This document shows positions 1 through 64,000 of a stretch of 64,000 bases of DNA, one piece after another. A program made the translations under genes and the position numbers. The notes under the pieces were generated by a model. It did not search any database, was not told where the DNA came from, and was given only the letters and a program-made list of their open reading frames with translations. Source of the stretch: an uncultured bacterium (GTDB taxonomy: Bacteria; Planctomycetota; UBA1135; GCA-002686595); NCBI GenBank assembly GCA_943787795.1, contig CALSNU010000006.1, positions 384,001-448,000 of the forward strand. Direction: 5' to 3'. The first letter of the stretch is position 1. Each line of letters begins with the position of its first letter.

Positions 1-80
1 TACACCGCTGGCCCCCCCCACTCAACCCAGCCGGGCCCGAGCGTCCGGCTCCCCCGCCGGATGAAACCGCGGAGCCGCCG

Positions 81-2843
81 ATGACCACGGCTCCCCACGG
101 CTCCGACCAGCCCGGCACCTCCAGCCGCGCGCGGCCCATGCTCCGACGCCCCCTCTGGCGACTGGGTCTGGCCTACGGTGCCCTGCTGGTCGCCTCATGG
201 GTCGTCATGCTCCAGCCGGCACCCCCCGCGTCCCCCGGGAGCATGGGGCGAGCCGCCCGCGAGCTCCCCACCTTCAGCGACGACGGCGTGCCGCTCGCCT
301 CAGCGGCCGGAGCCAGCCCCGCCCCGGCCGCCCCCGCCGCCCCGGCCGCCCCGACCGCCCCGACCGCCCCGGCCGCCACCGTCGCCTACCTCGACACCGC
401 CGCGAGTCCCGACCTCGGCACCGACAGCCAAACCGAGGGTGGCGACGGCCCCCCTCTTGTGCTGTTCCACGGGAGCCCGGGGAGCGCTGGCGACTTCGTG
501 CGCCTGCTCCCGGACCTCTCTGCCGCTCGGCGCCTGATCGTGCCTGACCTCCCGGGCTTTGGAGCGTCCGAGCGTGACGTCCCGAGCTACTCCGCGAGGG
601 CTCACGCGGCGTACGCAGCCGCCCTGCTGGATGATCTCGGCGTGGACCGCGCCCACGTGCTTGGGTTCAGCATGGGCGGCGCCGTGGCCCTCGAGCTCGC
701 GGCCGTGGCGCCCGAGCGCGTCCTCTCCGTGACGATGCTGGCGTCCATCGGCGTCGAGGAACTCGAGCTCCTCGGGGACCACACCCTGAACCATGGACTG
801 CACGGACTCCAGCTCGCCGCGCTCCAGGCCGCGCGCTGGCTGCTCCCCCACTTCGGCGCCCTGGACCAGGGCATGCTGACGCGGCAGTACGCCCGCAACT
901 TCTTCGACACCGACCAGCGCCGCCTGCGTCCGATCCTCGAGGAGCTCGCGCTACCCACCCTGATCATCCACGGCGAGGACGACTTCCTGGTCCCCGTGGC
1001 GGCGGCCCAGGAGCACGCCAGGATCGTCCCCCAGGCTGAGCTCTCCGTGGCGGCCTCGCCCCGCGGGCACTTCATTCCCTGGACCGAGCCCCGCTGGATC
1101 GCCGGCCTTGTGGCGGACTTCCTGGCAAGGGTGGATCGCGGAGAGGGGCGCACTCGGGCGCGCGCGACACCCGAGCGGGTCGAGCGCTCCGCGGCGGCGT
1201 TCGACCCCTCCGGAGTGCCGCCCTTCGAGGGCCCCGCGTGGCTGGCGGTGCTCCTTCTCCTGGCCCTGGGCACCCTCGTGTCCGAGGACCTCTCCTGCAT
1301 CGCCGCTGGCCTCCTGGTCGCCGACGGGAGGCTCGGTTTCGTCGCCGCCGCAGGGGCCTGCTTCGTGGGCATCTTCGTCGGGGACCTCGCCCTGTTCGCC
1401 CTGGGCCGACTGCTAGGACGCCCCGCCCTCGCCGCCCGGCCCATGCGCTGGATCGTCACCGAGTCCGCGGTGGAGCGCGCCAGCCGATGGTTCGAGCGGA
1501 AGGGCATCGCGGTCATCTTCCTCTCTCGCTTCACCCCTGGCCTCAGGCTCCCGACCTATGTGGCGGCGGGCCTGCTGCGCACCCCGCTCGGCACGTTCGC
1601 GGGCTTCTTCGCCCTGGCTGGCCTCATCTGGACGCCGCTCCTGGTCGGAGTCGCAGCCTCCGCTGGAGAGGCTCTCGCCGAGCGGCTGGGCTCCCTTGGC
1701 GCCGCTGAGTTGCCCTGGGTGCTGGGGCTCGTCGTGCTGCTCATGCAGCTCTATCGGCTCCTGCCGCTCACCCTGACCCACACGGGTCGGCGCCGGCTCC
1801 GGGGACGTTGGGTCCGGCTCACGCGATGGGAATTCTGGCCCCCTCTCCTCACCTATCCCCCCGTCCTGCTGTGGATCCTCTGGCTCGCCCTCCGGCACCG
1901 GTCGCTGTCCGTGGTCACCGCCGCGAACCCGGGCATACCGGCCAGCGGCGTGGTCGGGGAGTCAAAGTCGCTCATCCTCGACGCCCTTGACCCCGACTCG
2001 CCGGAGATCGCGGGGCACACCCTGCTGTCGGCGGCAGCCTCCCCGGCAGCCCGCGAGCAGGCCGCGACCCGTTTCATGGAGCGCTTCGGCGCGGACTTCC
2101 CGGTGATCGTGAAGCCCGACGCCGGCCAACGCGGCTCGGGAGTTCGCATGGCGCCGGACGCCGAGACCCTGCTGAGGTGGGCCCGGGAGGTCCGGCATGA
2201 CGCCATCATCCAGGAGCGGATTGACGGGCCCGAGTTCGGGATCTTCTACGCGCACGAACCGGGCGCTGCGGAGGGCGACGTGCTCGGCGTCACGATCAAG
2301 CTCTTGCCGACGGTGGAGGGCGACGGTCAGCGCACCGTCGAGGCGCTGCTCCTGGAGGACGACCGGGCCTGCGCGATGCACGGCGCCTACATGGACGAGC
2401 TGGGCGCACGCGCGGAAGACGTCCCCGGCGCGGGCGTGCAGGTGCCCCTGGTCAAGGTCGGCACCCACTCCCGAGGCGCCATCTTCCTGGACGGCGAACA
2501 CCTGATCACTCCGGCGCTTCGCGAGGCCATGAATCGAATCGCAGCGCGCTTCGATGGCTTCCACCTTGGCCGCTTTGACGTGCGCGCCCCGTCCGCTGAA
2601 GCCCTCGCGCGCGGCGAGGGGCTCGGCGTGATCGAGCTGAACGGGCTGACCTCCGAGCCGACCGAGATCTATGACCCGGCCATGCCCCTTCGAAGCGCGT
2701 ACCGCAAGCTCTTCGACCAGTGGCGCCTGGCCTTCGAGATCGGCGCGGCCAACGTCGCGCGAGGCGCGACCACGACCTCGCTCCCGAGCATTCTGCGCGA
2801 ATGGGTCCGCTACCAGCGAGCCCAGCGGACCCACACCACGTGA
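81..2843 (+). CDS. Fusion protein: alpha/beta-hydrolase + DedA/VTT membrane domain + ATP-grasp (D-Ala-D-Ala ligase-like) domain
   Basis: Hydrolase motifs LFHGSPG, DLPGFG, GFSMGG (nucleophile elbow) and HGEDD; DedA motifs GDLALF and SRFTPGLR; ATP-grasp motifs WEFWP, ANPGI, KPDAGQRG, GRFDVR and IELNG. Confidence 0.85.
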   Translation: MTTAPHGSDQPGTSSRARPMLRRPLWRLGLAYGALLVASWVVMLQPAPPASPGSMGRAARELPTFSDDGVPLASAAGASPAPAAPAAPAAPTAPTAPAATVAYLDTAASPDLGTDSQTEGGDGPPLVLFHGSPGSAGDFVRLLPDLSAARRLIVPDLPGFGASERDVPSYSARAHAAYAAALLDDLGVDRAHVLGFSMGGAVALELAAVAPERVLSVTMLASIGVEELELLGDHTLNHGLHGLQLAALQAARWLLPHFGALDQGMLTRQYARNFFDTDQRRLRPILEELALPTLIIHGEDDFLVPVAAAQEHARIVPQAELSVAASPRGHFIPWTEPRWIAGLVADFLARVDRGEGRTRARATPERVERSAAAFDPSGVPPFEGPAWLAVLLLLALGTLVSEDLSCIAAGLLVADGRLGFVAAAGACFVGIFVGDLALFALGRLLGRPALAARPMRWIVTESAVERASRWFERKGIAVIFLSRFTPGLRLPTYVAAGLLRTPLGTFAGFFALAGLIWTPLLVGVAASAGEALAERLGSLGAAELPWVLGLVVLLMQLYRLLPLTLTHTGRRRLRGRWVRLTRWEFWPPLLTYPPVLLWILWLALRHRSLSVVTAANPGIPASGVVGESKSLILDALDPDSPEIAGHTLLSAAASPAAREQAATRFMERFGADFPVIVKPDAGQRGSGVRMAPDAETLLRWAREVRHDAIIQERIDGPEFGIFYAHEPGAAEGDVLGVTIKLLPTVEGDGQRTVEALLLEDDRACAMHGAYMDELGARAEDVPGAGVQVPLVKVGTHSRGAIFLDGEHLITPALREAMNRIAARFDGFHLGRFDVRAPSAEALARGEGLGVIELNGLTSEPTEIYDPAMPLRSAYRKLFDQWRLAFEIGAANVARGATTTSLPSILREWVRYQRAQRTHTT
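321..374 (+). repeat. 9-bp in-frame tandem repeat (6 copies, consensus GCCCCGRCC) encoding an Ala/Pro linker
   Basis: gccccggcc gcccccgcc gccccggcc gccccgacc gccccgacc gccccggcc read directly. Confidence 0.85.
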
Positions 2844-2896
2844 CCCATCTTCAACGATGGTGTATTTTCGCCCCCGCGAATCCTCACGATCGCTTG

Positions 2897-3820
2897 ATGC
2901 CTGACGCCAGGCACCTTCGAGTATCAAAGATCGCTCCCTGGCCAACGGGGGCTCCTCCCTTCCCGGAAATTCGACCCGCGGGGTCGCTGCACGTGCCCGA
3001 CCAAGACCACCGCCAGCTCAGGCTACCGGCGACGCGAGCTCGCTCAGCGCTGCTCGACGACCAGCACCTGATCCCCGATACCGACGTCAGCCTGGGCCCC
3101 TATCGCCTGCGCTTTGCGCGGACCCTCGATGACCTTGCGATGGTCCGGCGTCTCCGTTACGCGGTCTTCAACGTCGAGCTTGGCAAGGGCCTCGCGGGCT
3201 CCCACGAGACCGGGGTGGACGCCGACGCGTTCGACCGCCAATGCCAGCACCTGATGGTCCTCGAGCGGGAGACGGGCGCGGCGGTAGGGACCTACCGCAT
3301 GCAGACCGCAGCCACCGCGCGCGCGGGGCACGGCTGGTACACCTCGGGCGAGTTCGAGCTGGGAGAGATGCCCGCGGACATCATCGGGAACGCGGCGGAG
3401 CTGGGCCGCGCCTGCGTCGCCGGCGCCCACCGGGACAAGACCGTGCTCTTCCTGCTCTGGCACGGCCTCATCCAGTACGCGCAGCACACCGGAGTGACAG
3501 CGTTCTTCGGCTGCAGCTCGCTCGCGGGTACTGACCCCAAGCCCGCCGTCGCGCTCTACGCCCAGCTGCTCCGGGATCGCAAGGTCCACCCTGAGCTCAA
3601 GGCTCCCCCTCGCCTCACCATGGCTTGCCCCCTTGTCTCGTGGCCCGATGGCGACGAGGCGGAGCGCGTGGAGGTCCCCAAGCTCTTCGCCACCTATCTG
3701 CGCCACGGAGGCCTCATCCTTGGCCCACCCGCCGTGGACCACGAGTTTGGCACCATCGACTTCCTCACCTGGGTCGAGGTCCGGCCCCGCCACATCAGGC
3801 TCTTCGGAAGGGTCCGCTGA
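2897..3820 (+). CDS. GNAT-family N-acyltransferase, OlsB/ornithine-lipid-synthase-like (start uncertain; GTG 2993 possible)
   Basis: RLRYAVF, DAFDRQCQHLMV, VGTYRM, ELGRACV, FGCSS and GPPAVDHEFGTIDF match the OlsB-like pattern. Confidence 0.8.
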   Translation: MPDARHLRVSKIAPWPTGAPPFPEIRPAGSLHVPDQDHRQLRLPATRARSALLDDQHLIPDTDVSLGPYRLRFARTLDDLAMVRRLRYAVFNVELGKGLAGSHETGVDADAFDRQCQHLMVLERETGAAVGTYRMQTAATARAGHGWYTSGEFELGEMPADIIGNAAELGRACVAGAHRDKTVLFLLWHGLIQYAQHTGVTAFFGCSSLAGTDPKPAVALYAQLLRDRKVHPELKAPPRLTMACPLVSWPDGDEAERVEVPKLFATYLRHGGLILGPPAVDHEFGTIDFLTWVEVRPRHIRLFGRVR

Positions 3821-3995
3821 GCCATCGCGTCGCGGAGGAGTGCCCCAGACGCTGGCAAGCCCGCGCCGAGGGCTCCGCGATGAGGACCTCCGGATGGGAG
3901 CCGAGCGGCCTCTCCAGGGCCCTGGCTCGAAAGGGCAGCCGGGCCAGCGTCACGGTCGGGCGCTGACCCCGCGCGGCACGCCTCCGCGAGGAGCC

Positions 3996-6900
3996 CTAGT
4001 CGCCGTCCTCGTCGAGCTCGTCCTCGTCCTCTTCTGGTTCGCGCACGACCTCAGGTAGGGGCCGATCCGGGCGGCCGTGATCCCGGAAGACCGTGAGCCA
4101 GTGGTCGATGATCGGGTTGTCGAGAGCCACGGCACCGATCCACGGCTGAGCCTCGCGGACGATGTCCGAGGCGTCGAGGAACATGATCCAGCGGCGCCCC
4201 TGATCAATCCCCGCGGCCGCGTCGACGGGATCCTCCACGGCCACCCGGTGGAAGAGGATCGTCGGGGCCGGTAGCTCACCCGCAGCCTCCGCGAGCTCTT
4301 CGGCGAGCCCAGCCTTCACGGCCTCCTCCGACAGCCGCTCGGGGAGCAGCAGCACCATGGGCTGCACGATGTCCCGTCGCACCATTCGCTCGATGAGCGA
4401 GACGGCCGTCTTCCGGGTGCGGGAGACGATCGCTCCGTCCCCGGTGGACCCTGTCCGGCGCTGACGGATGCCCTCGGACTTGGAGTGCGCGGGGATCCAG
4501 AGCAAGAGCGTCCCGTTGCTCGAGGGCGCGCGGCCCCCCTGGAACAGGACCCGCTGGTTGTTCACCTTCTCGAAGGACGGCCCCGTTCCACGGGAGAGGT
4601 CCAGGGCGGCCAGATCCGAGGTGACGCCCGCGGCTCGCGCGGGCTCCCCGTCCGTGCGCCGGGCGATCGGCGGGGAAAGGGCCACCGCTCCGGACGCGGT
4701 GCCGAAGCCCACGTAGCCCTCGATGGGCGCACCGTCGATGGTGTGATACGTCCCTGCGTACTCGCCGGCGATCCACGCCGACACCGCCGAGCCCTCCACG
4801 AGCAGCTCGAGCTGCACCGAGGTCTGAGACTTGGTCACGGTGACCGCGCCAGCGCGGGCGCTCCCGGGCAGCCCGCTGTCTCGCGGCCGCAGCCCGTCGA
4901 AGGCCCAGTTGACGCTCTTGAACTCAGCGCTCGAGTCCTTCTCACCCCTGGCGTAGTCCCAATCCGTGGCCGTGAGCCGCAGCCTCACGTTGCGCTCACG
5001 GCTGGTCCAGCCCAGCACCGCCAGGAAGGAGTTGGAGCCTGTCGTGAAGGACACGCGCGTGGAGATCGAATAGGAGCCCGGCAGCATCCACCGGTCCGCG
5101 CGGAGGAAGGACTTCCCTCCGCCTCGTCGATCCATGTCTCCGGTCCCTGCCTGACGTTCACGGCGCCCCAGCAGGAGGCTCCCGTCCGGCTCGATGCGAT
5201 AGAGCCGCTTGGGCCGATTCTTGTCGAGGCTGGTCAGCTCCTCGTCACGCCAACCGGTGAGCCCCACCGACAGGCCCGGGAGCGGGGTCGCCGGGAGCGC
5301 CGCCTCGACGGCCTCCCGCTTGTCCTGGATCCCCGCCCACGCCGCCACCCTCAGGCCCTCCAGGCGGAGCCGGGCGCTGCTCCCCTGCAGCCCCGCTCCA
5401 CGGAGCACCTCGGCAGCCGCCAGCACCTGCTTGTGATAGTCCGACACCGCCAGTAGCCGGGACGGAAAGGGGCTCCCTGGGGCCTCCATCAAGACGCCGC
5501 TGAAGGGCTCCCCTCGGCTCTCGTGTGCGGTGACCCAGAGCGCCTCGAGCTCGTACGTCGTGGGCCTGGAGGGGACGCCGAGCGCCTGCTTCAGGCCCTG
5601 GCTGATCCGGCGGTCGTAGCCGTCCACCGCGCGCGCCCAAACGAGCGCCCGGATGGCGGCGTCTCGGTCCCCGTGGTCGGCGAGGAGAAGGCCCGCTTCG
5701 CGCGCCTGGTTCTGCCCGAACAGCGGCTCGGCGCGATTCCAGTCCCAGGTCCACGTGGGCTCGTCGTAGACCCAGGTACCCTTCTCCGTCTTCGGGAAGC
5801 CGGAGCGGTAGCGCGCGGTCCAATCCGCGGGCTCTTCCACGTCAAACCCGGCCAGGAACTCGAAGAACATCTCCTGGAACCCGTCGACGGAGGATGGCCG
5901 CCCGTCCTCGCCGTCGCAGAACTGCTCCTCGAAGTCGTCCAACCGCCCCTTGGGGCTGGACGAGTGATCCCCCGAGTCCTCGAAGGCCGCGAGGCGCTCC
6001 GCGAAGATGGGCGTGCCCCCGGAGAGCTTGCGCGCGTCCCCCTCGAACCAGGTCCTCAGGAACACGTAGAGCGCGTTCCCCACCGAGTAGTTCTCTCTGT
6101 AGTCCTCCGGCTCGCCTCGCAGCAGCGCCTCGAGCCTCCCAAGGCCTGCCGCGCCCCGCCCGAGGACGCCGCGCAGGGTCCCGGGGCTGCAGTGGTCGAA
6201 GGCGAACTCGGGGTCATCGGTGAACGCGTAGGCCGCGCCGGTCCACGTGGCCCGGCCCTCGGCGAGCCAGGCCGGGATGCCCGGGTGCAGCGCGCCATCG
6301 AACCGGTGGGTCAACTCATGGGTCAGCCCTCGGCCGAGCCCCGGGATCGTGCCGACGCTGAACTGCAGCACCGTGGTGTCGCCCCCCTGAAAGCCCCCAG
6401 CCCAGAAGAACGGAGCCCCCTCTGCCTCCAGACCGCTCGGGTCCGGGACGATGCGCACGATCCCCTGCCGCGGCGTCCGTCCGTTGAAGGGGTCCGACCC
6501 GAAGTAGGCGACGAGGCGCTCGTGGTGCTTCTCCACGGTGCTGGCCACGCCCAGCAGCGTCTCGTAGCCGCAGTCAGACTCCACCCGGTACCAGCCCCGC
6601 GGGCTCACAGCGACGCCCGGCTCCGAGAAGTCGCTGTGCTTCCTCGTGAAGGCCTCGCCCTCGTCCGAGGCGAGCCACTCCAGCTCCTCCACGGTCCAGG
6701 GCTTGTCGCTGTCATTGACCATGCGCTGTCGAGCGCGAGCGGCGAGCTCCGCGCCCTTGGAGCGCCAGCGAGGCATGCCTCCTGGACGCGGTCCGCGCAG
6801 GTCCTTGAAGTCCGCCTGGGCGCCCAGCCCCCGCATGATCCGCGCGGCACGCAGCGCCAGGCCGGGCTGCGACCGGGAGAGGGCATCCTCCGCCAGGCGC

Positions 6901-7565
6901 TGGAGCGCCTTGAGCACGGGGACGTGAGCCCCTCGCGGCGCGTGCACCTCCGGAGCGAGCTGGCCCCTGGCCTCGCGGTAGATCGATGGCGACTGAAGGG
7001 CGAGATCGAGGGCGAAGCGGCGAGCCCAGGCCGCCGTGAGCAGTTGCTCGGGGCTCCGTGCGCCCTTTGATTCGCGCTCCCCGGCGAGGCGCACCAGCTC
7101 CGTTACCGCACGGGCCCGAGCGCGAGCGAGATCGGTGCCGACCTGCACGAGGTTCACCTCGTCGGCTTGGCCGTCGAAGGCGCCTCGAGGGGCCCGCGCG
7201 CCCGGCTTCCCCTTGGCGTCGACCACGAGGTCCGCCCAGGCGAGCGCCGCGCGGGCGAGGGCGTCGTCATCTCCCGCTCCGCGGGCCACCTCGGCCAACC
7301 CCAGGAGGGCCTCCCTGCGGACCTCCGGGTCCCCCGCCACCGCCCGCTCAAAGTGCCCCGTCGCGCTCTCCTGCTCGCCCCTCTCCAGGGCCTGCTGTCC
7401 GGCCTTGAGGGCCTTCTCCGCCTCCGACTTCCGATCCGGGCTGGACCCCTCCAGGGCGAGGGGCGTCACGCCGGCGACGGGGGCCATGGCGCCCCCTGGA
7501 AGGAGCGTCGCCGCGGGAGCACCCGCCGCGAGCGGGGCGAGGACGGTGATGAGGAGTGCGAACAT
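3996..7565 (-). CDS. Large secreted protein (~1189 aa) with a gluzincin-type HExxH zinc-metallopeptidase motif
   Basis: Signal-like start MFALLITVLAPLAAG; TPR-like helical region; LTHELTHRF followed by WLAEG. Confidence 0.65.
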   Translation of the reverse strand: MFALLITVLAPLAAGAPAATLLPGGAMAPVAGVTPLALEGSSPDRKSEAEKALKAGQQALERGEQESATGHFERAVAGDPEVRREALLGLAEVARGAGDDDALARAALAWADLVVDAKGKPGARAPRGAFDGQADEVNLVQVGTDLARARARAVTELVRLAGERESKGARSPEQLLTAAWARRFALDLALQSPSIYREARGQLAPEVHAPRGAHVPVLKALQRLAEDALSRSQPGLALRAARIMRGLGAQADFKDLRGPRPGGMPRWRSKGAELAARARQRMVNDSDKPWTVEELEWLASDEGEAFTRKHSDFSEPGVAVSPRGWYRVESDCGYETLLGVASTVEKHHERLVAYFGSDPFNGRTPRQGIVRIVPDPSGLEAEGAPFFWAGGFQGGDTTVLQFSVGTIPGLGRGLTHELTHRFDGALHPGIPAWLAEGRATWTGAAYAFTDDPEFAFDHCSPGTLRGVLGRGAAGLGRLEALLRGEPEDYRENYSVGNALYVFLRTWFEGDARKLSGGTPIFAERLAAFEDSGDHSSSPKGRLDDFEEQFCDGEDGRPSSVDGFQEMFFEFLAGFDVEEPADWTARYRSGFPKTEKGTWVYDEPTWTWDWNRAEPLFGQNQAREAGLLLADHGDRDAAIRALVWARAVDGYDRRISQGLKQALGVPSRPTTYELEALWVTAHESRGEPFSGVLMEAPGSPFPSRLLAVSDYHKQVLAAAEVLRGAGLQGSSARLRLEGLRVAAWAGIQDKREAVEAALPATPLPGLSVGLTGWRDEELTSLDKNRPKRLYRIEPDGSLLLGRRERQAGTGDMDRRGGGKSFLRADRWMLPGSYSISTRVSFTTGSNSFLAVLGWTSRERNVRLRLTATDWDYARGEKDSSAEFKSVNWAFDGLRPRDSGLPGSARAGAVTVTKSQTSVQLELLVEGSAVSAWIAGEYAGTYHTIDGAPIEGYVGFGTASGAVALSPPIARRTDGEPARAAGVTSDLAALDLSRGTGPSFEKVNNQRVLFQGGRAPSSNGTLLLWIPAHSKSEGIRQRRTGSTGDGAIVSRTRKTAVSLIERMVRRDIVQPMVLLLPERLSEEAVKAGLAEELAEAAGELPAPTILFHRVAVEDPVDAAAGIDQGRRWIMFLDASDIVREAQPWIGAVALDNPIIDHWLTVFRDHGRPDRPLPEVVREPEEDEDELDEDGD

Positions 7566-7647
7566 GGAGCCTGGCGCTGGGCGGAATGACGAACGGACTG
7601 GGAAGCCAACCTGGAGCGATACCGCTGGGTTGTGCCAGGATAACCCC

Positions 7648-8607
7648 ATGCTTCTCTCCCACCATTGGCTCCCCGCCTCCTCTGGCCTCGCAGCCCTCTG
7701 CCTCGCGTCCTGCGCATCCCACTCCTCAGGGACGGGCCCGCTGGAGGTTGACGAGGCGAGCTGGGCCGCCACCGGAGCGGAGCTCCCCGTCGCGCTCCTG
7801 CGAACGCCCGGCCAGGAGCGCATCTCCATCGAGGAGGCCGCCGACGAGCTCGCCGACGCGGACGTCATCTTCCTCGGCGAGCAGCATGACTCCGCAGAGG
7901 GACACGCTGTCCAGCTGGCCCTGACCAAGGCCATCGCCGAACGCAGGGGCCGCATCGTCCTCTCCATGGAGATGCTCGAACGCGACAGCCAACGGCTCCT
8001 GGACATGTACCTGAGGGGAGAGATCGACCAGGAGGCGTTCCGGTCCGCCGCGCGCCTGTGGCCCAATTACCAGGCGCACTACGAGCCCGCTGTGGAGTTC
8101 GCGCGAGAGGGCGGGCACGACGTCCTCGCGGCGAACGTGTACCGGCCCGTGGCCTCCAGGGTCGCCCGACAGGGACTCGACTCCGCCATGGGCGAAGTCT
8201 GGGCAGCGTCGAGCGTGGATACGTCACCCGGCGAGTACCGGGACCGCTTCGACGCGGTCATGTCGGGCCATGGAGGGATGGACGAGGCCGTGATGGACCG
8301 CTTCTTCGCTGCCCAGTGCATCAAGGACGACACCATGGCGGAGAGCATCGCCCGGCGCCTCGCCTGCGACCCTGGGGACCCGCCCGTGGTCATTCACTGG
8401 AACGGCCGCTTCCACAGCGACTACGGGCTCGGCACCGTCGAGCGCCTCCGCGCGCGCCAGCCCGACCTGAACATCGCCGTGGTCTCCATGCTCACGGACG
8501 TGCAGCTCTCGCGGCCCCTGGCCGAGGAGGCCCTGAACCAGGGGCACTACATCATCCTGGTCCAGGCCCCCAGAGAGGGCGAGTCAGAGAGCCGGACAGC
8601 GGACTAG
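7648..8607 (+). CDS. ChaN-family (heme-uptake/Tiki superfamily) lipoprotein
   Basis: Lipobox LASC; DVIFLGEQHD, LSMEML, AQCIKDDTMAESI and HWNGRFHSDYGLG. Confidence 0.85.
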   Translation: MLLSHHWLPASSGLAALCLASCASHSSGTGPLEVDEASWAATGAELPVALLRTPGQERISIEEAADELADADVIFLGEQHDSAEGHAVQLALTKAIAERRGRIVLSMEMLERDSQRLLDMYLRGEIDQEAFRSAARLWPNYQAHYEPAVEFAREGGHDVLAANVYRPVASRVARQGLDSAMGEVWAASSVDTSPGEYRDRFDAVMSGHGGMDEAVMDRFFAAQCIKDDTMAESIARRLACDPGDPPVVIHWNGRFHSDYGLGTVERLRARQPDLNIAVVSMLTDVQLSRPLAEEALNQGHYIILVQAPREGESESRTAD

Positions 8608-9365
8608 GCGGACTCGGAGCCCTCGAGCCAGCGCTCGAGTTCCCCGGCGAGCGCGGCGGGTTGGAGCTCACTCGTGGGGAGGTGTCGGTCGGCCATCGCA
8701 TACCGCCCCTCGCGCCGATCAAGGATCTCCCGCAGCTCGTCCAGCGCCCGCGGGTGCCCCTCCATCGGCCGATGATCCCCCTGGTCGAGAACCCGCTGGA
8801 GATGCTCCTCGGGACGGGCGGAGAGCCAAACGGTCCGGCAGGTGGAGCGGAGCCGCGCGTAGGTCTCCGCGCTCGCCACGATGGAGCCGCCGGTGGCGAT
8901 GACCACCCGCTGCCCCTCCGCCAGCACCTCCTCAAGGGCCTCTCGTTCGAAGGCCCGATAGCCCTCGGTGCCCTGTAGGTCGAAGATGGCCGCGAGGGAG
9001 AGCCCCGCCAGGCGCTCGATCCGCTCGTCGAGTTCCACGAAGGGGACCTCCAAGGAGCGCGCGAGCGCCGCCCCGACGGAGGACTTCCCGGCGCCTCGAA
9101 GCCCGATGAGCGCCACCCGCTCCGTGCGGCCGCCAGCCGTCGGGAGATCGCACAGGTCCCGCAGCGGCAGTCCGAGGGCCGCGGCCAGCTGGGCGAGCTT
9201 GAGCACCGTGAGGTTGGCGCGGCCCGCCTCGGCCTCGGTCACGTAGCGCCGCGACAAATCAGCGCACTCCGCGAGCTCGGTCACCGTGAAACCCCGCTGC
9301 TCCCGCTCCATGCGCAGGCGCTGGCCCAGGGCCCGAAGGAGCAAATTATCGTCTTGTCGAACCAT
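8604..9365 (-). CDS. boxR: BoxR/BzdR-type regulator (XRE HTH + shikimate-kinase-like domain)
   Basis: N-terminal HTH (LAECADLSRRYVTEAEAGRAN); P-loop LIGLRGAGKSSVG; ATGGS; divergent from boxC. Confidence 0.85.
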   Translation of the reverse strand: MVRQDDNLLLRALGQRLRMEREQRGFTVTELAECADLSRRYVTEAEAGRANLTVLKLAQLAAALGLPLRDLCDLPTAGGRTERVALIGLRGAGKSSVGAALARSLEVPFVELDERIERLAGLSLAAIFDLQGTEGYRAFEREALEEVLAEGQRVVIATGGSIVASAETYARLRSTCRTVWLSARPEEHLQRVLDQGDHRPMEGHPRALDELREILDRREGRYAMADRHLPTSELQPAALAGELERWLEGSESA

Positions 9366-9370
9366 GACAA

Positions 9371-9417
9371 GGAAACTATAGTTCACAGCAGAGGTGGCTG
9401 TGGGATTTATATTTCCC
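9371..9417. promoter_or_regulatory. AT-rich imperfect dyad in the divergent boxR-boxC intergenic region; candidate operator/promoter
   Basis: Perfect palindrome AACTATAGTT at 9374-9383; GGAAACTATAGTTCACAGC...GCTGTGGGATTTATATTTCC form an imperfect inverted repeat. Confidence 0.5.
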
Positions 9418-9473
9418 ACGCCAGCCACCCCACCGTTCACCGCCCATCCCTGCACACCGACCCGATCGTGACG

Positions 9474-11147
9474 ATGACCGAAGCCACCACTGCCGCCCCC
9501 GACGTCCTCGAGGGCGCGGCCATCGACTTCGAAGTCCAGCCCTCAGAGTACCGCCACTGGACGCTGGCGGTCGACGGGGACGTCGCAACGCTGAGCATGG
9601 CCGTGGAGCCCTTTGGCGGCCTCGGGGGGAAGGACTACGAGCTCAAGCTGAACAGCTATGACCTGCGGGTCGACATCGAGCTCGCCGACGCGATTCAGCG
9701 GCTGCGCTTCGAGCATCCCCAGGTGCGGGCCGTGGTGGTCACGGGCGCCCTCGACCGCGTCTTCTGCGCCGGAGCCAACATCGTGATGCTCCGCAGCAGC
9801 GCCCACGCCTTCAAGGTCAACTTCTGCAAGTTCACCAACGAGACCCGCCTCGGGATCGAGGACGCCTCGGAGAACTCCAACCTGAAGTTCCTCGCCGCGC
9901 TCAACGGGACGGCCTCCGGCGGCGGCTATGAGCTCGCGCTCGCCTGCGACCGGATCCTCCTTGTGGACGACCGCAACAGCGCCGTCTCCTTCCCCGAGGT
10001 GCCCCTGCTGGGCGTCCTGCCCGGCACCGGCGGCCTCACGCGGATCACGGACAAGCGCAAGATCCGTCGCGATCGCTGCGACGTCTTCTCCAGCGTGGCC
10101 GAGGGCATCAAGGGCAAGCGCGCCGTGGAGTGGGACCTCGTCGATCGCGTGGCGCCCCTCTCCAAGTGGGAAGAGACCGTCGCCGAGGAGGCCCGAGCCC
10201 TCGCCGACCAGTGTGAGGATCGCTCCGAGACGACCGGGGTCGTGCTGCCGAAGCTGGGCGCCGAGGTCGAGGGGCAGGACCGCAAGTACGAGTATGTGAG
10301 CCTGGAGATCCAGGAGGCCGACCGGACGGCGACCCTGACCATCCATGCGCCCGATGGCTGCCCCGCCACCGAGGCTGAGGCCTTCGCAGCCGGCGCGGAC
10401 TGGTGGCTCCTGCAGGCCTTCCGCGAGCTCGACGACGCCCTGCTCCACCTGCGCATGAACCTGCGCGACGTGGCCCTGGTCCTCATCCGAGCCACCGGGA
10501 GCGCGGAGACGGTGCGCGCGACCGACGAGCTCATCGCCGGCGCGGACCACTGGTTCGTGCGCGAGACCCGCCAGTTCGTGAAGCGCGTCCTCAAGCGCCT
10601 CGACGTCTCCGCCAAGAGCTTCTACGCCGTCGCCGACGGCGGCACGAACTTCACCGGGACCTTCCTCGAGATGGCGCTCGCCAGCGACCGGATCTACCTG
10701 CTGGACGACCCCGACACGGAGGTCCAGGTGGGCGTCACCGTGGCGAACGCCGGCATGTTCCCCATGTCCAACGGGATCTCGCGTCTCGAGACGCGCTTCC
10801 TGGGCGACCCGGAGCGTGTCCCCGCCGTGCTCGCCGAGATGCGGCAGCTCCAGGCGGAGGAGGCCAACGAGCTCGGCCTCGCCACGTTCGCCCCCGACGA
10901 AATCGACTGGGAAGACGAGCTGCGCCTCGCCATCGAGGAGCGCGCCAGCTTCTCCCCCGACGCCCTCACCGGCATGGAGGCGAACCTGCGCTTCGCCGGA
11001 CCGGAGACCATGGAGACCAAGATCTTCGGTCGCCTCACCGCCTGGCAGAACTGGATCTTCCAGCGCCCCAACGCGGTCGGCGAGCGCGGCGCCCTGAGCT
11101 GCTATGGGACGCCCATGAGGCCCGAGTTCAACGTCGAGCGCACCTGA
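9474..11147 (+). CDS. boxC: 2,3-epoxybenzoyl-CoA dihydrolase (benzoyl-CoA-dihydrodiol lyase) BoxC
   Basis: YELKLNSYDLRVDIELADA, KVNFCKFTNETR, PEVPLLGVLPGTGG, SPDALTGMEANLRF and ETKIFGRLTAWQNWIFQRPNAVG. Confidence 0.95.
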   Translation: MTEATTAAPDVLEGAAIDFEVQPSEYRHWTLAVDGDVATLSMAVEPFGGLGGKDYELKLNSYDLRVDIELADAIQRLRFEHPQVRAVVVTGALDRVFCAGANIVMLRSSAHAFKVNFCKFTNETRLGIEDASENSNLKFLAALNGTASGGGYELALACDRILLVDDRNSAVSFPEVPLLGVLPGTGGLTRITDKRKIRRDRCDVFSSVAEGIKGKRAVEWDLVDRVAPLSKWEETVAEEARALADQCEDRSETTGVVLPKLGAEVEGQDRKYEYVSLEIQEADRTATLTIHAPDGCPATEAEAFAAGADWWLLQAFRELDDALLHLRMNLRDVALVLIRATGSAETVRATDELIAGADHWFVRETRQFVKRVLKRLDVSAKSFYAVADGGTNFTGTFLEMALASDRIYLLDDPDTEVQVGVTVANAGMFPMSNGISRLETRFLGDPERVPAVLAEMRQLQAEEANELGLATFAPDEIDWEDELRLAIEERASFSPDALTGMEANLRFAGPETMETKIFGRLTAWQNWIFQRPNAVGERGALSCYGTPMRPEFNVERT

Positions 11148-11180
11148 TCCACCCAGCACACCTAACCAGTACACCCACCC

Positions 11181-11238
11181 CGCGCAGCACCAGCGCGACG
11201 CGCCCGAGGGGGCGCGTGAATCGCAGCGGTGCCGCGCG
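11181..11238 (+). other. Intercistronic imperfect hairpin between boxC and boxB
   Basis: Core acgcgccc-gagg-gggcgcgt with outer gcacc/ggtgc pairing. Confidence 0.4.
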
Positions 11239-11268
11239 CAGACACCTCAAACCAACACGGAGACCAAC

Positions 11269-12687
11269 ATGGCCGGAATTGACTACTCACAGAAGATCCC
11301 GAACAACGTGGATCTGAAGTCGGACAAGCGCCTTCAGCGGGCGCTCGAGCGCTGGCAGCCTGACTACCTCGACTGGTGGCGGGACATGGGCCCGACCGAC
11401 TTCAACGAGAACGACGTCTACCTGCGCACCGCCGTCAGCGTGGACCGCGACGGCTGGGCGAACTTCGACTACGTCAAGATGCCCGACTATCGCTGGGGCA
11501 TCTTCCTCACCCCGACGGAGGCCGGCGGCAAGATCGGCTTCGGCGACCACCAGGGCGAGGATGTCTGGGAGCAGGTCCCCGGCGAGTACCGCAACTGGCT
11601 GCGACGCCTCATCGTCACCCAGGCCGACACGGAGCCGGCGTCGGTCGAGCAGCAGCGCCTGCTGGGCCTCACCGCGCCCTCCATGTACGACCTCCGGAAC
11701 CTCTTCCAGGTCAACGTCGAGGAAGGCCGCCACCTGTGGGCGATGGTCTACCTCCTCCACAGCTACTTCGGGAAGGACGGACGCGAGGAGGCCTCGGAGC
11801 TCCTCGAGCGCCGCTCCGGCAACGCGGACCACCCGCGGATCCTCTCGACGTTCAACGAGCCCTGCCATGACTGGCTGAGCTTCTTCTGCTTCACGATGTT
11901 CACGGACCGTGACGGCAAGTTCCAGCTGCTCTCGCTCGCTGAGTCGGGCTTCGAGCCCCTGGCGCGCACGACCCAGTTCATGCTCACCGAGGAGGCCCAC
12001 CATATGTTCGTGGGCCAGACAGGCATCGCGCGGATCATCCGCCGGACCTGTGAGGTCCTCAAGGAGAACCCCGACGCGGACCTGCACGCCGAGGGCGTGA
12101 TTCCGCTCGAGACGATCCAGCGCTACATCAACTACTGGGCGGCTTCGTCCCTCGACCTGTTCGGCGCGGAGATCTCCAGCAACTCGGCGAACTTCTTCGG
12201 GGCCGGCATCAAGGGCCGCGCCTACGAGAAGAAGAACTACGACGAGCACAGCGCCCTCGACCAGGGCTACGCCCTGGATCGCCTCGTGGAAGGCGAGGTG
12301 AAGCCTGACGAGGTCCCCCTGCGTAACGCGATGAACGAGGTCCTGCGCGACGCGTACGTGAAGGACAACCTCAAGGGCATCGCGTACTGGAACAAGGAGA
12401 CCGCCAAGGCGGGCATCGACTTCCAGTTCACCTATCCGCACCGCCGGTTCAACCGGGCCGTCGGCGAGTGGTCCGGCGGGTGCTTCCACCTGCACACCGG
12501 CGACAAGATGTCGAAGGACGCGTACGAGGCGGCCTGCCAGGACTGGCTCCCGAGCCAGGGAGAGGCCGACTACGTGCGCAGCCTCATGAAGCCCTGCACC
12601 GAGCCCGGCAAGTTCGCCAACTGGATCGCCCCGCCCCTGCGCGGCATCAACAGCCAGGCCGTGGACTTCGAGTACGTGAAGCTCTGA
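11269..12687 (+). CDS. boxB: Benzoyl-CoA 2,3-epoxidase diiron subunit BoxB
   Basis: IPNNVDL, DTEPASVEQQ, FQVNVEEGRHLWAMVYLL, FTDRDGKFQL, MLTEEAHH and FEYVKL. Confidence 0.95.
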   Translation: MAGIDYSQKIPNNVDLKSDKRLQRALERWQPDYLDWWRDMGPTDFNENDVYLRTAVSVDRDGWANFDYVKMPDYRWGIFLTPTEAGGKIGFGDHQGEDVWEQVPGEYRNWLRRLIVTQADTEPASVEQQRLLGLTAPSMYDLRNLFQVNVEEGRHLWAMVYLLHSYFGKDGREEASELLERRSGNADHPRILSTFNEPCHDWLSFFCFTMFTDRDGKFQLLSLAESGFEPLARTTQFMLTEEAHHMFVGQTGIARIIRRTCEVLKENPDADLHAEGVIPLETIQRYINYWAASSLDLFGAEISSNSANFFGAGIKGRAYEKKNYDEHSALDQGYALDRLVEGEVKPDEVPLRNAMNEVLRDAYVKDNLKGIAYWNKETAKAGIDFQFTYPHRRFNRAVGEWSGGCFHLHTGDKMSKDAYEAACQDWLPSQGEADYVRSLMKPCTEPGKFANWIAPPLRGINSQAVDFEYVKL

Positions 12688-12704
12688 TTCGATACTCCTG
12701 AGCC

Positions 12705-12741
12705 CGCGCCCCGGTGGTCCCCTTGGGATCGCCGGGGCGCG
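12705..12741 (+). terminator. Terminator-like hairpin after boxB
   Basis: cgcgccccggtggtccc-ctt-gggatcgccggggcgcg (17-bp stem including G-U pairs); no clear U-tract. Confidence 0.55.
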
Positions 12742-13472
12742 TCCGTTCGTCACGGAGGGACTCCGCTTCGATGGCCTCCTGACGGCTCAAGATGGCGCCC
12801 CTGACCGCCGCAGAGCTCACCGCCGCCATCCGCCTTTGTGACGTTGGCACCGTCCGGTGACGCCCCCCTCCGAACACTGGCAGCCCTGCACCCTGGTTGC
12901 CCCCGGGGCCGAGCTGGCCGATGCGGAACGCGAGGCCCACCGCCACCTTCTCCAGAAGGGCCGTGATCCACCGAGGCGTGAAGAGATCTTGATTCGCTGA
13001 GGCTAGAGGCTCGCCACATGGCCTCCGCCACTTCCTCGGCCCGAGCGGCGTGGGTTCTGGACAGGGGAGGCTCGATTCCGAGCGGCTCCAGGGTCTCCAC
13101 CGGCGACAAGCCGCTGACTGGCCCGGCCACCCAGCGAGCGCCTGCTCCTCGGGCGCTCCTGCTCGGGACCCTGCACGAGCAGGGGATGCGCCGGCCCGTA
13201 CGCGAGCGCGTCTTCGCCGGCGGCCAGGCACAGAAACAGCTCTCCGCCTCGAGTCCGCTCGTCTCGTTCGTGGAAACCTGCAGGGCGCCCATCGCCGAGA
13301 CGCCCTCAGGCGCCCTCGCGTGCGGGATGTCGGTGGGCAGACTCCACCTGAACGACGCAGGCTATAAAGAGGGCGCTTCCTGGACCCCGGAAGCCGATGA
13401 GGGGGCTGGGGACCTGCTCCGACCTTGACGCGTGTCTCCCTCTCCCGTCCCGTTGCTCCCCCAACCGATGGA

Positions 13473-13547
13473 ATCTTCACCGACGGGACCTTCACCGACC
13501 GACTCTTCGCCGACTGTTTGCCCCCCGACTGGTTCCCCGCCCACCGG
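13473..13547. repeat. Degenerate 15-bp tandem repeat (~5 copies)
   Basis: atcttcaccgacggg accttcaccgaccga ctcttcgccgactgt ttgccccccgactgg ttccccgcccaccgg. Confidence 0.6.
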
Positions 13548-13579
13548 CTCATCGCCCCCGCCTCACTAAGAACCGCGCC

Positions 13580-15115
13580 GTGCTTCGCAGCGTCTCCTCG
13601 AACTGGATCCTGAACGCCATTCAAATCGGTGTCTTCATGGTCTTGACGCCGTTCACCTTCGGCGCCCTGGGCACCGAGGCGTTCGGCATCTGGGAGGTCA
13701 TCGTCTCGACGGCCGCCCCCATACAGCTCCTGGCGCTCGGCCTCCCCATGGCCACGGTCCGCGCCGTCAGCAGCTCGATCAACAGAGATGACCCGGACGC
13801 AGCGGGGAGGGCCGCTGGGACAGCGTTCAGCATGACGCTGATCCTTGGGCTCGTGGCCGCTGCCATCAGCGCGGCGCTCTACGGCGGATTTTCGGCGCTC
13901 CTGCTCACCCGCGACGGTTGGAGCGGACTCTCCGAGGCCACCATCAGGGACGCCCGCCTCGCCATTCTCATCATCCTCGGCAATGCGTCGGCGGGGTTCG
14001 CCCTCTCCCTGCCGTACGCGCTGTTCGACGCGCACCAGGACTTTGTTGCCCGCAACCTGATCAAGGCCGCCGGGCTCTTTGTGAAGCTCGGCGTGACCGT
14101 GCTCGCGCTCACCTGGCGCGCTGATCTCGCGATCCTCGCCGCCGTCCAGATTGGCGTTGCGCTCCTCGAATTCATCATCGCCATGGTGGTTTCGAACCGC
14201 CGCCACCCAAAGGTGCCTGTGAGGCCGCGGGCGATCCGCTGGCGAGAGGCCAAGGGCCTGCTGTCGTTCAGCGTGTTCGCGTTCCTGATGAATATGGGGG
14301 CCACGCTCGCCTTCCAGGTCGACGCCCTCGTGATCGGCCTGAACGCGGAGCCCGCGGCGGCCGCGGTCTACGGGATCGGCAACAAGATCTTTGATCCGTT
14401 CATCAACATCCTGCTCGCCATCGGGATGGTCCTCATGCCCTTGGCGGCCACCGCGAAGAGCCAGGGCGACACCGCGGGTGTACGGCAGGCCTTCCTCAAG
14501 TGGTCAAAGATCGCGGCTACGCTCGTGCTCATGATCGGCGGCTTTCTGATGGTCCTGGGGCCGGCCTTCCTGTCTGCCTGGATCGGCGAGGGCTACGACG
14601 AGGAATCGGGGCGGCTGATGCAGATCCTGATGCTGTCCTTCTTCTTCTTCCTGCCCATTCGAGGCGTGGCGCTGCCCGCGCTCATGGGCCTTGGAAAGGC
14701 GCGCGCTCCGGGATTCGGCCTGCTCGCCATGGGCCTCGGAAACCTCGTGCTGAGTGTCATTCTGGTCGGGCCCTACGGACTGACCGGTGTAGCTCTCGGG
14801 ACCGCGATCCCCAATGTTCTCTTCGCGGCCGTCCTCGCCAAGATCGCCTGCCGGTCGATGGGCATCTCGACTCGTCACTGGCTCGGCTATACCTTCGGCA
14901 AGCCCGTGGTCGCCTCAATGGTTGCCATCGGAGCCCTCTACGTCGCCGCGTCCGTCATCTCGATCAGCACTTTCCCCGAGCTGATCATGACGGGCGCCCT
15001 CTACACCGGACTCTTCATCACCCTCGCGCTGACTTATGCTTTCGCAGGTGACCCGCACCTGGACACCTCACCCGTCATGAGCCGCATCCCCTTTCTGTCG
15101 AAGCGACTCCGATGA
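13580..15115 (+). CDS. Oligosaccharide flippase (Wzx/MOP family); start uncertain
   Basis: Many hydrophobic helices; LGTEAFGIW, QVDALVIG, AAVYGIG and YGLTGVALGT. Confidence 0.8.
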   Translation: MLRSVSSNWILNAIQIGVFMVLTPFTFGALGTEAFGIWEVIVSTAAPIQLLALGLPMATVRAVSSSINRDDPDAAGRAAGTAFSMTLILGLVAAAISAALYGGFSALLLTRDGWSGLSEATIRDARLAILIILGNASAGFALSLPYALFDAHQDFVARNLIKAAGLFVKLGVTVLALTWRADLAILAAVQIGVALLEFIIAMVVSNRRHPKVPVRPRAIRWREAKGLLSFSVFAFLMNMGATLAFQVDALVIGLNAEPAAAAVYGIGNKIFDPFINILLAIGMVLMPLAATAKSQGDTAGVRQAFLKWSKIAATLVLMIGGFLMVLGPAFLSAWIGEGYDEESGRLMQILMLSFFFFLPIRGVALPALMGLGKARAPGFGLLAMGLGNLVLSVILVGPYGLTGVALGTAIPNVLFAAVLAKIACRSMGISTRHWLGYTFGKPVVASMVAIGALYVAASVISISTFPELIMTGALYTGLFITLALTYAFAGDPHLDTSPVMSRIPFLSKRLR

Positions 15116-16284
15116 TCCTTCTCATCTCCCTGCTCGCCGGGGCCTTGATCGCCGGGCTCGCCGCCGCCGAACTCTTCGCTCGCGGGCAGTTGAGACGACG
15201 GGATCATTGGTACGTTCATGCCCCGGGTTCGAGGACGGAAAACGGCGTCCACGCCGGCGCCTTCCCGCGGCTCCCCCCAAAGGTCAGGATCCACGCGAAC
15301 CTCGAAGGTGAGCGGGGCGGCGAACTCCCCGCCCCGCCCGACCAGCTCTTTCGCGTCCTCGTGGCCGGAGGGAGCGCAGCAGAGTGCTACATGCTCGACC
15401 AGGCCCACAGCTGGCCGATGGTGACCGAACACATCCTCAACGGGACGGGGGGCCGGCAGCGCCTGGCGCATGTGGGGAACATGGCCGCGTCGCTGATGCC
15501 ATGCCGGAGCATCACGCGCCTGATGGAGAGGGTGCTCCCTCGGCTCCGCTCCGTCGATGTCGTCGTGCTCATGGTCGGAGCCAGCGACCTGGTCGACTGG
15601 CTCGAGAGGAAGACGCCCCCTGTAATCAAAGAGCGCGCCACGGACCTGGAGCTCTTCTGCGCGGAACACCCCGCAGGCGGATTCACGTGGAGGCCATCAG
15701 GCACGGCCCTCTACCGGGTCTGCCGCCGCCTGAAGAACCGTGTCGTTCGACCCGTAGACCGCAACACAGACGTCGGCGCGTCACGGCTGAGGCATCGGGA
15801 GATGAGGGCGCGGTGCGAGCACATCATCACCGAGGTTCCCGACCCCGCCCCCCTGCTGGAGAGCTTCCGCGCTCACCTGACCGCCTTGATCCACACCTGC
15901 GAGGCGCACGCCGGGACAGTCTTGCTCGCTCGCCAGCCCTGGCTGGACAAGGATCTTTCGCCCGAGGAGGAGCTGCAGCTCTGGAACTTTGGGCAGGGGA
16001 GTCCGTTCAGGGTCAAGCCCGAGGCGTATTACGCCATTGAGGTGGTGAGAAAGCTCATGGACGATCTCGACCGCGTCGCGCTTGAGGTGGCCAACGCCGA
16101 GGGCGTGGTCCAGCTCGACCTGCGGGCAGAAGTTCCCTCCGATCTCGACCACTACTACGACTACCTGCACCACACCCCCCTCGGGGCACAATGCGTCGGC
16201 GCAGCGGTGGCCGCCAAGCTCACCGAGCTGGAAACAGCTCAGCCGAACTTGATGCCCTGCGCGAGCGGCAGATCGTCGGAGTAG
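15112..16284 (+). CDS. SGNH/GDSL-like hydrolase, membrane-anchored
   Basis: N-terminal TM segment; block I-like VAGGSAAE; MVGASD; DYLHH (DxxH); ATGA overlap with the flippase. Confidence 0.7.
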   Translation: MILLISLLAGALIAGLAAAELFARGQLRRRDHWYVHAPGSRTENGVHAGAFPRLPPKVRIHANLEGERGGELPAPPDQLFRVLVAGGSAAECYMLDQAHSWPMVTEHILNGTGGRQRLAHVGNMAASLMPCRSITRLMERVLPRLRSVDVVVLMVGASDLVDWLERKTPPVIKERATDLELFCAEHPAGGFTWRPSGTALYRVCRRLKNRVVRPVDRNTDVGASRLRHREMRARCEHIITEVPDPAPLLESFRAHLTALIHTCEAHAGTVLLARQPWLDKDLSPEEELQLWNFGQGSPFRVKPEAYYAIEVVRKLMDDLDRVALEVANAEGVVQLDLRAEVPSDLDHYYDYLHHTPLGAQCVGAAVAAKLTELETAQPNLMPCASGRSSE

Positions 16285-17780
16285 TTGACGGTGTTGGTCT
16301 GGCGCCGCATGTAGGCCTTCCAGGCATCGCTGCCAGACTCGCGCCCGCCGCCGGTGTCCTTCTCGCCTCCGAAGGCCCCGCCGATCTCAGCCCCCGAAGT
16401 GCCGATGTTCACGTTGGCGATCCCGCAGTCGGACCCGGCAGCGGAGAGGAAGCGCTCGGCCGCCTTCACGTCCGCGGTGAAGATCGCGCTGGAGAGCCCC
16501 TGGGGCACGCCGTTGTGGAGCGCGATAGCATCGTCCAGATCCTTGATCGGGATCAGGTAGAGGATCGGCGCGAAGGTCTCGTCCTGGACGGTCTGGTAGT
16601 CGTTCCGGGCCGTCATGAGCGCTGGCACCACGTAGTGGCCGCCGGCGAGCGCGCCCTCCATCGGGGCGCGGCCGCCGCCGCGCAGCAGGGTGCCGCCCTC
16701 CGCCTGGCAGGACGCCACGGCGGCCTCCATGTTCTGAACGGCCTGCTCGTCAATGAGCGGGCCGCAGAGGGTGCCCTCGTCCATCGGATCTCCGATGACG
16801 ACGTCGTCGTAGGCGCGGACCAGGCGCTCGGTGACCTCCTCCATGAGGCTCTCGTGGACCAGGAGGCGACGGGTCGACGTGCAGCGCTGTCCCGCGGTGC
16901 CGACTGCGCCGAAGAGCGTCGCGGGCAGCACCATCTCCAGGTCGGCGTCGTCCATGACCACGAGGCCGTTGTTGCCCCCGCACTCGAGGATCAGCCGGCC
17001 CATGCGTCCCGCGACTCGCCCGGCGACCAGCTTGCCGATGGCGGTCGATCCCGTGAAGGAGACCATCGGAAGGCGGGCGTCGTCCATCATCGCCTGCGCC
17101 ACATCCTCGTTCCCGCCGATCGCGAGACCGCAGAGCGCGCCGAAGCCCTCCTCCTCGAGGATGGGGCGGATCACGTTCGTGAGCCCGATCGCGGTGAGCG
17201 GCGTCTTGGGGCTCGGCTTCCACACACACGCATCCCCGCACGTGAACGCCAACATGGAGTTCCAGGCCCACACCGCCATGGGGAAGTTGAAGGCGGTCAG
17301 GACGCCGACCGTTCCCAGCGGGTGCCACTGCTCGCGCATGGTGTGACCAGGGCGCTCGGACGGCATGGTGAGCCCGTACAGCTGGCGCGAGAGGCCCACG
17401 GCGAAGTCCGCGATGTCGATGCACTCCTGCACCTCGCCCCAGCCCTCCTGGACGATCTTGCCCATCTCGAGGGTGATCAGGCGACCGAGGGCGTCCTTGT
17501 GCTCGCGCATGGCGTTCCCCATGCGACGGACGATCTCGCCGCGACGCGGACCAGGAACGGTCCGCCAGCGCTTGAAGGCCTCCTCTGCCGCGGTGACCAC
17601 GCGCTCGTACTCCGCGCCCGTGGCCATCTGGACCCGCCCGATCACCTCCCCGGTGCCCGGCGAGCGCGACTCGAGGATCTCCCCGGTGCACTCCAGCCAC
17701 TCGCCCGCGTAGGCGCCCTGGTTCATCTCTTGGATGCCCAGGGAGGTCAGGAAGCTGGTGTCAGTGCTGGCGTTGGACAT
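16239..17780 (-). CDS. Aldehyde dehydrogenase, ALDH7/L-piperideine-6-carboxylate dehydrogenase type
   Basis: GEVQECIDI, AFNFP, SFTGST, LECGGNN, GTAGQRCTS and GAEIGGAFGGEKDTGGGRESGSDAWKAY. Confidence 0.9.
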   Translation of the reverse strand: MSNASTDTSFLTSLGIQEMNQGAYAGEWLECTGEILESRSPGTGEVIGRVQMATGAEYERVVTAAEEAFKRWRTVPGPRRGEIVRRMGNAMREHKDALGRLITLEMGKIVQEGWGEVQECIDIADFAVGLSRQLYGLTMPSERPGHTMREQWHPLGTVGVLTAFNFPMAVWAWNSMLAFTCGDACVWKPSPKTPLTAIGLTNVIRPILEEEGFGALCGLAIGGNEDVAQAMMDDARLPMVSFTGSTAIGKLVAGRVAGRMGRLILECGGNNGLVVMDDADLEMVLPATLFGAVGTAGQRCTSTRRLLVHESLMEEVTERLVRAYDDVVIGDPMDEGTLCGPLIDEQAVQNMEAAVASCQAEGGTLLRGGGRAPMEGALAGGHYVVPALMTARNDYQTVQDETFAPILYLIPIKDLDDAIALHNGVPQGLSSAIFTADVKAAERFLSAAGSDCGIANVNIGTSGAEIGGAFGGEKDTGGGRESGSDAWKAYMRRQTNTVNYSDDLPLAQGIKFG

Positions 17781-17992
17781 GGCGGATCGAGGGCGGCTCG
17801 AGGGCAAAGGGAGGTCGGATCGGCGGCGAGCGGGCATGGGGACCGACGTGGGTCCAGCGGCGCCGCGCGGAGTTGAGGCGGGAGAGGATAACGCCCGCGT
17901 CCGGAAAGGACCCCTCAACGCCTCACGATCCGCGCGCCTCGCCGCTATTCTATTCGGCCTCAGAGCCCCCCAGGAGGGGCCAGGAGACAGCC

Positions 17993-19681
17993 ATGAGCGA
18001 AGCCAAGATCATCTACCAACTCCAGGATCTCAAGAAGTTCTACGACCAGAGGGAGGTGCTCTCGGGCATCACCATCTCGTTCCTGGAGGGCGCCAACATC
18101 GGCCTCATCGGCCCCAACGGCGCCGGCAAGAGCACCCTGCTCCGGATCCTCGCGGGTGAGGACACGGACATCGAGGGCATGGCCCGGCCGATCCAGGGGC
18201 TGACCATCGGCTACCTCCAGCAGGAGCCGCCCCTAAACGAGGAGAAGACCGTCGGTGAGAACATCGACGAGGCGGTCTCGGGGCTACGCGCGATCGAGGC
18301 TCGCTACTACGAGGTCATGACGATCATGGGCGACGCCGAGGGCGAGGAGGCCGAGAAGCTCTCCCTCGAGTACGACCGCCTGCAGACGGACATGGACACC
18401 AAGGGCATCTGGGATCTAGATAGCCGCCTCGAGCAGGCCGCTCATGCCCTCCAGGTCCCCCCCATGGAGTCCGGCGTCACCCAGCTCTCGGGCGGAGAGC
18501 GCCGGCGCGTCGCCCTCTGCAAGCTGCTCCTCGAGCACCCCGACCTGCTGCTCCTCGACGAGCCCACCAACCACCTGGACTCGGAGTCCATCGGCTGGCT
18601 GGAGACGCACCTGCAGGAGTACGAGGGCACGGTCATCCTCATCACCCACGACCGGTACTTCCTGGACAACGTCGTGGGTTGGATGCTGGAGGTCGAGCGC
18701 GGCCTGGCGCGTCCGTACAAGGGCAACTACAGCGCCTACCTCGAGCAGAAGTCCAAGCTCCTCGACGTCAAGCGCAAGAACGATGCCTCACGGGCCAAGG
18801 TCCTCGAGCGCGAGAAGGAGTGGCTCTCCCGCACGCCGGCTGCGCGGACCAAGCAGTCCAAGTCCCGCCTCAAGCGCTATCAAGACCTGGCCACCGAGGC
18901 TCGCGCCGACGAGATGGCACAGAACGTGGAGCTGCGGATCCCGCCCGGCCCCCGGCTCGGAGACAAGGTCCTCGACGTCAAGAGCCTGGAGAAGGGCTAC
19001 GGCGGCCGGACCCTGTTCCGCGACCTGACGTTCTCCATCCCGCCCCAGGCCAAGCTCGGCGTGATCGGCGCGAACGGCATGGGTAAGTCGACCCTGATGA
19101 GGATCATCATCGGCGACGAGACCGCGGACGACGGGGTCATGGAGCTCGGCTCCACGGTCCAGCTGCGGTTCCTCGACCAGAGCCGCACGGTGCTCGATGA
19201 CGACGTCTCGGTCTTCGACAACATCACCGACGGCAACGAGCAGCTGCCCTTCGGCTCCACCGTGATCGACAGCCGAGCCTACGTGGCGCGCTTCAACTTC
19301 CGCGGCGAGGACCAGCAGCGCAAGGTCGGGGAGTGCTCCGGCGGGATGAGGAACCGGGTCATGCTCGCGAAGATGCTCCGCGAGCCGGCCAACCTCATCA
19401 TCATGGACGAGCCGACCAACGACCTCGACCTGGACACCCTCCGGGTCCTGGAGGAGGCCATCGAGCACTACCCCGGCTGCATGATCATCGTGACCCACGA
19501 CCGGTACTTCCTGAACCGCGTGGCCACCCACATCCTCGCCTTCGAGGGCCTCGACGACGAGGGAGTGGCCATCGTTCGCTTCCACCACGGGGACTACGAG
19601 TCCTACAAGGACTGGAAGAAGAACCGCGGCGAGGACATCGAGGAGCGCAAGGGCGCCCACCGGCGCTTCAACCGCACGTGA
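17993..19681 (+). CDS. ettA: Energy-dependent translational throttle protein (ABC-F ATPase)
   Basis: Two ABC domains (GPNGAGKST, LSGGERRRVALC, LDEPTNHLD; GANGMGKST, DEPTNDLD); IPPGPRLGDKV linker; no TM segments. Confidence 0.85.
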   Translation: MSEAKIIYQLQDLKKFYDQREVLSGITISFLEGANIGLIGPNGAGKSTLLRILAGEDTDIEGMARPIQGLTIGYLQQEPPLNEEKTVGENIDEAVSGLRAIEARYYEVMTIMGDAEGEEAEKLSLEYDRLQTDMDTKGIWDLDSRLEQAAHALQVPPMESGVTQLSGGERRRVALCKLLLEHPDLLLLDEPTNHLDSESIGWLETHLQEYEGTVILITHDRYFLDNVVGWMLEVERGLARPYKGNYSAYLEQKSKLLDVKRKNDASRAKVLEREKEWLSRTPAARTKQSKSRLKRYQDLATEARADEMAQNVELRIPPGPRLGDKVLDVKSLEKGYGGRTLFRDLTFSIPPQAKLGVIGANGMGKSTLMRIIIGDETADDGVMELGSTVQLRFLDQSRTVLDDDVSVFDNITDGNEQLPFGSTVIDSRAYVARFNFRGEDQQRKVGECSGGMRNRVMLAKMLREPANLIIMDEPTNDLDLDTLRVLEEAIEHYPGCMIIVTHDRYFLNRVATHILAFEGLDDEGVAIVRFHHGDYESYKDWKKNRGEDIEERKGAHRRFNRT

Positions 19682-20283
19682 TGGGCTCGGGGGCAGGGGA
19701 GCACACCTCCACTGGGGACGCCAGGGCAGAAGCCGCGGTGGAGCTCGACCGCGCGCGCGCTTGCCTGCGCGGCGCCGCGGACGAAGCTCTCACCGAGCTC
19801 CAACGCGGCTTCCGCGATCAGATCGACGGATTCCTCGCCGAGCACGGGCCCCTGGCCCTGACCCGGCGCTGCCTCCCGGGTCACCTGACGGCCTCGTGTC
19901 TGCTCTGGAGCCACGATGGCGCGCGGGTCCTGCTCCACCACCACCGCAAGCTCGGGCTCTGGCTCCAGTTCGGCGGCCACTGTGACGGCGAGGGCGACAC
20001 CCGGGAGGTCGCGCTGCGAGAGACCGTGGAGGAGAGCGGCATCACGCCAAGCTCGCTCAGCGAGGCGCCCGTGGACTTCGACGTCCACACCATCCCCGCT
20101 CGCCCGGGAGAACCGGAGCACCTGCACCTGGACGTACGCTACCTGGCGGTCGCCCCCGACGGAGCCCGTGCGGCCATCTCCGAGGAGTCCCTGGCTCTGG
20201 CCTGGCTGACGCCTGCCGAAGCCCTGGAGCGCGGCCTGGACGTCTCGCTGCGGCGGATGATCCTGCTCGGCCCACCCCGCTGA
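19681..20283 (+). CDS. NUDIX hydrolase
   Basis: GHLTAS, HHRKLGLWLQFGGHCDG, ALRETVEESG and HLHLDVRY; TGATG coupling to ettA. Confidence 0.85.
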   Translation: MGSGAGEHTSTGDARAEAAVELDRARACLRGAADEALTELQRGFRDQIDGFLAEHGPLALTRRCLPGHLTASCLLWSHDGARVLLHHHRKLGLWLQFGGHCDGEGDTREVALRETVEESGITPSSLSEAPVDFDVHTIPARPGEPEHLHLDVRYLAVAPDGARAAISEESLALAWLTPAEALERGLDVSLRRMILLGPPR

Positions 20284-20551
20284 TCCATCCGGCGCCCCTC
20301 GATGGGTCACGCTGATCGGGCCCCTTGGCGCAGCGAGCGCAGGCCGGAAAAGGTTTCAGCCGCCAAAACCGCCTCTCCATTTGCCCGGCGGGCATTCGTG
20401 CATAGCCTGTGCCCAAGGCTGTCGTACCCGCGCGGGGTGGCTTCCGCCGGGAGCGCAGCTCCGCACGAGGACGGACTGCCCGGGGCAGCCCGGCAAGAGA
20501 CCAGGCCGATGAGCCGCGCCCGTCGCCGACCACCGAACTCAACGAGAAGGC

Positions 20552-21001
20552 ATGTTCAGCTCGCAAGGAACCGCAAGGCTCTCACCGCTCGTCCTCTTCG
20601 CCACCGCACTCGCCGTGGTGGCCTTCATCGTCATTCAAGGCGCTGGAGGCCCGGCAGAGGCCGCTGCCAGCTACGAGGCTCGCGCCTCGAACTCGATCTC
20701 GGGCCTCACGGACGTGAGTCAGCTCTCCAACCCCATGGCCGTGCGCTATGACGCGGTGATGGACGCGACCGAGGAGCGCGTCCGCATCCGCAAGGAGAAG
20801 ATCGACCCCACGTCGCCCCTGGGCGAGATCCTCGAGAGCGCCGCCCACCGCCGGGTCAGCGCCGCGAGCCGCGTCATCATGCGGCGAGACGGCCACTGCA
20901 GCGCCTGGAAGAAGATCAAGCGCAAGGACGGCCGCGCCGTCCCCGACCTGACCGCCGACGTCGTCGCCCAGCTCGGCGCCGTCACGCCTGACCCGGAGTG
21001 A
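20552..21001 (+). CDS. Hypothetical exported/membrane-anchored protein
   Basis: N-terminal hydrophobic segment; host-like GC3-rich codons; C-terminal PDLTADVVAQL loosely resembles OmpH/Skp. Confidence 0.65.
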   Translation: MFSSQGTARLSPLVLFATALAVVAFIVIQGAGGPAEAAASYEARASNSISGLTDVSQLSNPMAVRYDAVMDATEERVRIRKEKIDPTSPLGEILESAAHRRVSAASRVIMRRDGHCSAWKKIKRKDGRAVPDLTADVVAQLGAVTPDPE

Positions 21002-21312
21002 CCTCCGCGCCCCATGGGGGCCCGAGGTGGGGAGGTGAGCCCAGCGCGCCAGCGCCGCCCTCCGGAGCCGACCGACGGCACGGAGCCGTGCGCGCTCCCG
21101 GAGGGGCGCTGATCAGGGCGCCGGCCAAGATGGGCTCCCACGGCGTACCCCGAAGCTGCTCATGACCGCGGACGCTCATGCTACGCGCTCCCGCAGCTGA
21201 TTCCGTCCGCGCCAAGTCGACGCCACGCGTACGCCACGGCACCCTCTCCTTGTCCCTCTCTCCATCTCCCTGCCTCCCCTAACTTCCTCGACCACCTCGC
21301 GGTGGCCTCCCT

Positions 21313-22443
21313 ATGAAGAAGATCGTCTTCAGCTCCTGCGCCCTCACCCTCACCCTTGGAACCGCGGTCGCCAACAACAGCGACTGGGACCAGCTCGACC
21401 GTGACGTCCAGGCTCTCTCCGCCAACCTCCAGGACATGGAGGAGGGCGGTATGACCACCGGCGGCCGAGTCCGTGCGTTCTATGCGTCCTCCAGCGACCT
21501 CGCCGTCAATACCGCCACCGGCGTCAATGACCTCGGCGGCTTCCAGCTCTACAACGCTCGCCTGTTCGCCACTGGGACCACCGCCGCGGGGGTCGGCTAC
21601 CGCCTCGACAACGACTTCGCGACGGGCAACCTCCTGGACGCCTACATCGACGTTGGACTCGCCGGCCCCATCGACATCCGTATGGGGCAGTTCCGTGGCT
21701 TCGTCCTCTCGGAGAGCCAGATCGACTCCGGCGACCTCTTCTTTGCCGACCGCTCTGTCAACGCAGCATCCTTCGCTGGCCGCCAACAGGGACTCGCCCT
21801 CACCGGCGACATGGACGCCTTCAACTGGGCGATCACGATCCAGGACGGTAGCGACGGCGCGTCCACGCTGGGCGCCACGGACGGGGACGGTGACGACCTC
21901 TTCTTCGCGCTCCACGCTGGAATGGACCTCATGGGCGAAGGCTCGAGCATGATCGAGGGCGCCTATGGCGCGGGCGACGAGATGAGCGCCTCCGCGGGGA
22001 TCTCCTTCTACGACGACGGCGGCGCCGCTGACGGCGGCGGCTTCGCGATCGAAGCCAGCGCCAAGTCCAGCCAGTTCAGCCTTACGGCCAACCTGGTTTC
22101 CCGTGACGCGAGCGGCGTCGGCTCGAACTTCGACACCAACGAGTCCCACATCATGCTCACCAGGGGCGAGTACTCCGCCGCTGCAGTCGAAGGTGACAAC
22201 AGCCCCTGGTCGATCATGGCCACCTTCGCGCTCAACGAGCAGGTCGAGGTCGGCCTTCGCTATCAGGACCTCGACGACACGGAGAGCACCGACGTCATTG
22301 ACCTGGGCGTCAACTACTACGTCGACGGCCATGCCATGAAGTACATCTTCAACTGGACCTCCGTGGGCCAAGACTTCGGCGGCGGCTCCTTTGGTGCAGG
22401 TGACACCGACCTCATTCGAATCGGCGTCAACGCGGCGTTCTGA
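21313..22443 (+). CDS. Outer-membrane porin-like beta-barrel (OprO/P-like)
   Basis: Signal peptide; LLDAYID, RMGQF and LGVNYYVDGH; C-terminal Phe. Confidence 0.75.
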   Translation: MKKIVFSSCALTLTLGTAVANNSDWDQLDRDVQALSANLQDMEEGGMTTGGRVRAFYASSSDLAVNTATGVNDLGGFQLYNARLFATGTTAAGVGYRLDNDFATGNLLDAYIDVGLAGPIDIRMGQFRGFVLSESQIDSGDLFFADRSVNAASFAGRQQGLALTGDMDAFNWAITIQDGSDGASTLGATDGDGDDLFFALHAGMDLMGEGSSMIEGAYGAGDEMSASAGISFYDDGGAADGGGFAIEASAKSSQFSLTANLVSRDASGVGSNFDTNESHIMLTRGEYSAAAVEGDNSPWSIMATFALNEQVEVGLRYQDLDDTESTDVIDLGVNYYVDGHAMKYIFNWTSVGQDFGGGSFGAGDTDLIRIGVNAAF

Positions 22444-22485
22444 TCGACCGGCGCATCATCCGGCGGCGTCACTCACGGAGCCATG

Positions 22486-22520
22486 AAGGGAGCCCCGCGC
22501 ACCATGCGCGGGGCTCCCTT
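22486..22520 (+). terminator. Rho-independent terminator-like hairpin after the porin gene
   Basis: aagggagccccgcgc-accat-gcgcgggctccctt followed by cgtttcctt. Confidence 0.65.
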
Positions 22521-23111
22521 CGTTTCCTTCGCCACGCTGGGGGGCCCCACAACCGCATCGCCGCAGCACAGATGGTGGGCGGCACCCACGACCGGGCTTC
22601 CACTCCGCTTCGGAGTGGATCCGCTCCTCCGCCCTCCGGCCCACCTCTGAACCGAGGCCCGCACAGGGCTCGTTCATCAGCAAAGGTGAGACTCGAGAGG
22701 GCGGCCAGCCAATGCCCTGGGTCAGTTTCAAAACGAGCAAGCTTTCCACGAATGACGCGCAGGCGCTGGAGCCCATGCGAGGAGTCTTGCGACGGGAAAA
22801 TGCCGCCCCCGGCAATCGCAAGCCGGACGGCGCCAAGGCCCGATAGCCGGCCCATGGAGCCGCCGACCACTTCCTTGATTCCTAGCGCAGGTGAGGATTT
22901 CCCGAGCATCCAAGAGGAAAGGGACTTCCTTGGCGCTGCGCAGAACACGCATAGGGTCGTTACTGGCCGCCCGCCACACGCGCGCCGAGAACAGGCAAGC
23001 ACGGACGCAGTCCGTCTTGATGCCCTCTCCCGAGCACGCGATCACTCGAGATGCTCGGAGTGTTGGGGCCCGGCCATTTCTCCATCGCGTTCCATCACTC
23101 GAATTTGCCAT

Positions 23112-25610
23112 ATGCGCCGACCCTGCCACACCGATCTATGGGCGCCCCTTCTGACGGCACTGACCCTCACCAGCACTGCTGCTGCCCACGAACCGGCCAA
23201 GTTCCATCGACTCCCCGACGCCTCTCGAGCGCCCATTCACGCCGGGACCTTCCATGTCGCGAGCGGGCAATTCCAACGTGCCACCGCGGCTGGTGCGGCC
23301 ACCGACGGCCCAGCCGGCGCCGAGACGATTTACCGCAACAACTTCTACGGAGCGGTCTTCCTCGACATCAACGGAAGCCACCTGATCGTCGACGAGGGGC
23401 GCCTCCCCAGCACCAGCTCCCCCAGCCACTCCCTGCCCTACCCGAGCGTCCAGGGCAGCAGTGACAGCTACCAGATCAACAACATCCAGCTCGGGTACGC
23501 AACGGACTCCGCCGGAGATGGGACGGCCCAACTGACCCTCTACGAGCAGTACCGTCCCTGCGCCAATCCGGTCGGGAACCTGACGCCAATTCTCGACCTG
23601 ACGATCGTCGGGCTGCCTGGCGCCGCCACCCCCGGAGAGCTCACGCCCTACACCTTCGATATCGACTTCGCTGGCTTCGAGTTTTGCGTTCGGGCCGATG
23701 GGGACGGCACCTTCGATGGCGACGCCCTTGACTTCTTCGGCTGGGGTCTCGAGATGAGCGCCGACAGCGGTTCGATGATCGGTCCACTCGTCGGCGCCCG
23801 GCCTGGGCCCCTCGCGCCCACCGGTGAGGGCACTAGCTTCAGCAACCCCTCCAACGCCACCGCCTCAGGCCTCTACTCCATCGACCAGGCCTACGAGGTC
23901 AACCTTGCGAACGGCACTAGCCAGTGCTTCAACGAGGGCGGATACGACGAGACGGACAACAATCCGTCCTTCGTCTCCTTTTGGCTGGTCCTCGGGGCCA
24001 ACCTCGGCTTCTCCTGCGTCAGCTGCGTGGAGGGAATCGACGACGAGTACGAGGACAATGACACCTGCGCCACGGCCGTTCCGGTGCCCTCCAACCTCAC
24101 CACCGGCAACCTGGTTGTGCGCAAGCCCGGGGTCGACGAGGACTACTACCGGGTCACCATCGCCCCGAACTCGACGCTCACGGCCACCATCGTCTTCAAC
24201 CAGTTCCAGGCTGACATTGACCTGTGGCTCATCGACGGCACCTGCACCTTCCTGCTCGATGCTTCGGAGTCGACGGCCGGCGTGGAGACCGTGCAGTTCA
24301 ACAACACGTCCGCCAATCCGCTGGACGTCATCGTCAACCCGTTCGTATACGGACAGAGCGTCGGGGAGTGCGGTGACTACACCATGATCCTGGACAACAC
24401 GCCGCCCAGCACGATCATCGAGGTGGCGCAGGCGGAATCGCTCGTGGTGGGCGCCCTGACCGGGAACTACCTCCAGACCCACGCCGACGACAACCTCTAC
24501 GAGGTGCTCACGGAGGTCGAGAGCGGCGGCAAGCCGGTCAACCGGCGCAGCCGGGCCGAGCACCTCTGGCTCTTCCAGCTCCCGTCCGGCAACAGCCTCA
24601 ACTTCACCGGTCGGGCCTACCAGGGCCCCTCCGTCGACGGAGACAACTGGCGACTGGAGTACTCCCTCGACCAGCAGAGCTGGACCACCCTCTTCGTGGT
24701 CACTAGCACGCTCTCGGACGCGTCTCCGGTGACTGTCCCCCTCCCCGCCTCCATCGCTGGCCCCGTCTATGTGCGAATCCGCGACACGGACCGCGCCCAG
24801 GGGAACCGCGCGCTGGACTCGGTCTTCATCGACTACCTCGCCTTCGAGATCATGGGGACGGGCGGCGGCACGCCGCCTGGCGCCCCGACGAACCTCGCGG
24901 CCGTGGCCAGCTCCAGCAGCGAGACCGACCTCTCCTGGACCGACGGATCCAGCGATGAGGACCAGTTCGAGCTCGAGCGGAGCCTCGACGGGATCGGGTG
25001 GTCCAGCGTGAGCAACACCATCCCCGCCAACTCCACGGCCTTCGCCGACGCGGGGCTCAACCCCGACACGGAGTACTTCTACCGGGTCCGGGCCTCCAAC
25101 GCCTTCGGCGACTCCGACTGGTCCAACGTGGCCAGCGCGACCACCCTTGGACTTGGCGGGAACGACGTCGTGCCCTTCGGGGAGATCATCGGCCAGGGCA
25201 ACCTGGTGGGGACCTTCGTCAACGTGACCGCCGCGAATGGCGTCGTGCAGTCCCTGACCGAACGCCAGAGCGGGGGCAAGCCGGCCAACAGGTACAGCTT
25301 CGCCTCCCACACCTGGCGCATCAACGCCCCCGCCGGCTCGGTCGAGCTCCACCTGAAGGCGTCCATGATCGACGTGGGCGACGGTGAGTCCTTCGAGTTC
25401 GACGTGAGCCTCGACGGCGGAGCCAGCTGGCTTCCGCCCGCGGTGACCGTCACCCCGAGCACCAGCGGCGCCAGCTACCAGATCGCGCCGGTCACCACCG
25501 GCTTCGGCGGCGGAGAGGTACGGGTGCGCGTGCGCGATACGGACCAGACCCCCGGCAACCGGGCCCTTGAGGAGGTCCTGGTGGACCACCTCTTCCTCCG
25601 GGTGATGTGA
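23112..25610 (+). CDS. Secreted multidomain protein: unknown N-terminal domain + PPC-like domain + X-FN3-X cassette
   Basis: Signal peptide ending STAAA; DDEYEDNDTC, DEDYY and DIDLWL (PPC-like); FN3 LSWTD...YFYRVRA; two SGGKP-NR domains. Confidence 0.8.
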   Translation: MRRPCHTDLWAPLLTALTLTSTAAAHEPAKFHRLPDASRAPIHAGTFHVASGQFQRATAAGAATDGPAGAETIYRNNFYGAVFLDINGSHLIVDEGRLPSTSSPSHSLPYPSVQGSSDSYQINNIQLGYATDSAGDGTAQLTLYEQYRPCANPVGNLTPILDLTIVGLPGAATPGELTPYTFDIDFAGFEFCVRADGDGTFDGDALDFFGWGLEMSADSGSMIGPLVGARPGPLAPTGEGTSFSNPSNATASGLYSIDQAYEVNLANGTSQCFNEGGYDETDNNPSFVSFWLVLGANLGFSCVSCVEGIDDEYEDNDTCATAVPVPSNLTTGNLVVRKPGVDEDYYRVTIAPNSTLTATIVFNQFQADIDLWLIDGTCTFLLDASESTAGVETVQFNNTSANPLDVIVNPFVYGQSVGECGDYTMILDNTPPSTIIEVAQAESLVVGALTGNYLQTHADDNLYEVLTEVESGGKPVNRRSRAEHLWLFQLPSGNSLNFTGRAYQGPSVDGDNWRLEYSLDQQSWTTLFVVTSTLSDASPVTVPLPASIAGPVYVRIRDTDRAQGNRALDSVFIDYLAFEIMGTGGGTPPGAPTNLAAVASSSSETDLSWTDGSSDEDQFELERSLDGIGWSSVSNTIPANSTAFADAGLNPDTEYFYRVRASNAFGDSDWSNVASATTLGLGGNDVVPFGEIIGQGNLVGTFVNVTAANGVVQSLTERQSGGKPANRYSFASHTWRINAPAGSVELHLKASMIDVGDGESFEFDVSLDGGASWLPPAVTVTPSTSGASYQIAPVTTGFGGGEVRVRVRDTDQTPGNRALEEVLVDHLFLRVM

Positions 25611-25904
25611 CCGGGCGCTGGCCGAGTGCGGCCGCCAGAGGGTGACGCCTCATCGCCCCGGCCCCGGGGTGGCGAGGCGTCATCCCGTTCCATGCCCTCC
25701 CTCCAGCCCCCCCAGGCTGGCCGGTCGGCCTTCGGTCAAGATCCACGAGCTCGGCGGGCCGAACAGCCATGTCCATCGGATCAGCCAGCCCGAGGGCCTC
25801 TTCGGGTCGGCGCTCGGGGAGGCGCAGGGCCCCCGCGCCATTGCGGCGCTCCCGCAGAGCGCGCGCGGCCCCTGGCCGGGCGCCAGGTGGCGCCACCGTC
25901 TCGG

Positions 25905-26003
25905 TCAACGGCTCGGCACGAGGTCCAGCTGGACCGGTCGGTGGTCGGAGATCAGCGGTTCGTCGAGCACCCGCACGCGGGCATCGGCTCCCTGAGGCGC
26001 GAC
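25905..26003 (-). pseudogene. 3'-terminal remnant of an endonuclease/exonuclease/phosphatase (EEP) gene
   Basis: Encodes VAPQGADARVRVLDEPLISDHRPVQLDLVPSR*, homologous to the C-terminus of 28479..29297; 18 consecutive identical residues. Confidence 0.8.
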
Positions 26004-26009
26004 CGAGCC

Positions 26010-26504
26010 TCAGCCCCCGTGGTCCTGCACCGTCAAGAGAAGGCGCAGGTCCAACTCCAACCGGTGGTACTCCGGCTCCATGTGCGTGCACAGTCGATAG
26101 AAGTCCCGCGAGTGATCCGCGTGCTTCGTGTGCGCGAGCTCATGCACCACGATCATGCGCAGGAACTCGGGCGCCACCTCCCTGAACAGCCCCGCGACGC
26201 GGAGCTCCCTGCGCTTGTGGACCCGGCGCCCGTGGGTACGCGTGACCGTCGTGTGCAGCCCGAGCGCGTTCTCGACCACCTGGAGTCGGTCGTCATAGAG
26301 GACCTTGCCCAGGGGCGGTGCGGTCCGCAGGTGGCGAGCCTTCAGCTCCTGCACGTAGTCGTGCAGGTCCCTGTTGGAGCGAATGTCATGCCTCCCGGGA
26401 TACCGCGACGCCAGGAGGGGTCCCAGCTCCCCCGCCTCGAGGAGCGCCCCGGCCTGCCCCTGAAGCTCGGGCGGGTATCCGGAGAGGTAGGGCAGAGGTT
26501 TCAT
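26010..26504 (-). CDS. ygjP: YgjP-like metallopeptidase-fold protein (DUF45/M48-like)
   Basis: YLSGYP, NALGLHT, FLRMIVVHELAH and FYRLCTHMEPEYH closely follow E. coli YgjP as I recall it. Confidence 0.8.
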   Translation of the reverse strand: MKPLPYLSGYPPELQGQAGALLEAGELGPLLASRYPGRHDIRSNRDLHDYVQELKARHLRTAPPLGKVLYDDRLQVVENALGLHTTVTRTHGRRVHKRRELRVAGLFREVAPEFLRMIVVHELAHTKHADHSRDFYRLCTHMEPEYHRLELDLRLLLTVQDHGG

Positions 26505-26576
26505 ATGGGTACCCGCGCAGGCGGAGCCTACATACCGTGCCGTGCCGACCCCCTTCCGAGTAGCCTTGCGATCCCT

Positions 26577-26834
26577 ATGGAGATCAAGAACACCACCACC
26601 GCCCCCGTCCGCGTCCCGCTCCCTGCCGGCAAGCGCCTCTTTCTCAGCCCAGGCGGGAAGGCCAAGATCGCCAACAAGGCCACCGAGCACCCCCCGGTCA
26701 AGGCCCTGATCGAAGCTGGGACCCTCGAGCTCCTCGATGGCGGCAAGTCGAAGAAGGGGGCCAGCGCCAAGGGTGGCGTGGGCCCGAGCCAGGACCACTC
26801 CGGCGGCGGCGTGCGCCACACCGGCGACCGGTAG
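26577..26834 (+). CDS. Small basic hypothetical protein (85 aa)
   Basis: MEIKNTTTAPVRVPLPAGKRLFL...RHTGDR; strongly GC3-biased host-like codons; divergent from ygjP. Confidence 0.7.
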   Translation: MEIKNTTTAPVRVPLPAGKRLFLSPGGKAKIANKATEHPPVKALIEAGTLELLDGGKSKKGASAKGGVGPSQDHSGGGVRHTGDR

Positions 26835-26861
26835 ACGAAGAGCTGCCCTGCTGGGAGCCTG

Positions 26862-26925
26862 CCTGTCCGTCGAGGCCCCTGTCCGTCGAGGACCCTGTCC
26901 GCCAAGGCCCCTGTCCGCCGAGGCC
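26862..26925. repeat. 16-bp tandem repeat, 4 copies, intergenic
   Basis: cctgtccgtcgaggcc cctgtccgtcgaggac cctgtccgccaaggcc cctgtccgccgaggcc. Confidence 0.9.
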
Positions 26926-27166
26926 GCGCCCCTGCCCCCGACCGAGCGGTCTCGGCGCCGTCCCCACGGGCGTGATCGAGGTCTCGGACGAGCAGGCGCT
27001 CAGCGTCGCCGCTGCGATCTGGCCATCGATCGATCCACCCTGTTACGTTGCGACTCTGATGCCCGCAGGAGCGCGCCCCGTCCTCCCTCAAGTTCCCACC
27101 TCGAGCCAACCGCTCATCCTCCGCCGCCCGCAGCACAGGGCGTCTGGCCCCCTTCCCGCCCACGCC

Positions 27167-28393
27167 ATGGTCCTCCTCGCGAGCCTCCTCCTCCCGATCC
27201 TCACGCCCGCGCTTCCTATCTCCGAGGGCGACGGCGAGACCTGGCCCCAGTGGGACGGCCCGACCCGCAGCGGCATCTCCACCGAGACCGCATGGACCTC
27301 GGAGGGCAAGGCTGAAGACCTCTGGCGGGTCGAGCTTGGCCTCGGATACTCGACGGTCAGCGTCGCCGAGGGGCGGCTCTTCACCATGGGGTACGACAAG
27401 GAGAGCGGCCTCGATTCGGTCTGGTGCCTTGACCCCTTGACCGGTGAGACCCTCTGGCAACACAGCTACCCGAGCAAGATCTGGGACCGCGCGCACGAGG
27501 GCGGGACGGTCAACACGCCATCTGTCGACGGGCCGGTGGTCTTCTCGCTCAACCGGGAGGGCAACCTCTTCTGCCTGAAGGCCGAGAGCGGCGAGGTGGT
27601 CTGGCACAACTTCCTGATGGCAGAGGGCAACGAGCACGACCTCGAGTATCCGACCTGGGGCTTCAGCGGGTCGCCGCTCCTCGTGGGCGACGCCATGTTC
27701 CTCAACTGCGGCCGCATCATGTCGATCGACAGGAAGACCGGCGACGTCCTCTGGATCTCGAAGGACTACGGCCACGGCTACGGCACCCCGATCGCGTACG
27801 AGCTCGATGGGAAGGGCGTCATCGCAGCCCTCAACGGCACCCGCCTGTGCATCGTCAGCCAGGAGGACGGCGCCGAGATCGCGTCGTACGAGTTCAACGG
27901 CAAGCAGCGCGGCATCAACGCCGCGACGCCGGTGAAGATCGACGACACGCTGTTCGTCTCCTCCGGAACGCTCCCCGCCGGCGCACGCTTCGCCCTCGAG
28001 GAGGGCGAGCTGGTGCCCGTCTGGCAGAACCGCGAGATGGTCAACTCGTTCTCGGGCTGCGTGAGGGTCGGGGAGCACCTGTTTGGATTCGACAAGCAGA
28101 TTCTCAAGTGCATCGACTTCAAAGGCGAGCCCGCCTGGGCCGAGCGGGGCATCGGCAATGGAGCGGTGCTCGCTGCCGGGGAGCGACTGCTCGTCATGGG
28201 CGGCACCGGGGAGCTGATCATCGCCAAGGCAACGCCCGATAAGTACGAGGAGCTCTCCCGCGCCCCGCTGTTTGACGCGGGCCGCTACTGGACCAAGCCG
28301 ATCCTCGTGAACGGCATCGTCTACTGCCGGAGCAGCAAGGGAGAACTGGTCGCACGAGACCACCGAGAGTCGGCTCCCAGCCCCCCCCGCTAA
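27167..28393 (+). CDS. PQQ-binding-like (BamB-type) beta-propeller protein
   Basis: Signal peptide; WPQWDGP, GYSTVSV, repeated tGe-lW blades, WGFSGSP and WTKPILVNGIVYCR. Confidence 0.85.
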   Translation: MVLLASLLLPILTPALPISEGDGETWPQWDGPTRSGISTETAWTSEGKAEDLWRVELGLGYSTVSVAEGRLFTMGYDKESGLDSVWCLDPLTGETLWQHSYPSKIWDRAHEGGTVNTPSVDGPVVFSLNREGNLFCLKAESGEVVWHNFLMAEGNEHDLEYPTWGFSGSPLLVGDAMFLNCGRIMSIDRKTGDVLWISKDYGHGYGTPIAYELDGKGVIAALNGTRLCIVSQEDGAEIASYEFNGKQRGINAATPVKIDDTLFVSSGTLPAGARFALEEGELVPVWQNREMVNSFSGCVRVGEHLFGFDKQILKCIDFKGEPAWAERGIGNGAVLAAGERLLVMGGTGELIIAKATPDKYEELSRAPLFDAGRYWTKPILVNGIVYCRSSKGELVARDHRESAPSPPR

Positions 28394-28478
28394 CGGAAGG
28401 CTCCCAGGAGAGCTAGCCTCCTCGAGGCCGGCCGCCCCCCCCGCCTCCGACGGACCCACCCGGCCGGTCTCGCCGGTC

Positions 28479-29297
28479 CTATTCGTCCAGCACCAGGTCC
28501 AGCTGCACGGGCCGGTGATCGGAGATCAGGGGCTCGTCCAGGACCGACACCTGGGCGCCGGGGAAGGCGCCCACCGGGGCGATGAGGAAGTGGTCGATGG
28601 TCCGGTCCGGGGCGTCGGCGGGGAAGGTCGGTGCGGCGGGGCCCACGCGGCCGAAGGCGCTCCAGCCCTGGAGGAGCGCGAGGGTGCGGCTCTCCGGGAC
28701 GTCGTTCAGGTCGCCGCCCAGGATCACCGGACCAGGCGCCTCCGGGCCCTCCTCGCCCTCGACGATCAGCGCCTCCAGCAACGCCCGCGCCTGGGCCACG
28801 CGGCGCTCGTCGTCCGCCAGCCAGTCCAGGTGAGCGTTGGCCACGCGCAAGGGCGCGCCGTCGACCTCGAGCGTCACGACCAGGGCCGAGCGCGGCTCAC
28901 GCGTGCCGGCAGGGAGCTTGATCACCTCGGCCTCCATCACCCGCGGCGCTGCGAGGATCGCGAGCCCATAGCGTCCCCCCTGGAAGTCCATGAAGGGCGC
29001 GAAGTGAGCGGTCATCCCCAGGCGTTCTCCGAGCACCGTCGCCTGATCCACCCCACCCGACCGTGATGCGTGTTCATCCACCTCCTGGAGCAGCACAACG
29101 TCCGCGCCGGTGGCCTCCAGATAGTCCCCCACCCGCTCGAGGTCCAGGGCGCCGTCCATGCCGAGGCCGTGCTTGATGTTGTAGGACACCAGGCGAAGGG
29201 AGGCCGGAGGCGCCGGCGCAGGAGCCGGCCTAGAATCCGGCGCAGAACCCGGCGCCAAGCAGCTCGCCAGGAGGAGCATGGGGAGGAGGATTCTCAT
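28479..29297 (-). CDS. Endonuclease/exonuclease/phosphatase-family lipoprotein
   Basis: LASC lipobox; SYNIKHG, LLQEVD, GGDLN, IDH and SDHRPV. Confidence 0.9.
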   Translation of the reverse strand: MRILLPMLLLASCLAPGSAPDSRPAPAPAPPASLRLVSYNIKHGLGMDGALDLERVGDYLEATGADVVLLQEVDEHASRSGGVDQATVLGERLGMTAHFAPFMDFQGGRYGLAILAAPRVMEAEVIKLPAGTREPRSALVVTLEVDGAPLRVANAHLDWLADDERRVAQARALLEALIVEGEEGPEAPGPVILGGDLNDVPESRTLALLQGWSAFGRVGPAAPTFPADAPDRTIDHFLIAPVGAFPGAQVSVLDEPLISDHRPVQLDLVLDE

Positions 29298-29351
29298 GGC
29301 CCCATCGTGCCCCGGCGATCGGGCCAGAGTCCAGCGCCGCGCCCTCCTTCG

Positions 29352-29402
29352 GCGCCGGGCCACTTGCCGCGCCGGGCCACTTGCCGCGCCGGGCCACTCG
29401 AC
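29352..29402. repeat. 17-bp tandem repeat, 3 copies, upstream of the EEP gene
   Basis: gcgccgggccacttgcc x2 followed by gcgccgggccactcgac. Confidence 0.9.
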
Positions 29403-29628
29403 GCGCCTTGCAGCCAGGCGCCGTGCCACATCTCCAGCCGCGCGTGACCTCCGGGTCACAGGAGCGGCCAGGGCGCAGCCGGCCATCACCATGCGGTCCG
29501 TTGCGCCCAGCTCCACGGACGCATCAGGTGTCCTACCCCAGCGACCGGGAGCGCGAGCCGCCAGCGCCCGACAGACTTCGTCGCTTCATCTCCCTTGGGG
29601 GCGTGGGAGCCAAAACGTGGCGCCCCCC

Positions 29629-30297
29629 CTACTCGATCGGGATCTGCACCTCGTTGCGCCGAAGGAACGGGATCGTCCACGGCGGGTCGTAGGCGGCTGA
29701 GCGCGGGGCGTCGGTCGCCACGAGGCCCCTCTCCGACATCCACGCCCGCAGGCGTTCGGTCTGCTCCTCGATCTTCCGGGTCGAGCGGAGACCCGAGTAG
29801 CGCACCACCGCGACCTTGAGGCCCCTCGCACGGGCCAGCTCGACGGTCGGGTCGGTCGGCACGGGTAAGGTCTCCATGGTGTACTCGCGCGGCAGCACGA
29901 AGGTCTGAACCCAGGTGCCCTCGGCGGACTCCTCCTGGAAGACCGGGGTGGTCATCGCGATCGACTCGCTCTCCGATGCCCCCGACGACTTGAGCTCTTC
30001 CTGGAGCACCGGCGTGGTCATCGCGACGCTGTCGCGGGTGACGTTCTTGCCGAAGATGTAGCCCCCCAGGCGCCGGAAGGCGGCGCTGCCCGCCTCGCTC
30101 ATGTCGCCCCTTGTGACCGTCCGCGCGACGAGCGCGTCCTCGTACTGGCGCACCTCAAACTTGCCGTCGTCGAGGAGAAGCTCGTACGCCGCCTCCTCGT
30201 AGCCAGAGCGGATACCGAAGATGGAGCCGCCCCCGAGCAGGCCCCCCACAAGCGCCGCACCGAGCGCCCCGAGGCCGAATTTGGTTCGTTTCTTCAT
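29629..30297 (-). CDS. SOUL heme-binding protein
   Basis: FEVRQY, AFRRLGGYIFGKN, two AMTTPV motifs and YDPPWTIPFLRRNEV. Confidence 0.9.
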   Translation of the reverse strand: MKKRTKFGLGALGAALVGGLLGGGSIFGIRSGYEEAAYELLLDDGKFEVRQYEDALVARTVTRGDMSEAGSAAFRRLGGYIFGKNVTRDSVAMTTPVLQEELKSSGASESESIAMTTPVFQEESAEGTWVQTFVLPREYTMETLPVPTDPTVELARARGLKVAVVRYSGLRSTRKIEEQTERLRAWMSERGLVATDAPRSAAYDPPWTIPFLRRNEVQIPIE

Positions 30298-30470
30298 GGA
30301 GAATTCCCCCAGGGGGGGGTCGCCGGATCAGCAGACTAAGGGAGGGGGTGGACCGGGCGATGACCAGACCTGAGGTCCCGGAGCACCGCGCTGTAAGAGC
30401 TGAGATCTGGAGGGCCAGGGACCCGCGACCTGCGTGGGGCGGACGCGGTCGAAGGGGAGGCCGAGGCGAC

Positions 30471-30500
30471 GGCCGAGGGAGTCTTCCGCCTCCCTCGGCC
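30471..30500. other. Perfect 11-bp-stem hairpin between the kinase-like and SOUL genes
   Basis: ggccgagggag-tcttccgc-ctccctcggcc. Confidence 0.55.
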
Positions 30501-30571
30501 TGGACCCGCTGGAGAATCTGGACACCGAGAGCCGGCCACGCGCCGGGCGCCCTCCGCCCACCAGAGCGCCT

Positions 30572-31156
30572 CTACCGAAGCCTTGACCGCGCCCTGTTCT
30601 TCAGCGCCCTCAGGGGCTGTCCAACGCTCCTGATCCCGTTGATCGTCGTGAGGAGGATCTTCTCGGCGCGGGAGAGGCCCTGCGGATGAAACTCGCCGAT
30701 CAAACGGTAGACGTGATAGCGCGTGACGATCTTCGCAATCTGCCAGACCGGGGAAGCCTCAAGGCTCCGGAGGGAGACCCTCTCGAAGTCCGTCATCCCG
30801 AGCCGGCCGGAACTCGAGACGAGAAGGTCTCGAAGGGGCATGGCGTGCCGAGCGACGCCTCTGGCCAGCAGCTGATCGACGAGTCCGCGGAGCTGTACCA
30901 ACTCGTCCTCACCGAGCGACGTCGGCGTACCGCCCGGGAGCCGCGTCATCTCCACCGTGAGGCTCTGCTCATCGAACGAGAGCAGCTGCGGAAATCCCTC
31001 CGAGCCAAGGAGCCGCTCCAGAGCGCGCCGCTCACAGGAGAAGCGGGCCTCGGCCTTGCGGCTCTGCTTGAAGGTCTTCCTGACCGTGGCCTCGTCGATC
31101 CGCACGTGCATCTTCCCCGTCTCGTAGACGCCGTCGCGGACCTGCTTGTGCTTCAC
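30572..31156 (-). CDS. Small protein-kinase-like (RIO/Kdo-kinase-like fold) protein
   Basis: VRKTF, ERRALERL, FPQLL, degenerate catalytic loop RHAMPLRDLL and TDFE. Confidence 0.6.
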   Translation of the reverse strand: MKHKQVRDGVYETGKMHVRIDEATVRKTFKQSRKAEARFSCERRALERLLGSEGFPQLLSFDEQSLTVEMTRLPGGTPTSLGEDELVQLRGLVDQLLARGVARHAMPLRDLLVSSSGRLGMTDFERVSLRSLEASPVWQIAKIVTRYHVYRLIGEFHPQGLSRAEKILLTTINGIRSVGQPLRALKNRARSRLR

Positions 31157-31851
31157 CCGCAGAGCCTAACGGCTTCGACTTCCGCCCGACCATCAGGCCA
31201 GGACGTATGCGAAGCAGGCCGCCACTCAGACCCTGCAACAGGCGGAAGCGTGGCGGCTTAGGTGGATCACGGGACCTCGCCGCATCGCTGGCAGCGGACG
31301 CCTGGTCGCCCAAGCGGTGGAATGGAGGACCATGCGACCGCTCGGCGCCTCCTTGCCTGCACCGGCCCTCACTGCCCCTCCCGGCCCCTCCCGGCCCTCC
31401 TCGCCCCTCCCCGGCTCTCCTCGGCCCCCTGACTTCCCCCTGGCTCCGACCCGTAGCGGCCCTCGCGTGCCACCGGGACCCGCACCGACACGAGGGTGCC
31501 GATCTCAGCTCCGCGGGTCTCCACTCGAGGTCGCGCACCGCCCGAATCACGGACGAAGCCCGACCCATTGGCCATCCTTCGACGGCGAGGTCGAGGGCCT
31601 CGGTGACGCCCGTCGAGGCTCCCGACAGATCTTGAGCGCTTGAGGCCCACCGAACCTCCCCACCCAACGGGTAGCTTGGTACTCTCTGCCGCCGCTTCAA
31701 CCTCAGGGAGCTTGCTCGGGGCCTTCTGGCCACCGAGCCATGTCCGGCTCTACCGGTCCCAGGCCGCCGGGCTGCTACCTTCACGGGCCGGGCTCTCCTT
31801 GCCCCCCTCTTGCCACTCCTCCGTCGCCTACTGGCCCATGGGCCCATATCG

Positions 31852-32313
31852 ATGTCACGGATCACTCGAGTCACCGTCCTGCTGGTCACCCTGGCAGGTG
31901 TAGTGCTCGCGACCTCCTGCGCGAGGCCGAGCCAGGAAGGGGGTAACCCCTCCGACGCCGCGACCGGCCCACTCCCCCCTTCTCTGACCGTGCTGCAAGC
32001 AGAGGGCTGAGGCAACACCGCGAGCGCGGTCGCGCTCGTCGAGACCTACGCCACGGCGCTGGGGCTGGACCTCGAGATCGAGTACGTCACCGTCCGAACG
32101 GAGTCCGACGTTCAGGAGCATCGCTTCCTTGGGAGCCCGACCCTCCGCATCGGTGGCCTTGATATCGATCCATCCGCCCGCGGGAACCAACCGTTCGGGT
32201 TCACATGACGACTCATGGACTGGACGCAGGGTGCGTCAGAAACGAAGGAGATGATCCGCAACGCCTTCGCGGAGGCTGGGTGGCTTCCGCCGTCCGGTGA
32301 CCTGCTGGACTAG
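31852..32313 (+). CDS. Candidate double-selenocysteine thioredoxin-like (FxGSPT family) lipoprotein, 153 aa, Sec53 and Sec119
   Basis: In-frame TGA at 32008-32010 and 32206-32208, true stop TAG at 32311. Readthrough gives ...LQAEG-U-GNT...HRFLGSPTLRIGGLDIDP...FGFT-U-RLM...; a SECIS-like hairpin follows each TGA. Confidence 0.8.
32021..32038 (+). promoter_or_regulatory. Bacterial SECIS-like hairpin for the first UGA
   Basis: CGAGCGC-GGTC-GCGCTCG, starting 10 nt after TGA 32008-32010; GGUC apex as in the E. coli fdhF SECIS. Confidence 0.7.
32220..32239 (+). promoter_or_regulatory. Bacterial SECIS-like hairpin for the second UGA
   Basis: CTG(G)ACGCA-GGG-TGCGTCAG, starting 11 nt after TGA 32206-32208; 5'-side bulge and G-rich apex. 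Confidence 0.7.
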
Positions 32314-32704
32314 GCTCGCCTCGGACCGCCGCCACGCTCGACGGGACCGCGATCGCGCCCCGACGCCCAGCAGATCGCCATCGCTTCGCACGCGCTGGCT
32401 CTCGGTCACGCTCACGGCGAGCGCTGAGCTCCACCTGATTCGCCAGAGCCCCCCCGGCGCCCGCCCCCGTTCCCGGCTCTCTCTCGGCCCGCTCCCGGCC
32501 CCGGCCCAGCAGCCTTGCGGGCGAGCGGCGGCAGGGTCCGCGGCTCACTCGCCAACCGGAGGCCTCGGCGACGCGGAGCGGCGCCTCCGACCTGAGCCTG
32601 CTGCGTGAGGGCATGGACGCCATCGCCGCGCAGCAGGCCGAGCTCGGGTCGCCCAGCGCAAGTCAACGCAAGATGGCTCAGCGAGGGAGCGGCCCGATAA
32701 TGAG

Positions 32705-32735
32705 CGCGGACGCCGACCCATGGTCGGCGTCCGCG
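32705..32735. terminator. Perfect 14-bp-stem hairpin between convergent genes
   Basis: cgcggacgccgacc-cat-ggtcggcgtccgcg, about 50 nt past the S8 peptidase stop. Confidence 0.6.
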
Positions 32736-32782
32736 GCGTGAGTACCACCCGACCTGGCCCCCGTCACCGAGGGACTCGAGGC

Positions 32783-35700
32783 CTACTGAACGCGCAGGAA
32801 GAGATGGTCGATCTCCACCCGCTCCCGACCCCGGTTCCCGCTGGTCCGGTCGGAGTCCCTCACACGGACGCGGATCTCTCCGCCCCCGTGAGACGCGACA
32901 GCCAGCCCGGATTGGTAGCCCGCCGCAGAGGTCGACGGATCGATGACCACAGTGATCGTGGACCAGGAGCCGCCGCCATTCGTGCTGACCTCGAAGAGGA
33001 AGGACTCTCCGTCTCCGGCGTCCACCATGGACCCCATCACGAAGAGGGAGACCGGACCTGCCGGCGCGTTGACCAACCAGACGTGAGAGCCGTAGCTGTA
33101 ACGGTTGGCCGGCTTGCCGCCGCTCTCCCGCTCGGTGAGCGACTGCGTCACTCCATCCGCGGACTGGACATCGACGTAGCTCCCGGAGAGGGCGCCGGCG
33201 CCGGACTGCTCGCCGAAGGGCACGAGGTCCGCGACGCCGACCGAGAACGTCGTCGCCGCGGCGACGTTCGACCAGCCGGAGCTGCCCGCTCCGTTGAACG
33301 CGCGAACCCGGTAGCGATACTCGGTGTCGGCCTGGAGGCCGCTATCCGCGAAGGACGTGCTGTTCGCCGCCAGATTGCCCCCAATCTGCGCCCAGTTGGC
33401 TCCGTCGAGGCTGCGCTCAAGCTCGAAGCCGTCCTCGCTGCTGGATCCATCCGCCCACGAGAGGCCGATCTCCGAGGAGGAGGTGGGCGCCGCGCCGAGT
33501 CCGCTCGGGGCGCCCGGCGGCAACCCTGCTCCGACGCCGGTCACCTCGAAGTACATGTGGTCCACGAAGACCGTGTCCAGGCTCCGGTTGCCGGCGGAGC
33601 GGTTCGAGTCAATGACTCTGACGTACACGGTCCCCACGATGGCGGCCGGCAGCTGGGCGGTCTGGTAGACCTCCGTCGGGCCGGTCTTGGTCACGCTGAA
33701 CATCGTCTGCCAGCTCTGCTGGTCCTGGGAGACCTCGACGCGCCAGACGTCACCGTCCGATGAGTCCGTCCGATAGGCGTTGGCGTGGAAGCTCAAGCCA
33801 GAGCCTGCCGGCAGGGAGAACTGCCAGCGGTGCTCGCCGCGGCTGGTCCGGTTGGCCGGCTTGCCGCCGCTCTCGCGCTCCCTGAGGGACTGATAGACCA
33901 GGTCCGCCGTGCGGGTATTCGAGGCCGTCCCCGTCACCGTGCCGACCACCGGGACGTCCGCCTGGGCGACGGCGATCTCGGTGGACCCGAGGGTCGTCGT
34001 GGCCTGCGCCACGTTGGAGGCCGCCGAATCACCGGCGCCGTTCCTCGCAAAGACGCGATACTGGTAGGTCGTCCCCGGGGCCAGCCCCGAATCCGTCGCG
34101 GAGGAGGCGTTGGCTGGGGCGCTGAGCGCCGCCGTCCAGGTGACCCCGTCCAGGGAGCGCTCCACCACGAAGCTGTCCTCCGAGCTCGAGTTATCGCTCC
34201 AGGCGAGGTCCACGGAGTTCGCCGTCGGGTTCCCCGCCGTGAGGTTGCTGGGCGCGCTCGGGGCCGTCAGGACCTGGACGGTGATGTAGTCCGTCCTCGA
34301 GAGCGCGTCGGAACCACCCGGCCCCGTGATCGACAGTGACACCGTGTAGGTGCCCGCTGCCGTGTACGTGTGAACCGGGGCGCTGACCGTGGCCGTACCG
34401 CCGTCGCCGAAGTCCCAGGTCCGCGTGCCAACGGAGCCGCTGGATTGGTCGGTGAAGGTGACCTCCAGGGGAGCGAAGCCCGTGAGCGGCGTCGCGACAA
34501 ACCCGGCCACCGGGGCGGGCGGGGGACCTGACGTCGCGCCGGTCACCACCAGGGCATAGTCCGCGTCGACGGCCCCCGTCTCCACATGGGTATCCACGAG
34601 GACCTCCGTAGCGATGACCTCCACGCTCCAGGACCCGGCCTCCGGGTTCTGCACGTAGACGTTCTCGACGGTGTCGACCGAGTTGGCGGTGCCGCCCGCG
34701 CTGGACCACATCGAGCCGAGGAGGCCGTTGTTGCCCCAGTAGACCGAGCCCGAGGGCGAGGTCACCTTCAGGTCGAGATTGTTGATCCGGTGCTGCCCGC
34801 TCGAGGTCGTCCCCGGAGGATCGCGGAAGATCATGGTCGCCCTGAGCGCCGGCTCGCCCGCCTCCACGGTCAGCGTGTGGACCGTGCTGCCAAGGGGCGC
34901 GAGGACGTCCGACTCATCGATGACGAAGGTCTTGTCCCGGAGGCTGTAAGCGCCGGCGAGGTCCGGGCGCCCCCAGCCCTGGTGGACGCGGGTCAGGTCT
35001 GCGCCCGTCCCGCTGAAGCTCCACTGGCGCGCCGTGTTGATCAGCAGCGCCTTGGCGGTGGTGTTGTGCGGACGATCGTCGAAGGGGTCCACCGCCGGGG
35101 CAGAGTTCCCGAAGACGCCGTCTCCCCACATTTCCATGAGCATGCCGAGGTGGCCGGCGACGATGGGCGTCGCGCCACTGGTCCCGCCAAAGCTCGAGTA
35201 GTAGTTGCCGCTGGAGTAGCCCCCCGAACCCATGACGTCGGTCGTGAGGGTCGAGTCGTAGAAGCTGGCGAGGTCCGGCTTGATGCGGCCGTCGGCGGCG
35301 GGACCAATGCTCGCGCCAGAGCTCCATGCGTCGTCCGTTTCGTTCAGGGTGTTGTAGTGCCGCACGCCGCCGACGGAGATGACATTCTTCGCCCACGCCT
35401 GCGGGCGCGAGTCCTGGTTCCCGGCATTGGACTGGGACTGCAGGACGCTGAACTTCTCGAAGTCGAACAGGATCTGGTCGAGATCCTGCGAGACGCTCGT
35501 GTAGGCGGTGGTCCGCGAGTTACCCCAGCTGTTGGTCTGGAGGATCGCCCGGAAGCTCCCGGTCGGATCGTCCAGCTCGCGAGTGTGGTTGTAGCGGCTC
35601 CCCGAGAGCCCGTTGTAGTAGGCGGCGATCAGGAGCGCCTCGGGCAGGACGCCACGCGCCGAGGCGTTCCCCGCCCCAGAGCCAGCGACGATACCGGAGC

Positions 35701-36706
35701 ACGCTGTGCCGTGGTTTCCCACGACCATGGAGCCGTGCACCACGTGGTTCGCGAGGTCGGGGTGCGTCAGGTCACAGCCGCCGTCCAACACCTCGACTCG
35801 GAGGGAGGAGCCGGTGAGGCCAAGGGTGCTCTCCACGAAGTTGGAGCCGTGGAACTCACGGGCGTTGTTGATGTCCTCTTCCGGTGCGCTCCAGCGATCG
35901 ATCCAGGCCACATCGTCCGAACCAACCAGGTCCGCGAGGGCCTGCGTCGGCACGGTCACCGTCATCAAGTACGTCTCCCTTGAGGTGTCGACCACGCGGC
36001 CTCCGAGGGCCTCCACGACAGCTGCGACCCTGGCCTGGCCAGCCGCGCCGCGGCGGAGGGTCAACAGGTTGACGGTGACCGCGGTCTGCGGGGTGACGTT
36101 CTCGACGATCGGCAGCAGCTCGCGCTCGACCTTGTAGGCCGGGTGATACTCCCGGACTGCGCGTACGAACGGCAGGGACGCGATGATCCGCAGCGAGCGC
36201 GAGTTGGCGGTCACCAGCAGCGCGTGGCGCGGCACCACGCGGTGCACCTCGGCGCCGGCCTGGACGAGCCGCTCCTGGAGAGGCGGTGACGGCGGCACCT
36301 CGAGCTGCACAAGGTGCAGGTTGGACGTAGGGCGCGCCGCGAGGCGAGCGGAGACGGCCGGTTCCCCCTGCAGGGGATCGTGGGCGCCGTAGCGGAGGAG
36401 CAGTTCGTGGCTGATGGGCCGAACGATGTCCCAGGACTCGCCGTCGGGACTCGCGGCGTACCACTGGGCGGTGGAGCCGTCGGTGGCGACCTCTCGCCAG
36501 CGCAGGAACTGAGCGGCCTGGCCCGCGGCGCCGACCGAGCGCACCTGGGAGATCGTGCCCATACAGGTCCGCAGGGCCTCTTGCCCGCCGGAGGTCTCGA
36601 CGCTCAGACGCTGCAGTCCTCCCGGGAGGACCGCGACATCATGGGTCTGGGAAAAGCCGAGGCTGGACAGGAGTCCGAGCGTGATCAGGAGCAAGAGGTT
36701 CTTCAT
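32783..36706 (-). CDS. Secreted S8 subtilase with PKD, FN3 and X-FN3-X C-terminal domains
   Basis: Signal peptide MKNLLLLITLGLL; triad motifs VLDGG, NHGTAC and GGTSGATP; GRIKPD; PKD WDFGDG; two FN3 domains. Confidence 0.9.
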   Translation of the reverse strand: MKNLLLLITLGLLSSLGFSQTHDVAVLPGGLQRLSVETSGGQEALRTCMGTISQVRSVGAAGQAAQFLRWREVATDGSTAQWYAASPDGESWDIVRPISHELLLRYGAHDPLQGEPAVSARLAARPTSNLHLVQLEVPPSPPLQERLVQAGAEVHRVVPRHALLVTANSRSLRIIASLPFVRAVREYHPAYKVERELLPIVENVTPQTAVTVNLLTLRRGAAGQARVAAVVEALGGRVVDTSRETYLMTVTVPTQALADLVGSDDVAWIDRWSAPEEDINNAREFHGSNFVESTLGLTGSSLRVEVLDGGCDLTHPDLANHVVHGSMVVGNHGTACSGIVAGSGAGNASARGVLPEALLIAAYYNGLSGSRYNHTRELDDPTGSFRAILQTNSWGNSRTTAYTSVSQDLDQILFDFEKFSVLQSQSNAGNQDSRPQAWAKNVISVGGVRHYNTLNETDDAWSSGASIGPAADGRIKPDLASFYDSTLTTDVMGSGGYSSGNYYSSFGGTSGATPIVAGHLGMLMEMWGDGVFGNSAPAVDPFDDRPHNTTAKALLINTARQWSFSGTGADLTRVHQGWGRPDLAGAYSLRDKTFVIDESDVLAPLGSTVHTLTVEAGEPALRATMIFRDPPGTTSSGQHRINNLDLKVTSPSGSVYWGNNGLLGSMWSSAGGTANSVDTVENVYVQNPEAGSWSVEVIATEVLVDTHVETGAVDADYALVVTGATSGPPPAPVAGFVATPLTGFAPLEVTFTDQSSGSVGTRTWDFGDGGTATVSAPVHTYTAAGTYTVSLSITGPGGSDALSRTDYITVQVLTAPSAPSNLTAGNPTANSVDLAWSDNSSSEDSFVVERSLDGVTWTAALSAPANASSATDSGLAPGTTYQYRVFARNGAGDSAASNVAQATTTLGSTEIAVAQADVPVVGTVTGTASNTRTADLVYQSLRERESGGKPANRTSRGEHRWQFSLPAGSGLSFHANAYRTDSSDGDVWRVEVSQDQQSWQTMFSVTKTGPTEVYQTAQLPAAIVGTVYVRVIDSNRSAGNRSLDTVFVDHMYFEVTGVGAGLPPGAPSGLGAAPTSSSEIGLSWADGSSSEDGFELERSLDGANWAQIGGNLAANSTSFADSGLQADTEYRYRVRAFNGAGSSGWSNVAAATTFSVGVADLVPFGEQSGAGALSGSYVDVQSADGVTQSLTERESGGKPANRYSYGSHVWLVNAPAGPVSLFVMGSMVDAGDGESFLFEVSTNGGGSWSTITVVIDPSTSAAGYQSGLAVASHGGGEIRVRVRDSDRTSGNRGRERVEIDHLFLRVQ

Positions 36707-37460
36707 GGCAAGCGATATCCCCGGAGAGGCGTCAACACGTCGATAGAACGTACCCGGCTTCCGGGGCGAGCCCCATTTAGGGGTTTTCCCTGGCCACCTC
36801 CGGAGCCGCTGACCGACACGTGCCACGCCGCAAACGCAAGGGCCCTCGTGACGCGAGAGGCCGGCCGCCTCCCCCCTGGGGCCACTCGCTGGCGGATCTA
36901 TGCCGGCCCTGCTCCCCCCGAGCCGTCGGGGAGATTCCTGGACCCAAGCGGCGCTCTTCTTGGAATTGGAGGGGCGATGAGCCCGAATGGAGCTGCGCCA
37001 TACCGGCGGTCCTCGGGGAAGCCGCGGCGTGAGCGCCACCCGTGAAGCGCGGATCGCATGGGGGGTGTCTGCGCCGGGCGTCGCCGCCTCGAGACGCGGT
37101 CATCCATCGCTCGTCGACCCCCTCTCCGCTGATCTCACTCCCGTTCCCGGCCGGGAAACCCTCGCCTCGGAGTCGACTCAAGCTGCGGAGCCCTCCCTTG
37201 TGGGTGGCGTGCTCAGCGCCGATCCACCCGAGGGACCGACACGCCCCGGTGGACAGGCCGAATTGACGCCACCGCGCCGCAGGTCGAAGATGCAAGTCTG
37301 GACGATCGCCTTGATCGCCAGCCTCGATCTTGTGCAGGGGAAGAAGCTCCTCGAGGGTCCGCGAGCCCGACCAACCTCATCTCCTCGGGCCAGCCGAGTC
37401 GTACCGCCAAGCCCACCCTGTGCAGCCAGAAGTCGGCGCAGCGCAGAAGAGTAAAAGGGC

Positions 37461-38195
37461 TTAGACCTGCGGGGGGCCAGCGAGCAGGGCGTCCACGAGC
37501 TCGGGGACGGCCTCGCTGGCGCGGCCTCCAAAGAAGGCGTCCCGTGGATCCAGATTGTCTGGCTCCGCGAGCCCCTGGCAGGCGGTCCAGGCGCCGCTGG
37601 CCCGGGCGTAGCTGAGATAACCCGCGGCCGGGTAGACGGCGCCGCTGGTGCCGATGGCGATGAAGTGGGTCGCGCGAGCCACGGCGGCCTCAATCTCGGG
37701 GAGGTGGTAGGGCATCTCGCCGAACCACACCACGTCAGGCCGCAGGGGCGTCGCGCCGCAGTCGGGGCAGGGGACGAGGACCTCCTCCTCCAGATGCTCA
37801 CGGTCCACGGGCCGGCTCCCGCACACCTCACAGCGCAACCGGGAGAGTTCTCCGTGCATGGGGAGGACGGTGGACCCGGCCCGCTGGTGCAGGTCGTCCA
37901 CGTTCTGGGTCACCAGGGTGAAGCCCTCGCCCCGGCCTGCGAGCTCGCGCTCCAGGCGTACCAGCGCCAGGTGCGCGGCATTGGGTTCCACCGCCGCGAG
38001 GTTCTGGCGACGCAGCTGGTAGAAGCGCCACACCAACCCGCGGTTGGCCTCCCAGGCCTCCGGAGTCGCCACCTCCTCGAAGCGATGGCCCTCCCAGAGG
38101 CCGCCCGCGTCCCGGTAGGTGTCCACGCCGGAGTCCGCCGAGATCCCGGCGCCGGTCAGGACCACCACGTGGCGCTGCGCACCCTCGTCCCCCAT
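37461..38195 (-). CDS. cobB: NAD-dependent protein deacylase (class III sirtuin)
   Basis: GAGISADSG, FYQLRR (YxxR), TQNVDDLH, HG, two CxxC motifs, RPDVVWFGE and GTSGAVYPAA. Confidence 0.9.
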   Translation of the reverse strand: MGDEGAQRHVVVLTGAGISADSGVDTYRDAGGLWEGHRFEEVATPEAWEANRGLVWRFYQLRRQNLAAVEPNAAHLALVRLERELAGRGEGFTLVTQNVDDLHQRAGSTVLPMHGELSRLRCEVCGSRPVDREHLEEEVLVPCPDCGATPLRPDVVWFGEMPYHLPEIEAAVARATHFIAIGTSGAVYPAAGYLSYARASGAWTACQGLAEPDNLDPRDAFFGGRASEAVPELVDALLAGPPQV

Positions 38196-38205
38196 CACGC
38201 CGCCG

Positions 38206-39198
38206 TCACGCTCCCGGCGCGCCCAGGACGCGCCGCAGGTCGCCAAGGTCCAGGTTGCCTCCGCAGACCACCACGCAGTCCTTGCGGCCGTCCGCTGGCC
38301 GGGGGTCCCGGGCCCACACCGCGAGCGCCACCGCCGCTGCGCCCTCGGCGAGGATCCGCTCCTCGCCCAGGAGGCGCAAGAGCCCGGCCTCGATCTCCTC
38401 CTCATCCACCAGCTCCCAGCGGTCCACGAAGTCCCGGCAGGGCGGGAAGGTCACCGAGCCCTCCTCGAGGCCACCGGCCGTCGCGAGGGAGAGGGTCGGG
38501 AGGTGCTCGGTCTCGACGATCTCTCCGGCCGCCACCGAGGCGTGCATCGGGTGGCTGGCCCGGGGCGAGCAGCCGATGACCTCGACCTCTGGCGCCACGT
38601 GCTTCAGCACCGCCGAGACCCCGCCGATCAAGCCGCCGCCGCCCACGGCGATGTACACGCGGCGAAGCGTGGGCAGGTGCTGGAGGAGCTCGACGCCGAG
38701 TGAGCCCTGCCCCGCCATCACCACCGCGTCGTTGTAGGGCGAGACGAAGGTCTCCCCCGAAGCGTCGGCCCGGATCCGGGCAGCTGCCTCGGCCTCTCCG
38801 CATTCGGTTCCCGATCGCACGACGCTGGCGCCCCGTGACGTGATCGCCTGCGCCCGCCCCTCTGGTGTAGGCTCGGGGATCAGCACCGTCGCGGCGACGC
38901 CGGTGAGCGACGCCGCCTGGGCCACCGCCGCGCCGTGGTTCCCCGTGGAGGCGGCGACGACGCCGCGACCGCGCTCCTCCTCGGAGAGAAGCTGGAGCCG
39001 GTGCATGGCGCCTCGAATCTTGAACGAGCCCGTGGGCAGGGCCGACTCCATCTTCAGGAGGAGGCCGCCGCTCGGGTCGAGGCCCAGGGCCTCGCGCATG
39101 GGCGAGGCGTCAAAGTGGCGACGCAGGCCGGCGGCGGCCTGGACGCTCTGCTCGTACATGGTGCGGGCGAGATCTTCCTTGGTCGGTGCGGAGCTCAT
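38206..39198 (-). CDS. PLP-dependent threonine/serine dehydratase-family enzyme
   Basis: TGSFKIRGA, ASTGNHG, SPYND, VGGGGLIGG and CGGN. Confidence 0.85.
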   Translation of the reverse strand: MSSAPTKEDLARTMYEQSVQAAAGLRRHFDASPMREALGLDPSGGLLLKMESALPTGSFKIRGAMHRLQLLSEEERGRGVVAASTGNHGAAVAQAASLTGVAATVLIPEPTPEGRAQAITSRGASVVRSGTECGEAEAAARIRADASGETFVSPYNDAVVMAGQGSLGVELLQHLPTLRRVYIAVGGGGLIGGVSAVLKHVAPEVEVIGCSPRASHPMHASVAAGEIVETEHLPTLSLATAGGLEEGSVTFPPCRDFVDRWELVDEEEIEAGLLRLLGEERILAEGAAAVALAVWARDPRPADGRKDCVVVCGGNLDLGDLRRVLGAPGA

Positions 39199-39208
39199 GC
39201 GAGCGGCA

Positions 39209-42200
39209 TCATGCCCGATCCAAGGCGGGCGCGCCCACCGGGGCATCCTCGGGGGAATCCTCGGGACCCGGGCCCTGAGGTCGCTCGCCGGAGCCACCGG
39301 CCTCCGCTCGCCCTCCGCGCAGGAACAGCCGCCGGCCCACCGAGATGAGGTCCTCGAGCACCACGTAGGCTGCGGGCACCAGGATCAGGATCAGCACCGT
39401 CGCCACCGCGAGCCCGAAGAAGATGCTGATGGCCATCGGCTGTAGAAAGCGTGCCTGGCCCGACACGAAGAAGGTCAGGGGCAGCAGGCCCAGCATCGTG
39501 GTCACCGACGTCAGGACGATCGGCCGGAAGCGCAGGCGGCCGGAGTCCTTGACCGCCTCTAGCATGGGCACCCCGCGGCGGCGCCGCTGGCCGATGAAGT
39601 CCACCAGGATGAGGCTGTCGTTCACCACGACGCCGGCGAGCGCCAGCAGCCCGATGAGCGACATCAGCGTGATCGAGCGGTCCATGATCGCGTGCCCGAG
39701 CACCATCCCCACGCCCGCGAAGGGGATGATGAACATGATCACCATGGGCTGCAGGAAGCTCTGGAAGAGCGTCCCGAGGATCAGGTAGATAAGCAGCCCG
39801 GAGAGCAGGGCCGCCGACCACAGCCCCGCCATGGACTTGGCCGTCTCGTCGGCCTGGCCCCGGAGCTTGAAGGACTCACCGGGCCCCATGGACTCATCCG
39901 CCGCCAACTCGACCCCGAGCGTGCGCAGGATCCGCGCCGAGTTCCCCTCCGTCTCCTCCACGTCGGCGCTCACCACCACCGCGCGCACGCGGTCCTCGTG
40001 GCCCACGGAGGAGGGGCCTCGCCCGATCTCGGCGTCCGCGACGGTGCGCAGGGGAACGCGTTGGGCCGGCCCGCCACCACGCGCGGGCAGCGTCACCTCC
40101 ATGCGCTCCAGCGCCCCGACGACGCTGCGCTCCGACTCGGGGTACTTGAGCACCACCTCGACCTCGTCCGGCCCCCGGCGAAGCGAGGCGACCTCGCGGC
40201 CCTCGAAGGCCGCGCGCAGCTCCATGGCGAGCCCCGCCTCGGTCAGGCCCGCGAGGCGGCCCTGCTCGTTCGGTACCAGCTCCACCCGCCCCTTGCCGCT
40301 GTCCAGGTCGGTGCGTACGTCACGGACGCCCGCGAAGCGCCCGAGGCGAACCGCCAGCTCGTCCGCCCGCACCCGGAGGCGGTCGAGGTCCGGGCCGCTG
40401 AGGGCGACCTCCACGGCGCGCCCCGCCGGCCCCGTCTGGGGCTGCCCGATCTCGTAGCTCTCCACGAGCGCGGGCAGCGCGGCGAGCTCGGCTCGGAGCG
40501 CCTCGATGATCTCGGCCGTGGTCCGCGTGCGCCCCTCCCCCTCTCGCAGCTCGACCCACACCTGCCCCAGGTGCGGCCCGATCTCGAACTCGGAGACCTT
40601 CGACGCGGCCACCCCCAGCAGGGTGTGCTTGGAGAGCACCTCGCCGGCGCCGCTCTTGTCCACCATCCCCTCGACCGCCTGGCACAGCTCCTCGGTGTCG
40701 TCGAGGTTGGCGCTCGGATCGAGGCGCAGGGACACGAAGAAGAGCTGGCTCTCGAACTGGTCGAAGAGCACGAAGGGGATGCGCGTCACGCCCACGGCGC
40801 CCACCACGGCGCCCACCGCGAGGGCGAAGCTCAGGGTCGCGTAGCGCCAGCGGAGAGCGCCGGCCAGGAGGCGCGTGTAGGCGTCCTGCAGCGGGCTGTA
40901 CCAGCGGCGCACGGAGCCGCCGCCGCTCCGGATCTGCGCCTGCATGCGGGCCACTGCCCGCTTGGAGGTCCAGTGGGCAAGGTGCGAGGGGAGGATCGTG
41001 AAGGCCTCCACCAGGGAGACCACGAGGCACGCGGTGACCACGATGGGGAGCGGCCGGAGGAACATGCCCGTGGATCCGGGGAGCAGCAGGATCGGCAAGA
41101 AGGCCGCGATGCTGGTCATGATGGTCGCGATCACGGCGCGCCCGACCTCGGCGGTCCCCTCCACCGCCGCCACCTCGGGGGAATCCCCCTCCTCCATGCG
41201 CCGGTAGACGTTCTCGCCCACGACGATGGCGTCATCCACGATCATGCCGAGCACGACGATCAGGGCGAACATGGTGATCATGTTCATGGTCACCCCCACC
41301 GCGCCGGAGACGAGGATGCCGCCGAGGAATGCCAGCGGGATCCCGAGCGCGGTGACCAGCGCCACCCGCGGGCTCAGGAACAGGAGCAGCGCGAGCAGCA
41401 CCAGCCCCGCGCCCACCAACCCCGACTCGTACATGGTCCGCAGGCGATTGCGGACGTAGATGGAGAGGTCGCTGTTGGTCCCGATAGCCACACCGGGCTG
41501 CATCGAGTCCGAGCGGCCGCCCACGTGATCGAGCACCGTGCGCGCCACGTCGATGGCGTCGGCGCCCTCGTCCTTGTTGACCTGCATGTGCACGCAGGGG
41601 TGTCCGTTGAATCGGCCTCGCGACGAGCCGCGGGACGAGGCCTCCGTGAGCCGCGCGATCCGCCCGAGGGTGACCGTCGCGCCTCCGGGGGACGACGCCA
41701 CCGGCAAGGCCTCCAGGTCACGACCCCACTGGACGTCGCCGCCCACGCGCAGGAGCCGCTGGCGCTCATCCACCTCCAGGCTGCCCAGCGGCGCCTCCGC
41801 GAGACGGCCGCGGATGGCCGCCTCCACCACGTCCAGAGTGAGCCCGTGCCGGTCGAGCTCCTCGGGCACCACCTCGACCCAGATCTGCGGCTCGATCAGT
41901 CCCGTGGAGACGACCGAGGACACTCCGGGGAGCGCCTCCAGCGCTCGCGCCTCTTCCTCGGCCACCCGCTTCAGCACCAGGTCGTCCGCGGAGCCGTAGA
42001 TGAACACCGCGATGACCGGGAAGCGGTTCTCCACCTCGAAGAGGAGGGGATCCTCGACGTCGCCGGGGAGGCTCACATCGCCGCCGCGCACCCGGTCCCG
42101 AGCGTCCGAGAGCACCTTGCTGATGCTCGCCCCATCCGCCAACGTCAGATTGACCCGCGACACGCCCTCGCGACTCACCGAGCGCATCTCGTCCACGCCT

Positions 42201-42430
42201 TCGAGACCATCGAGGGCGTCCTCGATGGGCGCAGTCACGAGGCGCTCGACGTCCACTGGAGATGCACCGGGGTACACCGAGAACACCTCCACGGCCTCCA
42301 GGGAGAAGTCCGGGAAGACCTCGCGGGGCATCCCCCGATACACAACGAACCCGCTGACGATCAGCGCGATCATCGCCAGGTTTGCGCCCACCGGCCCGCG
42401 CACGGCCAGGCTGGCCAGCCAGCGGATCAT
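39209..42430 (-). CDS. RND efflux transporter permease
   Basis: GMIVDDAIVVGEN, GVVVNDSLIL and RFRPIVLTSVTT; 1073 aa. Confidence 0.92.
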   Translation of the reverse strand: MIRWLASLAVRGPVGANLAMIALIVSGFVVYRGMPREVFPDFSLEAVEVFSVYPGASPVDVERLVTAPIEDALDGLEGVDEMRSVSREGVSRVNLTLADGASISKVLSDARDRVRGGDVSLPGDVEDPLLFEVENRFPVIAVFIYGSADDLVLKRVAEEEARALEALPGVSSVVSTGLIEPQIWVEVVPEELDRHGLTLDVVEAAIRGRLAEAPLGSLEVDERQRLLRVGGDVQWGRDLEALPVASSPGGATVTLGRIARLTEASSRGSSRGRFNGHPCVHMQVNKDEGADAIDVARTVLDHVGGRSDSMQPGVAIGTNSDLSIYVRNRLRTMYESGLVGAGLVLLALLLFLSPRVALVTALGIPLAFLGGILVSGAVGVTMNMITMFALIVVLGMIVDDAIVVGENVYRRMEEGDSPEVAAVEGTAEVGRAVIATIMTSIAAFLPILLLPGSTGMFLRPLPIVVTACLVVSLVEAFTILPSHLAHWTSKRAVARMQAQIRSGGGSVRRWYSPLQDAYTRLLAGALRWRYATLSFALAVGAVVGAVGVTRIPFVLFDQFESQLFFVSLRLDPSANLDDTEELCQAVEGMVDKSGAGEVLSKHTLLGVAASKVSEFEIGPHLGQVWVELREGEGRTRTTAEIIEALRAELAALPALVESYEIGQPQTGPAGRAVEVALSGPDLDRLRVRADELAVRLGRFAGVRDVRTDLDSGKGRVELVPNEQGRLAGLTEAGLAMELRAAFEGREVASLRRGPDEVEVVLKYPESERSVVGALERMEVTLPARGGGPAQRVPLRTVADAEIGRGPSSVGHEDRVRAVVVSADVEETEGNSARILRTLGVELAADESMGPGESFKLRGQADETAKSMAGLWSAALLSGLLIYLILGTLFQSFLQPMVIMFIIPFAGVGMVLGHAIMDRSITLMSLIGLLALAGVVVNDSLILVDFIGQRRRRGVPMLEAVKDSGRLRFRPIVLTSVTTMLGLLPLTFFVSGQARFLQPMAISIFFGLAVATVLILILVPAAYVVLEDLISVGRRLFLRGGRAEAGGSGERPQGPGPEDSPEDAPVGAPALDRA

Positions 42431-43797
42431 CGGGCCTTGCCCCCAAGATCCCCGGAGCCTCCAGAGCCCATCGGGCCCCCGGAGCTGTCGAATGCCCCGG
42501 CGCCCTCCGACGCCGAGCCGGCGCCCTGGTCCGCCCTGACGATCTGCACGAGCGCGCCGTCACCCACCAACTGGATCGAGGAGGCCACGACCCGGTCACC
42601 GGCTTCGAGTCCAGCCCGGATCACCCGCCCTCCGTCGTACCCCCCAGGAGCGAGCGTAAGGGCGCGCTCCTCCACCCGCGCGGTTCCCTCTGGGTAGGCC
42701 CCAACAAGGACGTACGCCACGGGGCCGCCGCCGCGAAAGGCGATGCAGCGCTCGTCCAGCCAGATCGCATCCGGCAGAGGGGCGCCGCGCAGGGTCACCC
42801 CCGCTGCCGAGCCCGAGGGCAGGCCCTCCGCACCGTCAAACAGCGCCTCGACGACGACCGACCGGGTGATGGGCTGAACCTCGGCCCCCACGGCGGTGAC
42901 CGTCCCCTGGAGGATCAACCCGGGCCGGGACAGCGGCGCCGCCGTGGCCTCGGAGCCCGGTCCGACCGAGGCCACATCGTCCTCGTGGACCTCGGCGACG
43001 AGCCTCAGGCTCCCCACGTCCACCAACGTCCCGACCGGGACTCCCGGTGCTAACACCTGCCCGACCTCGGGCGGCGTCCCTCCCGGCACCCCGGGGACGA
43101 ACCGGCCCTCGAAGGGGGCCCGAACCGTGCACCGATCGAGCCGCGACTCCAGCAGGGCCAACTGCTCCGACCCGAGCTGGACCTCCAGCCCCCCTGCCGT
43201 CACGGCGGCGCCAGCGGCCTCGAGGCGCGCGCGCCCCTCCTCCACGGACCCCGCCGCCGCCAACGTCTGCTTCCGCGCGAGGTCATAGCGGGCCTGCTCC
43301 ACGCCGCTACCCTCCACAAGAGCCTTCCAGCGCTGCTCCTCGGAGCGGAGCAGCTCCAGCGTCTCCTCGGCCAGGCGCAACGCGGCCTCGGCGCGGGCCC
43401 GGTCGCTGCGGGCGGCCTCAGCCCCCGCCTCGGCCAGCTGAATGGCGGTCCGCTGGGCCATGATCTGAAGCTCGACCTCCTCGCTGGCCACCCGGAGCAG
43501 GAGAGCCCCCTCGGGGATCCGCTGGCCAGGGCGCAGCGAGGGGTGGAGCGCGGCAATCCGCCCCCCCAGCTCGCTGGAGACCAGGAATCGGCGGGAGGCC
43601 GAGAGCGTCCCCTGGAGCTCGACGGTGCGGGGAACCGGGCCCCGGATCACGTCCACGAACTCCACCGGAACGGGCCGTGGGCCCGGAAGCTCCCGCTCCG
43701 GGGCTGCGGGACGGCCCTGGACGATCTTGAGGGCGGTCCAGCCGCCGGCGGCCACCAGGGCGACCGCGATGAGGATCTGGGTGAGGGTTCGAAGCAT
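42427..43797 (-). CDS. RND periplasmic adaptor (membrane fusion protein)
   Basis: N-terminal TM segment, coiled-coil hairpin, VRAPFEG and GLEAGDRVV; ATGA coupling to the permease. Confidence 0.88.
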   Translation of the reverse strand: MLRTLTQILIAVALVAAGGWTALKIVQGRPAAPERELPGPRPVPVEFVDVIRGPVPRTVELQGTLSASRRFLVSSELGGRIAALHPSLRPGQRIPEGALLLRVASEEVELQIMAQRTAIQLAEAGAEAARSDRARAEAALRLAEETLELLRSEEQRWKALVEGSGVEQARYDLARKQTLAAAGSVEEGRARLEAAGAAVTAGGLEVQLGSEQLALLESRLDRCTVRAPFEGRFVPGVPGGTPPEVGQVLAPGVPVGTLVDVGSLRLVAEVHEDDVASVGPGSEATAAPLSRPGLILQGTVTAVGAEVQPITRSVVVEALFDGAEGLPSGSAAGVTLRGAPLPDAIWLDERCIAFRGGGPVAYVLVGAYPEGTARVEERALTLAPGGYDGGRVIRAGLEAGDRVVASSIQLVGDGALVQIVRADQGAGSASEGAGAFDSSGGPMGSGGSGDLGGKAR

Positions 43798-43962
43798 GGG
43801 TCAGGTACGGGTTCCTTCGGCGCTACTGGACTCAGCGACGCGCGACGGTTCCAATCTTCGCCCCGATCTTCTCGTCTCGGGCCCCCCTGGGCCCAGATCT
43901 CACCCGGTGGCCCCTGGGCCGCCATCAACTCCAGACGACGCCCTCGAAGGGCCCCGACTGTC

Positions 43963-45255
43963 TTGCAGCTCGAAGTCGACACCTCCACCGCGGCCACCGC
44001 CAAGGTCGCCATCACCGTCCCCTCCGACGAGTTCCAGCAGGAGGTCCAGAGTGGTCTTCGCAACGCCTCGCAGCATGTGAACATGAAGGGCTTCCGCCCG
44101 GGGAAGGTCCCCATGGCGGTGCTCGAGAAGAAGTTCGGCGACGGCATCCGCCGCGAGGTGAAGGAGTCCTTCGTGCAGCGCGGCTACGGCCAGGCCATGG
44201 AGGAGCATGGGCTCAAGCCCATGGCGCACCCCCGGCTCAACCCCGCCGAGCTCGACCTCGCCGACGACGGATCCTTCGTGGTGGAGTTCGAGGTGCCCCT
44301 GCGGCCGGACTTCGACCTGCCCGACTACAAGGGCCTCTCGATCACCAGCGAGCTGGAGCCCGTCATGGATGAGCAGATCGACACCACGATCGGCGAGATC
44401 CGGGAGCAGCAGTCCACCCCCGAGGCGGCCGGCGACGATGGCATCGACGAGAAGGGCTTCGTCATCGGCAACCTCTCCTTCATGGAGGGTGAAGAGAAGG
44501 TCTTCGACCGCGAGGGCATGCGCCTGAACGCCATGAGCGTGCCCCCCGGCGTCGACGGTGAGGCCTTCGCAGAGGGTCTCAAGGGCGCCAAGGAAGGCGA
44601 TCAGTTGACCTTCCCGATGACCATCCCGGACTTCGTCGAGAACGAGGAGGCCCGCGGCAAGGAGGGCACCTGCATGCTCGACGTCCAGCAGGCCATGAAC
44701 CTCACCCCGCCGTCCGATGAGGACCTGTTCGCCATCCTCGGCGATGAGGTCAGCGACATGGACGGGCTGCGGGCCTTCGTGTCGGCGCGCCTCGGCGAGG
44801 GCGCCGAGGAGCGCGAGAACAACCGTCAGGAGTCCGCGCTCCTCGACCAGGTGCTCGAGCAGTGCCAGTTCGATCTGCCCCAGGCCATGCTCGAGCAGCA
44901 GATCCAGGCGCGCCTCAACCAGCTCGCCCAGGAGCTTGCCGGTAACGGCACGTCCGAGGAGGACGTCCAGAAGGCCCAGGAAGAGCAGCGTCCCACCGCC
45001 GAGGCCGAAGCCGCCAAGGGCATGCGAGCCCTGCTGGTGGTCGAGTCCATTGGCGAGAAGGAGGAGCTCCTGGTGACCAACCCGGACCTCGAGACGGAGC
45101 TGGCGGCTATCGCGGGCCGAAACCAGACCACCATCGAGGAGGTCAAGGAGTACTACGAGCAGAACAACCTCGGCCAGCAGCTGGCGATCGAGATCCTGGA
45201 GAAGAAGGTGCGCAGGTTCCTCCGGGAGAGCGCCGATATCCAGAGTCCGGCCTGA
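43963..45255 (+). CDS. tig: Trigger factor (TTG start inferred)
   Basis: GFRPGKVP ribosome-binding motif, LPDYKGL and position upstream of clpP-clpX. Confidence 0.92.
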
Positions 45256-45365
45256 GCGTCCGGGCGCCCGAGCGGCGTCCGATCCGTGGCTCCTCAAGCG
45301 AGGGGCCAGGGCCCACCCACCATCTTCGCTTGAATCTGCGCCCCCCAACCTCTAGAGAAGGCGTC

Positions 45366-45989
45366 ATGCAGAACTACTACCCGGTCCCGTTTGTCATCGA
45401 GAAGACCGGTCGAGGCGAGCGGCAGTACGACATTTACTCCCGCCTCCTCGAGGATCGAATCATCTTCCTCGGCACCGCCATTGACGACAACGTCGCCAAC
45501 GCGGTCATGGCCCAGCTGCTCTTCCTAGACAAGACCGGCCGGAACCAGGACATCAAGATGTACATCAACTCGCCCGGCGGTTCCGTGACCGCGGGCCTGG
45601 CGATCTACGACACGATGCAACTGGTCGAGCCCAGCATCCAGACCTACTGCCTCGGGCAGGCGGCCTCCATGGGTGCGGTGCTCCTCTCCGGCGGCGCCAA
45701 GGGCAAGCGCTTCGCGCTCCCGCACAGTCGCGTCATGATCCACCAGCCCCACGGCGGGATGGGCGGCACCGCGCTCGACATGGAGATCCAGGTGCAGGAG
45801 ATCCTCAAGATGAAGAAGCAGCTTGAGGGCATCATGGCCCATCACGCAGGGCGCAGCGCCGAGGACCTCTCTGAGGCCTGCGAGCGAGACAACTTCATGT
45901 CTCCAGAAGAGGCAAAGGACTTCGGGCTCATCGACCACATCGTCGCCCGCGTCGAGGACGGCCCCGAGGCCACCTCTACCGAGGAATGA
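45366..45989 (+). CDS. clpP: ATP-dependent Clp protease proteolytic subunit
   Basis: [29 protein letters not shown] and ERDNFM. Confidence 0.97.
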
Positions 45990-46175
45990 GCGAGGGGCGC
46001 TGATTCAAAACGGCGCCCTTTCCCAACCGAATTTGCCCATCGCGGGAATCGCTGAACTCACGCAGGGACGCGGTCACCTGAAACGCCGATCTAACCGGGA
46101 GCGCGCGGCACTCGCCGCCGCTCCCTTTCTCATGTTGGTCCTGTTCGCATCCACGCAGGGCAATAGACTTCGTTC

Positions 46176-47660
46176 ATGAGTTCTTCACGACGCACCGGCC
46201 GCCAGGTCGAACGCTGCACCTTCTGCGAGAAGCCCCGTCACCAGGTCACCTCGTTGATCGCGGGCCCGCCGGGGGTCTACATCTGCAATGAGTGCATCGA
46301 GATCTGTAACTCGATCCTGCAGGAGGAGCAGCGCCGTAACCCCGCTTCGGGCGAAGCGGCCGAGACACCCGCGGCGCCGGCCACAGCCGCGGCTTCCGGC
46401 GGAGCGCTCGACCGAGACCGCCTGCCCACCCCGATCGAGATCGCGCGCAGCCTCGACGAGTACGTCGTGGGTCAACACCGTGCGAAGAAGGTCCTCTCCG
46501 TCGCGGTCTATAACCACTACAACCGTCTCCAGCGCCAGGGCCAGGTCGACAACTCGGCCACCGCCGATGTGGAGATCGAGAAGTCCAACGTCCTGCTTGT
46601 GGGCCCCACGGGGTCGGGCAAGACCCTGCTCGCCAGGACGATGGCGCGCATGCTGGACGTCCCCTTCGCCATGGCCGACGCCACGACGCTCACCGAGGCG
46701 GGCTACGTCGGCGAGGACGTTGAGAACATCCTGCTGAAGCTCCTTCAGTCCGCCGACTTCGACGTGGAGCGCGCCCAGCAGGGCATCATCTACATCGACG
46801 AGATCGACAAGATCGGCCGCACGACGGGGAACGTCTCTATTACCCGGGACGTCTCCGGCGAGGGCGTGCAGCAGGCGCTGCTGAAGATCCTGGAGGGCAC
46901 GGTCGCCAGCGTCCCGCCCCAGGGCGGACGCAAGCACCCCGAGCAGTCCTACATCCAACTCGACACCGCGAACATCTTGTTCGTCGTCGGGGGCACGTTC
47001 TCCGGGGTCGAAGAGATCATCGGCCGCCGAGTGGGCCAGTCGGTCATTGGCTTCGGCCGTGAGCAGCTCTCGGATAGCGCGCTCGAGGACGCCCGCAAGA
47101 AGTCGGTCGCCCCCATGGCGCCGGCCAACCTGCCGTCCTTCGACGAGTATGGGGCCCGGGACGAGTACGTCCGGTTCCTCCTGCCGAAGGACCTGATGGA
47201 GTTCGGCCTGATCCCCGAATTCATCGGGCGCCTGCCGATCATCGCCACCCTGGACACCCTCCGCCGGGAGGAGCTTGTCCGGATCCTGGTCGAGCCGAAG
47301 AACGCCCTGGTGCGCCAGTACCAGAAGCACTTCGAGATCAACGGCAAGGAGCTGGTCTTCGACGAGTCCGGCCTCAAGGCCATCGCCGACCTCGCCATCG
47401 AGCGCGAGACCGGGGTGCGTGCCCTGCGCTCGATCCTGGAATCGTTGCTGCTGGACCTTCAATACGAGCTCCCCTGCCGCAAGGACACCGACACCTTCAC
47501 GGTCAATGAGGGGGTCGTCCGGGGTGAGATCCAGCTCGCGCGAGGCCTGACCTCGGCTGATGTGGATGCCGAGGACGAGCTCGAGAAGCCGGCCGAGGAG
47601 CCGGCTGCGACCGACGATGAGGGCGACGGCGAGGCCGCGCCCGAGCGCGAGAGCGCCTGA
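46176..47660 (+). CDS. clpX: ATP-dependent Clp protease ATP-binding subunit ClpX
   Basis: C4 zinc finger, [34 protein letters not shown] and IGF loop. Confidence 0.97.
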
Positions 47661-47748
47661 GCCCGGCGCGCCCCCTAGCGGGCGTGAGTTCGCGGAGTTG
47701 GCCAGAAGCTGCGCCCCGATGGGGCACAGCCCGGCCTCCGTTGTCGCT

Positions 47749-48717
47749 ATGATCCGCCCCATGAATGGCGGGACAGGAGAGCAGCTGAGGATCAGGTATC
47801 ACCGGGACTTCGACGGGATGGTGTCGGGCGCCGTCCTCGCGCACATCCTGATGGAGCAGGGCGAGAAGCCCCTCCTGAAGAGCGTCAACTACGACGAGCG
47901 CTCGGGCTGGGAGACCTTTGAGGAGGGCAAGCGCTTCGCGCTGGTGGACTTCCACTTCCACCCGCGAGCCGAATACTGGTTCGACCATCACCCCACCACC
48001 TTCCTGACCGAAGAGCTCCGGGCCCAATACGCACCCTCCGCGCGGTGGAGCTGGGATGAGACGTCCCCCTCCTGTCCGCCGCTCATCATCCGGCACGCCC
48101 AGGAACACTTCGGCTACCAGCCGCCGGACCGGTTCATGGAAGCGGCCCACTGGTCCGACATCATCGACGCCGCGCGCTTCGAGAGCGTGGACCAAGCGAT
48201 CTTCGGAGAGGACCCTGCCCTGCGCTTGATGCGCGCCCTCACGGCGTCCCCCAGCCCGTCATGGGTGGACGAGCTCGGCACGGCCCTGATCACCGAGACC
48301 CTGAGCGACGTGGCCCTGCGGCCGGACGTCGAGAAGGTCTACGGGCGCGCAGCGCGGAACCGCGACAAGGCCCTCGATCAATTCCCGCCCACCGTGCTCT
48401 GGAACAAGGGTGGCGTGCTCTTCTACGACGCCGCCTCCTCCAAGATCCGGCGCGAGCGCTTCGCGCCCTTCTACCACCACCCCGACGTCTCCTACGCGGT
48501 GGGCGTCATCCCGACCCGCGCGGGGTTCCACATCACCTGCGGCGAGAACCCGTGGAATCAGCCCACCAACGGGGTGCACGTCGGCGAGATGATGGAGGAG
48601 TATGGCGGCGGAGGACACCGCGCCGTGGGCGGCGCCAACCCGCCCTCCCTGGCCGAGGCCAAGCGCCTCGGTGAGGAGTTTGCGGTACGCATCAAGGACC
48701 ACCTCGCTCGCGCTTAG
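47749..48717 (+). CDS. DHH/DHHA1-family phosphoesterase
   Basis: YHRDFDG, VDF, WFDHH and GGGH. Confidence 0.8.
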   Translation: MIRPMNGGTGEQLRIRYHRDFDGMVSGAVLAHILMEQGEKPLLKSVNYDERSGWETFEEGKRFALVDFHFHPRAEYWFDHHPTTFLTEELRAQYAPSARWSWDETSPSCPPLIIRHAQEHFGYQPPDRFMEAAHWSDIIDAARFESVDQAIFGEDPALRLMRALTASPSPSWVDELGTALITETLSDVALRPDVEKVYGRAARNRDKALDQFPPTVLWNKGGVLFYDAASSKIRRERFAPFYHHPDVSYAVGVIPTRAGFHITCGENPWNQPTNGVHVGEMMEEYGGGGHRAVGGANPPSLAEAKRLGEEFAVRIKDHLARA

Positions 48718-48724
48718 GCCCGCC

Positions 48725-49792
48725 GTGGAAGCCGCCCCGCCCGAAGTCCCCCGGTCCCTGCTCGAGGCCGACCTCCCGACGCTGCGCTCCTTCATCGTGG
48801 CGCGCGGCGGCAAGCCCTTCCACGCCAAGGTCCTGCGCCGGGCGGTGCTCGAGCGAGGCGTCCTGGCCTACGAAAGGATCACGGACCTCCCGGCCGGACT
48901 GCGCGCGATCCTCGAGGAGGAGCTCCCGATCTTCTCGGGACGCCTCGTGGATGAGCGGACCGCCGCAGACGGGACCCACAAGCTCCTGATCGAGTTCCCT
49001 GGGCGCGGAGAGAGTGAGACCCCGATCTCGGTGGAGACGGTCCATATTCCTCCGGCGCGACCCGAGCGAGACCCCAACAAGGGGGCCACCCTTTGCGTCT
49101 CCAGCCAGGCCGGCTGCCCGGTGGCGTGCCCCTTCTGCGCCTCGGGCCTCCTCGGTCTGGCCCGGAACCTCCGGGCCCATGAGATCGTGGAGCAGTACGT
49201 CCGAGGCCGCGCGCTCGGCCCGCTGTCGCGCTCGGTCGTCATGGGCATCGGCGAGCCCCTCTTGAACTACGCCCAGCTCTCCGCCGCCCTCGACACGGTG
49301 CGTGACGAGATGGGCCTGGGAGGCCGCAAGCTGACGGTCTCCACGGTCGGGTTTCCTGATCGCCTCAGGCGCCTGGCGCCGGACAAGCCGCGCTTCCAGC
49401 TGGCCATCTCACTGCACACGCCCGACCAGGAGCAGCGGGACCGCCTCGTCCCGGCCATGGCGGGGGTCCCCATCGAGGAGGTGCTCGCCGCCGGCGACGA
49501 CTGGTTCGAGAAGACCGGCCGCGAGGTGACCTACGAATACGTGCTGCTGGGAGGGGAGAACGACTCCGAGGGACACGCCCTCCGGCTCCGGGAACGCCTG
49601 AGCGGACGGCGCTGCAGCGTGAACCTGATCCCCTACAACCCGACCCCCGAGCTCCCCTTCTATCGACCCGAGAGCGGCTCCCCCGAGTACTTCCGGGACG
49701 TGCTCGTGGACGGAGGGCTGACCGCCACCATCCGCTGGTCACGTGGCCTCGAGGGCGCCGCGGCCTGCGGGCAGCTACGCCTCGTGCGCTGA
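48725..49792 (+). CDS. rlmN: Radical-SAM 23S rRNA m2A2503 methyltransferase RlmN (start approximate)
   Basis: CVSSQAGCPVACPFCAS (CxxxCxxC), MGIGEP, ISLH, VNLIPYN and AACGQL. Confidence 0.9.
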   Translation: MEAAPPEVPRSLLEADLPTLRSFIVARGGKPFHAKVLRRAVLERGVLAYERITDLPAGLRAILEEELPIFSGRLVDERTAADGTHKLLIEFPGRGESETPISVETVHIPPARPERDPNKGATLCVSSQAGCPVACPFCASGLLGLARNLRAHEIVEQYVRGRALGPLSRSVVMGIGEPLLNYAQLSAALDTVRDEMGLGGRKLTVSTVGFPDRLRRLAPDKPRFQLAISLHTPDQEQRDRLVPAMAGVPIEEVLAAGDDWFEKTGREVTYEYVLLGGENDSEGHALRLRERLSGRRCSVNLIPYNPTPELPFYRPESGSPEYFRDVLVDGGLTATIRWSRGLEGAAACGQLRLVR

Positions 49793-50689
49793 ACGCGCCA
49801 CGCCGAGCGCCGAGACCACCGCGCGGGCCAGGTCCTGCGCAGCGCCCGGTCGGGCCCTGAGGAACAGCTCCGGCTCGATGAGCTCCAGCTCCATCAGGTA
49901 GGGCCGGCCATCGGACGCCTCGACGAGGTCGACCCGCGCATAGACCAGGCCGGCGCTCCCCGGGGTCGCGCGCAGGATCTGCTCCGCCTCCTCGCGTAGC
50001 GCGGCCGGCGGCTCCAGGACCTCGACCGACCCCCCGTGCTCCTCCTGCACCCTGAAGTCCCCGGGGGAGGAGCGCTTCAGCACGGCGTGGGAGTAACTGC
50101 CCGCGAAGTAAGTCAGGGACCACTCGCCGGCCTGCGGCAGCTCATCCACGAACGCTTGGACGAGAAAGTCCCCCCCGTTTTCGGCGGCCACTTCGGCGGG
50201 GATCCCGGCGCCCCGCTCGAGCACCGCTGTCCGCCATGCGCCGCCGGAGACCGTCGGCTTGAGGACGCCCCGGGCCGCCCCGATGCGCTCGAGGACGGCG
50301 TCCGCCCCGGTCCCCGTCTCCGTGGCGGCTCCCAGCTCGGTCGCCGTGACGAGCGCCGTCGCGGGGATCCGCGCCGCCCCCTCGCCGGCCAGCTCGAGCA
50401 GGTATCGCTTGTCGTGGTTCCAGCGCAGGACCTCAGGGGGATTGAGCACCGCCCCATCAAATTCCTCTGCCCACCGGAGGAACCGCTCCGGGTCCATGAA
50501 GTACTCCCAGGGCGATCGAACGAGCGCGCCGACGCAGCGAGGCACGGGGGGCGGCGAGCCCCAAGGCAGGACCACAACCTCCACGCCCCGCTCGGCGAAG
50601 GCCCCGGGCAGGCCCGCGTCGTCCGGCTGGAGCTCGGGCATCGCAGGGTCGGTGATGAGCGCGACGCGCGGCTGTCGGGGAGTCGCCAT
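49775..50689 (-). CDS. ATP-grasp protein (RimK/glutathione-synthetase-like)
   Basis: RSPWEY, WNHDKRYL, LKPTVS, DFRVQEEHGG, YARVD and MELELIEP. Confidence 0.8.
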   Translation of the reverse strand: MATPRQPRVALITDPAMPELQPDDAGLPGAFAERGVEVVVLPWGSPPPVPRCVGALVRSPWEYFMDPERFLRWAEEFDGAVLNPPEVLRWNHDKRYLLELAGEGAARIPATALVTATELGAATETGTGADAVLERIGAARGVLKPTVSGGAWRTAVLERGAGIPAEVAAENGGDFLVQAFVDELPQAGEWSLTYFAGSYSHAVLKRSSPGDFRVQEEHGGSVEVLEPPAALREEAEQILRATPGSAGLVYARVDLVEASDGRPYLMELELIEPELFLRARPGAAQDLARAVVSALGVARSAHEA

Positions 50690-53136
50690 CAGAACCGGAG
50701 GGTGTAGTTGAGCTTCACGGCGAGGGACTGATCAGAGGTCGTGAAGCTGGACTCGCTGAACGCCTTGTCGAACCCCATGAGCCCCACGACGAAGAGCTCC
50801 CGTCCGGGCTCGATGATCCAGCGCAGCCGGGTCTGCGAGGAGAGGTTCTTGCCCTCGGTGTCGTACTGCAGGAACGTGTTCCAGGACGTCATCGGGTTGA
50901 AGTTGAGGTCCGCGCGCCAGGTGTAGAGCTGAGTCCGGAAGTCCCCGCCGCCGTCCTCGAGCTCGATCTGTACGTCCTCGAAGGACATGCCAAGCCGGAC
51001 GTACGCGTTGGGGATATAGACCGGCTCGACGCTCATCCGGGTGATCCTCCCGCCGTAGTAGTCGCCCACCTCGAGGGACGACTCGAAGCCCGCGATACGC
51101 CGGTCATTGGACTCGAAGCGGAGCCTGAATCGGGTCTCGTCGTAGTCACCAGGAGCCACCTGGACATCCCCGCCCCCCAGCTCGAACGGGGTGTCGATCG
51201 TCTCCGCCTGCCGGATCACGCGCAGGGAGACCTCGTCCTGGCTCCAGAACTGAACACGCGCCAGGTCCAGGGGCACGCTCCAGCGATCCTCGTTGCCCAC
51301 CAGGTCTCGCTCGACGATGAGGTCCAGCCCGCTCTCGATCGTGCGGAAGAGGCTCGACTCATCCTCGAACCGCCAGGTGCGCTCCGCGCCCCCCTGGTAA
51401 CGGTCGACGCCCGCTCGACGCACGAAGCCCAGCGCGGGATCGAAGCCATCCTCGACCCGCTGCGCGCGGAAGTCCGTCTCCCAGCGGCTCGATCGACTCT
51501 GCGCTTGGACGCCGTAGGCGAGCCCCGAGGCCTCATCGGCGCCGCCGCTTCCCATGAGATAGGACCACAGGAAGCCGCTGTGCCCCTCACCAAACAGACG
51601 AGCCGAGCCCAGCCTCAGGTCCATGCCGGCGGTGTAGCGTCCCCCCTCACCGCTGGGGTCCCCGCTGGTTCCAATCAGGCCGACGCTCCGCCCATCCCCC
51701 AGCGCTCGCTGAAGCCTGAGGACGCCAAGGTTCTGAGGGTCCACCCCCGGGACCATGGGATCCATGCCAGAGGCCGGGACCGGGTCCACCGAGTCCACGT
51801 AGGTGTCGAGCGCCCCCACGGTCCAGTCGCCGAAGCGCCCGGTCACCTTCACCCCCGCCACGATGGGCACCGCCTCTCCGTCGTCGCTGCGGCCGACCTT
51901 GCGTGAGAAGAAGGGAATCGTGCTGCGGCTGTTGCCGGGGAGCCCGAATTCGAACGCGCCCGCGTCCTCGAGGAAGAAGTCACGGCGCTCCGGGAAGAAG
52001 AGCGGGAAGCGGCCCACGTTGACCTGGCGCGTGTCCACCTCGGTCTCGGCGAAGTCAGTGTTCGTGGTCACGAGCACCGTCGATGACGGAGTGGGCCGCC
52101 ACCGTAGGTCGAGGCCCATGTCGAACTCCGATCCGAAGGAGCGATCGCTCGACTCCCGCGTGGTGAGCCCCTTGACGTAGGGGATCACGTCCAGCCCAAG
52201 TCCCTGCTCGAGGCCCTCGATTCCGGTGAGCCGGCCGCCGTCGGAGATCTGGAAGAACGGGTAGGCCACCCGAGGCGAGGCCCACCGGCCCCGCTCGCCG
52301 TTCACCACGCGCTTGCGGCGCACGTTGAAGCCCCAGTGCGGCGCCGACGGGTCGAAGGAGAGCGTCTTCACCGGAATCGCGAGCTCCGCCACCCAGCCCC
52401 CGTCCGTCACCCGGGAGGCGCCGTACCAGATCCCATCCCAGTCCTTGTTGAAGGATGAGCCGTTGTCCGCGATCAGGGCGTCACCCAGCGACCCCCCCGG
52501 TGTGACCTGGAACCAGTACGCGAAGCGCTCCGACGCGAACGGGTCGAACCACAGCTCAACCACGTCGTCGTAGCGCACGAAGGCGTCGCGCTCCATCTGC
52601 CGGGCCCGCACGTCATCGGGGTCGTCGTGGCAGAAGATCCCGACATAGATGTTCTCGGCGTCGTAGGTCAGCAAGACATCGGTCCGGCGTGACATGGGCG
52701 CGCTCTCGATCGGTGCGGTCTGGGTCAGATCTCCCACGCGGACCGCCCGACTCCACAGGGGCTCGTCCAGCCGCGCGTCCACCTTGACCTGGCCTGTCGC
52801 CTCTAACCGCGGCACCCGAACCGAGGGACGGAGCGCGGCATCCTCCGGCTCCTGAGCCGCGGCGGCAGCTACGACGGCAGCGGGAGCGACTGCGAAAGGC
52901 CCCCCCGCTGAAGACCTCCCCGCTGCAGGCCCCCCCGCTGCAGGCCCCCCCGCTGCAATGGCAAGCGCCACCAGGGCAAGCCCCCAGAGACGCCGTGAGA
53001 GGGCCGCTGGAAGCCTCCACCCACACCGTGGCCACTGACGCTCCGGTCCGGCAGCGCGCGCGCGAGCGGTCGCGCCGGGGACCTCAGAGGCCCCACGCGG
53101 CCCGGAGGCTCGCGGTGTGAGGAGTTGGGACTGCAA
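50689..53136 (-). CDS. CBM9-like domain + DUF5916-type outer-membrane protein (start uncertain)
   Basis: VDARLDEPLW, YD-ENIYV, WDGIW, GWVAELAIP, NTDFAETEVD, FPLFFPERRDFFLE, FFSRKVG; ends KLNYTLRF. Confidence 0.75.
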   Translation of the reverse strand: MQSQLLTPRASGPRGASEVPGATARARAAGPERQWPRCGWRLPAALSRRLWGLALVALAIAAGGPAAGGPAAGRSSAGGPFAVAPAAVVAAAAAQEPEDAALRPSVRVPRLEATGQVKVDARLDEPLWSRAVRVGDLTQTAPIESAPMSRRTDVLLTYDAENIYVGIFCHDDPDDVRARQMERDAFVRYDDVVELWFDPFASERFAYWFQVTPGGSLGDALIADNGSSFNKDWDGIWYGASRVTDGGWVAELAIPVKTLSFDPSAPHWGFNVRRKRVVNGERGRWASPRVAYPFFQISDGGRLTGIEGLEQGLGLDVIPYVKGLTTRESSDRSFGSEFDMGLDLRWRPTPSSTVLVTTNTDFAETEVDTRQVNVGRFPLFFPERRDFFLEDAGAFEFGLPGNSRSTIPFFSRKVGRSDDGEAVPIVAGVKVTGRFGDWTVGALDTYVDSVDPVPASGMDPMVPGVDPQNLGVLRLQRALGDGRSVGLIGTSGDPSGEGGRYTAGMDLRLGSARLFGEGHSGFLWSYLMGSGGADEASGLAYGVQAQSRSSRWETDFRAQRVEDGFDPALGFVRRAGVDRYQGGAERTWRFEDESSLFRTIESGLDLIVERDLVGNEDRWSVPLDLARVQFWSQDEVSLRVIRQAETIDTPFELGGGDVQVAPGDYDETRFRLRFESNDRRIAGFESSLEVGDYYGGRITRMSVEPVYIPNAYVRLGMSFEDVQIELEDGGGDFRTQLYTWRADLNFNPMTSWNTFLQYDTEGKNLSSQTRLRWIIEPGRELFVVGLMGFDKAFSESSFTTSDQSLAVKLNYTLRF
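52897..52956 (-). repeat. 15-bp tandem repeat (4 copies) encoding AAGGP-like units
   Basis: aggcccccccgctga agacctccccgctgc aggcccccccgctgc x2. Confidence 0.85.
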
Positions 53137-53262
53137 GGCTGGCTGGGGGGGCGCGGCCGGCCGCGGGACCCTTCGTGGGCGGGCTCTGGAGCGGCTCGGT
53201 GCGCAGCAGCCTAGCTCCCCGGCGCTGCCCCATACACCGCCCCACAGAATCCGAACGCTAAC

Positions 53263-54720
53263 TCACCGGGCGCTGGACTCGCGGAGCGCGCGGACGAGGG
53301 AGAGTGTCCCGGGAACACACATCTCTCCGCCCAGCTTCATGCGTGGCTCGACGTTCGTGAAGACCAGACCACAGGGCGCCTGCCGGTCGAGCCGCCGCTC
53401 GTGAATCAACGTCGCGCCCTCGTCCAGAACCCGCCGCCTCCCGGCTGCGAGGTCCCGGAGCGCCCGCGACCCGCGGTCTCGCTGCACCCACGGGGGCGGC
53501 GCGAACCAGGGGTCCTCGTCCGTCTCCTCAAGGGTCTCGAGCAGGCAGGCCGTGAAGGCCGAGAACAGGTCGGGCCGCACCAGGACGCTCGTCGCCGCGT
53601 CACTGGCGAAGCCCCCGAGGGCGCCGCGACCAAAGGCCTGCTCCACCGCCAGCTCGGCCGCCTCTGCGACGTCCGCCTCGGGCAGCGACGCCTCGCCCTC
53701 GCGGTCGGCCTCCACGCCGAGGTAGAGCCGTCGGGCCAGCCGAGGGCGCACGAGGATAGGAGCCGGCGGGCGGTCGACGGCTCCGAGGCCGAACCAGGGA
53801 TCACCCCCGCCAGCAGCGGCTTCCGGAGCGGCTTCCGGAGCGTCTCCCGGCCGCCCCCCGACTCCGGCGTGCTCCTCCAGGCTCGCCTGACGCTGCGCCG
53901 ATCCCTCGCTCTCGGCCGCGAGCCTCCGGAGCCTGCGCAACCGATCCAGGGTCAGCCCCTCCACGGGGTCAAGGTCGATGAGGTCCATCGCCACCATCGG
54001 ACGAGCCGCGGCCTCCCGTAGCGCCTCCCCCCCGGCGCGAGCGAAGGCCGCGAGCCGCCACGGCTCAAGGCCTGCGTCCAGCAGGGCGGCCACGAGGTGA
54101 GGACCCAGGTCCGGGAGTTCGGGGTGCCCGATCAAGGCCACACGCGGAGCCGACGCGAGGCCGCTCAGCACGCGGGCCCCCAGGTGAGCGAAGGGCTCCG
54201 AGGGCTGAATGGCCACGGCGACCGCGTCCACCGCCGGAGAGCTCACCGAAGATCCCACCGAAGATTCCACCCGGGAGGCCCCCCGAGAGCCCACCGACCG
54301 GAGGGCGCCGAGCGCGGCCGAGACCGCCTCCGCCGTTGGCGAGAAGCGCGCGTCCGAGGAGGCTGGCCCCATGGCGGCCTCCAGGCCACCCAGCAAATTC
54401 GGACCGGCCAGAGCCCTGGCCACAGGTTCGCTCAGGGCCCGCGCCCCGCCCAGCCCCATGGGCTCGCCCCCCTCCCCGTCGAGGAAACCCAACAGGTCGG
54501 GACCGCCGACGGGCGCGGCTGCAGCAGCGGGCTCGCCAGCAGGGGAGCGCTCCAGGGGGGCGCCTTGGCGGCGACGGACATCCGGGTCGCCCGGGCGCTG
54601 CGGCTCGGCTTCGCCGCCGGCCCGACTCACGCCCCGCTCCACGTCCCGGCCCAGGCCCTTGACTCCGGCGCCGAAGGGCAGCGGCGCCTCAGCTCCGCGG
54701 TGTCGTGCATCGGTACTCAT
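53263..54720 (-). CDS. Degenerate aldehyde-dehydrogenase-fold protein (probable pseudo-enzyme)
   Basis: AF-x-GG..ATSVLV and LVFTNVEPRM resemble the ALDH catalytic domain, but there is no catalytic Cys, ELGG or FTGS. Confidence 0.5.
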   Translation of the reverse strand: MSTDARHRGAEAPLPFGAGVKGLGRDVERGVSRAGGEAEPQRPGDPDVRRRQGAPLERSPAGEPAAAAAPVGGPDLLGFLDGEGGEPMGLGGARALSEPVARALAGPNLLGGLEAAMGPASSDARFSPTAEAVSAALGALRSVGSRGASRVESSVGSSVSSPAVDAVAVAIQPSEPFAHLGARVLSGLASAPRVALIGHPELPDLGPHLVAALLDAGLEPWRLAAFARAGGEALREAAARPMVAMDLIDLDPVEGLTLDRLRRLRRLAAESEGSAQRQASLEEHAGVGGRPGDAPEAAPEAAAGGGDPWFGLGAVDRPPAPILVRPRLARRLYLGVEADREGEASLPEADVAEAAELAVEQAFGRGALGGFASDAATSVLVRPDLFSAFTACLLETLEETDEDPWFAPPPWVQRDRGSRALRDLAAGRRRVLDEGATLIHERRLDRQAPCGLVFTNVEPRMKLGGEMCVPGTLSLVRALRESSAR

Positions 54721-54953
54721 CGGTCGCTCCTGTGGCAGGGATGGACGCCCCAGCCGCGGGGAGATTCTGCCTGAGGCCCGGCTGAATCCACCTGGGCCGG
54801 GCAAAAATCCCCGCGCTCGACAGGCAACCTGCCGGCCATGGAGAAGCCGCGACCCCGGAGCGGTTATCTTCCCTTCAGCCGGCCCCTTCCCGGGACCCGG
54901 CCGCTGGACGCCGCCGTCCCTGAACCGGGCAGACGGAATGCCGCCCCCCCCTC

Positions 54954-55412
54954 ATGACCCCCCGCCTCCGCTTCCCCCGTTGCTTTCGGATCCGATCCGG
55001 AGCCGATTTCGGTCGGGCCTACCGCAAGGGGCGCCGGGCGCGCGGTTCGATCCTCCTTGTGGTGGGAGCTGACAGCGGACGGAACCACCCGCGCCTGGGC
55101 CTCTCGGTCGGCAAGAAGGTCTGGAAGCATGCGGTCAAGCGGAACCGAGTCCGTCGGGTCTTCCGCGAGGCCTTCCGCCTGACCGCTCCCGAGCTCCCCC
55201 CGCTCGACCTCGTCCTCATCCCAGCCGAGCCGCGCCTGGTTCCGACCACGGCGGAGACCGCGGCGGAGCTGCGCCGCTTGGCACGGAAGGTGGCCCGACG
55301 GCTGGAGGAGGCCGAGGCTGCGGGCAAGGACAGGGGTGCGGGGAAGGACAGGGTTGCGGGGAAGGACGGGGCTGCGGGGAAGGGCGGGGCCGCGAAGGAG
55401 GACAGGTCATGA
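54954..55412 (+). CDS. rnpA: Ribonuclease P protein component
   Basis: RLGLSVGKK and [16 protein letters not shown]. Confidence 0.92.
55320..55409 (+). repeat. 18-bp tandem repeat (5 copies, AGKDRG-like) forming the RnpA C-terminal tail
   Basis: gcgggcaaggacaggggt gcggggaaggacagggtt gcggggaaggacggggct gcggggaagggcggggcc gcgaaggaggacaggtca. Confidence 0.85.
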
Positions 55413-55750
55413 GCGGCCCGGAGCCGCACCACGTGGCGAGCTCTCGCCCGCTGGAGCACCGCGCCTCGACGGAGGACCCCGGCCCGCGGCATCCGATCCA
55501 ACGCGCCCTCGCCGCCCCATTCTCCCTCGTGATCGGCTTTTACCGACGCTTCATCTCTCCGCTCAAGCCTCCCATGTGCCGCTTCGAGCCCTCCTGCAGC
55601 GCCTATGCGGAGGAGGCCCTGCGGGTCCACATCTTGCCCCGTGCGCTGCTCCTGACGATCTGGCGACTGCTGCGCTGCCAACCCTTGTGCCGCGGGGGGT
55701 ACGATCCCGTACCGCCCAGGCGCCGGCCCCCCCCCACGGAGACCCCTTGA
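55409..55750 (+). CDS. yidD: Membrane protein insertion efficiency factor YidD
   Basis: [24 protein letters not shown] and GGYDPVP. Confidence 0.92.
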
Positions 55751-55797
55751 CCCCTTCCGTGCATCAGCCCAGCCTCCTATCACCGCGTATCGCTCCC

Positions 55798-56955
55798 ATG
55801 ACCTTGTCTGCCCGCAGCCCCCTCCGCCTCCTCAGCGTCACGGGCATCCTGCTCACCGCCACGGCCCTCTCCGCCTGCAGCTCCACCGGAGATGCCCCCG
55901 CGGAGAGCGCCCCCTTGATGGAGCCGCCGGTCCCCGGAGCCGTCCTCGCCAACGATCTCATCCAGCCGGGCGAGACCCGCTTCAAGAACCTGTGGCGCCT
56001 GACCTTCGGGGGACAGAACGCCGAGGCGTACTGGAACTACGCGGATGACGGTCTCTCGCTCCAGCTCCGCGAGTCCAACGCGCGCGACGACTGCGACCAG
56101 ATCTTCGTCACGTCGCCGAGCGGTGACCTCCGCCAGGTCTCCACCGGGAGAGGCGTGACCACCTGCGCCTTCTACATGCCCGACGACCAGCACGTGCTCT
56201 ACGCCTCCACTCAGTCCGGCCACGTGGGGTGCCCGATCAAGCCCCAGAGCGAGGGCTACACCTGGATGCTCTGGCCGGACTACGAGATCTACGTCACGGA
56301 CCTGAAGACCGGGGAGGAGAAGACTCTGATCAGTGAGTACGGCTACGACGCCGAGGCCACGGTCTCGCCGCTGGGCGACCGGATCGTCTTCACCTCGACC
56401 CGCAGCGGGGATCTGGAGCTGTGGACCTGCGACCTGGAAGGCGAGGACCTGGTCCAGGTCACCGACGCTCCCGGATACGACGGCGGCGCGTTCTTCAGCC
56501 ACAGCGGCGAGCGGCTGGTATTCCGTGCCACCGCCTGGACGCCCGGCAACGAGGCTGAGGAGCAGCAGCGCTACCGTGAGGACCTGGACCGCTGGCAGGT
56601 CCGGCCCAACAGCATGGAGATCTTCACGGTCGCCACCGATGGAACCGATCGGCAGCAGGTCACCACGCTCGGGGGCGCCAACTTCGCGCCGTATTTCACC
56701 CCCGACGATCAGCAGATCATCTTCGCCACGAACCACCACGACACCAAGACGCCGAGCGTCAACTTCGACATCTTCCTCTGCGACCTCGATGGCGGCGGTC
56801 TCGAGCAGGTGACCCACTTCGACGGCCCCCCGGGGAAGAAGTTCGACGGCTTCCCGATGTTCAGCAGGGACGGCCGCTACCTCGCCTTCGCCAGCAATCG
56901 GGGCGCGGGCGCGCCCGGCGACACCGACGTCTTTATCGCAGAATGGGCCGACTGA
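55798..56955 (+). CDS. TolB-like PD40 beta-propeller lipoprotein
   Basis: LSAC lipobox; NAEAYW, GYDAEATVSP, GYDGGAFFS, ANFAPYF and FDGFPMFS. Confidence 0.85.
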   Translation: MTLSARSPLRLLSVTGILLTATALSACSSTGDAPAESAPLMEPPVPGAVLANDLIQPGETRFKNLWRLTFGGQNAEAYWNYADDGLSLQLRESNARDDCDQIFVTSPSGDLRQVSTGRGVTTCAFYMPDDQHVLYASTQSGHVGCPIKPQSEGYTWMLWPDYEIYVTDLKTGEEKTLISEYGYDAEATVSPLGDRIVFTSTRSGDLELWTCDLEGEDLVQVTDAPGYDGGAFFSHSGERLVFRATAWTPGNEAEEQQRYREDLDRWQVRPNSMEIFTVATDGTDRQQVTTLGGANFAPYFTPDDQQIIFATNHHDTKTPSVNFDIFLCDLDGGGLEQVTHFDGPPGKKFDGFPMFSRDGRYLAFASNRGAGAPGDTDVFIAEWAD

Positions 56956-58124
56956 ATCAGGACGGAGAGGGCGCCGAAGATCTGGCTCCCGACAGCATCA
57001 GTTCGGACGACCGGGCCGCCACGTACGGCGCGGCCCTGGGCCAGTTGTTCGACGCGACCTGCGTCATTGACCCGAGCCTGACGGTCCTGGAGTGTGACCC
57101 CGGCTTCCTGCGCCTCGTCGCGAGGCCAGAGGGGAGTGTGGTTGGGCGGGCGATTCCGGAGTTTCACCTGACGGGCAGCCTCGATGGGGAGCCGGTCACC
57201 CTGCGCCACGTGGCACGCCTCGGGTCATGGCGCGGCCACGCGACCCTCGCCCGAGACGATGGATCCACCGTCTCGGTGGACACCCTGCTGATCAAGAGCA
57301 GCGGCGAGCTGCCGAGGCTCCATCTCTTCCTCAGGGACCTGAGCGGCCCCCTCTCCGGCCAGGTCGGCGAGGTGGATCACCAGCACGCCCTCGCCCAGGT
57401 CGGACGCCTCTCGGCCCTGGCGGAGATGACCTCCGGCATCGCCCACGAGATGAACCAGCCGCTGGCGGCCATCGTGAACTACGCCAACGGCTGCGTCAGC
57501 CTCATCAAGCAGGAGCGCGCCGAGGCGGACGTCCTGATCCGCGCGCTCACGTCGATCGCTGACCAGAGTCGACGCGCGGCTGAGATCATCCGACGCATGC
57601 GCGCCTTCGCGCGCCGCTCCGACGGACAGCGCGAGCCCGTGCGCCTCACGGAGCTCCTCAAGGAGGCCCTGGAGCTCTCCGGCTCCCAGCGCAGGCGAGT
57701 GGGGATCGAGGTTCAGTGTGAATTCAATGCGGCCAGAGACGAGATCCTCGCGGACGGGATCCAGATCGAGCAGGTGATCCTGCACCTGATCCGAAACTCG
57801 TCTGACTCCCTGGCCGCCATGCCCGCCGAGACGCCCCGGATCATCCGGATCACGACCCGCGAGATCCCCGCCACCGAGACCGAAGGGCAGCTGATCGAGA
57901 CCACCATCACCGACAGCGGTCCCCCGATCCCGGAGGAGCACGAGGTGCGACTTTTTGCCCCGTTTGAGACCACCCGCGAGAACGGCCTCGGGCTAGGTCT
58001 CTTGATCAGCCGATCCGTGGTCGAGGCCCATGGGGGCCGTCTCAACTACCTCGGCTCCTCAAAAACCCCGCCGGGGGGGCCGTCTTTTTGCTTCACCATT
58101 CCGTTCCGAGCGGCTCCAATCTAG
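56943..58124 (+). CDS. PAS-domain sensor histidine kinase (FixL/TtrS-like)
   Basis: GIAHEMNQPL H-box, LIRN, DSG, FETT, GLGLGL and HGG. Confidence 0.88.
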   Translation: MGRLNQDGEGAEDLAPDSISSDDRAATYGAALGQLFDATCVIDPSLTVLECDPGFLRLVARPEGSVVGRAIPEFHLTGSLDGEPVTLRHVARLGSWRGHATLARDDGSTVSVDTLLIKSSGELPRLHLFLRDLSGPLSGQVGEVDHQHALAQVGRLSALAEMTSGIAHEMNQPLAAIVNYANGCVSLIKQERAEADVLIRALTSIADQSRRAAEIIRRMRAFARRSDGQREPVRLTELLKEALELSGSQRRRVGIEVQCEFNAARDEILADGIQIEQVILHLIRNSSDSLAAMPAETPRIIRITTREIPATETEGQLIETTITDSGPPIPEEHEVRLFAPFETTRENGLGLGLLISRSVVEAHGGRLNYLGSSKTPPGGPSFCFTIPFRAAPI

Positions 58125-58126
58125 CC

Positions 58127-58759
58127 ATGAGCGATCATCCCACGGTCTTCATCGTCGACGACGACCCCGCCATGCGTGACTCCCTGGGCTTCCTGATCGG
58201 CAGCGTCGGGCGCAGCGCCGAGACCTACGCGTCCGCGGAAGATTTCCTGGCGGCCTACGACAATGAGCGCCCGGGCTGCATCGTGCTCGATGTGCGAATG
58301 CCTGGCCTCTCAGGCCTGGAATTGATGGAAAAGCTCAACGAGGACCGGTTTGCGCCGCCCGTTGTGCTCGTCACCGGGCACGGGGATATTCCTATGGCCG
58401 TGCGAGCGCTGAAGGCCGGTGCCTTCGACTTCATCGAGAAGCCGTTCAGCGACCAGGTCCTCCTCGAGCGGATTCAGCAGGCGCTGCAGCAGGACACCTC
58501 GGAGCGCTCAGGAGAGCGCGACCGCGCCGAGATCGAGCGCAAGGCGGCCCGCCTCACCGCGCGGGAGACCCAGGTGTTCGAGCTCGTCGTCGCCGGCAAG
58601 CCCAACAAGGTCGTCGCCAGCGACCTCGGGCTCAGCCAGAAGACGGTCGAGGTCCATCGGGCCCACGTCATGGAGAAGATGCGCGCCGAGAGCTTCGCTG
58701 ACCTCGTCAAGATGGCCGTGACCCTGGAGGTCACAGGGCCTCCGCGGACGATTGAGTGA
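58127..58759 (+). CDS. FixJ/LuxR-family response regulator
   Basis: VDDD, LDVRMPG, TGHGD, FIEKP, LTARE..V and KTVEVHRA. Confidence 0.92.
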   Translation: MSDHPTVFIVDDDPAMRDSLGFLIGSVGRSAETYASAEDFLAAYDNERPGCIVLDVRMPGLSGLELMEKLNEDRFAPPVVLVTGHGDIPMAVRALKAGAFDFIEKPFSDQVLLERIQQALQQDTSERSGERDRAEIERKAARLTARETQVFELVVAGKPNKVVASDLGLSQKTVEVHRAHVMEKMRAESFADLVKMAVTLEVTGPPRTIE

Positions 58760-58783
58760 GCGGTCCCCTGGGTCGCGCCGCTC

Positions 58784-59563
58784 GTGAGGCTCCGCGTCCT
58801 CGCAAGCGGTAGCCGCGGCAACTCCTCGCTCCTCTGGGCCGGGGATCAGCTGCTGATGCTGGATGCCGGCCTCGCGGTGACCGCCATGACCGAGCGGCTG
58901 GTGGATTCCCGGGTCGGGCTGAAGTCCATCGATCACGTGGTGGTCACCCATGGGCACCTCGATCACAGCCGCACGGCGGGCATCGTGGCCAAACGACACG
59001 GCGCCCTGCTCCACGCTCCCGCGGAGATCCTCGAGCATCGTGCGATCAAGCGCGCGCCGAACCGCCAGGCCCTCCCCATCGGCGCCGAGTGCTATCTGGG
59101 GCCGCCTGAGTGCGGCGTGTCCTTCAGGGCCACCATCGTGCCCCACGACTGCCACCCGACCCTCGCGCTCCGCATCGAACACGGGGGTCGCGCGTTGGCG
59201 CTGCTGACCGACTGCGGGGAACCCCGTGAGGAGCCGGCCCGCGCGCTCAGCGACACCGAGGTCCTGCTCCTCGAGGCGAACCATGACGTGGACCTGCTGC
59301 GCGCTGGCCCCTATCCACAGTCTCTGAAGGACAGGGTGCTCGGGCCCGGCGGACACCTCTCCAACGACCAGATGGCGGTGATGCTCCGGCGCCTCGCTGG
59401 ACCCCGCCTGCATACGGTGGTGCTCCTGCATCTCTCGGCCCAGAACAACCGACCGGACCTCGCGGCTGAGGCCGCGCGGCAGACGCTGGAGCAGCTGGGC
59501 CGCACCGACGTCCGCGTGGTCTGCGCCGAACAGGATCGCCCCCTCGAGACCATCGATGTTTGA
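58784..59563 (+). CDS. MBL-fold metallo-hydrolase (YycJ/WalJ-like)
   Basis: LASGSRGN, THGHLDH, PHD, EANHD, GHLSN and HLS. Confidence 0.88.
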   Translation: MRLRVLASGSRGNSSLLWAGDQLLMLDAGLAVTAMTERLVDSRVGLKSIDHVVVTHGHLDHSRTAGIVAKRHGALLHAPAEILEHRAIKRAPNRQALPIGAECYLGPPECGVSFRATIVPHDCHPTLALRIEHGGRALALLTDCGEPREEPARALSDTEVLLLEANHDVDLLRAGPYPQSLKDRVLGPGGHLSNDQMAVMLRRLAGPRLHTVVLLHLSAQNNRPDLAAEAARQTLEQLGRTDVRVVCAEQDRPLETIDV

Positions 59564-59568
59564 CTGGC

Positions 59569-60324
59569 ATGCCCGAAGCTGACTCTGGGGCTGACCCCGT
59601 CCTCGACGTGATGCGTCGCCACCGCTCCGTACGGGACTTCAAACCTGGGCAGCCGGTCCCCGAGGAGGTCACGGAACGCGCCGTCGAGGCCGCCCAGTGC
59701 GCCGCGACCTCGAGCTGGATCCAGGCCTACCACCTCCTCGAGGTGATCGACGCCGACGAGCGCGCCGAGCTCGCCAGCCTCGCCGGGGGCCAGCGTCAGG
59801 TCGCGGACGCCGGCGCCCTGTTCGTGATCTCGGGAGACACCCGACGGCACCGGCTCGTGGCCGCCCGCGAGGGGCAGCCTTACGTCAACTCCGCCGAGCT
59901 GTTCGTCCTCGCCACCGTCGATGCGAGCCTCTTCGCGCAGAACCTCACCCTCGCCTTCGAGTCCATGGGCTACGGCACCTGCTACATCGGGGGGCTCCGG
60001 AACGACCTCGCCGCCGTCGACCGGCTCCTTGAGCTACCCGATGGGATCTTCCCGCTCTTCGGCCTCTGCGTCGGCGTCCCCGCCAGTGACCCGGGCACCC
60101 GACCGCGCATGCCTGCGCGCGATATCTGGAGCCGGGGCCGCTACCCCACGGACGAGGAGCTCATGGGGCAGGTGGACGCCTTCGACGAGGCCGCGGCGTC
60201 GTACTACGCGGGGCGAGGCGCAGCAGGCCGAGACTGGAGCGGCGGTATCTGGCGCAAGTTCTCCCGCCCCATGCGCACCGCGCTTCGCGGCTTCTACGAC
60301 TCCAAGGGCGCCTCCTTCGACTGA
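59569..60324 (+). CDS. NfsA/Frp-type NADPH-dependent nitroreductase
   Basis: HRSVRDF, AATSS, ESMGYGTCYIGGLRN and RPRMP. Confidence 0.88.
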   Translation: MPEADSGADPVLDVMRRHRSVRDFKPGQPVPEEVTERAVEAAQCAATSSWIQAYHLLEVIDADERAELASLAGGQRQVADAGALFVISGDTRRHRLVAAREGQPYVNSAELFVLATVDASLFAQNLTLAFESMGYGTCYIGGLRNDLAAVDRLLELPDGIFPLFGLCVGVPASDPGTRPRMPARDIWSRGRYPTDEELMGQVDAFDEAAASYYAGRGAAGRDWSGGIWRKFSRPMRTALRGFYDSKGASFD

Positions 60325-60482
60325 GCCTCAGGCGCTCCCGGGACTCGCGGGGCGATGCCCTTGCGCTCGCGCCGCTGCGGTGCGGCTTGGCCCCCCAGGG
60401 CAGCCCCCCCCCAAGGGGCTCGATCGCCGCCTCGCGGAAGAGCCCGTGGCGGTCTCCCGTGAGCCACGCTTGCAGAGTCGCG

Positions 60483-60645
60483 GGAGCCCCCCGTCGCAGA
60501 CTAGATGGAGCCCCCCGTCGCAGACTAGATGGAGCCTCAGTCGCAGACTAGATGGAGCCTCAGTCGCAGACACGACGGGGCCTCAGCCGCAGACCCGACG
60601 GACCCTCAGTCGAGGTGTCGCCGCAGTCTCAGTCGCGGCCCGCGG
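60483..60645. repeat. 23-24-bp polarised tandem repeat (7 units) abutting the GT2 stop codon
   Basis: ggagccccccgtcgcagactagat x2, ggagcctcagtcgcagactagat, then progressively diverging units. Confidence 0.9.
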
Positions 60646-61375
60646 GGTCCTTCCGAGTGGAGGGGTTCCCGGGGTTGAAGGACGACCAGTTCCAGCGAGC
60701 GATGGCCCACAGCGCGATGAACGCATCCTTGAGGCCGATCTTCTTGCCCTCGTGGTAGTTCCGCCCGTGGTAGCTGATGGGGACCTCGTAGATGGTCACG
60801 CCCATCTTCGCGATCTTGGCCGTCACCTCGGGCTCCACCGCGAACGTGCGCGACTGGATGTCCAGGGCCCTCGCGACCTCGGCGCGGTACACCTTGTAGC
60901 AGGTCTCCATGTCGGAGAGGTGCAGGTCGGTGCAGATGTTGCTCAGGAGCGTGAGGAGCCGATTCCCGTGTGTGTGCCAGAAGGCATGCACGCGCCCCAC
61001 CGGGACCTTCCTGAACCGGCTGCCGTAGACCACGTCGGCGACCTCGTCTTGGATCGGCCTCAGCAACACGGCGTAGTCGTCGGGGTCGTACTCGAGGTCC
61101 GCATCTTGGACGAGGACCACGTCGCCCGAGACGCTCTGAAAGCCCGTCTGCAGCGCGCCTCCCTTGCCCCGGTTGACCTCGTGGAAGATGGTCTGGATCT
61201 TGCCGGGGTGGGCCTCCTTGAGCTCCCCCATGATCTCACGAGAGCGGTCCCGGGAGCCGTCGTCCACGAGCACCACTTCGATCTCGAAGGGCTGCGCGAG
61301 CACGCGGCCGACGATCTCGGCGAGCGTCCGCTCCTCGTTGTAGACAGGGATGACGACCGAGAGCTTCATGCTCAA
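60629..61375 (-). CDS. Glycosyltransferase family 2 (DPM-synthase-like)
   Basis: VVIPVYNE, VDDGSRD, NRGKGGA, QDADLEY and DMETCYK. Confidence 0.92.
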   Translation of the reverse strand: MSMKLSVVIPVYNEERTLAEIVGRVLAQPFEIEVVLVDDGSRDRSREIMGELKEAHPGKIQTIFHEVNRGKGGALQTGFQSVSGDVVLVQDADLEYDPDDYAVLLRPIQDEVADVVYGSRFRKVPVGRVHAFWHTHGNRLLTLLSNICTDLHLSDMETCYKVYRAEVARALDIQSRTFAVEPEVTAKIAKMGVTIYEVPISYHGRNYHEGKKIGLKDAFIALWAIARWNWSSFNPGNPSTRKDPAGRD

Positions 61376-62637
61376 CCCCTCACCTCGTCATCAAGGGTCG
61401 TGAGGCCCGAGAACAGCTCGTTGAGGCCCATGAAGTCCGCGAACCCCTCATGGAGCTCCTGGTAAGCAGGCTCCCCCTCGATACACCACATGGGCCGGAG
61501 GAAGAGCGGGAGGATCTCCGAGTCCGGGCGGCGCCTTCGGTCCTGGATGACCTTGCGTCGCTCCATCCAGTGGTCCCAGCGGCCGAGGAGGTCATTCATG
61601 CCCACGAGGTCCGCGATCCCGACCCGCCCCACGCGGTCGTGGGTCTGCACGTTCTTCCGCAGCTTGCGGAAGAGCTTGGACCCCAACCCCTCGTCTCCAA
61701 GGGTCTCCATGGACTCGATGCGGTAGCGGTCGAGCTCCCCGAGGTCGCTGTTGATGAACGCCCTGCGGACGGCGAGCCCGAGGAGCGCCGGGAGGACGCG
61801 CCGGAGGTTCTCGTCGTCGTAGTTCTTCACGCAGGCGAGCTGAGGGTTGCGGACCTGGAGCAGGCGCAGGCGTTCCAGGGGAACGCGGCCGCTCGTGCTG
61901 CTGTGGTGGTGATAGCAGACCGCGGAGGGCGCATAGCGCACCTCGTGCCCCTCCACCCAGGACCTCCAGCCGAGGTCCACGTCCTCGTAGTACGCGAAGA
62001 ACTCCTCATCGAAGCCCCCGATATCGAAGTACGCCTCGCGGTCCATCGCCATGGCCCCCCCGCAGGCGAAGAGCGTCTTGCGGGGCTGGTCGTAGCGCTC
62101 GTGAGGATCGGCCAGGTAGCCGCGCTGGATGCCGATGCCATGGAAGTTCATCCCGCCGGCCGCGGAGTTCAGGACCTTGCCGTCCCACGACATCATCTTC
62201 GCCGTGGAGGCGATGGCCTCCTTGCGAACCACCGGCGCGACGAGCTCCCGAAGGAAGCCCTCGTCCACGTGGATGTCGTTGTTGAGGAACACCAGCACCT
62301 CGGGGTCCAGGTCGCCCTCGGCGGCCACGCGCGCCCCCTGATTGCAGCCGGCCGAGAAGCCGACGTTGGTGTCGTTCTCCACCAGCTTGACCCAGGAGTG
62401 CTTCGAGCGCGCCTCCTGCTGACTCCCATCATCGGAGCCGTTGTCCACGAGGACCACCTCGAAGAGGTCCTCGGGGTAGTCGAGGCGCCGAAGGGTTGAG
62501 AAGCAGGGCTCGAGGTGATGGCGCCCGTTCCAATTGAGGATGACGATCGAGACGCGCGGCAGCTCCGCCGCTGTGAGCGGCTCTGAACGCTCGACGATGA
62601 GTGAACGCTCGACTTGTTCCGGGTCAGGCCTCGACAT
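61372..62637 (-). CDS. Glycosyltransferase family 2
   Basis: IVILNWNG, VDNGSDD, FLNND and GGFDEEFFAYYEDVDLGWR. Confidence 0.9.
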   Translation of the reverse strand: MSRPDPEQVERSLIVERSEPLTAAELPRVSIVILNWNGRHHLEPCFSTLRRLDYPEDLFEVVLVDNGSDDGSQQEARSKHSWVKLVENDTNVGFSAGCNQGARVAAEGDLDPEVLVFLNNDIHVDEGFLRELVAPVVRKEAIASTAKMMSWDGKVLNSAAGGMNFHGIGIQRGYLADPHERYDQPRKTLFACGGAMAMDREAYFDIGGFDEEFFAYYEDVDLGWRSWVEGHEVRYAPSAVCYHHHSSTSGRVPLERLRLLQVRNPQLACVKNYDDENLRRVLPALLGLAVRRAFINSDLGELDRYRIESMETLGDEGLGSKLFRKLRKNVQTHDRVGRVGIADLVGMNDLLGRWDHWMERRKVIQDRRRRPDSEILPLFLRPMWCIEGEPAYQELHEGFADFMGLNELFSGLTTLDDEVRG

Positions 62638-63998
62638 CAACATTGCTCTTCGCCTCGCAGGCTCGCCGGCGCCCCATCCGCGGGAGACATCGACAGGGTG
62701 CTCAGCCGTAAGTAGACGTCAGCAGCTCCGTCTGCGGACGCACGCAAGGACAAGAACTTCGAGCCGTGCTCCAGCTTCAGACCGACAAGCTGCTCGCGCT
62801 TCTCGGTGCGCCCGCGGCTCGTGGAATCCGAGATCCTGGCGCGGACCACACCGTCCACGAGCACCTCTCCGCCGAGCACCAAGCTGGTCTCAGGCGCCAG
62901 GTACTCCAGCCCGAGAGCGAGGACGTAGTCCCCCGCCGGGAGCCCGTCGACGGACCAGTCCGCGGCCGCCCCAGGGCGCATCAGGAGCAGCTCCGCCCCC
63001 TGCACCTCACAGGCGCCATGGCGCACCGCGGTCTCCAGCGCAGCGCGCCGCAGCACCGCCCCGGCCGGGCCTCCAGTCGTCGGGCGCTCGATGGTGCAGA
63101 GCGACCGATATCGGGCCTCCGTCTCCTCGCCGTTCTCGACGATGGTCTTCACCGGCATCCAGTCCGCGTCCGCGAGCCGCCCCCGCAGCTCGGCGTCCTC
63201 CACCAGCAGGGCCATCTTGTCCGCCAGGTCCGCAGCCGAGCCGAGCTCGAAGAGCAGCCCGTCCACGCCGTCCCGCACGAACTCGGCCATGCCTCCACGG
63301 TCGCTGGCCAGCACCGGCGTCCCGGTCAGGAAGGCCTCGTGGATCGTGATCGGTGAGTTCTCGTACCAGAGGCTCGGCACCACGAGCGCGTCGAGGTCCG
63401 CGTAGACCTCCGAGAGCCGCCCGTTGTCAAAGCGTCCATGAAAGGTGACCGGAGCTCCCTCGGCGAGGTCCGCCAGGTGCCGATGGTGCTCATCCCCGTC
63501 GGGGTCGAACCCGCCGTGGATGTCCAGGTGCACGCGATCTCCGAGCCCACGTTCCTGGAGGAGCCGCATGGCCTGAACCAGCGTCTCGCCGCCCTTGTAC
63601 CAGACCAGGGTTCCCACGAAACCGAAGCGCACCTTGCCCGATGGATCCGCCGTCTTCTCCAGCGCCTCCACGTGATCCGTCCGCATCCCGTTGTCCGAAA
63701 ACAGGAAGGTGTGAGGGTCAAAACCGCCCTGAGCGAGGTACATGTCCCGGAGGAAGCGACTCGGGCTGATCCTCAGGTCCGCCGCCGCGTAGGCGGCGGG
63801 CACGAGCTCTTCACGGCTGCGTAGCTCGGTGTATTCGGAGGCCCGCCGCTGGGCCAGCTCGGGCGAGACCTTGAGCTCCTTGATGGTCCCCGCAAGGGAC
63901 GAGAGCACCTTCCCAGCCCCCAGCGTCCCGTCGAGCCGATGCGCGCGCTCCACCTGGTCGAGGCCGCGCTCCTTGATGCAGAGGAAGCAACCGCTCCC
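62637..63998 (-). CDS. Glycosyltransferase family 4, 5'-truncated by the window edge, with an extra C-terminal domain
   Basis: GFVGTLVWYKG, PSLWYENSP and ASDRGGMAE; the frame stays open to the window end. Confidence 0.85.
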   Translation of the reverse strand, partial: GSGCFLCIKERGLDQVERAHRLDGTLGAGKVLSSLAGTIKELKVSPELAQRRASEYTELRSREELVPAAYAAADLRISPSRFLRDMYLAQGGFDPHTFLFSDNGMRTDHVEALEKTADPSGKVRFGFVGTLVWYKGGETLVQAMRLLQERGLGDRVHLDIHGGFDPDGDEHHRHLADLAEGAPVTFHGRFDNGRLSEVYADLDALVVPSLWYENSPITIHEAFLTGTPVLASDRGGMAEFVRDGVDGLLFELGSAADLADKMALLVEDAELRGRLADADWMPVKTIVENGEETEARYRSLCTIERPTTGGPAGAVLRRAALETAVRHGACEVQGAELLLMRPGAAADWSVDGLPAGDYVLALGLEYLAPETSLVLGGEVLVDGVVRARISDSTSRGRTEKREQLVGLKLEHGSKFLSLRASADGAADVYLRLSTLSMSPADGAPASLRGEEQC

Positions 63999-64000
63999 CA

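Follow-up and report, generated by a model that had tools for sequence, protein, structure and literature searches.

A probable two-selenocysteine lipoprotein gene of the DF family, with a predicted role in soft-metal handling, in an uncultured member of the Planctomycetota

Results

Reading frame and reliability of the sequence

The window analysed here is a stretch of 64,000 nucleotides from a contig of an uncultured planctomycetotal genome. Direct translation revealed a single coding frame of 153 codons from ATG 31852 to TAG 32311, in which codons 53 and 119 are TGA (32008 and 32206); the coordinates and the translation were exactly those given in a preliminary description of the locus. The features of the gene, all on the forward strand, are listed below.

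31852..32313, + strand: complete coding sequence; codons 53 and 119 are TGA, read as selenocysteine (Sec) (coding GC pattern maintained across both; match to NF049942)
31852..31920, + strand: predicted signal peptide and lipobox, with n-region MSRITR, h-region at residues 7-20, and LATSC leading to Cys23 at 31918-31920 (hydropathy and pattern)
31921..31980, + strand: residues 24-43, a linker rich in Pro, Ser and Gly with predicted disorder (mean pLDDT 57-66 in 10-residue blocks over residues 1-40)
31981..32274, + strand: predicted thioredoxin-fold domain, residues 44-141 (pLDDT 91-98 in most blocks; Foldseek; family profile)
32008..32010, + strand: UGA-1, putative Sec53 (aligned in 1fo5 with the leading Cys of CPHC, the CxxC nucleophile)
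32020..32039, + strand: candidate SECIS-1, an 8-bp stem (32020-32027/32032-32039) with a GGUC loop (32028-32031), 17 nt past UGA-1, -14.0 kcal/mol
32131..32142, + strand: GSPT motif, residues 94-97, equivalent of the cis-Pro loop (conservation in alignment A3; aligned with the 'VPT'/'VPA' loop of 1fo5/1nho)
32206..32208, + strand: UGA-2, putative Sec119, in the motif GF-T-U-R (TGA at this column in seven genes at the DNA level)
32223..32237, + strand: candidate SECIS-2, a 6-bp stem (32223-32228/32232-32237) with a GGG loop, 20 nt past UGA-2, -8.0 kcal/mol
32311..32313, + strand: true stop TAG (the coding GC pattern ends here)

The GC1/GC2/GC3 values of the three segments of the frame were 0.69/0.60/0.75, 0.68/0.48/0.83 and 0.65/0.50/0.79, a coding pattern in every case, while past the TAG they were 0.74/0.79/0.72 and the pattern was gone; this bears out the early remark that coding codons continue through both TGAs. 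A listing of open reading frames under translation table 11 returned just one of 66 amino acids at the locus (31810..32010), as expected if standard annotation splits or misses the gene.

A 6,441-nt DNA contig from a separate study spans 31700-32450 and differs at two positions in total, 32376 and 32395, both beyond the gene. Since this independent contig is identical across the gene, the TGAs are not a sequencing error. Both TGAs were also carried by metatranscriptome contigs, and an RNA-library contig spans 31957-32432; contigs of this type may include carried-over DNA, and the uncovered stretch 31700-31956 carries no evidential weight. The locus was present in sequencing runs from eight studies. 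The gene was not found in the 17 same-genus genomes searched, the promoter/terminator scan gave no sites, and Rfam and ARAGORN gave no matches over the 64-kb window, including none to a general bacterial SECIS in Rfam.

Family membership and the two Cys/Sec columns

Comparison with NCBIfam placed the product in NF049942, "DF family (seleno)protein", with 88 bits (cut-off 70) and E 3.1e-25, residues 46-138 being aligned with positions 2-96 of the 96-position model. This was the sole NCBIfam match at E<=1; the same model was matched by all 100 aligned homologs, and a six-frame search of the genome with it gave a match of 74 bits that contains two TGAs. The only Pfam match was to Thioredoxin_3 and was sub-threshold (E 0.13). 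Neither DUF2703 (PF10865) nor SaoT (NF040730) matched the query at E<=1, nor did any peroxiredoxin or glutathione peroxidase family of Pfam and NCBIfam. The proposed relation to DUF2703 holds, in that 17 of the 100 DF homologs match PF10865, but the query itself does not.

Alignment of the homologs revealed that each TGA coincides with one of the family's two Cys columns, as had been surmised from the pattern GCPN...FLGSPT...CRxY, which agrees with the consensus of alignment A3; column 1 (C53), G94, S95 and P96 are nearly invariant there. Both columns were Cys in 103 of 149 aligned representatives, and another 33 have Cys at column 1 and end exactly before column 2. W/W and C/W were each found in one of the 149, in gene calls with TGA read as Trp; W stands at both columns in the database gene call P0007. 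The Sec-type branch makes up 35 of the 149 top representative clusters.

At the DNA level TGA occurred at column 1 in six genes and at column 2 in seven. It was present at both in the gene described here and in those of L022, L038, L044, L050 and L057, five genes that derive from various families of the phylum as well as from metagenomes and contain no TAA, TAG or frameshift. The motif RNAF-EAGW, past UGA-2, is common to the query, P0007, L038, L056 and L057. The query, P0006, P0007 and P0009 formed a supported four-member group in the phylogenetic tree. Scanning of genome contigs with the single query protein recovered one, distant, locus, and scanning of metagenome contigs with alignment A2 recovered two.

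Selenocysteine machinery and SECIS hairpins

The genes that a selenoprotein would require, which the preliminary description had proposed to look for, were present in the genome: selA, selB, selD and tRNA-Sec all scored above their cut-offs, ARAGORN identified a tRNA-SeC with anticodon TCA, and selD itself carries one in-frame TGA. TGA also serves as an ordinary stop codon, ending three of the eight Pfam-supported genes of the window and, in L022 and L044, the DF gene itself.

Each UGA is followed by its own hairpin, and both hairpins lie within the limits for bacterial SECIS elements given in PMC13188914 (stem 4-16 bp, loop 3-9 nt with G in its first two positions, spacing of 16-37 nt and MFE <= -7.5 kcal/mol). 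The GGUC-capped hairpin was found at a fixed offset from column 1 in five of six TGA forms, compared to one of 25 Cys forms. In a covariation set of only seven related sequences, 85.7% of the SECIS-1 cells were paired, with compensatory changes at four of the eight pairs, and the score of 0.446 (0.188 in shuffles, 0.06-0.22 in slid controls) was matched by none of 500 shuffles. The SECIS-2 hairpin recurs unchanged in L056 and as a variant in L057, and past UGA-2 in L022, L038 and L044 the third positions of two Pro codons pair as G-C, U-A and A-U.

Folding energy was rejected as a discriminator. The z values of the 43- and 45-nt windows after the two UGAs were only -0.8 and -0.9, the mean z past column 1 was no better in the TGA forms (-0.3) than in the Cys forms (-0.63), and generic hairpins of at least 5 bp were common in Cys forms (14 of 25 at column 1, 13 of 26 at column 2). 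Because the energy is unexceptional, the case for SECIS elements is built on the specific loop, the fixed offset and the covariation. On this bioinformatic evidence the mRNA bears two distinct SECIS hairpins of bacterial type, one for each UGA and 17-20 nt 3' of it, from which we infer that SelB with Sec-tRNA(Sec) inserts Sec at positions 53 and 119.

Export signal, lipid anchor and fold

The N-terminus has a 12-residue hydropathy maximum of 2.875 and no twin-arginine motif. It ends in LATSC, which we take to be a lipobox by a PROSITE-style pattern whose match ends at residue 23. S22-C23 is invariant in alignment A2 and the Cys is aligned in five of the six rows of A1, which shows its conservation among the closest relatives; the signal peptide and lipobox Cys23 first described fit the sequence. 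The best Lgt-like match in the genome reached 81.7 bits, below the cut-off of 118.9, and BamA-like matches were likewise below curated cut-offs. These sequence features point to export of the precursor through a Sec-type signal peptide and lipidation at Cys23; the predicted mature protein of 131 residues would hold its domain on a flexible linker of about 20 residues at the periplasm-facing membrane.

The AlphaFold2 model had a mean pLDDT of 83.8 and a core above 90, with the elements b1 (44-49), a1 (56-69), b2 (75-80), a2 (84-89), b3 (97-100) and a3 (129-141); this last helix, also of high pLDDT, is encoded 3' of UGA-2. The best Foldseek matches in the PDB were almost all thioredoxins, in an E range of only 7.6e-4 to 1e-2 (3vfi, 7.6e-4), and the DF family profile matched 1fo5 with E 3.8e-8. 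The model and the profile matches together assign the domain to the thioredoxin-fold superfamily, with its b-a-b-a-b-b-a order and cis-Pro loop. The query has U-G-N-T at the place of the CxxC motif, with Cys/Sec at the first position alone. Sec53 would thus stand where CxxC has its nucleophilic Cys, beside the cis-Pro loop GSPT, and in lieu of a second CxxC Cys its partner would be the distal Sec119 in GF-T-U-R.

The Sec forms constitute one or two clades. The link between export and Sec use is mostly phylogenetic, and the tree-pair test was without power, having only two independent pairs on supported branches.

Genomic context and metal-related partners

Thirty-five representatives exceed 190 amino acids, and 30 of these long forms were scanned for fusion domains. 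MerT was found in 20 of the 30, 17 of which carry HMA too; HMA alone was found in one and MerB in three. MerT, HMA or MerB, carried by 24 of the 30, are thus the dominant fusion partners. In P0009 the DF domain follows MerT-HMA and would therefore lie on the MerP side of the membrane. Among closer relatives, the gene of L056 (55% identity) is downstream of genes for a CsoR-type repressor and a CopZ-MerT-HMA protein, while that of L057 (59% identity) adjoins genes for an MTH895/ArsE-type thioredoxin and a Trx-MerB fusion. The connection with alkylmercury lyase that had been suggested at the outset was thereby recovered, both as MerB fusions and in the MerB neighbourhood of L057. Neighbour genes of the relatives also include thioredoxins and a glutaredoxin.

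The mer association of L056, L057 and P0009 was not seen at the locus itself. Pfam and NCBIfam showed no operon partners and no metal-related genes among its neighbours in the window, and the genome, which is 84.9% complete, had no MerT match and a best MerA-like match of 380 bits against a cut-off of 454. Three other genes for double-Sec lipoproteins (L058-L060) had no metal genes nearby.

Discussion

The gene is very probably a genuine two-Sec selenoprotein gene and a member of the DF family. Neither homologs lacking Cys/Sec at the two columns, nor a genome without the Sec machinery, nor relatives with random stops or frameshifts, all named beforehand as signs against a selenoprotein, were encountered. 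As a complete account, a two-Sec DF lipoprotein with predicted soft-metal handling is the best explanation and has probability moderately on its side. Soft-metal handling is the most likely function because relatives are fused or adjacent to MerT, HMA or MerB. The Sec pair would form a two-selenolate site that picks up a soft metal, e.g. Hg(II), or else an organometal, in the extracytoplasmic space and passes it on, as MerP does beside MerT, although here the protein would stand alone, with no mer partner. Taken by itself, this predicted role in capture and hand-on stands at about an even chance. MerP itself, which functions together with MerT, is a small protein outside the cytoplasm that binds metal through two thiolates.

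A possible but less likely alternative accepts the gene and its decoding and regards the protein as a periplasmic selenol/diselenide oxidoreductase, or a peroxidase-like enzyme, and not as a metal carrier. In this scheme the substrate, for example a disulfide, a sulfoxide or a peroxide, would be attacked by Sec53, and the resulting intermediate would be resolved by the distal Sec119. An attacking Cys with a distal resolving Cys is known from atypical two-Cys peroxiredoxins and Cys-type glutathione peroxidases. The thioredoxin fold with Sec53 at the nucleophilic position is consistent with such chemistry, as are the thioredoxins and the glutaredoxin near the relatives, the failure to find mer genes in the genome or beside the three other double-Sec lipoprotein genes, and the redox roles ascribed to most catalogued prokaryotic selenoproteins in the available text of PMC13188914. 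U-G-N-T is also reminiscent of the U-G-x-T of glutathione peroxidases, but it is not conserved across the family, whose Cys forms have CPN[HW], and no peroxiredoxin or glutathione peroxidase family matched the query at E<=1. Moreover, metal-handling domains and not redox enzymes prevail as fusion partners (24 of the 30 long forms scanned), which speaks against an enzyme of this kind.

It is very unlikely that decoding is partial, yielding a 52-residue lipopeptide (stop at UGA-1) or a 118-residue single-Sec protein (stop at UGA-2), with the remainder a relic or rarely made. In bacteria, Sec insertion and termination compete at a UGA, and with two such sites the losses are compounded. Only 34 codons follow UGA-2, and gene callers, like the founding DF sequence in the published supplement, end before column 2. 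Against this, the GC coding pattern and the conservation of the protein, including RNAF-EAGW, persist past both TGAs, the part encoded after UGA-2 includes the final helix a3 (residues 129-141), the NF049942 model runs about 22 positions past column 2, and each UGA has its own SECIS-type hairpin.

That the gene is a pseudogene, a Cys/Cys gene with two nonsense mutations, or that TGA encodes Trp or Gly in this organism, is the least probable reading and is already contradicted: absence from the 17 same-genus genomes searched suggests dispensability, operon partners are absent and the P0007 call has W at both columns, but two TGAs lie exactly on the Cys columns here and in five other genes clear of TAA, TAG and frameshifts, the frame keeps its coding signature, an independent DNA assembly has the identical sequence, runs of eight studies contain the locus, ordinary genes here and the L022 and L044 DF genes end in TGA, and the genome has the full Sec machinery.

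With the two-Sec DF lipoprotein retained as the preferred reading, the catalogue entry for DF is extended by a large Sec-type branch, by two-Sec members in which each Sec has its own SECIS, and by a thioredoxin fold. Few bacterial proteins carry two separately encoded Sec residues, and fewer still are also exported and lipid-anchored. Standard gene callers shorten or miss such genes, as the 33 database clusters that end exactly at column 2 illustrate. The repeated fusions with MerT, HMA and MerB suggest a specific function that can be put to the test, in the traffic of mercury or soft metals, in which the affinity of selenium for mercury would matter. More tentatively, and with the chances rather against it, DF may be an unrecognised thioredoxin-fold mercury/soft-metal module whose exported branch exchanged sulfur for selenium, giving a putative lipid-anchored, periplasmic Se-metal-Se trap; if so, the trap would be a stand-alone scavenger in a marine bacterium without a mer operon. 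We know of no earlier natural metallochaperone built on a Sec pair.

Comparison with known systems

DUF2703 (PF10865) is related to DF. More distant loci carry its pattern CxxC...SSPT...C-R-V-W; relatives of this type contain additional CxxC motifs, and TGA was absent from all that were seen. The MJ0307/MTH895(ArsE) group (TIGR00411, TIGR00412, Thioredoxin_3; 1fo5, 1nho, 1ilo) resembles DF in its fold, in the first half of the sequence and in the place of the active-site Cys/Sec, and Thioredoxin_3 and TIGR00411 were matched by 23 and 9 of 100 DF homologs, respectively. These proteins have CxxC and lack the DF C-terminal extension, whereas DF has one Cys/Sec at that place and a distal Cys/Sec in the extension.

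SaoT (NF040730), like DF, is a small thioredoxin-like (seleno)protein that is related to MJ0307 and occurs among genes of organometal or mercury type, and direct contact with the metal species was proposed for SaoT by its authors, in the part of the preprint available (Haft & Gwadz, 10.1101/2022.07.06.499078). SaoT is cytoplasmic and has one Sec inside a CxxC-type motif (UxxC/CxUC), unlike the query. The functional analogue may be MerP, or the HMA domain of MerTP or MerA, since DF domains are fused to or encoded beside MerT-HMA. The MerP/HMA fold is ferredoxin-like, however, and that of DF is thioredoxin; the DF ligand pair is 66 residues apart and not a CxxC. The query further differs from MerP in its putative selenolate ligands and its lipid anchor, and MerT was not found in its genome.

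The main text of BSepDB, as far as available, does not mention DF. A full-text literature search returned no paper linking a selenoprotein with DUF2703 or naming a DF family selenoprotein. Work of Haft and Tolstoy (2025) may cover related neighbourhoods, including the MerT/CopZ selenoprotein. The novelty implied in the preliminary description was set too high: DF is already catalogued as a selenoprotein family (NCBIfam NF049942), first described with deep-Sep by Xiao & Zhang 2025 (PMC12013277) and catalogued in Zhang et al. 2026 (PMC13188914). In the accessible parts of these two papers DF has one Sec, no motif and 'no conserved domains', and is found in one Desulfosediminicola genome, with no TGA-containing homologs reported. 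The sequence published in PMC12013277, from Desulfosediminicola flagellatus IMCC35005, carries U at column 1, and its C-terminus (...FGIS) lies one residue short of column 2; it was probably cut off at a second, unrecognised Sec codon. The published family and the query share the domain, the two Cys/Sec columns and the GSPT motif. Unlike DF as there described, the query has two Sec residues, a predicted signal peptide and lipobox and a thioredoxin fold, and the family has many homologs with TGA or ending at column 2, as well as mer-type fusions and neighbourhoods. The family is thus known, and the two-Sec, exported, thioredoxin-fold and mer-linked form lies beyond the published account as available to us.

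Reading frame and Sec decoding

The start codon, the two in-frame TGA codons and the stop codon of the predicted two-Sec lipoprotein gene lie where the preliminary description had placed them, as listed below from sequence reading. Under translation table 11, the single ORF visible at the gene is one of 66 aa (31810..32010).

Features of the gene (window coordinates)
31852, +, start codon ATG
32008-32010, +, in-frame TGA, codon 53 (UGA-1)
32020-32039, +, hairpin after UGA-1: 8-bp stem, GGUC loop, spacing 17 nt, -14.0 kcal/mol
32206-32208, +, in-frame TGA, codon 119 (UGA-2)
32223-32237, +, hairpin after UGA-2: 6-bp stem, GGG loop, spacing 20 nt, -8.0 kcal/mol
32311-32313, +, stop codon TAG

Codon-position GC (GC1/GC2/GC3) was 0.69/0.60/0.75 ahead of UGA-1, 0.68/0.48/0.83 from UGA-1 to UGA-2, 0.65/0.50/0.79 beyond UGA-2 and flat downstream of TAG (0.74/0.79/0.72), and by this measure the frame 31852-32313 is coding along its whole length. 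An assembly error as the source of both TGA codons was ruled out by a 6,441-nt DNA contig from an independent study, which spans 31700-32450 and differs only at 32376 and 32395, both outside the gene. The stretch is contained, whole or in part, in at least 20 runs from eight metagenomic studies of marine, estuary and seawater samples. RNA-library contigs from two studies also cover the gene; because RNA libraries can contain DNA, these give only a hint of expression.

RNA-library contigs over the gene
X15, 31957-32432, in one piece, including both TGA codons and the stop
X16, 31991-32157 and 32226-32444
X17, 32091-32299

A check of the organism's own genome (4.71 Mb in 8 contigs, completeness 84.9%) for selA, selB, selC and selD found all of them: selA (457 bits), selB (328 bits, or 350 when a C-terminal piece is included), tRNA-Sec with anticodon TCA (69 bits) and selD (327 bits). 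The last adjoins selA (loci L001 and L004, G000:C5:184589-187201) and contains one in-frame TGA, so that SelD is itself a selenoprotein in this genome. General reassignment of TGA was ruled out, since three of the eight Pfam-supported genes of the window end in TGA.

Family membership and forms with in-frame TGA

The query protein, with U read as C, matched the NCBIfam model NF049942 ("DF family (seleno)protein") at 88 bits over residues 46-138, against a cut-off of 70, while its sole Pfam match was a sub-threshold one to Thioredoxin_3 (E 0.13). An exhaustive phmmer search yielded 1000 proteins at E<=0.001, 63 of them at E<=1e-10. In A3, an alignment of 100 homologs, all sequences matched NF049942, 23 matched Thioredoxin_3 and 17 matched DUF2703; its consensus, VLYFxGCPN...RFLGSPTVRVxGxDIEPxAR...FGxxCRxY, agrees with the motif given in the preliminary description. 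The best 150 of the 1000 phmmer matches were aligned, and 149 proteins could be classified at the two Cys/Sec columns of the family (query residues 53 and 119).

States at columns 1 / 2 (149 proteins)
Cys / Cys: 103
Cys at column 1, protein terminating exactly before column 2: 33
W / W: 1 (P0007)
C / W: 1 (P0028)
C / L: 1
C / gap, protein continuing or otherwise ambiguous: 4
Column 1 absent: 6

The W residues of P0007 and P0028 are gene calls that read TGA as Trp. One further protein, P0008 (3,303 aa), has 17 separate stretches matching query residues 90-130 (GSPT...G-D; E 2.1e-23) and appears to be a large protein composed of repeats of this sub-motif.

Six-frame searches with NF049942 matched 6 of 61 genomes of relatives, none of 17 same-genus genomes and 27 of 401 genomes of a phylum sample. 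Each matched place among the relatives and the phylum sample contained exactly two TGA codons or no stop at all, and none had a single TGA. The global protein set differs from the sampled genomes of the phylum in that single-Sec (Cys/Sec) forms are common there (33/149).

When loci were read through, TGA was found at both columns in five further genes. Three of them (L022, L038 and L044) each have a signal peptide and a lipobox Cys, and the DF genes of L022 and L044 end in TGA, which is therefore still a stop codon in those organisms. L057 (59% identity) apparently starts directly at the domain, without a signal peptide. The fifth, L050 (G074:C156, locus coordinates 1072-1794, minus strand of the locus), also lacks a signal peptide, and its frame, free of TAA and TAG, continues past the DF domain through a multi-TM segment where the motif A-C-P-T-U contains a third TGA; it could be a three-Sec DF-membrane fusion. 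Within a few kb of it are selB and a gene for a glutaredoxin. In L056 (55% identity), which contains P0006, column 1 is TGT and column 2 is TGA.

Putative SECIS hairpins

Published criteria for bacterial SECIS elements (PMC13188914, Fig. 2 legend) are an apical loop of 3-9 nt with G in its first two positions, an upper stem of 4-16 bp, a UGA-to-loop distance of 16-37 nt and an MFE <= -7.5 kcal/mol; the hairpins after UGA-1 and UGA-2 both fall within them. Hairpin stability alone proves little, because the DNA is 69% GC: folding z-scores of the 43- and 45-nt windows following the UGAs were -0.8 and -0.9. Mean z was -0.3 in TGA forms versus -0.63 in Cys forms past column 1, and -1.65 versus -0.40 past column 2, and generic hairpins of at least 5 bp occurred in Cys forms at column 1 (14 of 25) and column 2 (13 of 26).

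A GGUC-capped hairpin at a fixed offset does discriminate TGA from Cys forms at column 1: with its loop starting exactly 20 nt past the first base of the codon, it was present in 5 of 6 TGA forms versus 1 of 25 Cys forms. In L050, the one TGA form without it, a 6-bp hairpin capped by a CGUG loop lies 1 nt further along. The sole Cys form with the hairpin is the closest relative, L056, where it is complete downstream of the column-1 TGT (L056:1770-1809), which suggests a recent Sec/Cys switch, in either direction. Pair counts for the stem after UGA-1 on seven sequences gave 85.7% of 56 cells paired, with both-sided changes in four of eight pairs, and a covariation score of 0.446 versus 0.188 in shuffles (0/500 reached 0.446) and 0.06-0.22 in slid controls. 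After UGA-2, a GACGCA...UGCGUC hairpin is common to the own gene, L056 and L057; a second type is shared by L022, L038 and L044, with G-C, U-A and A-U pairs formed by the third positions of two Pro codons. This conservation and covariation constitute good but not decisive evidence for SECIS elements, since the sequences are few and related. That the gene is a real two-Sec selenoprotein gene belonging to a catalogued family is considered highly probable.

Export signal and predicted structure

Protein regions
Residues 1-23, predicted signal peptide: MSRITR, a 14-residue hydrophobic core and LATSC, with a lipobox match terminating at Cys23
Residues 24-43, linker, low confidence in the structure model
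Residues 44-141, b-a-b-a-b-b-a domain, confident in the model

The lipobox was assigned by pattern matching; S22-C23 is invariant in the three closest sequences, and the query signal peptide has no twin-arginine motif. BamA-like and Lgt-like genes were found in the own genome, both under the curated cut-offs.

The structure model had a mean pLDDT of 83.8, with most core blocks at 91-98, and its top Foldseek matches were nearly all thioredoxins at modest E-values (best 3vfi, 7.6e-4). The family profile matched the Methanocaldococcus jannaschii thioredoxin 1fo5 (E 3.8e-8), with column 53 aligned to the first Cys of CPHC, which places Sec53 at the nucleophilic position, and GSPT to the cis-Pro loop. 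The CxxC partner Cys is absent (U-G-N-T), and the second conserved chalcogen position, Sec119, lies within a C-terminal extension. The only isolated bridge residues in the DSSP string of the model are S95, adjoining the cis-Pro, and residue 119, which would weakly fit a location of Sec119 beside the active-site loop.

Gene neighbourhood and metal-related context

The gene stands alone in the window. Upstream is a gap of about 700 bp (31157-31851), unusually long for intergenic DNA, with an unassigned 194-aa ORF on the other strand. GC3 in this gap favours no frame, and no family matched it. The downstream neighbour is a convergent S8 protease gene. The own genome, at 84.9% completeness, gave no MerT match and no MerA match exceeding the cut-off.

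Elsewhere, fusions and neighbourhoods tie the DF family to mercury-type genes. Of 35 representatives longer than 190 aa, 30 were scanned.

Domains fused to DF (30 scanned long forms)
MerT: 20, of which 17 also with HMA
HMA alone: 1
MerB: 3
YidC: 1
Thioredoxin: 1
SnoaL: 1
None detected: 3

L056 is preceded by genes for a CsoR-type repressor and a CopZ-N/MerT/HMA protein. L057 is flanked by a DGC-domain gene on one side and by an MTH895/ArsE-type thioredoxin on the other, after which comes a thioredoxin-MerB fusion. DF precedes MerT in most fusions, presumably on the cytoplasmic side given the usual MerT topology; the order MerT-HMA-DF of P0009, which terminates before column 2, puts its DF on the MerP side. 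No metal genes were found near the other three double-Sec lipoprotein genes, whose neighbours are MTHFR, DUF4291 and methyltransferases. In two different genomes a class-I SAM methyltransferase gene lies no more than about 1 kb from the double-Sec DF lipoprotein gene, a proximity that could be coincidence or shared context.

Class-I SAM methyltransferase genes
L059:9239-9979, genome G093
L060:6873-7718, genome G179

Soft-metal capture or hand-off by the Sec pair is the most likely function, at roughly even confidence; its main rival, a selenol/diselenide redox role, is a tentative alternative.

Sec use and export across the family

A hydrophobic signal- or TM-like segment ahead of the domain was present in 15 classifiable proteins (13 Sec-type, 2 Cys/Cys) and absent from 123 (22 Sec-type, 101 Cys/Cys). 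These traits were mapped on a FastTree tree of 139 rows and 94 columns. Left out of it were the two trait columns, P0008, any row filled in fewer than 55 columns and any row of ambiguous state. The Cys/Cys label required only 2 changes, versus a shuffled mean of 31.9 (0/500 shuffles as low), and the Sec forms therefore constitute one or two clades; the query groups with P0006, P0007 and P0009 in a set of four rows that has a support of 95. The export label required 11 changes, and only two independent Sec/export pairs lay on supported branches, so that no independent association of Sec with export can be claimed.

Comparison with the published DF family

The study that used deep-Sep to predict "hypothetical protein DF" in Desulfosediminicola flagellatus reports neither a conserved domain nor TGA-containing homologs (PMC12013277); in the 2026 catalogue, DF is entered under NF049942 with a single Sec and without a motif (PMC13188914). 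A full-text literature search for a selenoprotein family with DUF2703, or by the name "DF family", found nothing. In the published sequence (PMC12013277, supplement file 3, row 14), column 1 is U and the protein terminates one residue before column 2. P0028, apparently related to it by eye, continues beyond W at column 2, and for this reason the founding member is probably a double selenoprotein truncated at its second Sec codon. Four features are new relative to the published family: two Sec residues each with its own putative SECIS, predicted export as a lipoprotein, recognition of the fold as thioredoxin, and a functional context of mer type.
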